This document shows positions 1-32,000 of a stretch of 32,000 bases of DNA, piece by piece. Positions within the stretch are counted from its first letter, which is position 1. The number at the start of each line of letters is the position of its first letter. Below the pieces are notes generated by a model. That model was given only the letters and a program-made list of their open reading frames with translations, ran no database searches and was not told the DNA's origin. This DNA is from Candidatus Saccharimonadota bacterium (GTDB lineage: Bacteria > Patescibacteriota > Saccharimonadia > Saccharimonadales > UBA4665), in the NCBI GenBank assembly GCA_003516025.1, contig CP023991.1, positions 120,001 to 152,000 of the forward strand, written 5' to 3'. Made by a program: the position numbers and the translations under genes.

Positions 1-1818
1 GATGCCTCGATAATCGCTACTGCCTACTTTTCTAGTGTAACCAACGTCTCCCAGCGGATTAATCTGCGGTGGAACCCAAACACTGGCAACGGTTACCGGC
101 TGACGCTGACTCCGAGTTATAATGGTATCCAGTTGATGAAGGTCACCGCATATAATGAGACCGTTTTACAGGAACGATTCGACGTTATCTGGACCGCCAC
201 CACGGATTATAAGATTCGGATTGAGGCCGAAGGGTCCACGATCCGTGCTCGTCGGTGGCTGGCAAGCGCTACCGAACCAGCCACATGGGATGTAAGCGCC
301 ACCGACGCTACCTACGACAGCGGTGATGTGTCGCTGGTAACTGTTAATATGGATACCGCCGCCATCGCTACCGGTAACTGGGATGACGTTACTGTTACTA
401 CGATCACGTCTGTTCCGGCGCTTGCCGCAATTACTAATCCAGAGCGCGGATTTTTTTACTACACCGAAACCCACGAGCTTGCGGATGACAGCGGCCGCAG
501 CCCGCTCACAGAAGCGACGTTGACCACCGAACGCACCAGTAACGGGCGTACTCTGGTTTTTCGCTATTACGTTCTTGAGAAATACTTAGCAAGCAATACC
601 ATAGATCAGTCGTTCCTCAACTTTGTTGCTGCCGACCTGGCCGCCTGCCGCGCTGCCGGCGTGAAGATGATTTTGCGTTTTACTTACTCTACCTCTGGCA
701 ATATGACCCCGCCGTATAATGTAGACCCCCCTGTGGCGCGTGTAATTGGACATATCCAACAGCTTGCTCCTACGCTTAACGCCTATGCCGATATCATTGA
801 CGCTCTCCAAGCGGGTTTTATCGGCATGTGGGGTGAGTGGTATTACACAGACAACTTTGGCGATCTTGGCGTCGTTACTATACAGCAATGGTCTGACCGT
901 AAGGCCGTTGTAGATACTCTGCTTAACGAGCTAGATTCGCGTATCTTTGTACTTATACGCTACATCGGTGCCACTCGGCGTCTTATTGACGCCGAACCGT
1001 CGAATACAGCCTATGCCACTCGCCTTGGACACCATAACGACGCGTTCCTGGCCGACGCGCAAGACTGGGGTACTTACGAAACCTTTTCGAACGGGTATAC
1101 GGCGGCACAGAACCGGACCTGGCTGATGTCCCGGAACACCATTGGTCACTATCCACAGGGTGGGGAGTCGGCTAATTTGAACCCGCCCCGCTCGGATTAC
1201 AGCACTGCAGCAACGGAAATGTCTGATTATCGGTGGACTTTTCTTAATCCGATCTATCATCCGGACGTCCTGTCTTCCTGGGGTTCAACTGGTCAAGGCG
1301 ATGCCTCCGCTCGACTCGGCTACCGGCCCGCGCTGGTTTCGGCCACCGTTAGTACTACTAGCACGGCGGCTGGCGCGAACGTGTCCGTTTCCGTGCAGAT
1401 CCGCAACGATGGGTGGGCCGCTCCTTACCGGCCCCGCCCTTGGCAAGTCATGTTCGTTAACGGGTCAAATGTCATTATCCGGAGTCTGCCTGGCGACTTC
1501 CGTGACTTAACACCGGGCGGTACGACCACAATCACGGGGATAGTCGCGGCACCAACCAACGCGGGCGTCTATAGCGTACACCTTGCCATACCTGATGCGA
1601 CACCGTCATTGCAGAGCAACCCCGTCTTCTCGGTACGCCTTGCCGACACAACCTGGGACGCTGCCACGGGCCGCAACAGCCTCAATGCTAACCTTACGGT
1701 TGCTGGTACCGTCACACCAACACGCGTCGTTGATCGCTGGAGCGGCACTGCTCTGGTAAGGGTTCGTACCGATCGTTGGGACGGAGTAGATATTACTGAG
1801 ACTAACATTACGTCCTGA
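1..1818 (+). CDS. DUF4832/DUF4874-like putative glycoside-hydrolase-like secreted protein, 5'-truncated by window edge
   Basis: Frame 1 is open from base 1, with no stop before the track's internal TTG/ATG start at 133, so the gene begins upstream of the window. The central region carries GFIGMWGEWYY and HHNDAFL-type motifs that I associate with DUF4832-type proteins. The C-terminal ~150 aa look like an Ig-like beta-sandwich (ANVSVSVQIRNDGW...GVYSVHLAIPD). Family assigned from memory, not searched. Confidence 0.6.
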   Translation, partial: DASIIATAYFSSVTNVSQRINLRWNPNTGNGYRLTLTPSYNGIQLMKVTAYNETVLQERFDVIWTATTDYKIRIEAEGSTIRARRWLASATEPATWDVSATDATYDSGDVSLVTVNMDTAAIATGNWDDVTVTTITSVPALAAITNPERGFFYYTETHELADDSGRSPLTEATLTTERTSNGRTLVFRYYVLEKYLASNTIDQSFLNFVAADLAACRAAGVKMILRFTYSTSGNMTPPYNVDPPVARVIGHIQQLAPTLNAYADIIDALQAGFIGMWGEWYYTDNFGDLGVVTIQQWSDRKAVVDTLLNELDSRIFVLIRYIGATRRLIDAEPSNTAYATRLGHHNDAFLADAQDWGTYETFSNGYTAAQNRTWLMSRNTIGHYPQGGESANLNPPRSDYSTAATEMSDYRWTFLNPIYHPDVLSSWGSTGQGDASARLGYRPALVSATVSTTSTAAGANVSVSVQIRNDGWAAPYRPRPWQVMFVNGSNVIIRSLPGDFRDLTPGGTTTITGIVAAPTNAGVYSVHLAIPDATPSLQSNPVFSVRLADTTWDAATGRNSLNANLTVAGTVTPTRVVDRWSGTALVRVRTDRWDGVDITETNITS

Positions 1819-1912
1819 TTGGCATGGCTTGCCGCCCACAACTTAGTCCAGTCCTCCTAGTTGTCCAATGCGACTAGCAGGGGCCGCTCTAGATAATGTA
1901 AAACCTTAGGGA

Positions 1913-3373
1913 TTATATGCCGAACTGTGCTAACTGCACTGGCGTTAGAGGTTGAATCCGCAGTTTATGCAGCTTGGTTTCCATAAATGATTGCAAGATT
2001 TTGTAAGTATCGAGGTCAAAGGTTTTGCGGCGGTTAACAATAGCGACAACCGGTTCGCAGTATTCATCCTGGGCGACTTCGGCGACAACACACCACTGGT
2101 CAATAATTACGCCAGCTTTGGGGGCTTGGCTGTCAGTTGAAATCTCCTGTAGTAATATCGGTGAGCTGTAGGGCCATTCCCGGATGCGTTGGCGTTCAAA
2201 AGCCCGCAGCACGCGCTGATTGTAGCTTTCCGCGCTTTCTCTGCCGGCGCAGGCACCGCGGCATTTGTGGAGTTGGCTTAAGAAACAGGCACCTTTACTT
2301 TTTTCTAATCCTAAAAGTTTCGGGCAGAGTTCGTACATTTTTTGCAACTCGTTGAGATTGTCACGGGCCCGGCTGCGACGGACAAAAACCGCCAGCGTAC
2401 TGGATAGGTCTTCGGGTTCTAGCTGATGCGCTTCCTCAAGCGACACTGTTACGTAGCCGTTTTCGTCGTAAACAGACTTTGCGATTAACAACTTGTTTGT
2501 GCGGCGCAGCTTGCGGTTGTACAGCGGCTGCATCTGTTTAACCAGGTCGGATTCTAATAATAACGCGGCTAGTTCGCCGTCCGTAACCGTAAAGGAAATA
2601 TTTTTAATGGTTTGGGCAATTTTAAACTCTTTAGAGTCATCATGGTCATGTCCAAAGTGTTGCAGCACACGTTTGCGGATGTTGATGCTTTTGCCAATGT
2701 ACAGTGGCTTGCCAGCTTCATCCTCGAATATGTAAACGCCGGATGTTTCAGGCAAATCCTTGATCAGTTCACTGGGAATGTCTTTAGGCAGGGCAGGTTG
2801 GCGGATTTGTTTGGCAACTGCCATCTGTACGACATCGGCCGGGAATGATTGATGGACTTTCTGAATAAACTGCCACAAAACGTGAGCATCATCGTAAGCG
2901 CGGTGGCGGCTCTGATAGGTAAAGCCATGCCGGTTAATAAGGCTCTCCAGCTTATGGCTGCGCTCCTCAGGATAAAGCGCGCGCGATAACTTAACGGTGC
3001 ACAGTTGTTTTGGTAAGAATGTCCGCCCGGTGCGTTTGAATTCCTGCTTCAAAAAAGAGTAGTCAAAGCGGACATTGTGGGCTACGAACACAGCGCCCTG
3101 CAGGATGTCATACAGCTCGGCAGCGATTTGGTGAAAACTGGTGGCACCTTTGAGATCCTGATTGCGGATGCCGGTCAGGCTGGTAATGAAGGCGGGAATT
3201 TCCGATCCAGGATCAATTAGCTGGTTAAACGTGCGGGTGATCCGGCCGTTTTCCACGCGAATAGCCGCCACTTCGATGACGCGGCCACGGATATGGTTAA
3301 GTCCGTTGGTTTCGATATCCACGAACACCAACGGCTGCGCTAAAATTGGTTCCCCCACACTTGCCATTATCAT
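1913..3373 (-). CDS. DEDD (DnaQ/PolIII-epsilon-like) 3'-5' exonuclease fused to GIY-YIG / UvrC-N-terminal-like (Cho-like) nuclease
   Basis: Exo motifs VFVDIETNGLN, FVAHNVRFDYSFL and HRAYDDAHV. These are followed by GIY-YIG (SGVYIFEDEAGKPLYIGKSINIRKRVLQHF) and a UvrC-like Cys cluster (CFLSQLHKCRGAC). An alternative ATG lies 2 codons in (3367). Confidence 0.8.
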   Translation of the reverse strand: MIMASVGEPILAQPLVFVDIETNGLNHIRGRVIEVAAIRVENGRITRTFNQLIDPGSEIPAFITSLTGIRNQDLKGATSFHQIAAELYDILQGAVFVAHNVRFDYSFLKQEFKRTGRTFLPKQLCTVKLSRALYPEERSHKLESLINRHGFTYQSRHRAYDDAHVLWQFIQKVHQSFPADVVQMAVAKQIRQPALPKDIPSELIKDLPETSGVYIFEDEAGKPLYIGKSINIRKRVLQHFGHDHDDSKEFKIAQTIKNISFTVTDGELAALLLESDLVKQMQPLYNRKLRRTNKLLIAKSVYDENGYVTVSLEEAHQLEPEDLSSTLAVFVRRSRARDNLNELQKMYELCPKLLGLEKSKGACFLSQLHKCRGACAGRESAESYNQRVLRAFERQRIREWPYSSPILLQEISTDSQAPKAGVIIDQWCVVAEVAQDEYCEPVVAIVNRRKTFDLDTYKILQSFMETKLHKLRIQPLTPVQLAQFGI

Positions 3374-3518
3374 AAGTATAATACTATTGACGGGATATTG
3401 ACATAGAGATGCTAATGTTTTATACGGTTATGCTTACTTTAAACCACATATATGTTGCAATAGCGCTATGGACAGCGTATGATAGGCAAACAAAACAACA
3501 AAAATGTTATAAAACACA

Positions 3519-3546
3519 TTGACAAATAATCAAACTTGTGTATAAT
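3519..3546 (+). promoter_or_regulatory. sigma70-like promoter (TTGACA-16 nt-TATAAT)
   Basis: TTGACA at 3519-3524 and TATAAT at 3541-3546 in a very AT/CA-rich intergenic region. It faces the small ORF and terminator downstream. Confidence 0.5.
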
Positions 3547-3631
3547 AATAAGTGTTGTAACAACAAACAAAAACTATCAAAAAACAAAACCATGACGTCA
3601 AGGGCACCCAAACATAGAGGAGTACATACTA

Positions 3632-3721
3632 ATGAAAACTAAGAGCGGACTATCTTTCGAACTCATCGCTACCAGCGATCGGAGTATAGCCAAATTTGAT
3701 CGCTTTCTAAGCAAAATCTGA
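3632..3721 (+). CDS. 29-aa small ORF (MKTKSGLSFELIATSDRSIAKFDRFLSKI), unknown; alternatively part of a small RNA
   Basis: GAGGAG at 3617-3622 lies 9 nt upstream of the ATG. The ORF sits between a consensus promoter and a strong intrinsic terminator. It is too short for the ORF track, and I recognise no homology. Confidence 0.3.
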   Translation: MKTKSGLSFELIATSDRSIAKFDRFLSKI

Positions 3722-3740
3722 AGCTGTAACAGCTAATGAA

Positions 3741-3767
3741 AAGGCCCCGCTGCACGCGGGGCCTTTT
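3741..3767 (+). terminator. rho-independent terminator
   Basis: Perfect 8-bp GC stem GGCCCCGC/GCGGGGCC (3743-3750 / 3756-3763), a 5-nt loop, flanking AA/TT, then TTTT. Confidence 0.8.
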
Positions 3768-3837
3768 CGTGGGGCGGGGCAGGGAAACGCGTCGCTAGCG
3801 TTGCAACTTTCGCATGTATTCTATACCATAGTACTAG

Positions 3838-4593
3838 ATGATTATCAAACAATTGAAAGAGTGGACAAAAGGTGTCCGCCTCTATATCGCCCTTGCTGCC
3901 GTACTTATCGCCGCGGAAGTCTGGTGGTGGGCAACCGCTGTCTATGGATCAAGCAATCTGGCGACTATCAGAATGCAGGAAGTGTACGCCTGGCTGGCGC
4001 TGGGCTTGATGACCGTCGCAGTATTTATTGGCCCCACATTAAAGCTGTTCCCGAAATTACCGGGCAAAGGACTGCTTCGTGACGCCCGCCGTATGCTTGG
4101 TATCTCAGGCGCCGGTTTCGCGGCCCTACACGTAGGTATCGCTTATATAGCATTATTTAAACTGCCCAATCCGACTACGCTGGCTGACAGTTACCAAAAA
4201 GCATTTTTACTCGGAGCGGTGGCACTGGTTATTCTGCTGCTGATGGCATTCACGTCGTTCGATAGGGCGTTCCATAAAATGGGTATCTGGTGGTTCCGCT
4301 TGCACCGGTTGGTGTATGTAGCTTTGCTGCTGGCTCTGTTGCATGCTTTTATGATTGGGTCGCATGCCGTCGGCTGGCCGGCATTAATAACAGTAGCTTT
4401 AGCGGCGGTAGTGTTGCTGGCATTTCACGTCATTCTTATGCTGCGGCATGAACGTCCCGGTAATTTACAGGTAATCACTATCACTTATGCCGTACTGTTC
4501 GCTGCGGCCGTGCTTAACTATGGTTTGTCGCAGCATCTTGGATATAACATCCTGCTCAACAGCCATAAGGAAGATACGCATGTTGAAGGTTAG
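3838..4593 (+). CDS. ferric-reductase-like transmembrane heme-b protein (MsrQ/YedZ-like)
   Basis: Six predicted TM helices. ARRMLGISGAGFAALHVGIAY and WFRLHRLVYVALLLALLHAF resemble the conserved His-containing helices of E. coli MsrQ (recalled, not aligned). Confidence 0.65.
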   Translation: MIIKQLKEWTKGVRLYIALAAVLIAAEVWWWATAVYGSSNLATIRMQEVYAWLALGLMTVAVFIGPTLKLFPKLPGKGLLRDARRMLGISGAGFAALHVGIAYIALFKLPNPTTLADSYQKAFLLGAVALVILLLMAFTSFDRAFHKMGIWWFRLHRLVYVALLLALLHAFMIGSHAVGWPALITVALAAVVLLAFHVILMLRHERPGNLQVITITYAVLFAAAVLNYGLSQHLGYNILLNSHKEDTHVEG

Positions 4594-5122
4594 CCGAATC
4601 CTAAGCCTGTTTGTGGCGGCTACGGTGGCGTCGCTGAGTTGCTTCGTGCCTTCGGCCATGGCCCATGTCCAGGCAACGAGTAACGGTATCTCCGCCGTTA
4701 TGCATATTTTGCCGGACGATAACCCCGTTGCCGCTAAGCAAACGCTGGTTCAGTTTACTTTTGGTGGCTCCACTGGCGATTTGGACACTGCGAAGTGCGA
4801 TTGTACGTTGCAGGTGCGGCAGGCAAGCGAAACTGTGTCAACATATCAGCTGAAACCGCTCGAGGGTTCAAAAACCGTTGTCACGTCGCAATTGAGTTTC
4901 CCTAAAGAAGGAGTTTATGACCTGGTAGTGGCGGGCAATGCAGCTAAGCAGTTCTCTATACAGTTCGTTGTCAGGGTCGACGCGGCAGGTGGTACCGCCA
5001 ATGTAGCCGGTGGTGTTGATGTCATTTTTGTTAGCGTTGCTACCCTGGTGATTGTCGCCGTGCTCGGCTATTATGCGATTGCTGGCGGCGGGCGCTATAC
5101 TACTAGGACAACTTCTAAATAG
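4580..5122 (+). CDS. secreted, C-terminally TM-anchored protein with predicted mature N-terminal His (CopC/YcnI-like candidate Cu-binding protein)
   Basis: I moved the start from the track's 4487 to ATG 4580 (M32). AAGGAAG lies 6 nt upstream, and this removes a 107-nt overlap with the preceding gene. Signal peptide ends ...PSAMA|HV. The body is beta-rich and there is a C-terminal TM helix. Function is inferred from the N-terminal His and the YcnI neighbour. Confidence 0.55.
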   Translation: MLKVSRILSLFVAATVASLSCFVPSAMAHVQATSNGISAVMHILPDDNPVAAKQTLVQFTFGGSTGDLDTAKCDCTLQVRQASETVSTYQLKPLEGSKTVVTSQLSFPKEGVYDLVVAGNAAKQFSIQFVVRVDAAGGTANVAGGVDVIFVSVATLVIVAVLGYYAIAGGGRYTTRTTSK

Positions 5123-5136
5123 GATATTTACTGACC

Positions 5137-5748
5137 ATGATTCGATCTTTCATCTCACGTGTAGCATTGTTTGTAAGCGCAAGCTTCGTAATAGCGCCGC
5201 TGGCTAGTGCTCATGTGGTGGTTACGCCTCAAACGGCCGTAACAGCGACCCGCACTACATTTACCATGAGCGTTCCGAACGAAAAGGATATGGCGGTGAC
5301 AGGCTTAAAGCTGCAAGTTCCTGCCGGTATGCAGGAAGTGCAACCGACGGTACATGCCGGATGGTCGATCAACATTATCAAAGACGGTGACCAGGTGAGT
5401 GCTATTGAATGGACTGGCGGAGAAATTCCGGCTGGCCAACGTGATGATTTTACCCTTAAGGGTCAAACTCCTGAACAAACTGGCGAATTACAGTGGAAGG
5501 CTTACCAAACCTATGCCGACGGTACTACGGTAGCCTGGGATCAGGCGCCATCCACGGCTGAGGCTGAGGGTGAAAACAGTGGTCCGTACTCGGTAACCAA
5601 AGTAAGCGAAGAGCCTCCGGCCGAGCCTGCGGCCACTACTACGCAGACAACCAGTGGCACTTCCCGGGTCGCCTTAGCGCTCAGTGTAGTAGCGCTGGTG
5701 CTTGGTATCATGGCCCTGCAGCGCAGCCGTAAACCCGCCGCTTCTTAA
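5137..5748 (+). CDS. ycnI: YcnI/DUF1775 family copper-binding protein, C-terminally TM-anchored
   Basis: Signal peptide ...PLASA|HVVVTP gives a mature N-terminal His. The motifs TFTMSVPNE...GLKLQVP...WSI...IEWTGG...DDF...WKAYQTYADG are typical of DUF1775. A Thr/Pro-rich linker and a TM helix follow. Confidence 0.7.
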   Translation: MIRSFISRVALFVSASFVIAPLASAHVVVTPQTAVTATRTTFTMSVPNEKDMAVTGLKLQVPAGMQEVQPTVHAGWSINIIKDGDQVSAIEWTGGEIPAGQRDDFTLKGQTPEQTGELQWKAYQTYADGTTVAWDQAPSTAEAEGENSGPYSVTKVSEEPPAEPAATTTQTTSGTSRVALALSVVALVLGIMALQRSRKPAAS

Positions 5749-5770
5749 ACACAACAGGAAGAGTAGACGT

Positions 5771-7294
5771 TTAAGAAATCGGCAGGCTGACAGTAAAGGT
5801 TGAGCCATGGCCGGGTCTTGACCGCACGCTAACCGTGCCGCCATGCAAATCAACGATTTTCTTAACCCAGTACAGACCTAACCCGCTTCCGCCAACATGG
5901 ACTGACAACGGATTATCAATCCGCGAGAACTTGCGGAAGATCCGGTCTATGTCTGCTGTCGCTATGCCGACACCTTTGTCTTGAATGACGATGAGAGCTT
6001 TATGGGTAGTATGTTGCAATCGGACGCTGATACTTCTACCTTCGGGCGTATACTTACTGGCATTATCAACCAGGTTTTCCAGTACCATCCTGAGGCGGCT
6101 GGGATCAGCCATGACAGTAAAATTGGCTAACTGCGGCTTAAACGTTACGGTTTGTTCGCGGGCCGCGAAGCGCGACATTTGTTCATGGATAACGCTGGAA
6201 GTCAGCATCACCAGGTCAATCGGTTCTTTTTGTAACGCCACTTTACCGGCATCAACTTGCGCGACCTGTAAGAGGTCATTAACGATGGTTATCTGCCGCT
6301 CGTTGCTTTCATAGGCCTTTTGCAGAAATTTTCGCACCTTAGGAGAGACATTGCCCGCGTAACCCTCCAGTGCCATACCGATATATTGTTTGACACCGGT
6401 AGCAGGCGTGCGCAGCTGATGTGAGGCCAGGGATATGAATTCGTCTTTAGCATTATTGAGAGCGACCAATTGGGCGCTTTGTTCGGTCAGGGCCACGGTA
6501 AGCTGCTCAAGTTCTTTCTTGCGCTGGCTTGTCCGGCGGACGGAATCAATGTCGGTACTGGTACCGTACCATTTAGTAATCCTGCCGTGTTGGTCACGGA
6601 CGGCAATAGCCCGGCTGAGAAACCAGTGATAGCGTTTTGGGTGCCGTACGTCCCTAAAACGGTATTCGATTTGGTAATTGCGACCGCTTTTTACGGCGGA
6701 TTGCCAGGCGCGCTCACAGCGCTGCCGGTCATCGGGGTGAAGCATGGCCGCCCAGTCGTTGATACTGTTCTCGTGCGTGTAACCGGTGAAGTCGTACCAG
6801 CGTTCATTGCGGTAATCAATACGGCCGTCCGGGTTGGCGGTCCAGACCATTTGCGGCATAGAATCGGCCAGCTGCCTAAAACGCTCCTCGCTTTCCTTGA
6901 GGGCTGCCTGGGCCTTGCGTTGCCCGGTAACATCGCGGGCTGCCAGTTGAATGGCCTCTTGGCCCTCGTAATGTACCAGTGATGACACGACCTCCACGGT
7001 GATGACTTCGCCGTCGCAGCGGATGAACTTTTCCTCGACGACCGCCGTGTGGTCATTCTGTTGTTGATAAATTTCCATGACGCGCTGCTGCACTAACGCA
7101 TGCGAATCAGGATGTAGGAACCGCATGATGCTTTTACCGACCAGGTCTTCCGCGCTGTTCGCGGCCATCATGCGGACGGTCGCCTCATTAGCGAATACTA
7201 AAATTCCTTTGGCGTGGACGGCAATTGGCATAGGGGACAATTCAACTAACCGCCGGTAATCATCCCTGCTGTCGCTATTTGCTTTTGGTGCCAT
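5771..7294 (-). CDS. sensor histidine kinase, PAS-PAS(PAC)-HisKA-HATPase_c, cytoplasmic
   Basis: H-box SHQLRTP, N box DNASKYT, and G boxes DKGVGI and GGSGLGL. Two PAS-like regions lie upstream. I moved the start to M19 (ATG at 7294-7292), which is preceded by GGAGGGG with a 4-nt spacer. The track start at 7348 would overlap the divergent gene region. Confidence 0.85.
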   Translation of the reverse strand: MAPKANSDSRDDYRRLVELSPMPIAVHAKGILVFANEATVRMMAANSAEDLVGKSIMRFLHPDSHALVQQRVMEIYQQQNDHTAVVEEKFIRCDGEVITVEVVSSLVHYEGQEAIQLAARDVTGQRKAQAALKESEERFRQLADSMPQMVWTANPDGRIDYRNERWYDFTGYTHENSINDWAAMLHPDDRQRCERAWQSAVKSGRNYQIEYRFRDVRHPKRYHWFLSRAIAVRDQHGRITKWYGTSTDIDSVRRTSQRKKELEQLTVALTEQSAQLVALNNAKDEFISLASHQLRTPATGVKQYIGMALEGYAGNVSPKVRKFLQKAYESNERQITIVNDLLQVAQVDAGKVALQKEPIDLVMLTSSVIHEQMSRFAAREQTVTFKPQLANFTVMADPSRLRMVLENLVDNASKYTPEGRSISVRLQHTTHKALIVIQDKGVGIATADIDRIFRKFSRIDNPLSVHVGGSGLGLYWVKKIVDLHGGTVSVRSRPGHGSTFTVSLPIS

Positions 7295-7402
7295 ACACCC
7301 CTCCGCTAGTATAGGGACCATTATGGGGTAAAGCAGGCCAGAATGCACCTAAGTCATAAAAATTTCACATTTACACAAGGTTTAAGCGTGTACACTGCAA
7401 TT

Positions 7403-8056
7403 ATGATAAAAGGAATCTTACTCGACGTTGATGGCACGCTCGTAGCAAGCAACGGCGCTCACGCGCATGCCTGGGTGGACGCATTCGCGCAATATGGTTA
7501 TGAGGTGCCTTTCGAGGAGGTACGCCGTTTAATAGGCATGGGCGGTGACAAACTCATTTCGTCAATCCGTCCTGACCTCGATGAAGAGGAAGGTGACGGC
7601 AGACTTGTAAAAGAGGCCCGCACTAAAATATTCCTCGACAAATACGCGCCGGAACTGCAGCCGACTCATGGTGCCCGGGGTCTGGTACTGGAACTGCAAA
7701 AACGTGGGCTGCGGACCATAGTGGCCAGCTCGTCAAAGCAGGACGAACTCGAAGTACTTTTAAAAGCTGCTGGCGTCGACGAACTGTTAACAGAAGCGAC
7801 CACCTCAGATGACGCCGAAAGCTCCAAACCGGATCCGGATATTTTACAGGTGGCCATGGACAAGATCGGCCTTGATATTGACGAAGTACTGATGATTGGT
7901 GATACGCCGTACGATATAGATGCCGCCATAGAAGCTGGCGTGCACTGTGTAGCTGTGCGTTCTGGCGGCTGGGACGATGCCGATCTGGACGGCGCGACCG
8001 CCATATTTAACGATCCAGCGGATTTGCAGGCGCATCTTGACAACGTCCTCGCGTAA
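7403..8056 (+). CDS. HAD-IA family phosphatase (PGP/beta-PGM-like)
   Basis: Motif I LLDVDGTL, motif II SS(S), and motif III/IV K...GDTPYDIDAA. Start chosen at M21 (MIKGILLDVDGTL), because HAD motif I normally sits within about 10 aa of the N-terminus. Confidence 0.8.
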   Translation: MIKGILLDVDGTLVASNGAHAHAWVDAFAQYGYEVPFEEVRRLIGMGGDKLISSIRPDLDEEEGDGRLVKEARTKIFLDKYAPELQPTHGARGLVLELQKRGLRTIVASSSKQDELEVLLKAAGVDELLTEATTSDDAESSKPDPDILQVAMDKIGLDIDEVLMIGDTPYDIDAAIEAGVHCVAVRSGGWDDADLDGATAIFNDPADLQAHLDNVLA

Positions 8057-8060
8057 ATAA

Positions 8061-8092
8061 AAAGACTCCCATTCATGGAGTGGAAGTCTTTT
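8061..8092. terminator. hairpin plus T-run downstream of the HAD gene, A-tract on the other side (possibly bidirectional)
   Basis: AAAGACTCC...GGAGT/AGTCTTTT: imperfect stem alternatives followed by TTTT. The stem is not perfect. Confidence 0.4.
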
Positions 8093-8105
8093 GGTGTGGA
8101 CGAAT

Positions 8106-8128
8106 TGGTAGCCATCAATAGAACCAGT
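8106..8128 (-). repeat. degenerate copy of the tRNA(CAU) 3' end (candidate island boundary, att-like)
   Basis: TGGTAGC (8106-8112) plus TAGAACCAGT (8119-8128) compares with TGGTAGC (17225-17231) plus TTGAACCAGT (17243-17252). Order and orientation are the same. The segment between the two blocks is 5 nt shorter and divergent. Confidence 0.45.
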
Positions 8129-8231
8129 TGGAACTTAATTAAGGCAGAACTGATTAACATGGCTGATATTGTCACCAGATACCAACAGGAGGTATCAGCG
8201 GTTAGCTTAAGCGGGCGTAGTTGAACCCCTA

Positions 8232-9155
8232 TTAGTGACTAATCTTCTTTAAGTACCAAACTATGTAGCCTAGAACAGAGACCAGTCCTACAACAAATGA
8301 GCCGATTAAAGCAATAGCTAGCCCACCTGACAGTTTTGTAGGGTTAAAAGCCATGACTATTACTGGAAAGACAATACCTAGGAGAGAAAGCGAAGATAGT
8401 ATGAATACAGCAGACAATACTCCATCTGGCTTACCTAGCTTTGCTAGGTCATAAGTAAGACGGCTTATCTCGCTTTCTGTGGCCACTAGCTGTTCTTTTA
8501 GGTCTTGCTCTTCTCTAATTGATTCATCAAGCCTGCGTGCGTCAATGTCATGGCTCCATGCTGGCCTGATTGCGCCTATTGCGCCCATATTGTAGCTAGG
8601 CACTTTCGTTAGAATCCCCATGAAGTTTGTTGTCGGCTGTTCGGGCAGTTGCGATTTAAGTTTGTAAAAAACATCCTCGTACATCGATTCGTCAGCTTCG
8701 GCCACTTTCAGCCCTCGTTTTTTGAGGTCATCGATATCCAAGCTGGAGTCAGAGTATTCGCCCTTTAGCAGAGGAGATATTTTATCGTACGCTTTCTTTA
8801 CGCGTTCATGAAGTGTTATTGCATACGGCAGCATTTCTGACAATGAGCTTCCGCGTGGAATATTCTCAGCCGAGATAGTTTCGTAATTTACCTCATTAAG
8901 TCCGGCTTCAACTAAATCGTCCAGTATCCTACCGGCAAAAGTATCTTTTGAGTTTTCGAGCCTGTACCTGTACGCCTCATCATAAGCAGGCTGGACATGC
9001 TTTAACCGTTGCCTTGCCGATTTAAGCTGTCGTTTGAGCGCTTCTCTTTCGCTGGATATTGCGACGAGCTTACTGACAAGAAACCCACCGATAATCGCTA
9101 CCATTGCGGCAGAAGATTGGCTGAGTGTTGAGAGTAGCGAGCTAGGGTCAGACAT
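8232..9155 (-). CDS. unknown membrane protein: N-terminal TM helix, ~200-aa charged/coiled-coil region, C-terminal TM hairpin
   Basis: Hydrophobic segments AAMVAIIGGFLVSKLVAI, VLSAVFILSSLSLLGIVFPVIVMAF and LAIALIGSFVVGLVSVLGYIVWYL. There is a 3-nt gap to the upstream gene. No family recognised. Confidence 0.6.
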   Translation of the reverse strand: MSDPSSLLSTLSQSSAAMVAIIGGFLVSKLVAISSEREALKRQLKSARQRLKHVQPAYDEAYRYRLENSKDTFAGRILDDLVEAGLNEVNYETISAENIPRGSSLSEMLPYAITLHERVKKAYDKISPLLKGEYSDSSLDIDDLKKRGLKVAEADESMYEDVFYKLKSQLPEQPTTNFMGILTKVPSYNMGAIGAIRPAWSHDIDARRLDESIREEQDLKEQLVATESEISRLTYDLAKLGKPDGVLSAVFILSSLSLLGIVFPVIVMAFNPTKLSGGLAIALIGSFVVGLVSVLGYIVWYLKKISH

Positions 9156-9158
9156 AGG

Positions 9159-10520
9159 TTACTTCCAAATTGTATCCTCATGAGTGTTCATAGCAAAGAC
9201 GTATTCATTGGGTGGCAGCTTCCCGGACACGACCAGCCTACGATGAGCTTCTATCGGAGCAATAACGGTTTCGGCGCTCAAGAACTCATGACCTATCCGA
9301 GTGAGAAACTCTGCACCGTGATAAACCACGTAACCGGTGGCATTATGCTGTAGTTTGACGAAGTGTTCTTTATGCGAAATCTCGCGAAATAGATCTCGAC
9401 CCCCGAATCGCCTGTCCATTTTTTCGTATTCGTCGGGGATGTCTAGGGTAAGAGTCCAGCCCAGCGCTCGAAGCGCCTTTTTAAGCGGTTCAATGTATAG
9501 CTCCGCAAAAAGGTATAGCTCACCCGTAATTAAGTCGACACGGTCATCAATCTTGTAAGGGTAAACGCTATATGGAGCTCTCCCGCGAACGGCCTGGCCA
9601 CCTAACTTGATGGATAGATTATCCAAGTTCGAAAATGGCATTGCCAAGGTATCATTTTTTCGCTGTGACCTGTCCTGTAAGTCTTTCAGCTTTGCTTTGT
9701 TGATTTTATGCAAGTCAACTACGTCAACGTACAGGTAGGGTGCGAGTAACTTTCCGGCGAAACCATCATTCCTAGCCTTATTAATAATTTTCTGCACACC
9801 GTAGTGGAAATGTTGCACCGGTAATTTGAAACGTATTACGCGAGCTGTTGTTGCGCCAGATTGAATAATCTCACTGCTTAGCATGTCCTGTGCTTGCAGC
9901 AATCGGCTCTTCTGGTCAGTAATCAACTGACCATTGGAAAGCTGCTTAGCAATCGAAACCGGCGTGTGAAGTTTCTTATTTTTTACCTCAGCAAGGTAAG
10001 GCATGTCGCCAATGTGCCGCAGGATACTTACATCACCTACGAGCAGACAGTTAGTTATGTCATGCAGTAAAGCAAAGCCGCCATTCCTTGTAACGGTTTG
10101 GGCAAGCTTTAATTCCGCATTGCGTCCCGCTTTCGAACCCTCACTCGGTGTGGCAATTAGGCCTGGTGTGTCGGACTGGGCAATAATGCGCAGCCTGACC
10201 CTGTCGTTGCCCAGAGTTCTATACGCAAAGCCGTCTGCGATTTCACGATAAGAACTGGCAATTAACTTGTTTTTATCTGCCTGCTCGGTATACGATTCGT
10301 CATTTTTCTCTTTTGCTAGTTTACGCCCTTGAGTAATGAGCGGCTCCACATTTTCGAGTATGGTCAATATGGCTTTTTGGCATTCCAGGTGGGCGATCGG
10401 GTCTGTCATGAAACCTTTTTCAGCGGTCATGGCCATAACTTCCTTGAGGTGGCCATTGTATTCTCTGTAATTCCCACCGCTAATCAGCTTCATTATGTAT
10501 TTGTATCGTTCTAAATCCAT
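9159..10520 (-). CDS. unknown 453-aa soluble protein with PD-(D/E)xK-like nuclease motif
   Basis: Residues 154-180 read LLHDITNCLLVGDVSILRHIGDMPYLAEVKNKK, giving D163, then 14 aa, then E178-V-K180. Each element follows a hydrophobic strand. The rest of the protein is unrecognised. Confidence 0.6.
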   Translation of the reverse strand: MDLERYKYIMKLISGGNYREYNGHLKEVMAMTAEKGFMTDPIAHLECQKAILTILENVEPLITQGRKLAKEKNDESYTEQADKNKLIASSYREIADGFAYRTLGNDRVRLRIIAQSDTPGLIATPSEGSKAGRNAELKLAQTVTRNGGFALLHDITNCLLVGDVSILRHIGDMPYLAEVKNKKLHTPVSIAKQLSNGQLITDQKSRLLQAQDMLSSEIIQSGATTARVIRFKLPVQHFHYGVQKIINKARNDGFAGKLLAPYLYVDVVDLHKINKAKLKDLQDRSQRKNDTLAMPFSNLDNLSIKLGGQAVRGRAPYSVYPYKIDDRVDLITGELYLFAELYIEPLKKALRALGWTLTLDIPDEYEKMDRRFGGRDLFREISHKEHFVKLQHNATGYVVYHGAEFLTRIGHEFLSAETVIAPIEAHRRLVVSGKLPPNEYVFAMNTHEDTIWK

Positions 10521-10565
10521 ACAATAATTATAGCTCGTTGCAAGGACTCAATGTATTGGTAATGG

Positions 10566-10982
10566 TTATTCCGTCGTTAGTACTGGTGGCTCTGGTAGGG
10601 CGGGAAGAGATTGTCGGGTCTTTTCGGCTTCAGCAGCGGCACGGTCTGCATCCGCCTGAGATACACTCAACCAAGCACCCATTGTGAGCCCATAGGCGAC
10701 TAGAATTAGTAGTATTGGCTTCGTAATTCGCCACCAAAGCTTAGACTTAGGTTTGCCTGTGCGACGACGAATATAATAATTTGTAGCTAACACCGTAACT
10801 ATAAGCAGACCGATACTGGTAAAAGGGAAGATGGGATAGAGCCACTGGTGAGTGGCATTCTCGAGGAGTGTTATACCCCCTTGAACGCCAAGGTTTGCTA
10901 ATAAAAAAATACCGAACGCTGCACTATAAACTTTGACCTTATTAACTGTTGGCCTTGTGTCTGGGGTGATGTCGTCCGCCAT
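10566..10982 (-). CDS. unknown small 3-TM membrane protein with Ala/Pro-rich C-terminal tail
   Basis: Three hydrophobic helices. A strong GGAGGAG lies 5 nt upstream of the ATG. It is the first gene of the minus-strand trio. Confidence 0.55.
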   Translation of the reverse strand: MADDITPDTRPTVNKVKVYSAAFGIFLLANLGVQGGITLLENATHQWLYPIFPFTSIGLLIVTVLATNYYIRRRTGKPKSKLWWRITKPILLILVAYGLTMGAWLSVSQADADRAAAEAEKTRQSLPALPEPPVLTTE

Positions 10983-11020
10983 AGCAGCTCCTCCATTATG
11001 TTGGTAATGGGGAGGCCTAA

Positions 11021-11163
11021 ATAAAAAAGGACAACCCCTCTAGATTGTCTAGACCAACACAGGTTGTACCCTGTGCTTTCGAGAGGTTGCCCTTTTTGGG
11101 TACAACCAATCGAAGATTGGCTCGTTTACAAGCTGTGCTGATCTAGACCTCATAATCATAGCA
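11021..11163 (-). promoter_or_regulatory. candidate promoter (TGCTATGAT) plus structured 5' leader with intrinsic-terminator-like hairpin upstream of the trio
   Basis: On the minus strand an extended -10 TGCTATGAT sits at complement(11155-11163). A 12-bp stem GGGCAACCTCTC/GAGGGGTTGTCC (11081-11092 with 11029-11040) is followed by TTTTTTAT. It ends about 40 nt before the SD and ATG at 10982. Confidence 0.45.
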
Positions 11164-11430
11164 TTTATACGGCCGTATCTGTTAATGTCCGTAACACTTG
11201 CTCTGTCTCTACGCGTAAGCGCTACATCCCCCCTGTATCTCAGGCGGGGAGGCGTCGTACATTGTCGAATAATGTGCGATGACTACAAGAGCTAATGCAT
11301 GTCGTACACGAACCTGTGCGACTTGCCCCGCGCGAATAGGCGGTGTAATTATGACCCCACCTTCTCTTTTGCTTTTATATTCTCTCTAGTCGGTGCTCGC
11401 ACAAAATTTTTCTGAACGGAGATTAATTAT

Positions 11431-11457
11431 TAAAGTACTTTAGTTAAAGCGCTTTAA
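11431..11457 (+). promoter_or_regulatory. two adjacent perfect palindromes (TAAAGTACTTTA; TTAAAGCGCTTTAA), candidate MerR-type operator in the promoter
   Basis: A 12-bp palindrome at 11431-11442 and a 14-bp palindrome at 11444-11457 share an AAAG-NN-CTTT core. They lie immediately upstream of TACACT (11462-11467) and the merR-like ATG. Confidence 0.5.
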
Positions 11458-11468
11458 GTTACTACACT

Positions 11469-11930
11469 ATGTGTATGAGTACTCAATCACACGCTACACA
11501 CACCTATTCAATTCGTGATGCATCACGTTTGACTGGGTTGCCATCATCAACCTTACGCTATTACGAGTCAATCGGAATAGTGAACCCTGTTCAGCGAGGG
11601 GAGACAAGTAAACATCGCGTGTACAACCAAGCGGAAGTAGATATGTTGGATACAATATCTTGCCTCAACGCTACAGGTATGAAGTTGGAAGACATGAAGA
11701 CGTATATTGCCAATTTGTCCGACAAACAAATCGATACCTACGAGCAGGTGGCACTCCTCAAGGCACAGGAGAAAAGACTGAACGAAGAGGAGCGTCACAT
11801 AAAGGTGCAGCAAGAGTACGTCGCACTCAAGATTGATTATTGGAAAGCTCGTGAGAGCGGTAATGAAGAACGTACAAATGAAATCGCTGCCCAAGCAAGG
11901 GCATTAGCGAAAGAATTAAAGAAAGTTTGA
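11469..11930 (+). CDS. MerR-family transcriptional regulator, NmlR/AdhR-like (carbonyl/electrophile stress type)
   Basis: N-terminal HTH YSIRDASRLTGLPSSTLRYYESIGIV. A conserved Cys sits in ISCLNATGMKLEDMKTYI, where NmlR/AdhR regulators carry their sensing Cys. The C-terminus is a coiled coil. An alternative ATG lies at 11475. Confidence 0.8.
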   Translation: MCMSTQSHATHTYSIRDASRLTGLPSSTLRYYESIGIVNPVQRGETSKHRVYNQAEVDMLDTISCLNATGMKLEDMKTYIANLSDKQIDTYEQVALLKAQEKRLNEEERHIKVQQEYVALKIDYWKARESGNEERTNEIAAQARALAKELKKV

Positions 11931-11938
11931 GGGGAATT

Positions 11939-12985
11939 ATGAAAGCAGCTATTTTTAAAGGTAAGGGTCAAGTTGTAGTAGAAGAGCGACCAAAACCAAC
12001 CGTTCGAGAGCAGACTGATGCTATTGTCCGCGTTGTATTGGCATGTGTATGTGGTTCAGACCTATGGTTTTACCGTGGTGTTTCAGACCACCCAGTAGGT
12101 TCTGTCGGACATGAGTTCATTGGTATCGTCGAAGAAATCGGCACAGATGTAAAAGACATCAAACAAGGAGACTTTGTTATCGCTCCTTTTGCATACAGCG
12201 ATGGCGTGTGCGCGAACTGTAAAGCTGGCTTTCAAACAGCTTGTATCCATGCAGGATTCTTCGGCCAAGGTGCTGAGGGTGATGGTGGTCAAGCAGAGTT
12301 CGTTCGTGTCCCTTATGCTGACGGCACGCTGTTTACTGTCCAAGGTAAAGATTTCTCAGACGAAACTTTGGCTTCTCTTCTGTCGCTAACCGACGTCATG
12401 GGAACAGGCTATCACGCTGCTGTAAGCGCTGGCGTCAAGGCTGGCGATACGGTTGCCGTTGTTGGTGACGGCGCAGTTGGTTTATCGGGCGTTATCTCGG
12501 CTAAAATGCTTGGTGCTGAACGAATTATTGTACTTGGAAGTACACATGAGGATCGTCACAAGCTTGCTCGTGAGTGGGGTGCTACTGACATTGTTGACGC
12601 ACGTGGCGATGAAGCGGTGAAAGTCCTTATGGATTTGACTGATAACGTTGGTGCAAATGCCGTGCTCGAATGCGTGGGTTCTGACGAATCTTACAAGACG
12701 GCATTCGCTATTGCACGAGCCGGGGCAATCGTTGGTCGAGTAGGCGTACCGCACAATGCAGAAGTTGACGCTACTGGTACTTTCTACCGTAACGTCGGTA
12801 TGCGTGGTGGCCCTGCACCCGTTCGCGCCTATATGCAACATCTCTATGATGCCGTAATAAACGGTGATATTAACACAGGCAAAGTATTTGACCTAACAAC
12901 CAGCTTAGATGATATTGCCGAGGCGTATGCAGCTATGGATGAACGGCGCGCTATCAAAACGTTAGTAAAAGTTAGCGAGCTCTAA
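11939..12985 (+). CDS. zinc-dependent alcohol dehydrogenase (MDR family)
   Basis: CVCGSDLW...GHEFIGIVEEIG (catalytic Zn), CANCKAG (structural Zn) and the Rossmann motif VVGDGAVGL. I moved the start to ATG 11939, with GAGGGG upstream. The track used TTG 11927, which overlaps the merR stop. Confidence 0.85.
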   Translation: MKAAIFKGKGQVVVEERPKPTVREQTDAIVRVVLACVCGSDLWFYRGVSDHPVGSVGHEFIGIVEEIGTDVKDIKQGDFVIAPFAYSDGVCANCKAGFQTACIHAGFFGQGAEGDGGQAEFVRVPYADGTLFTVQGKDFSDETLASLLSLTDVMGTGYHAAVSAGVKAGDTVAVVGDGAVGLSGVISAKMLGAERIIVLGSTHEDRHKLAREWGATDIVDARGDEAVKVLMDLTDNVGANAVLECVGSDESYKTAFAIARAGAIVGRVGVPHNAEVDATGTFYRNVGMRGGPAPVRAYMQHLYDAVINGDINTGKVFDLTTSLDDIAEAYAAMDERRAIKTLVKVSEL

Positions 12986-13285
12986 ATGGCAGCTGTCACG
13001 GTCTTTTGCCTTATGCATCCAAAGCCCGCGATGGCACAGGAGCTACGTGAGTCACTTCTATCGCTCGTTGAGCCGACCCATGAAGAAACAGGCTGTATAG
13101 CCTACGACGTTTATGAAGAACAAGATGGTTCATTGGTACTGTTCGAAACGTGGCAATCTCAGGCTGATCTTGAGATGCATCAGCAACAACCAGCTATCAA
13201 AGAATTATTTGGAAACAAGTTGACCGACATTCTTGACGATGAACTCGACGTTCATTTTACTCGATTGATTTCGGCTACTAAATAA
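12986..13285 (+). CDS. ABM-domain (antibiotic biosynthesis monooxygenase / YgiN-like quinol monooxygenase) protein
   Basis: About 99 aa with the pattern ...EEGCIAYDVYEE...LVLFETWQSQADLEMHQQ... typical of ABM ferredoxin-like domains. The ATG directly abuts the ADH stop. Confidence 0.65.
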   Translation: MAAVTVFCLMHPKPAMAQELRESLLSLVEPTHEETGCIAYDVYEEQDGSLVLFETWQSQADLEMHQQQPAIKELFGNKLTDILDDELDVHFTRLISATK

Positions 13286-13301
13286 ATTTAGGAGGAAGAA
13301 T

Positions 13302-13709
13302 ATGAAATATACTAAAAGTTCAGGTAAAACAGGTAAAGGTCCAGCTGACTGGTTTACTGGTGATGTTTACATGGATCCAATTAAAAACCCAGATGAACAA
13401 TCCGCAGTTGGTGCTGCACATGTGCGCTTTACTCCGGGTGCGAGGACATTTTGGCACAAGCACCCTAAAGGTCAGACACTGTATGTAACTGACGGTATAG
13501 GTTATGTCTCTCGACGTAATGGTGAGGTACAAGAGATTCGTCCAGGCGACGTAGTCTTTATCGAGCCAGACGAAGAGCATTGGCACGGTGCTACATCAAA
13601 TCGCTTAATGGCGCATGTTGCTATTCAAGAAGCTGATGAAAGCGGCAGTCCTGTAACCTGGCTTGAAGAAGTCAACGAGGAAGCCTATGCGAAAGGTGTC
13701 AGCGCATAA
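13302..13709 (+). CDS. cupin-domain protein
   Basis: Cupin motifs FTPGARTFWHKHPKGQTLYV and GDVVFIEPDEEHWHGA. An AGGAGG SD lies upstream. Confidence 0.75.
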   Translation: MKYTKSSGKTGKGPADWFTGDVYMDPIKNPDEQSAVGAAHVRFTPGARTFWHKHPKGQTLYVTDGIGYVSRRNGEVQEIRPGDVVFIEPDEEHWHGATSNRLMAHVAIQEADESGSPVTWLEEVNEEAYAKGVSA

Positions 13710-13710
13710 C

Positions 13711-14091
13711 ATGGCCGAGTGGACAAAAGAAGAACTAGAAGCGATTGCTAAAGATGAAAATCTGTATATATCCATCCCGAATCAAGACGGCACTATGCAC
13801 AAGCCAACATGGATATGGATTGCGCAGGCTGGTAATGAGCTGTTTACGCGTGGATATAATGGCACACAAAGCCGATGGTATGTGTCTGCAAAAGCCGTCG
13901 GACACGGTCACATTTCATCAGGTGGAGTCGAGAAAGATGTTACGTTTGAATTTCCAATCGACAAGGAAACGAATGACTTAATAGATGCAGGTTACGCAGA
14001 GAAGTATGGGAAGTACCGTGGCTCTTATTTAGATATGATGCTCGGTGAAAAGCAAAAAACGGCCACGGTTAAATTAATCCCAAAAGATTAA
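13711..14091 (+). CDS. DUF2255-like small protein
   Basis: Start chosen at M17 (ATG 13711), 1 nt after the cupin stop. The track start at 13663 would overlap the cupin gene by 47 nt. The pattern [20 protein letters not shown]...MHKPTWIWI...[12 protein letters not shown] resembles DUF2255 (from memory). Confidence 0.5.
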
Positions 14092-14104
14092 AGGAGAAGC
14101 ATAT

Positions 14105-14971
14105 ATGGAATCTGTGGAGCTTAACAATGAGGTGAAAATGCCACTATTAGGATTTGGCGTCTACCAAATAACCGACCAAGACGAATGTGAACAAAGCGTA
14201 TTAGATGCTTTGGCTACCGGTTATCGGTTAATAGACACTGCTCAGGCATACGGAAACGAAGATGCGGTCGGCAGGGCAATTAAGAAGAGCGGCATTTCGA
14301 GAGATGAGTTGTTCATAACGACTAAATTGTGGGTAACTGATTTTAGTGAAGAAAAAGCAGTCGCCGCGTTCAACGAATCGCTAGAACGCTTGCAGCTTGA
14401 TTATGTTGATTTATACCTGCTACACCAACCGTTTGGCGATGTGCATGGCGCATGGCGAGGACTAGAACGATTATACGAAGACGGCAAGGTAAGAGCCTTA
14501 GGTGTAAGCAACTTCTATCCTGACCGCGTGCAAGATTTAATATTAACGAGCACAGTAATACCGGCCGTGAACCAGATAGAAACGCATCCGTATTATCAAC
14601 GAACTGAAGATCAAAAGTTTCTTAAAGATAATAAGATTCAGATTGAATCGTGGGGGCCATTCGCGGAAGGTCGCAATAATCTATTTACCAATGAAACGCT
14701 CGAATCAATCGGCAAGAAATATGGTAAGTCAGTTGCACAAGTAGTAATTAGGTGGCTCATACAGCGCAAGGTTGTAGTAATCCCTAAATCGACTCATAAA
14801 GAGCGAATTATCGAAAATTTTGACGTATTCGATTTTGTGCTAACCGATGAAGATATGAAAGAGATTGCAAAGCTTGATACGAAAGAAAGCAGCTTCTTTT
14901 CTCATCGCGATCCTGAAACCGTCAAAATGATTATGGGCAGAGGTGAAAGAAGGCCCATTATTCAATCATAG
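14105..14971 (+). CDS. aldo/keto reductase (2,5-diketo-D-gluconate reductase / YvgN-like)
   Basis: [52 protein letters not shown]...RI.EN: the classic AKR signature set. Confidence 0.9.
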
Positions 14972-14988
14972 TGTTTAATAGCAATAGT

Positions 14989-15456
14989 ATGGCTACCAGT
15001 AAAGACGGCATGAAAGAAGTGACTCCGACAGAATTACTGAATCTGATGTACCTGAAATTGCTAGACTTGGAACTAAAGGTCGATTTATTTAGCATGAAAA
15101 TTGATAACTTGCAGCAAGACATAAGTAGGACTACATATGTACGTAGTGAACTTTTTAAGCTTAAGTTTGACCATAATACAAATGAACTTTACATAACCGA
15201 GTTCTTCAAAATACAATTCGAAGGTAATGAAGCAGTCTTGCTAGGAACTATGTTTAAAAAATCTAATGGGCAACCAAAAAAGACCACTAAATTTTACCCA
15301 GTAGAACTGGCGGGCAAATTCCAAAGCGAAACGAATGGCCTTAAAACAGCAAAAGCAGTGCAGGGAACGATTTCGAGAATTGACGCTACTATAAAGCATC
15401 GCACTATGGGCCTGGAAGTCTTCAAAATCACGACAAAAGTTTTTTATTTTCTGTAA
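14989..15456 (+). CDS. hypothetical protein (155 aa), unknown
   Basis: ORF only. The track start is GTG 14971, overlapping the AKR stop; I prefer ATG 14989. No motif recognised and no clear SD. Confidence 0.35.
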   Translation: MATSKDGMKEVTPTELLNLMYLKLLDLELKVDLFSMKIDNLQQDISRTTYVRSELFKLKFDHNTNELYITEFFKIQFEGNEAVLLGTMFKKSNGQPKKTTKFYPVELAGKFQSETNGLKTAKAVQGTISRIDATIKHRTMGLEVFKITTKVFYFL

Positions 15457-15513
15457 CTACACTTTAATAAGTCACGAGGATTCACTTGCCAACAGCTTTG
15501 CTTAAATAAGCGA

Positions 15514-15672
15514 ATGCTAATTAAGGGCAATCAAGTCATTACAATTACAGAAGCTCGCGAACTGCTTGGAGACGAGAGTGTTGGCATGACTGACGAGGAA
15601 GTGCAGAAGCTTATTGAAGACTTTGATCTTATTGCCCAGTACACAATCAAGCTAGTTCAAATCTTTAAATAA
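15514..15672 (+). CDS. 52-aa hypothetical protein (MLIKGNQVITITEARELLGDESVGMTDEEVQKLIEDFDLIAQYTIKLVQIFK)
   Basis: Below the ORF-track cutoff; I read it manually. It lies 45 nt upstream of the recombinase gene and is predicted to be helical. Function unknown. Confidence 0.3.
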   Translation: MLIKGNQVITITEARELLGDESVGMTDEEVQKLIEDFDLIAQYTIKLVQIFK

Positions 15673-15717
15673 AAAGAAAGTAAAACAGATTGATGTAGTG
15701 CTAAAATAGTTCTAAGT

Positions 15718-17268
15718 ATGAATAGCGTTGTCTACGTCCGAGTATCGACCGATGAGCAAGTGCAGGGCACGAGCTTAGATATGCAACAGAAGCAGTGCTT
15801 AGAGTTTGCGAAATCGCATGGCTGGAATGTGCCCAAAGAAAACATCTTTCGTGATGAGGGTGAATCGGCAAAGGCCACTAATCGGCCGCAACTGTTGGCT
15901 ATGCTGGAACATTGCCGCAAGAACAAAGGCAATACTGAAAAGTGCATAGTCTGGAAGCTGGACAGGTTTGCACGTAACTCTGACGACCATGTGATGATCC
16001 GTGCCATTCTGCGCAAGAATGGTGTATCGTTGGTGTCGGTCACTGAGCCAATTGACGACAGCCCGACCGGCAAGCTAATGGAAACTGTGCTATCTGGCTT
16101 CGCACAGTTCGATAACGAGGTGCGAACACACCGCACGACTGAGGGTATGAAAAAGCGTTTAGAGCAGGGTGGATGGCCTCACGACGCGCCCATTGGCTAC
16201 GTAAAGGCTCGGACACGTGAGGGCGTAACCACCATTGCACCGCACCCAGTGATGGCGGCCAAGCTGACCATGTTCCTAGAAACCTTTTCAACTGGCCAAT
16301 ACACGGTCAAGCAAGCCGCTGACCTTGCCTATGAATTGGGCATACGAAACGGTAGGGGCGCAAAGCGCACATGGCAAACTGTCGAGAACACAATCAAGAA
16401 CCCCATCTATGCTGGGTTTATTCAGTCAAAGTATACCTATGGCAATCGGTATGTCGGCTTGCACCAACCTTTAATCACCGAAGCGACTTTCAATAAAAAC
16501 CAGCGTATTCTTGCTGGTAAGCAAAAAGGTTTTACCCGAGGAGATGAGAATGATTACCCATTGCGACGTGATTTTCTACGTTGCATACACTGCCTTAAGT
16601 TTGTGACCGCGAGTGCACCAAAAGGGGCGAGTGGCATCAAATATCCACGTTACGGCTGTATCTACTGTAAGACCGCGGTCATCGGTAAAAAGGTTAGCAA
16701 ATCGAGCGAGCAGGTACATAAAGAGTTTCGTGAAATCTTGTCGCGAATTCGTTATAAAGAGAATCACCTCAAAGTCTTCAAGCGCATTGTACTGCAGCGC
16801 TGGTGCGATGAGTATGACGACGCACTTAAAGCGGTCTACCAAGTTAACAAGGAGCTTGATGCCTTAAAGACCGAGCGTGCAAAAGTTAATCGCAAATTCG
16901 CTCGTGATGAGTACAGCTTTGCTGAAAAGCAGGAGCTAATTAGCGATATTGACGCTGAGATTGCCAATTTTATGAAAAAGAAAGTTGAAGCCGACGAGTA
17001 CGCCGACCAAAAGGAGCAAATCGTGGATAATGCGATGCTGTTTATGAATGATCCGTCCGAGTTCTGGAACAGAGCGCCACTACAGATACAAAAGGCCGTT
17101 CAGCACACGCTTTTCCCATACGGATTGGCTTATGACTTCGAAAATGGTTTTGGAACTATTGAGCTGAACGAATCATATCTGTTGCTACAAAAAATAGCGC
17201 CCGAAGACGCTAATGATTCTATTGTGGTAGCGGCAACTGGACTTGAACCAGTGACCTTCGGCTTATGA
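15718..17268 (+). CDS. large serine recombinase (resolvase-domain integrase)
   Basis: N-terminal resolvase catalytic motif VVYVRVSTDEQ with ...DRFARN.... A recombinase domain follows, then a Zn-ribbon (CIHC...CIYC) and a C-terminal coiled coil. The last 14 codons are complementary to the tRNA gene. Confidence 0.9.
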   Translation: MNSVVYVRVSTDEQVQGTSLDMQQKQCLEFAKSHGWNVPKENIFRDEGESAKATNRPQLLAMLEHCRKNKGNTEKCIVWKLDRFARNSDDHVMIRAILRKNGVSLVSVTEPIDDSPTGKLMETVLSGFAQFDNEVRTHRTTEGMKKRLEQGGWPHDAPIGYVKARTREGVTTIAPHPVMAAKLTMFLETFSTGQYTVKQAADLAYELGIRNGRGAKRTWQTVENTIKNPIYAGFIQSKYTYGNRYVGLHQPLITEATFNKNQRILAGKQKGFTRGDENDYPLRRDFLRCIHCLKFVTASAPKGASGIKYPRYGCIYCKTAVIGKKVSKSSEQVHKEFREILSRIRYKENHLKVFKRIVLQRWCDEYDDALKAVYQVNKELDALKTERAKVNRKFARDEYSFAEKQELISDIDAEIANFMKKKVEADEYADQKEQIVDNAMLFMNDPSEFWNRAPLQIQKAVQHTLFPYGLAYDFENGFGTIELNESYLLLQKIAPEDANDSIVVAATGLEPVTFGL

Positions 17269-17301
17269 GTCCGACGCTCTAACCAGCTGAGCTATGCCGC
17301 C
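17225..17301 (-). tRNA. tRNA with CAU anticodon (Met elongator or Ile2/lysidine), CCA encoded
   Basis: Manual cloverleaf, 77 nt: GGCGGCA-UA-GCUC-AGCUGGUUA-GAGC-G-UCGGA-CUCAUAA-GCCGA-AGGUC-ACUGG-UUCAAGU-CCAGU-UGCCGCU-A-CCA. There is a G1:U72 wobble and an A31/G39 mismatch. Confidence 0.85.
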
Positions 17302-17330
17302 TTATTTCTGTTAAGCGTGGTTAACTCGAA

Positions 17331-17339
17331 GATTGTAGC
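17331..17339 (-). promoter_or_regulatory. extended -10 (TGCTACAAT) for the tRNA gene
   Basis: The reverse complement of ATTGTAGCA at 17331-17339 lies about 30 nt upstream of the tRNA 5' end. No good -35 was seen. Confidence 0.45.
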
Positions 17340-17375
17340 ATGATTTCCCTCTGTTGGCTAGCATCTGTGACAAAT

Positions 17376-18137
17376 CTAGTATTCTTGAATACCTAAGTAA
17401 ATGACTGCAGCCAAACCGATGCAAATAATGATAACCCTCAGCCAGTGCGACGAGATTTTTTGAGCGCAGCGGGCACCGACGTAACCACCAATAGTGGTGC
17501 CAATGCCCATCATAATACCGAAGTGCCAATCGATGAGGTGAGTGCTCCACAAACAGGCCACCGAGGCGCCAGAAATAAAAACTGCCGAAACATTTTTCAT
17601 AGCATTCATCATATGCGCGTCGTGCAAACTGGTAAAACCGAGAAAAGCCAGCATGATAAATCCGTAACCAGCGCCAAAGTAGCCGCCGTAAAAGGCCAAG
17701 GGAATTAACGCGAAAGCCAATATAAGCATGGGCAACCAGGCACGGCTACGGCCGGTAACATGACGGTGCAGGTGGAAATGCAGAAATGGCTGCAAAATGA
17801 ACAATACGACGCCAAACAGGACCAGTCCCGGGACAATATGGGCGAAATGATCTGCCGGTGTACCACGCAGCGTTAGTGCTCCGGCAATCGCACCAATAAG
17901 ACAGGGAATAATCAGCCAGATATAGCGCAGGGGTACTTTTGCGAGATATTTGCGGTAACCGAAAGCAGAAGTTATTTGGCCGGGAGTAGTCACGATATTA
18001 CCGGTGGCGTTAGCGACAAGCGGCGGTAAACCAAGCGCGACCAACACCGGAAAGCCAATCAGCATGCCGCCGCCGGCAATCGCGTTCATACCACCAACAA
18101 TAATGCCGGCGCAAATCAGCAGGATATCTTGAAGCAT
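17376..18137 (-). CDS. TauE/SafE family anion (sulfite-type) exporter membrane protein
   Basis: A 253-aa polytopic membrane protein with Gly-rich helices (GGMNAIAGGGMLIGFPVL; GGYFGAGYGFIML) typical of the TauE/SafE (DUF81) family. Confidence 0.65.
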   Translation of the reverse strand: MLQDILLICAGIIVGGMNAIAGGGMLIGFPVLVALGLPPLVANATGNIVTTPGQITSAFGYRKYLAKVPLRYIWLIIPCLIGAIAGALTLRGTPADHFAHIVPGLVLFGVVLFILQPFLHFHLHRHVTGRSRAWLPMLILAFALIPLAFYGGYFGAGYGFIMLAFLGFTSLHDAHMMNAMKNVSAVFISGASVACLWSTHLIDWHFGIMMGIGTTIGGYVGARCAQKISSHWLRVIIICIGLAAVIYLGIQEY

Positions 18138-18180
18138 TAGCTCTATTTTTTCACACTTTTTGGGTTTTTCCTAAGGAGGG

Positions 18181-18600
18181 TTATAAAAACAGCTCAGGCT
18201 TAGCTTGGCGTAGGTTCTGCCAGCATGGTTCAAACAAGGGACTGGGCAAATCCTTGAATGTATTCCAGCTTTGAGCTTTACATTTGTCCGGTTCGGTAAT
18301 GGAAGGCTCGCCGCTCAACCAATCACTTTGCATCCATATAGATATGTAGTGCTTATCGGCAGCAAATATGTCGTTGGTAAGTGTCAGTAAACGTACATTG
18401 GTTATGTGTAAGCCGGTTTCTTCAAAAACTTCACGTGCTGCGCAGTCTTCCCAACTTTCGTTAATTTCAAGATGTCCGCCTGGAACGCTCCAGGTTCCCT
18501 CGCCGTGTGAACCAAATCGCTGCTGCATAAGGAATTTATTGTCTTTCCACACAAAACAGGCGAGGCCGACACGGACTGTGGACGCTCGAAAACTAGGCAT
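18181..18600 (-). CDS. NUDIX hydrolase
   Basis: Nudix box GGHLEINESWEDCAAREVFEETGL. Start chosen at M33 (ATG 18600-18598), which overlaps the upstream stop as ATGCCTAG. Confidence 0.85.
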   Translation of the reverse strand: MPSFRASTVRVGLACFVWKDNKFLMQQRFGSHGEGTWSVPGGHLEINESWEDCAAREVFEETGLHITNVRLLTLTNDIFAADKHYISIWMQSDWLSGEPSITEPDKCKAQSWNTFKDLPSPLFEPCWQNLRQAKPELFL

Positions 18601-19162
18601 TTTGAATTTCCTGATACCAAGCAATGAAAGCTTTCCAACCTTCTGAGACCTCCCGGTCTGATACGTCGATACCGTGGTCATATACTTCGGAAACACTCAA
18701 GCCTTTGTCGAAGGGCATGGTAAGGATTCTTTGCCAGCTAGTGCCGTAATTTCCACGGGCTTTTGGGAGCAGTTCGCCGGTATATTCGATCAAAATCACC
18801 TTTTCCTGTTGGCCGTCGCTGAAGGCAATGCGCTGGGACAAAATGGCTCGCCGATCGGTAAGAGAGCTGGTAAGGCGGATAAAATCGTCGGCCGTAAACC
18901 AATGTATGACCGATTTCATGTATGGCCCAGGGAAGCCTTTGAGGCCCGGAATTGACCAAGAATCGTCATTAACTACCACTGGTCTCTGCACGGCAGTATA
19001 GGCTTTTCGGACTTTATCGAGCACGATTGCTTCGCCGTCTTCGCCTTGGATCTCGTCGATGTCTAGGTTGGCTTGCAATAGTGTAATCCCATGATTAGTA
19101 AAGGTTTTTTCTGCGATATGAAACTTTTCGGCGTTACCAGTAGCGAAAGTTAGTTCGGTCAT
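18593..19162 (-). CDS. non-canonical purine NTP pyrophosphatase (Ham1/RdgB/ITPase family)
   Basis: The motifs FATGNAEKF, DEIQGE and NDDSWSIPGLKGFPGPYMK match the Ham1 family signature. Confidence 0.8.
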   Translation of the reverse strand: MTELTFATGNAEKFHIAEKTFTNHGITLLQANLDIDEIQGEDGEAIVLDKVRKAYTAVQRPVVVNDDSWSIPGLKGFPGPYMKSVIHWFTADDFIRLTSSLTDRRAILSQRIAFSDGQQEKVILIEYTGELLPKARGNYGTSWQRILTMPFDKGLSVSEVYDHGIDVSDREVSEGWKAFIAWYQEIQNA

Positions 19163-19170
19163 TTGCTAAG

Positions 19171-19179
19171 ATTATAACA
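19171..19179 (-). promoter_or_regulatory. extended -10 TGTTATAAT, 8 nt upstream of the Ham1 ATG (leaderless candidate)
   Basis: It is the reverse complement of ATTATAACA. It lies inside the 18-bp gap between the divergent Ham1 and tilS start codons. Confidence 0.5.
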
Positions 19180-19180
19180 A

Positions 19181-20062
19181 ATGGACATTACATTAGACCC
19201 TGGTACCTATGTTGTCGCCGTTTCTGGTGGCGTTGATTCGATAGTGCTTTTGCATATATTACATAATCGGACAGGATTGAAATTAACAGTTGCCCATTTC
19301 GACCATGGTATCCGCGAGGATTCGCGGCAGGACCGTCAATTGGTGCAGCGAATTACCGAAAGCTACGGTTTGCCATTTGTGTATGCTGAGGGCCATTTGG
19401 GACCGCAAGCCAGTGAGGCGGCGGCCCGTAAAGGGCGGTATGAATTCTTACATAAAGTTAGACAGGCGAGCGGTGCTCGGGCAGTTATTATGGCCCATCA
19501 TAAGGATGACGCTTTAGAAACGGCAGTTATCAACTTGTCACGCGGAACGGGTAGAAAAGGTTTGACCAGTTTACAGAATACCCGTCTTATTGAGCGCCCA
19601 CTTCTAAATATTACCAAACAAGAACTGCAGGATTATGCCCGTCAACGAAGTTTGCAGTGGCGCGAGGATAGTACAAATAGTAATCCAGCTTATCTGCGTA
19701 ACTATGTCCGCCAGGTGGTGGCCGACAAGTTTGCTAGTGAAGATAAGCATCGACTACATGACATCATCAGTAGGCAGCGGGGAGTGAACATTGAGCTGGA
19801 CGAACTGTTAGGCCGACAGCTGCAAACCTATTCCGCTGGCATGGAGTTGGACCGCAAGTGGTTCATTACCTTGCCACACAATGTGTCCCTAGAAGTCATG
19901 GCGCAGTGGCTTCGTGATAACGATATCCGTAGTTTTGATAAAAAAACGCTTGAACGCTTGACTCATGGGGCTAAAATACATGCTATAGGCCGCCGTCTGC
20001 CTGTCGGAAAGTCGGTGTTCCTGAGAATTAGCCAAGAGTTTTTGGCACTCGAAACCTCATAG
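19181..20062 (+). CDS. tilS: tRNA(Ile)-lysidine synthetase, short form
   Basis: PP-loop VAVSGGVDS, HFDHGIR, and the family pattern AHH.DD..ET....L.RG.G. At 293 aa it lacks the long C-terminal domain. Confidence 0.85.
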   Translation: MDITLDPGTYVVAVSGGVDSIVLLHILHNRTGLKLTVAHFDHGIREDSRQDRQLVQRITESYGLPFVYAEGHLGPQASEAAARKGRYEFLHKVRQASGARAVIMAHHKDDALETAVINLSRGTGRKGLTSLQNTRLIERPLLNITKQELQDYARQRSLQWREDSTNSNPAYLRNYVRQVVADKFASEDKHRLHDIISRQRGVNIELDELLGRQLQTYSAGMELDRKWFITLPHNVSLEVMAQWLRDNDIRSFDKKTLERLTHGAKIHAIGRRLPVGKSVFLRISQEFLALETS

Positions 20063-20114
20063 TGCTAGAGGGCGCTAGATTAAAGCATACTGAGAGGGTA
20101 TAATAACCAAACAT

Positions 20115-21998
20115 ATGGATAAAAAACCGTTTTCTTCGAAAAAACCCTTAAAAAGTCCGAAGGGGGGCAAACCACAAAAGCGCGGCATGAAAAATGTGGC
20201 ATTTATCGCCATAGTCGTCCTGTTCGCGCTCGTTATCATAGCTGCTTACGGGCAGCCGAAGCGGCAGACTGAAATCTCGACGTCTCAGGCTGTCACGGAC
20301 GCTAATGCCGGCCGCTATTCCAAGATTGAGAAAAAGGGTAACGAGCTGTTAATTACCGAAGATGGTAAGAAAACACCAACTCTTAAGACGTACATTGATC
20401 CAAATGCCACGCTAAAGGAAGAGGGCTTCAATACTTCGAAGTTTGAGGTCAAGAACGATCCCGACTCTTCTTCGGGTTCATTATGGGGTTCTTTGCTGAT
20501 TTCACTGCTGCCGGTGATTATTATCGGCGGTTTACTGTACTTTATGCTTAAAAGCGCTCAGGGCCAGGGTAACCAGGCTATGTCGTTCGGTAAAAGCCGC
20601 GCCCGTTTGTATGGCAATGAAAAAGACAAGGTTATGTTTAACCAGGTCGCTGGCCAGGCTGAAGCTAAGCAAGATCTCGAAGAAGTCGTGGAATTTCTTA
20701 AATTTCCCAAGAAATTCGCAGGCGTTGGCGCCCGCATTCCTAAGGGTGTCCTGTTAGTAGGTCCTCCTGGTACCGGTAAGACTATGCTGGCCCGCGCTGT
20801 CGCCGGTGAAGCGAACGTTCCGTTCTTCAGCATTTCCGGTTCTGAATTCGTAGAAATGTTCGTCGGTGTTGGCGCGTCACGCGTCCGTGATCTGTTCGCA
20901 AAGGCTAAAAAGAATGCCCCATGTATTATCTTCATCGATGAAATCGACGCTGTCGGCCGTCGTCGTGGTAGCGGCATGGGTGGCGGCCACGATGAGCGTG
21001 AGCAAACCCTCAACCAGATTTTAGTTGAGATGGATGGTTTCGAACAAGGTCAGAACGTTATCGTGCTTGCCGCGACCAACCGCGCTGACGTGCTTGACCC
21101 GGCCTTACTGCGCCCGGGCCGTTTCGACCGTCGTGTCGGTATTGGTTTGCCGGATCGTCCTGACCGGTTGGCTATTCTGAAGATCCATTTCGAAAAGAAG
21201 CCACTTGGTAAGTCTGTTGACTTAGACGCTCTCGCGGCTAAAACCGCCGGTTCTTCTGGCGCGGACCTTTCCAATATCGCTAACGAAGCAGCGATTATCG
21301 CCGCTCGCAATAATCACGCCGAAATTACCCAGCATGATGTCACTGAAGCCTTTGAGCGCGTTGCCATTGGCCCGGAACGTAAGAATAAGATTATGACCGA
21401 AGCTGACAAGGTCACTACTGCCTATCACGAAGCTGGCCACGCTTTGGTCGGTCACGTCTTGCCGGATAGCGACCCCGTACATAAAGTTACTATCATCCCT
21501 CGTGGTGGTACCGGTGGTGTAACCTGGTTCCTGCCACCGGAAGATAAGGTATATACCTCGCTCATTGAGTTCAAAGATGTTTTAGCCCGTGCTCTCGGTG
21601 GCCGTATCGCCGAAGAAGTCATTCTGGGCAAAGACCGCATTACCACCGGTGGCGGCAATGACTTACAGAAAGCTGCCGAAATTGCCCGTGACATGATTGT
21701 TAACCAGGGTATGGGTACGAAACTTCGTGATCAGGTCTTCCATGTCGAAGAAGGCATGATGATGGAGCGCATGGTATCCGAACGGACTTATTCAGAAGAC
21801 ACCGCCAAGGTTATTGACCAGGAAGTTGAATCGCTCATAACCGAAGCAGGTGAGCGCGCCCGGGCTGTCATCAAAGGTAACTTAGACAAACTTGAGGTGT
21901 TAAAAGATCGTTTGCTTGAAAAAGAGACCGTTGATGCCGATGAAGTCGCTGACATCTTCCAGTCGGCGGTACTGCCGAAGACGGCCGCGCTATACTAA
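20115..21998 (+). CDS. ftsH: ATP-dependent zinc metalloprotease FtsH
   Basis: Two TM helices, Walker A GPPGTGKT, Walker [12 protein letters not shown], and the zinc motif HEAGHAL. Confidence 0.97.
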
Positions 21999-22080
21999 GC
22001 GCTGTTGTATTTTGTGAGCTAAAGGTGCGACAATAAGACAATGATACGTCGTTGCTGTTTAGAGTGGGGAGCATAGTGTA

Positions 22081-24780
22081 ATGGCTGATACGAATCCGCA
22101 AACGGACACTGTTAACCAGCCTCTTGAGGCCGGTGTTGTCCTGCTGCTCCAGGTCCCCCGTACCAATGATAAAAAAGAGCTGGCCGCTGAACAGATGTTT
22201 GCCAGTCTCTACGGACTTTTGACTATTCCCGCAAAAGGGCTGTTTAAAACCACTGTCCGCGAACGGTTAAGCTTTGAAATCGCGGTTATTGACAAGCGTA
22301 TCGGTTTTTACGTATGGGTGCCCGAGTACCTGAAAAGTTTCGTCGAAGAGCAGATTTATGCTCAGTATCCAAGCGTCCAAATTTCTGAAGTACCGGATTA
22401 CACACTGCCATCGGCCGAGGGACCGGCGCGGACATATGCCTCCACGCTTGCCACCGAGCTAAAGTTTACGGGCCCGGAAATGCTCCCGATTAAAACTTTT
22501 CAGAGTTTTGAGGTCGACCCGTTAGCGGCCATAACCGCGACCCTGGCTAAATTTGAACTTGACGAGCAGGCTTGGCTGCAGATGACTATTCGTCCCGCCA
22601 CACAAAACTGGCACCGTAAAAGTGAGCAGTATATCGCTAAATTAAAGGGTGGGAATAAAACGAGCGTAACCGGCCTGATGAGTGCCTTATGGGCTCCGCC
22701 GGAATATAAAACTGAAGCGGCCAAACCGGCGGAGTATGATCAGGTACGTGCCAAAGGCGCCGAAGAGAAGTCGCAGAAACTGGCATTTGAAATGCAGCTG
22801 CGCATTGTCTACCGTGGCAATACGCCGTTGGCCCAGGCGCGGCTTCGTATGCAGTCCATTGTCGCTAGTTATAAACAGTTCAATTCGACCTATCTTAATG
22901 GTTTTGACGCTAAGCGCATTTCCGATGACCCGGCAATTCTTGCCATGTACCGGTCGCGGCTGTTTAATAAGCACGGCTATACGGCCAACATAGAAGAAAT
23001 CGCTACTTTATATCACTTGCCACATACCACGGTGGAAACGCCCTATATTTTATGGGCCAGTTCACAGACCGCTGAACCGCCGGCTAATTTACCGATGATC
23101 GGCAATGAATACCGGCCGGATTTATCACCGATAGCGACCACTAACTTCCGCGGTCACAATACCATGTTCGGCCTGACGCGCATTGACCGCAACCGCCACC
23201 TGTACATTATCGGTCAAACCGGTGTCGGTAAATCGGGTCTGCTTGAATTACTCACTATTTCGGATATATACAGCCCGTACGGTTTCGCGGTCATTGATCC
23301 TCACGGTGATTACGCTATTAATACGCTGCGCCGCATTCCGGCCGAGCGGGCGGCTGATGTGATTTACTTTAATCCGGCTGACACGGACTTTCCTATGGCT
23401 TTCAATCCAATGGAAGTCACTGATCCGAAATTGAAAACCCACACCGCTTCGGAACTGATTGGCGTGTTGAAACGGATGTTTGAAAGCTGGGGTCCGCGCC
23501 TGGAATATATTTTGCGCTATTCGCTTTTGGCGCTACTTGATTATCCCGATGCGACCATGTTGGATATCACTCGCATCCTGACAGACCGCAAATTCCGCCA
23601 GGAGGTAATCGGTTACGTGCAGGATCCGGTGGTGCGCCAGTTCTGGAACGTGGAATTTGCCAGCTGGAACGATAAGTTCGCCGCTGAAGCTGTAGCGCCG
23701 GTACTTAACAAAGTCGGTGCTTTTACGGCTAACCCGCTTGTCCGCAATATCATCGGCCAGCCTAAGAGCAGTTTTAATATCCGAAAGATCATGGATGAGA
23801 ATAAGATACTGCTTGTTAACTTGTCCCGCGGCCTGTTGGGAGAAGATAATGCCTCGCTGCTTGGAGCGCTACTCGTGACAAAAATACAGTTGGCGGCTAT
23901 GAGCCGGGCCGACATGCCGGCAGAGCAGCGTACGCCATTTTACCTGTATGTCGACGAATTCCAGAACTTCGCGACCGACAGTTTTGCTACGATTTTGTCC
24001 GAGGCCCGTAAATACGGCCTTAACTTGACGGTTGCCAACCAGTATACCGCCCAAATGGCAATTGAGGTTAAAGATGCCGTATTCGGTAACGTTGGTTCTA
24101 TTATTGCTTTCCGAATGGGCGCTGATGATGCCCGGGTAATGCTCCGTTACTTTGAGCCGCGGTTTGAAGAATATGACCTGGTCCACATGCATAACCGGCA
24201 TTTTGTGATCTCGCTTACCATAAACGGTGAAAAAACGCCGGCTTTTTCGGCGATCTCCCTTAATTTGCCGCCGCAACAGGCAGATTACAGCGCCGCCATT
24301 GTAGATAACAGCCGCGCGCTGTATGGCTCGAGCCGTGAATATGTTCAACGCTACATTAATGAGCGCTATCAGCTGGAAGATATGGTCGTGTCTACGGCAC
24401 CTGTATCGCAATTTAAGCCGAAGGCCCAACAACAGGCGGCTTTACAGGAAGCGCCTATCCAACCACCGGCGCGCCCCGCTCCTGTAGTTACTACTGCGCC
24501 AGCGCCAAAACCGGTTGTGAAGCCAAGCCCTCAGCCGGTGAATGAAACCCCGGTGGTGAAACCCAATTCCAAAATACAGGCAGTTCCTGAATCACAACCA
24601 ACCGAAGCTACGGAAGTTTTGGAAGCTCCGGCCAAACGGAAGCGAAAGCGTAATCGCAAACGTAAACCGACTACGGCTCAAACGGAAGTGTCCGTCGCTG
24701 CTCAGCCCGTGAAACAGGCACCGAAACAAGCAAAATTACCTACTCCCTCAAACGAAGAAACGGTCATTAATTTACGCTAA
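22081..24780 (+). CDS. VirD4/TraD/TraG-like (type IV coupling protein superfamily) P-loop ATPase, soluble, with C-terminal Pro/Lys-rich disordered tail
   Basis: Walker A GQTGVGKSG and Walker B LYVDEFQNF. EARKYGLNLTVANQY is typical of the T4SS-DNA-transfer/TraG-D_C families. No N-terminal TM helices are present. The last ~125 aa are low-complexity (PAPKPVVKPSPQP...KRKRKRNRKRKP). Confidence 0.7.
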   Translation: MADTNPQTDTVNQPLEAGVVLLLQVPRTNDKKELAAEQMFASLYGLLTIPAKGLFKTTVRERLSFEIAVIDKRIGFYVWVPEYLKSFVEEQIYAQYPSVQISEVPDYTLPSAEGPARTYASTLATELKFTGPEMLPIKTFQSFEVDPLAAITATLAKFELDEQAWLQMTIRPATQNWHRKSEQYIAKLKGGNKTSVTGLMSALWAPPEYKTEAAKPAEYDQVRAKGAEEKSQKLAFEMQLRIVYRGNTPLAQARLRMQSIVASYKQFNSTYLNGFDAKRISDDPAILAMYRSRLFNKHGYTANIEEIATLYHLPHTTVETPYILWASSQTAEPPANLPMIGNEYRPDLSPIATTNFRGHNTMFGLTRIDRNRHLYIIGQTGVGKSGLLELLTISDIYSPYGFAVIDPHGDYAINTLRRIPAERAADVIYFNPADTDFPMAFNPMEVTDPKLKTHTASELIGVLKRMFESWGPRLEYILRYSLLALLDYPDATMLDITRILTDRKFRQEVIGYVQDPVVRQFWNVEFASWNDKFAAEAVAPVLNKVGAFTANPLVRNIIGQPKSSFNIRKIMDENKILLVNLSRGLLGEDNASLLGALLVTKIQLAAMSRADMPAEQRTPFYLYVDEFQNFATDSFATILSEARKYGLNLTVANQYTAQMAIEVKDAVFGNVGSIIAFRMGADDARVMLRYFEPRFEEYDLVHMHNRHFVISLTINGEKTPAFSAISLNLPPQQADYSAAIVDNSRALYGSSREYVQRYINERYQLEDMVVSTAPVSQFKPKAQQQAALQEAPIQPPARPAPVVTTAPAPKPVVKPSPQPVNETPVVKPNSKIQAVPESQPTEATEVLEAPAKRKRKRNRKRKPTTAQTEVSVAAQPVKQAPKQAKLPTPSNEETVINLR

Positions 24781-24861
24781 AAGGGGTGTCACTCCGGCAG
24801 CGACTGGACTATACTTAAGCTCAGCAGGGCGCCACGGACGATTTACCGGCGCACCATATAA

Positions 24862-26469
24862 ATGAACAGCAGTACAACACCTAAGCAACAGTCCAAAAAG
24901 GTATCAGTCGGCAGTGTCGCGGGTTTATTGGTTGTGACGGCGCTTGTCGGCCAGTTACTGGGCTTTTTGCGTACTAAACTTATCAATGCCAACTTCGACA
25001 ACCCGCATACGCCGATCGGTGAAAAGGCCGGTGTATACTTCGCGGCGTTTAATATACCTGATTTCTTTTTCTATACTATCGCTGCCGGTGCTCTCGGCGT
25101 GGCCGTCATGCCGTACCTCAGCGACCGGCTGCACAAAGGTGATAAAAGGGGTATGTGGGAGCTCGCGACCAGCATTCTGAACCTGCTGGCACTTATTATG
25201 CTCGGTGTAGGCATTATTATTCTTGTTTTCGCGCATCCGTTAATACAACTTGTAGCTCCTGGCCTGACTCCCGAACAACAGCATAACGGCGCCACGCTTA
25301 TGCGTTTACTGGCGCTTAATCCGTTCCTGTTTACGGTTTCAGGAATTCTGACGAGCGCCCAGCAAACCATCGGCCGTTTCTTTTTCTTTGCTATCGCGCC
25401 GCTGTTTTATAACATTTCGATCATTATCAGCATATATATATTCAAAGATACCCAAATCGGTATCGTGGGACTCGGCATAGGCGCGCTTATCGGCGGTGTG
25501 TTGCAACTGTTAATCGTCAGTCTTGGCCTGATTAACACTAGCTTTCACTGGAAACCGAAAATTATGTGGCGTAGCAGCGAATTTAAGTCGATGTTGCGCC
25601 AGTTGCCGCCACGGTCGCTCGACCAGGGTGCTGACCAGATTCAAAGCATGGTTGACACGCGCTTCGCCTCAAGCATTGCCGGCGCGACCGGTATTAGCAA
25701 CTATAACAATGCCTATGTTTTGCATACGGCGCCGATTTTGCTGCTGGGAACCGCTATTTCTACGGCCGCCTTCCCGCGTTTAAACGCCCGCTTAGCCCAA
25801 GGCCGCCAGGATTTATTCCGGCGTGATTTCCTGAAAATTCTCAGAGCTATTATCTGGATGGCCATTCCAGTCGTGATTATTGCCTTTTATGCCCGCGGTT
25901 ACCTGGCGCGCTTTATTTTTAGCCAGAACGCTCCGGAAATCGCCGTACTGTTTGGTTTTCTGACAGTCGCTGTTTTCTTCCGTACGCTTTACGCTATTAT
26001 TTCCCGCTGGTTCTACGCGCAAAAAGATACCTGGACGCCGCTGGCCGTATCGGTATTTGTCATTTTGCTTAATATTGTGCTGGTCTATTTCTTAACTAAA
26101 CCCAATTCGTATGGCCTAGCCGGTTTAGCGCTCGCGCAGTCACTTGTCGCTACCGTAGAAGTCGTTATTTTGTTCAGTGTCATGCTGTACCGCGACCCGA
26201 AGTTGCTTGACGCGTCGTTTTGGTCCGGCATTGTCAAGATTGTTTCGGTTTCCGGGTTTAGTCTGATAGCAGGTTTTATCATGGTATCTATTTACCCGCT
26301 TGGAATCAGCGACAAGGGTTTTGCCGTACTAACAAAATTATCGCTTATTGCCGTCGTTACGCTGGGTGTCCATATCGGTGTCTCGGCGCTGTTCGGCCTG
26401 GAAGAAGTCAGGCCGATCTTTAAGCGGGCGAAAGCCATTTTATTTAAGTCCGTCGGGATTCCTTACTAG
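24862..26469 (+). CDS. murJ: lipid II flippase MurJ (MviN family)
   Basis: A 535-aa polytopic protein with MurJ-type patterns (FGF.R..L....FG......DAF-like N-terminus; ...FPRL...) and about 14 TM helices. Confidence 0.8.
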   Translation: MNSSTTPKQQSKKVSVGSVAGLLVVTALVGQLLGFLRTKLINANFDNPHTPIGEKAGVYFAAFNIPDFFFYTIAAGALGVAVMPYLSDRLHKGDKRGMWELATSILNLLALIMLGVGIIILVFAHPLIQLVAPGLTPEQQHNGATLMRLLALNPFLFTVSGILTSAQQTIGRFFFFAIAPLFYNISIIISIYIFKDTQIGIVGLGIGALIGGVLQLLIVSLGLINTSFHWKPKIMWRSSEFKSMLRQLPPRSLDQGADQIQSMVDTRFASSIAGATGISNYNNAYVLHTAPILLLGTAISTAAFPRLNARLAQGRQDLFRRDFLKILRAIIWMAIPVVIIAFYARGYLARFIFSQNAPEIAVLFGFLTVAVFFRTLYAIISRWFYAQKDTWTPLAVSVFVILLNIVLVYFLTKPNSYGLAGLALAQSLVATVEVVILFSVMLYRDPKLLDASFWSGIVKIVSVSGFSLIAGFIMVSIYPLGISDKGFAVLTKLSLIAVVTLGVHIGVSALFGLEEVRPIFKRAKAILFKSVGIPY

Positions 26470-26490
26470 CCAACGTACCTCTGTTATTTA

Positions 26491-26499
26491 TGCTATAAT
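26491..26499 (+). promoter_or_regulatory. extended -10 TGCTATAAT, 7 nt upstream of the lepA ATG (leaderless candidate)
   Basis: TGCTATAAT sits at 26491-26499 and the ATG at 26507. There is no SD in between. Confidence 0.55.
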
Positions 26500-26506
26500 A
26501 TAGTTA

Positions 26507-28294
26507 ATGGACCTAATAAAAAAATCCGCAATTCGAAATTTCTGCATCATCGCGCACATTGACCATGGCAAAAGCACTTTGGCAGACCGTTTACTGGAGC
26601 TAACCGGTACCGTCGAAAAACGCAACATGAAGGCGCAGCTGCTCGACCGTATGGACCTGGAGCGCGAAAAGGGCATTACTATCAAGCTGGCGCCTGTCCG
26701 GATGGAGTACAAGGGCTTTGAGCTTAACCTGATTGACACGCCCGGGCATGTTGACTTCTCATATGAGGTTTCTCGTAGTCTCGAAGCTTGTGAAGGTGCT
26801 CTGCTGGTTGTTGATGCCACCCAGGGTATCCAGGCACAAACCCTGGCTAACGTGTACCTGGCGATAGCGGCTGACCTGACAATCATTCCAGTGCTCAACA
26901 AAATTGATTTACCGGCAGCCGATGTCGAGCGGGTGAGCGCCGAAGTTATGAACTTACTCGGCTGCAGCCGTGAAGACATCCTGGAAATTTCCGCCAAAAC
27001 CGGCATGGGCGTCGACAAAGTGCTGGAGCGCATCGTCAAAGACATCCCCGAACCGAAACCATCCGAGCGTAACGAAACCCGTGCCCTCATCTTTGACTCC
27101 TATTACGATGATTATCGCGGCGTAATTCTGTATGTCCGTGTCTTTGATGGTTTCATCGATAAAAACGCCAGTATTCAGATGATGGCTACCAGCGCTAATG
27201 GCCTTGCTCTGGAAGTCGGCGCCTTGAAGCCGGAAATGACAGCCGGCAAAAGCCTGCAGGCTGGTGAAATCGGCTACATTGTCACCAACCTCAAGTCTAC
27301 CCGCGAAGCCAAAGTCGGTGACACTATTACTTTGCAGAGTAATCCGTCGACGGCGCAGCTGCCGGGCTACAAAAACGTCCAGCCGTTCGTGTACGCCGGC
27401 TTTTTCCCTGAAAGCAACGAGTTTTATCAGGAGTTGAAAGACGCGGTCGAGAAATTGTCACTCAGTGATTCGGCGCTGCAATTCGAGCCGGAAAACTCGC
27501 CGGTGCTTGGTTTCGGTGTCCGCATCGGCTTCCTGGGGCTATTGCACATGGATATCGTCCGTGAGCGTTTGGAGCGGGAATATAATCTTGACCTGGTCGT
27601 TACCAACCCGTCGACCGACTACCAGATTAGTTTATTGAATGGTGATGAACTGGATATTAAAAGCGCCGCTGATCTGCCCGACCCGGCGAGTATAAAAGAA
27701 ATCCGCGAACCATGGATTCGCGGTGAAATTATCGTGCCGCAGGATTATGTCGGGCCGGTTATCCAACTTATTTCCGGCAAGCGTGGTTTGCAGACCAACT
27801 TAAGCTACGTCGAAGAGCGTGCCTTGGTCGCCTTCGAGGCACCGCTGGCCAACCTGTTAACCGATTTTTACGACCAACTCAAAAGCCTGACCAGCGGTTA
27901 CGGCTCATTCAATTATGAACTGGACAACTACCGCGCCGAAGACCTGGTGCGCGTTGATTTTTACGTGGCTGGTGAAATGGTAAGCGCCCTGAGTATTATG
28001 GTGCACCGCAGTGAAGCCGACAGTATCGGCCGTATAACCGTCGGTAAACTGAAAGAAGTAATTCCTCGTCAAAATTTCCAAGTCGCGCTGCAGGCGGCCA
28101 TAGGCGGCCGTTTTATCGCTCGCGAAGACATCAGCGCGTACCGTAAAGACGTGACAACCGGTTTGTATGGTGGCGACGTATCGCGCAAGAAAAAGGTACT
28201 CGCCAAGCAGGCGAAAGGCAAGAAGCGTATGAAACGCTTTGGTAAGGTTGATATTCCGGCTGAAGCTTTCACGGTCATGCTCAAGCGTGACTAG
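26507..28294 (+). CDS. lepA: elongation factor 4 (LepA)
   Basis: IRNFCIIAHIDHGKSTLADR, DTPGHVDF, NKIDLP, and the C-terminal LepA-specific domain (...GGDVSRKKKLL..Q..GKKRMK..G.V.IP.EAF). Confidence 0.97.
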   Translation: MDLIKKSAIRNFCIIAHIDHGKSTLADRLLELTGTVEKRNMKAQLLDRMDLEREKGITIKLAPVRMEYKGFELNLIDTPGHVDFSYEVSRSLEACEGALLVVDATQGIQAQTLANVYLAIAADLTIIPVLNKIDLPAADVERVSAEVMNLLGCSREDILEISAKTGMGVDKVLERIVKDIPEPKPSERNETRALIFDSYYDDYRGVILYVRVFDGFIDKNASIQMMATSANGLALEVGALKPEMTAGKSLQAGEIGYIVTNLKSTREAKVGDTITLQSNPSTAQLPGYKNVQPFVYAGFFPESNEFYQELKDAVEKLSLSDSALQFEPENSPVLGFGVRIGFLGLLHMDIVRERLEREYNLDLVVTNPSTDYQISLLNGDELDIKSAADLPDPASIKEIREPWIRGEIIVPQDYVGPVIQLISGKRGLQTNLSYVEERALVAFEAPLANLLTDFYDQLKSLTSGYGSFNYELDNYRAEDLVRVDFYVAGEMVSALSIMVHRSEADSIGRITVGKLKEVIPRQNFQVALQAAIGGRFIAREDISAYRKDVTTGLYGGDVSRKKKVLAKQAKGKKRMKRFGKVDIPAEAFTVMLKRD

Positions 28295-28300
28295 AGGTTA

Positions 28301-28309
28301 TGGTATAAT
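28301..28309 (+). promoter_or_regulatory. extended -10 TGGTATAAT, 6 nt upstream of ATG 28316 (leaderless candidate)
   Basis: TGGTATAAT sits at 28301-28309. There is no SD before ATG 28316. Confidence 0.5.
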
Positions 28310-28315
28310 TTGCCG

Positions 28316-29050
28316 ATGGAAGAACGTTTGCAGCAACTTGTTGATAATTACCGGATTTCCGCTCAGGCGGCTGAAGTTGTCCGGGCCACGCCCATCGTCT
28401 TGCTGGTTGGCGTCAGTGGTGCTGGCAAGGATACTATAAAGCACCGGTTGCTGGAAGGCGGCAAGTATCATCACATTGTTTCACATACTACCCGGGCGCC
28501 CCGTGAAAATGGTGGCGTCATGGAAAGCGATGGCGCGGACTATCACTTTATTGACAAAGAAGAAGCGGCCGATATGTTGGAAAGCGGCGCGTTCGTAGAA
28601 GCCAAAAAATACGGTGATAACCTGTACGGTACCAGCGTGGCGGAAATTGAGCAGGCGCAGCGGGAAGGTAAAATAGCTATTACCGATCTTGAAGTTCAGG
28701 GAGTAGCCGAATATAAAGCCCTGTCTCCAAATGTCGTGGCCCTGTTCATATTGCCGCCGGATTATGCAGAGTGGCAACGCCGGCTGCATGCCCGGTATGG
28801 CGTGCAGGGAGCCGATCCGGCTGACATAACTAAGCGTATGCGAACGGCAATCGCCGAATTGGAAGAGGCATTACGCCAGCCCTACTATCACTTCGTGGTT
28901 AACGCCAATATCGATGAAGCGGTGGGCGCCGTGGACAAAATCGCACATCGCGCGACGACCGGTGATGAATTTACGACCGTAGATCGCAGTTTCCAACACT
29001 GGGCAGAGCAGTTGCTTGAGGATTTACAAGACGGCGCCAAGCTCCAGTAG
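28316..29050 (+). CDS. gmk: guanylate kinase-like nucleoside monophosphate kinase with N- and C-terminal extensions
   Basis: P-loop GVSGAGKDT, SHTTRAPRENG...DGADYHFI and NLYGTS. I moved the start from TTG 28310 to ATG 28316. Confidence 0.65.
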   Translation: MEERLQQLVDNYRISAQAAEVVRATPIVLLVGVSGAGKDTIKHRLLEGGKYHHIVSHTTRAPRENGGVMESDGADYHFIDKEEAADMLESGAFVEAKKYGDNLYGTSVAEIEQAQREGKIAITDLEVQGVAEYKALSPNVVALFILPPDYAEWQRRLHARYGVQGADPADITKRMRTAIAELEEALRQPYYHFVVNANIDEAVGAVDKIAHRATTGDEFTTVDRSFQHWAEQLLEDLQDGAKLQ

Positions 29051-29055
29051 GCCGG

Positions 29056-29082
29056 TTAGCACTCTTGACTATTGAGTGCTAA
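29056..29082 (+). promoter_or_regulatory. canonical CIRCE operator (TTAGCACTC-N9-GAGTGCTAA) overlapping the hrcA promoter
   Basis: An exact match to the CIRCE consensus. The spacer contains TTGACT (29065-29070) as a -35. TACAAT at 29089-29094 lies 18 nt downstream and 6 nt before the hrcA ATG. Confidence 0.95.
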
Positions 29083-29100
29083 ACGACATACAATTTAGGT

Positions 29101-29820
29101 ATGACGCCTATTACAGACCGCCAAAAACTGATTCTCTCAGCTATAGTCGAACAATATGCCGAAGTAGCCAGCCCGGTGGGTAGCAAGCTTCTGGCTAAGA
29201 TTTTCAATGTATCTTCGGCTACCATTCGCGCCGAAATGGTCGAGCTGGAAAAGGCCGGCTTTATCGCTCAGCCGCACACCAGTGCCGGCCGCATTCCAAC
29301 CGATAAGGGCTATCGTTTTTATGTTAATAATATGGCCGACAGCGATCAACAGGTCAGCTTACCGGCCCGCCGCGCCGAAAAAGCCCTCAGCATGCGCGTG
29401 CAGGGCGCTGGTATGCCGGAGCAAAAAATCCGCAATGCCGTCGACACATTAGTGGAACTGACGCACAATCTTGGCATGGCGACCATTGGCGGCCAGTTAT
29501 ATATGAGTGGCCTGTTAAACCTGTTCGGGCAGCCGGAATTCATCCAGGCCGGGCAGGTACGGCAAGTCGCCGGATTACTGGATAATCTGGAGCCATGGTT
29601 GCGGGAAGCCGCGCCAAATCAACCGCTCAGCGTCTATATTGGCCGTGAAAACCCTATTGGCCGGGCAGCAGGTTGTACGCTCATCATTTCGCGCTTCCGC
29701 AGCCCATTCAGCGACCGCAGTTACATCGGTACGCTTGGACCAACCAGACAAAGTTATAAAGAAGTAATGACGCTGGTACGCCATGCCGGCGAAGAACTTG
29801 AGGAGGTGTTATATGGCTAA
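29101..29820 (+). CDS. hrcA: heat-inducible transcription repressor HrcA (short, 239 aa)
   Basis: N-terminal winged helix RQ..IL.AIVE.Y......VGSK.L.......SSATIR.EM..LE..G....PHTSAGR.PT..GYR.YV. A CIRCE lies upstream and grpE downstream. Confidence 0.9.
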   Translation: MTPITDRQKLILSAIVEQYAEVASPVGSKLLAKIFNVSSATIRAEMVELEKAGFIAQPHTSAGRIPTDKGYRFYVNNMADSDQQVSLPARRAEKALSMRVQGAGMPEQKIRNAVDTLVELTHNLGMATIGGQLYMSGLLNLFGQPEFIQAGQVRQVAGLLDNLEPWLREAAPNQPLSVYIGRENPIGRAAGCTLIISRFRSPFSDRSYIGTLGPTRQSYKEVMTLVRHAGEELEEVLYG

Positions 29821-30337
29821 ACAATCACGACCACACGACGAAAACGCGGCGCAGGAAAACGTTTCACAAGACATTTTACAGGATTCATCAGCCGATAGCT
29901 CTCAGCTTGAAAAACAGGTGGCTGAGTTAACCGAAGCGCTGCAGCGCGAACGGGCTGACGCCACCAATATCCGCCGCCGCCATGAAGAGCAGGTTGCTGG
30001 CATGCGTAACATGATTAAAGCTAATGTAGTACGTGATCTGCTGCCAGTTATCGACAATTTTGACCGGGCGCTCAAACACGTGCCAAAAGAGCTCGAAAGC
30101 AACGATTATATTAAGGGTGTTCAAGGCGTAGTTAAGCAGTTCGAAAAAACTTTAGCTGACATGGGTGTCGAAAAAATTAAAACAGTCGACGCGCCTTTCG
30201 ACCCGAAATTCCATGAAGCGGTCCAAATGGAAGAAGGTGATGGAACCGAAGAAGTAGTCAGCGAAGAATTGCAGTCCGGCTATACGCTTGGTGACGAAAT
30301 CATCCGGCACGCCATGGTAAAGGTAAAACTCCAGTAG
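29813..30337 (+). CDS. grpE: nucleotide exchange factor GrpE
   Basis: LLPVIDNFDRAL, FDP..HEA and G...G....R.A.V.V. Start chosen at ATG 29813, with GAGGAGG upstream. It overlaps the hrcA stop as ATGGCTAA. Confidence 0.9.
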   Translation: MAKQSRPHDENAAQENVSQDILQDSSADSSQLEKQVAELTEALQRERADATNIRRRHEEQVAGMRNMIKANVVRDLLPVIDNFDRALKHVPKELESNDYIKGVQGVVKQFEKTLADMGVEKIKTVDAPFDPKFHEAVQMEEGDGTEEVVSEELQSGYTLGDEIIRHAMVKVKLQ

Positions 30338-30339
30338 GT

Positions 30340-30588
30340 ATGTTCACCGATCGCTGCCCCGAGCCGCTCGATTTGCCTTCCGGACTGGCGGGGGATCAGG
30401 CCCGGTCAGCCTATCAGTTTATGCTTAAGCAGCTAGGGCAGCCGCTGGCGCTTGCCGGCAACTGCCGGCTGGAAAATGACTATCAAATAAGTCAGGAAAT
30501 GAGACGCCGGTACACGCTCAGCGGGTATACCGCCGCCAATATAGCGTACCTCGCGATACGTGATATGACTGAAATTCAAAATTTATAG
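30340..30588 (+). CDS. hypothetical 82-aa protein between grpE and dnaK
   Basis: ORF only. The ATG is 2 nt after the grpE stop. The region is more GC-rich than its surroundings. No motif recognised. Confidence 0.35.
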   Translation: MFTDRCPEPLDLPSGLAGDQARSAYQFMLKQLGQPLALAGNCRLENDYQISQEMRRRYTLSGYTAANIAYLAIRDMTEIQNL

Positions 30589-30615
30589 TTAGCACTCTTG
30601 ACACTTGAGTGCCAA
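30589..30615 (+). promoter_or_regulatory. CIRCE operator variant (TTAGCACTC-N9-GAGTGCCAA), TTGACA in spacer
   Basis: One mismatch to the consensus. The design matches the hrcA operator, with the -35 inside the spacer. The -10 candidate is either TATGCT (30621-30626) or TGCTAAAAT (30623-30631). Confidence 0.85.
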
Positions 30616-30635
30616 TTTTTTATGCTAAAATAGTA

Positions 30636-30662
30636 TTAGCACTCAATTAATACCATTGCTAA
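30636..30662 (+). promoter_or_regulatory. degenerate third CIRCE (TTAGCACTC-N9-CATTGCTAA)
   Basis: The left arm is perfect and the right arm matches 6 of 9. It lies just downstream of the putative -10, so the promoter is bracketed by two operators. Confidence 0.5.
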
Positions 30663-30674
30663 AGGAGAATCACA

Positions 30675-30860
30675 ATGTCTATAGAGCAAGGCGGAGAAAA
30701 CCGTCACTATACCGCGGCAGAATGGTTTGAGATTACACACGGTCGTTCTGCTAATCCAAATGGTGATGAACCGGTCATTGCTACCCCGCCCACCGAAGAA
30801 GAAATGAGGACGGCCCGGCAGGAATTCATGGATATTAGTTTTGAGGAACCACTTTTTTAA
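30675..30860 (+). CDS. 61-aa acidic small protein, unknown, under CIRCE control upstream of dnaK
   Basis: An AAAGGAG SD lies 7 nt upstream of the ATG. The sequence ends ...EFMDISFEEPLF (acidic plus aromatic C-terminus). Confidence 0.5.
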   Translation: MSIEQGGENRHYTAAEWFEITHGRSANPNGDEPVIATPPTEEEMRTARQEFMDISFEEPLF

Positions 30861-30893
30861 TAACACTATCGGTATTTCACGGAGGAATCATAC

Positions 30894-32000
30894 ATGAGTA
30901 AAATTATCGGAATCGATTTAGGTACGACTAACTCGGCAATGGCCGTTATGCAGGCCGGTAAGCCGGAAATTATCGCTAACTCCGAAGGTGCGCGCACGAC
31001 GCCTTCCGTAGTTGCCGTCAACAAAAATGGCGAGCGTCTGGTTGGCCAGGTTGCCCGCCGCCAGCAGGTGACCAATAGTAAAAACACTATTTATGAAGTA
31101 AAACGCCTGATTGGACGCAATTTCAATGACAAAGAAGTCCAGCGCGACCTGAAGCTGATGGGTTACGAAATCATTAAAAGCGGCAACGGCGTTAAAGTAA
31201 AGATGGCCGACAAGGAATACAGCCCTGAAGAAATCAGTGCTATGATCCTGAGTAAGCTGAAAGCTGACGCCGAAGGTTTCCTGGGTGACACTGTTACTGA
31301 AGCGGTCATTACTGTTCCTGCGTATTTCGATGATTCGCAGCGCCAAGCAACTAAAGATGCAGGTAAAATCGCCGGTCTTGAAGTTAAGCGCATTATCAAT
31401 GAGCCGACTGCCGCCGCATTGGCCTACGGTCTCGACAAAGGCAGCAAGGCCGACGAAAAGATCGCTGTTTATGACCTCGGTGGTGGTACATTCGACGTTT
31501 CTATTCTGGAGCTCGGCGACGGTGTTTTCGAAGTAAAGTCCACCAACGGTGACACCCACCTCGGTGGTGCCGACTTCGACCGCACGATTGTTAACTACTT
31601 TGTTGACGAATTCAAGAAAGAACATGGCCTGGACATTTCTGACGACAAGGCTGCCATGCAGCGCCTGCGTGACGAAGCTGAAAAGGCTAAGATTGAGCTC
31701 TCGGCTGCCCAAGAAGTTAACATCAATCTGCCATTCCTGACGGCTGATGCTGATGGTCCAAAGCACTTTGAACACAACCTGACCCGCGCCAAGCTGGAAA
31801 ACTTGGTCGCTGACCTGGTCGATAAAACGGCTGACCCATGTGAAAAAGCACTGAAAGACGCCGGCCTCAAGGCCTCCGAAATCGACGCCGTCGTACTGGT
31901 CGGTGGTATGACCCGCATGCCCGCCGTGCAGGAAAAGGTTAAGAATATCTTTGGTAAGGACCCGATGAAGGGCGTGAATCCTGACGAAGTCGTGGCCGTC
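30894..32000 (+). CDS. dnaK: molecular chaperone DnaK (Hsp70), 3'-truncated by window end
   Basis: Absent from the ORF track because there is no stop in the window. My manual translation reads [42 protein letters not shown]...[20 protein letters not shown]...[17 protein letters not shown] lies 8 nt upstream of the ATG. Confidence 0.97.

Follow-up and report, generated by a model that had tools for sequence, protein, structure and literature searches.

The leader described here is one member of a family of folded 5′ RNAs that is widespread in Saccharibacteria (TM7), extends to other Patescibacteria and has so far no entry in the catalogues. At least 94 distinct sequences share its architecture, and their helices are preserved by compensatory changes. 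Judging from these sequences, the leader probably acts in cis as a self-contained transcription attenuator, a reading to which we assign a probability of about 55%. Where transcription starts and ends, and how far it reads through, are predictions from the sequence.

The leader and its locus

The window, meaning the whole 32,000-nt stretch analysed, comes from a complete genome of about 1.0 Mb. The leader lies on the minus strand in a 486-bp gap between the gene of a 138-aa membrane protein (minus strand) and a MerR-family gene (plus strand). The surroundings are an AT-richer stretch with a gene for a large serine recombinase and a tRNA at its end. A sequence-only reading had described here a minus-strand leader with an extended −10 box, a terminator hairpin and an interleaved alternative pairing upstream of three genes, and had taken it for an attenuator or a riboswitch-like element. 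On a check of the sequence all of its minus-strand elements were found in place, and its interpretation is supported by the comparisons below. The real architecture is richer than that description, from which the 16-bp helix S1:S1′, a more canonical second terminator hairpin (A″:A′) and the local hairpin P2 (CACAGG/CCTGTG) were missing. The elements are collected in Table 1.

Table 1. Elements of the leader and its surroundings in the window (positions of the window; DNA or RNA letters as indicated by T or U)
Element	Sequence	Position	Strand	Partner or remark	Basis
Extended −10 box (TGnTATGAT)	TGCTATGAT	11155..11163	minus		read in sequence
Further motif	GGTCTAGA	11149-11142	minus		read in sequence
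S1, 5′-terminal RNA strand	GUCUAGAUCAGCACAG	11133..11148	minus	16 bp with 11062-11047	
hp0, variable hairpin	CCAAUC-UUC-GAUUGG	11106..11120	minus	at the S1/B junction	sequence and fold
B, 5′ strand of B:B′	GGTTGTACCC	11098..11107	minus	complementary to 11071-11062	
L1, conserved A-rich linker	AAAAA	11093..11097	minus	directly 5′ of A	anchored logo
A, distal partner of A′	GGGCAACCTCTC (RNA GGGCAACCUCUC)	11081..11092	minus	12 bp with 11040-11029	
P2, local hairpin	CACAGG-GUACAA-CCUGUG	11058..11075	minus	contains B′, overlaps 5′ half of S1′	
B′	GGGTACAACC	11062-11071	minus	pairs with B	
S1′, 3′ strand of the 5′-terminal helix	ends in invariant UAGAC	11047..11062	minus		covariation
TCTAGA hairpin	TCTAGA-CAA-TCTAGA	11053-11039	minus		read in sequence
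A″, 5′ strand of the compact terminator hairpin	GACAAUC	11043..11049	minus		terminator scan
A′, 3′ strand	GAGGGGTTGTCC (RNA GAGGGGUUGUCC)	11029..11040	minus	shared by A:A′ and A″:A′	
U-tract	TTTTTTAT / UUUUUUAUUU	11019..11028	minus	directly after A′	logo
SD-masking hairpin	CCUCCCCAUUA with UAAUGGAGGAG	10988..11015	minus	fold probability 0.80 (window)	
CCTCC	CCTCC	11015-11011	minus		read in sequence
SD	GGAGGAG	10994-10988	minus		read in sequence
Start codon	ATG	10982	minus		read in sequence
First gene after the leader		10566..10982	minus	138-aa membrane protein without family match	

The 176-nt RNA of the window folds with −68.5 kcal/mol (z = −5.3), and none of 200 shuffled versions was equally stable. 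The plus strand likewise folds well (z = −4.1), so the strand is not fixed by folding energy alone. When folding begins at the predicted start site, the minimum-energy structure is a long rod made of S1:S1′ and B:B′. All 12 nt of A′ are engaged in the pairing with A (12 pairs, two of them G.U), and its positions 11036-11030 (GGTTGTC) also form the compact terminator stem with GACAATC at 11049-11043, as found by the terminator scan. The last three bases of S1′ (GAC, 11049-11047) are common to the 5′ strand of this terminator. Once A:A′ has formed, the linker L1 is able to pair with the U-tract in the predicted fold.

The claim that CCTCC may mask the ribosome-binding site holds in the window, where the masking hairpin has a pairing probability of 0.80; as a feature of the family it fails, since this probability exceeds 0.6 in only 19 of 93 loci. 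Masking is thus an optional add-on. For A, A′ and S1, a pairing with the region around the translation start gives at most a weak signal (mean z −0.8, −0.2 and +0.2, respectively).

The other claim that stood only in part is that all three genes need read-through of the terminator. Gene 2 has a TATAAT of its own (10532-10527) six bases 5′ of an ATG that lacks an SD, and it may be expressed independently as a leaderless mRNA. Judging by these motifs, a dependence on read-through is clear only for the 138-aa gene, the one gene which the leader would clearly govern. One leader followed by one small gene, as at this locus, is the pattern of the family. Homologues of the 138-aa protein follow the leader in only three loci (cluster 18), and the genes at other loci are unrelated to it.

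Distribution, covariation and gene context of the family

How far does this leader extend beyond the window? A blastn search of the gap against relatives matched the element alone, with an identity of about 80%. The matches came from two other families and one congener, and the proteins downstream of them were unrelated. With a covariance model seeded with four sequences, 37 of 151 genomes of the order, from 35 of 121 genera, proved to carry between one and three copies. In a class-level sample 23 of 151 genomes carried it by the same model, other orders included, and outside the class it was found in four genomes of a phylum-wide sample of 151. A scan of 185,579 species genomes with an exact pattern yielded 100 stretches, such pattern-derived loci being biased towards GGGCA and GGNTGTCC; almost all were labelled Saccharibacteria, Saccharimonadales, Nanosynbacter, Microsaccharimonas or Patescibacteria. 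Among the carriers are genomes of the Nanosynbacter type and of oral taxon 352. Two IMG/VR viral contigs carry the motif, and blastn gave no similarity to deposited phages.

The sequence-only reading had not recognised the element, and comparison with Rfam 15 bears this out. At the gathering threshold the window gave only a tRNA elsewhere, and the leader region gave only noise at E values up to 10. No family matched 19 homologous loci at the gathering threshold, and nothing overlapped the element in 15 further loci at E up to 1. We found no description of this leader in the literature on riboswitches and structured RNAs of Saccharibacteria and Patescibacteria. Core motifs of self-cleaving ribozymes (hammerhead, HDV-like, twister) were not seen by eye, nor was there any Rfam match, and this candidate was rejected.

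The promoter which had been proposed upstream of the leader is a fixed part of the family. In 90 distinct loci TGnTAtAAT stands at −15 to −7, counted from the RNA's invariant first G, with the −10 box exactly 6 nt before this G; no conserved −35 was present in these loci. From this canonical spacing we infer that transcription starts at the invariant G and that the RNA begins with GUCUA, so that G11148 is the predicted +1 in the window. An open frame runs through four leaders inspected by eye. A leader peptide was nevertheless rejected: no AUG follows the predicted start in the window or in locus L002, there is no SD, the frame differs at the 3′ end, and the two positions directly 5′ of the first G (−2 and −1) show no conservation.

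The RNA's 5′ end forms S1:S1′, with a length of 16–20 bp in nearly all of 93 distinct parsed sequences. Its first five pairs are nearly invariant, while positions 6–17 show three to six pair types and are 80–100% canonical. In an alignment fitted to the covariance model, S1:S1′ together with B:B′ is 94.6% paired; sliding the partners lowers this to 28–40%. Double-sided changes occur in 24 of 25 pairs. The pairing of B with B′, which had been read as one half of the interleaved arrangement, therefore covaries across families. Helix 4 of the covariation table, which supports it, is 99.2% paired with double changes in all 8 pairs, and the variants UUGUAC/GUACAA, UUGAAC/GUUCAA and UUUGCACUC/GAGUGCAAA illustrate the compensation. 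Such changes are visible by eye both for B:B′ and for the new 5′ helix. Most members have a hairpin at the hp0 site, variable in sequence and length (mean z only −1.1). It is absent in the subfamily of L011, L015, L018 and L024; L018 (genome G069), which stands in the alignments, comes from an unpublished genome, and no claim depends on it alone. Two further pairings were discarded. A local B:A hairpin in the window (GGUUG...CAACC) is subfamily-specific, and a pairing between the 5′ end and the sequence 3′ of the U-tract, seen in a first fold, is not conserved (mean z = −0.21 in 90 loci).

For the other half of the interleaved arrangement, A:A′, the 3′ domains of 39 sequences were aligned with MAFFT without fitting to a model, and RNAalifold predicts the helix from this alignment. 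It is 99.1% paired in the plain MAFFT alignment, against 42–58% when slid, and both sides have changed in 84 cells; its third pair is a G.U in 92 of 94 sequences. The compact A″:A′ hairpin, of 7–9 bp in nearly all of 93 parsed sequences, is 96.3% paired against 33–55% slid, with 26 double changes. Its loop has 4 or 6 nt in 63 of 94 sequences, and one C then follows. After A′ the first four bases are T in 91–94 of 94 sequences and the next two in 80 and 69. A″:A′ thus has the short, G+C-containing stem, the loop of 3–8 nt and the direct U-tract of an intrinsic terminator, and the mean energy of the hairpin is −10.5 kcal/mol. Positions 9–12 of A′ covary with A only, and positions 4–8 covary with both A and A″, which shows that A:A′ and A″:A′ are maintained separately. 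Anchored tables of the pairs at each position give the same picture of the helices. Invariance among the unpaired positions is confined to the A-rich linkers L1 and L2; around L1, A occupies positions −5 to −2 in 60–90 of 94 sequences and U position −1 in 69.

Over all helices we counted 405 G.U and only 20 A.C cells. This asymmetry, which had been noted for two pairs in the window and now extends to the family, places the structure in an RNA of the minus strand and excludes a repeat acting as DNA.

At nearly all loci a same-strand gene with an SD begins about 10–60 nt past the U-tract, as had been said of the terminator in the window. The element is always co-oriented with this gene, and at most 3 of 94 loci look orphaned or degenerate, with no downstream gene. 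The encoded proteins include DUF4352 and superinfection-exclusion types (phrog_4980), DUF805, DUF4190, DUF5067, Ltp lipoprotein and SHOCT proteins, a 56-aa 'moron' membrane protein (phrog_14499), an 81-aa Cys-rich protein without family, a 360-aa NucS-like protein that matches the defence candidates PDC-S11 and PDC-S18, orphan N6/N4 methylases, and many others without family. There is no pathway or transport theme among them: the genes behind the leader are accessory 'conflict' genes, often on mobile elements. At 18 loci a large serine recombinase is encoded within 3.5 kb, and ParB-methylase, small-terminase-like (TerS) and large-terminase (TerL) genes stand just upstream in 6–14 loci. Some loci are chromosomal, with LemA, M48 peptidase or D-Ala-D-Ala carboxypeptidase. 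Clustering of flanking ORFs from 94 loci gave no consistently adjacent regulator or partner gene. Where one genome has several copies, their helix sequences mostly differ, which fits action in cis; cross-talk in trans between the copies was rejected on this ground.

Mutually exclusive folds and the candidate mechanism

Several of these helices exclude one another. GAC at 11049-11047 has two possible partners, the 5′-terminal GUC and the GUC within A′; A′ can be taken by A or by A″ but not by both; and P2 excludes B:B′ and the upper half of S1:S1′. As expected of an attenuator, the conserved S1:S1′ shares GAC with the terminator strand A″, and both helices covary. The P2 region is more stable than its shuffles (mean z −2.2; 58 of 94 sequences below −2). 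In folding by minimum energy, 92 of 94 sequences adopt the rod when the element is taken by itself, and 93 do so when only the nascent prefix is folded. Formation of the complete terminator costs 0.76 ± 0.70 kcal/mol relative to the intact rod base, and completion of the terminator is thus a built-in, isoenergetic 3-bp strand exchange with that base.

The longer A:A′ pairing behaves differently. As a nested fold it is about 12–15 kcal/mol less stable than the rod, so that it must form kinetically, or once S1 has been lost or sequestered, or else in a pseudoknot beside the rod. With S1 blocked, A:A′ was the better fold in only 19 of 94 sequences. These calculations use nested folds, and coexistence of A:A′ with the rod as a pseudoknot is beyond their reach; from a rough estimate of distances, the linker lengths seem neither to require nor to exclude it. 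As the helices of A and A″ both abut the U-tract, a clean ON state is not obvious from the sequence, and here the attenuator reading is weakest.

We suggest the following attenuator. RNA polymerase would start at the G of GUCUAGA from the extended −10 promoter. The first 16–20 nt (S1) would pair with S1′ about 85 nt downstream, and B:B′ would stack on this helix across the junction, often with hp0, giving a long rod that buries the 5′ end and presents A in an A-rich apical loop. The compact terminator (A″:A′ and the U-tract) follows directly past the rod, with the ribosome-binding site 10–60 nt further on. Forming first during transcription, the rod would serve as a partial antiterminator which partly protects the GAC of the terminator. 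If P2 branched instead, GAC would be freed, A″ or A could close on A′, and termination would be efficient. The partition among these folds would then set the read-through into the downstream gene. Because no partner gene travels with the element, the trigger is presumably a universal cellular cue. The candidates range from the kinetics of transcription or the levels of NTPs through ions and a common metabolite to core factors such as NusA, NusG and RNases.

In a bolder version, which is speculative and in our opinion rather unlikely, the leader would represent a new riboswitch-like class of sensors on the mobile elements of Saccharibacteria. The strand displayed in the loop would capture the 3′ half of the terminator in a pseudoknot in response to a universal cue, for instance an ion, an alarmone, a nucleotide pool or how fast RNA polymerase moves. 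The conflict genes would then be state-dependent, with superinfection exclusion, the defence nuclease and methylases switched on only in a particular physiological state, for example during infection or attachment to the host bacterium.

Do these features need a switch at all? The module might be constitutive and lack a sensor, the rod only stabilising the RNA by closing off its 5′ end and the terminator acting as a fixed leaky valve that holds the expression of potentially harmful accessory genes low, with a terminated RNA of about 125 nt as a by-product or a trans-acting small RNA. We consider this unlikely on balance, although the blunt helix that buries the 5′ end of nearly every member, the small number of conserved unpaired nucleotides and the heterogeneous, moron-type downstream genes agree with it, and the position of the A and A″ helices beside the U-tract suggests termination in any fold. 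What it leaves unexplained are three exclusive pairings, each kept by compensatory change, and the covariation of A:A′ at positions 9–12, outside the small terminator. A by-product or trans-acting RNA is further opposed by the rarity of gene-less elements (at most 3 of 94), and a shared trans target by the variation of helix sequences between copies in the same genome. A true riboswitch, where a small molecule or ion bound at the junction or in the apical loop (L1-A-L2 closed by B:B′) decides whether A is free to capture A′ and hence between termination and read-through, would suit the order of promoter, folded domain, terminator and SD. It would also suit the A-rich linkers flanking a loop-displayed strand with a 4-nt toehold on A′, the lack of a dedicated protein gene alongside, and the residence of members on host-hopping mobile elements, where a universal cue would be needed. 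We nevertheless find it doubtful: the controlled genes lack a coherent metabolic or transport theme, invariant unpaired nucleotides are very few, unlike in typical metabolite aptamers, the hp0 junction is variable and sometimes missing, and no Rfam aptamer resembles the leader.

The near invariance of the first five base pairs and of UAGACA, in spite of their place in a helix, could instead mean that the GUCUA/UAGACA end is recognised in trans, either by an antiterminator or another RNA-binding protein, comparable to lambda Q at PR′-tR′ or N at nut, or by an antisense RNA that sequesters S1, comparable to the replication control of pT181 and pIP501. In phage lambda the PR′ promoter has such an arrangement, with a short terminated promoter-proximal RNA upstream of phage genes. 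The layout of the leader is the same, many members sit on integrative or phage-like elements with a recombinase near 18 loci, and two IMG/VR contigs and the upstream ParB-methylase, TerS and TerL genes of 6–14 loci point in the same direction. Yet the invariance of GUC/GAC is already accounted for by the triple use of these bases, and no protein family is consistently adjacent. A conserved promoter for an antisense RNA was rejected on the finding that an antisense TGnTAnnnT occurs in only 12 of 93 loci and at scattered positions; the conserved G.U pairs, moreover, would become A.C mismatches in the hairpin of a countertranscript. Recognition in trans is therefore improbable in our judgement. 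An element acting as DNA, such as a MITE or a recombination site with S1 and S1′ as arms, is hardly credible. Its attraction lies in an inverted repeat of 16–20 bp with arms about 85 bp apart, present in several copies per genome, patchily distributed, and frequent on mobile islands and next to tRNA genes. But the arms covary rather than being conserved, their excess of G.U over A.C is not expected of DNA repeats, and the promoter before them, the terminator and SD after them and the orientation along the downstream gene are fixed.

Relation to known leaders and meaning for Saccharibacteria

Like the trp and pyr leaders, the T-box and riboswitch platforms, the element is a promoter-proximal leader with a terminator just before the ribosome-binding site. 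Its sequence and covariation show a further likeness to attenuators, as S1 shares nucleotides with the 5′ strand of the terminator and P2 is a possible anti-antiterminator. In contrast to known attenuators, the predicted antiterminator consists of the first nucleotides of the transcript and has no more than 3 nt in common with the terminator, with which it exchanges isoenergetically. A′ has a second, longer partner (A) displayed in a loop, and there is no leader peptide, tRNA-binding module or recognisable aptamer.

Two groups of mobile elements offer other parallels. In the rep attenuation of pT181, pIP501 and pAMbeta1, a 5′ 'pre-emptor' strand blocks the 5′ side of the terminator, and here too sequestering the 5′ strand would induce termination. 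The leader differs from these plasmids in having no conserved antisense promoter and in controlling accessory rather than replication genes, and the G.U pairs of its helices would be mismatches in an antisense RNA of the pT181 type. With lambdoid PR′/'6S', where Q brings about read-through, and with the HK022 put RNA it would share a constitutive promoter and a short terminated RNA before phage or mobile genes; as at PR′, expression would require read-through. Unlike the PR′ systems, it has no Q- or N-like gene and precedes single moron-type genes, not late operons, and the competing folds, present in the leader, have no counterpart at Q-dependent sites.

The nearest candidates by host or gene are the lysM-TM7 and DUF805 RNA motifs, candidate cis-regulatory leaders, both in Rfam, which were described from TM7 genomes or preceding DUF805 genes (Weinberg et al. 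2017, PMC5737381). DUF805 genes follow our leader in 3 loci. However, cmscan matched neither motif to the window or to 34 homologous loci, even at E values up to 1–10, and lysM genes are absent among the downstream genes of the leader.

Saccharibacteria are ultrasmall epibionts with few known regulators, and the control of their genes is almost uncharted. The leader family gives them a defined promoter, a predicted start site and a leader that may be switchable. About a quarter of the genera sampled have it, and oral genomes of the Nanosynbacter type are among the carriers, so it could be tested in the few cultivable strains. The attenuator design, in which a 5′ triplet would compete with the terminator for three bases and a loop displays a second partner, is one for which we found no described match. 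Expression-control parts are lacking for the genetics of Patescibacteria (PMC11665869), and the leader is a potential part of this kind. It also links scattered genes for surface proteins, superinfection exclusion, defence candidates and methylases on integrative or phage-like elements, which suggests that conflict genes in Saccharibacteria follow one common control logic.

Competing pairings in the leader RNA

In the window's subfamily, B, the 5′ strand of the B:B′ helix, can also pair locally with A, the distal partner of the terminator strand A′. The pairs GGUUG..CAACC and CCC..GGG close around an AAAAA loop, which adds a fourth hairpin to the competition; other subfamilies do not conserve it. 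In the 5′-terminal helix S1:S1′, two G of S1′ (in UGG before UCUAGAC) are conserved, and opposite them S1 carries either U or C, with U.G wobbles at positions 8-9 in 40-50 of the 94 distinct leader sequences.

Genes downstream of the leader

Within the trio of genes downstream of the window's leader, a TATAAT lies six bases 5′ of the ATG of the second gene, which codes for a 453-aa protein and has no SD before it. Judging from the sequence, genes 2 and 3 may be transcribed from a promoter of their own, as a leaderless mRNA.

In six loci the gene after the leader belongs to a family of 360-aa proteins whose N-terminus weakly resembles NucS. This family has no Pfam match; in PADLOC it matched PDC-S11 and PDC-S18, both defence candidates. 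A Cys-rich family of roughly 80 aa, with the pattern C..C ... AGSL.A.G.QAFAC, is found downstream of the leader in seven loci and has no match in Pfam, PHROG or NCBIfam. Its setting is chromosomal, 3′ of a D-Ala-D-Ala carboxypeptidase gene.

Features of the leader family and neighbouring genes
Feature	Location	Remark
Local B:A hairpin	window 11081-11107	minus
S1:S1′ positions 8-9	window 11141-11140 with 11054-11055	
TATAAT to ATG of the 453-aa gene	window 10520-10532	minus
453-aa gene	window 9159-10520	minus
360-aa NucS-like family	L100:6182-7261, L034:484-1563, L048, L099, L106	
Cys-rich family	L069:7401-7643, L037, L066, L077, L079, L083, L049	
Leader before the moron gene	L137:6445-6573	IMG/VR contig, 37,965 bp
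ParB-methylase/terminase block	L029:327-1709, L104:1409-1858, L047:3394-4707 and relatives	examples
tRNA gene	L151:363-436	

Phage-like surroundings and tRNA genes

One family member lies in a viral contig (L137), where the leader is predicted to drive a gene for a 56-aa "moron" membrane protein (phrog_14499). A 554-aa serine integrase gene is divergent from this unit, and a tyrosine integrase gene is also near the leader.

In 6-14 family loci, genes for a ParB-methylase, a small-terminase-like HTH protein and a large terminase lie on the same strand directly upstream of the leader promoter, at a distance of 6-60 nt. The arrangement has the appearance of a phage-like or island module that recurs in Saccharibacteria.

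At another locus a tRNA gene is located about 70 nt from the leader. This position, as in the tRNA-flanked island of the window, suggests that the element carrying the leader integrates at tRNA genes.
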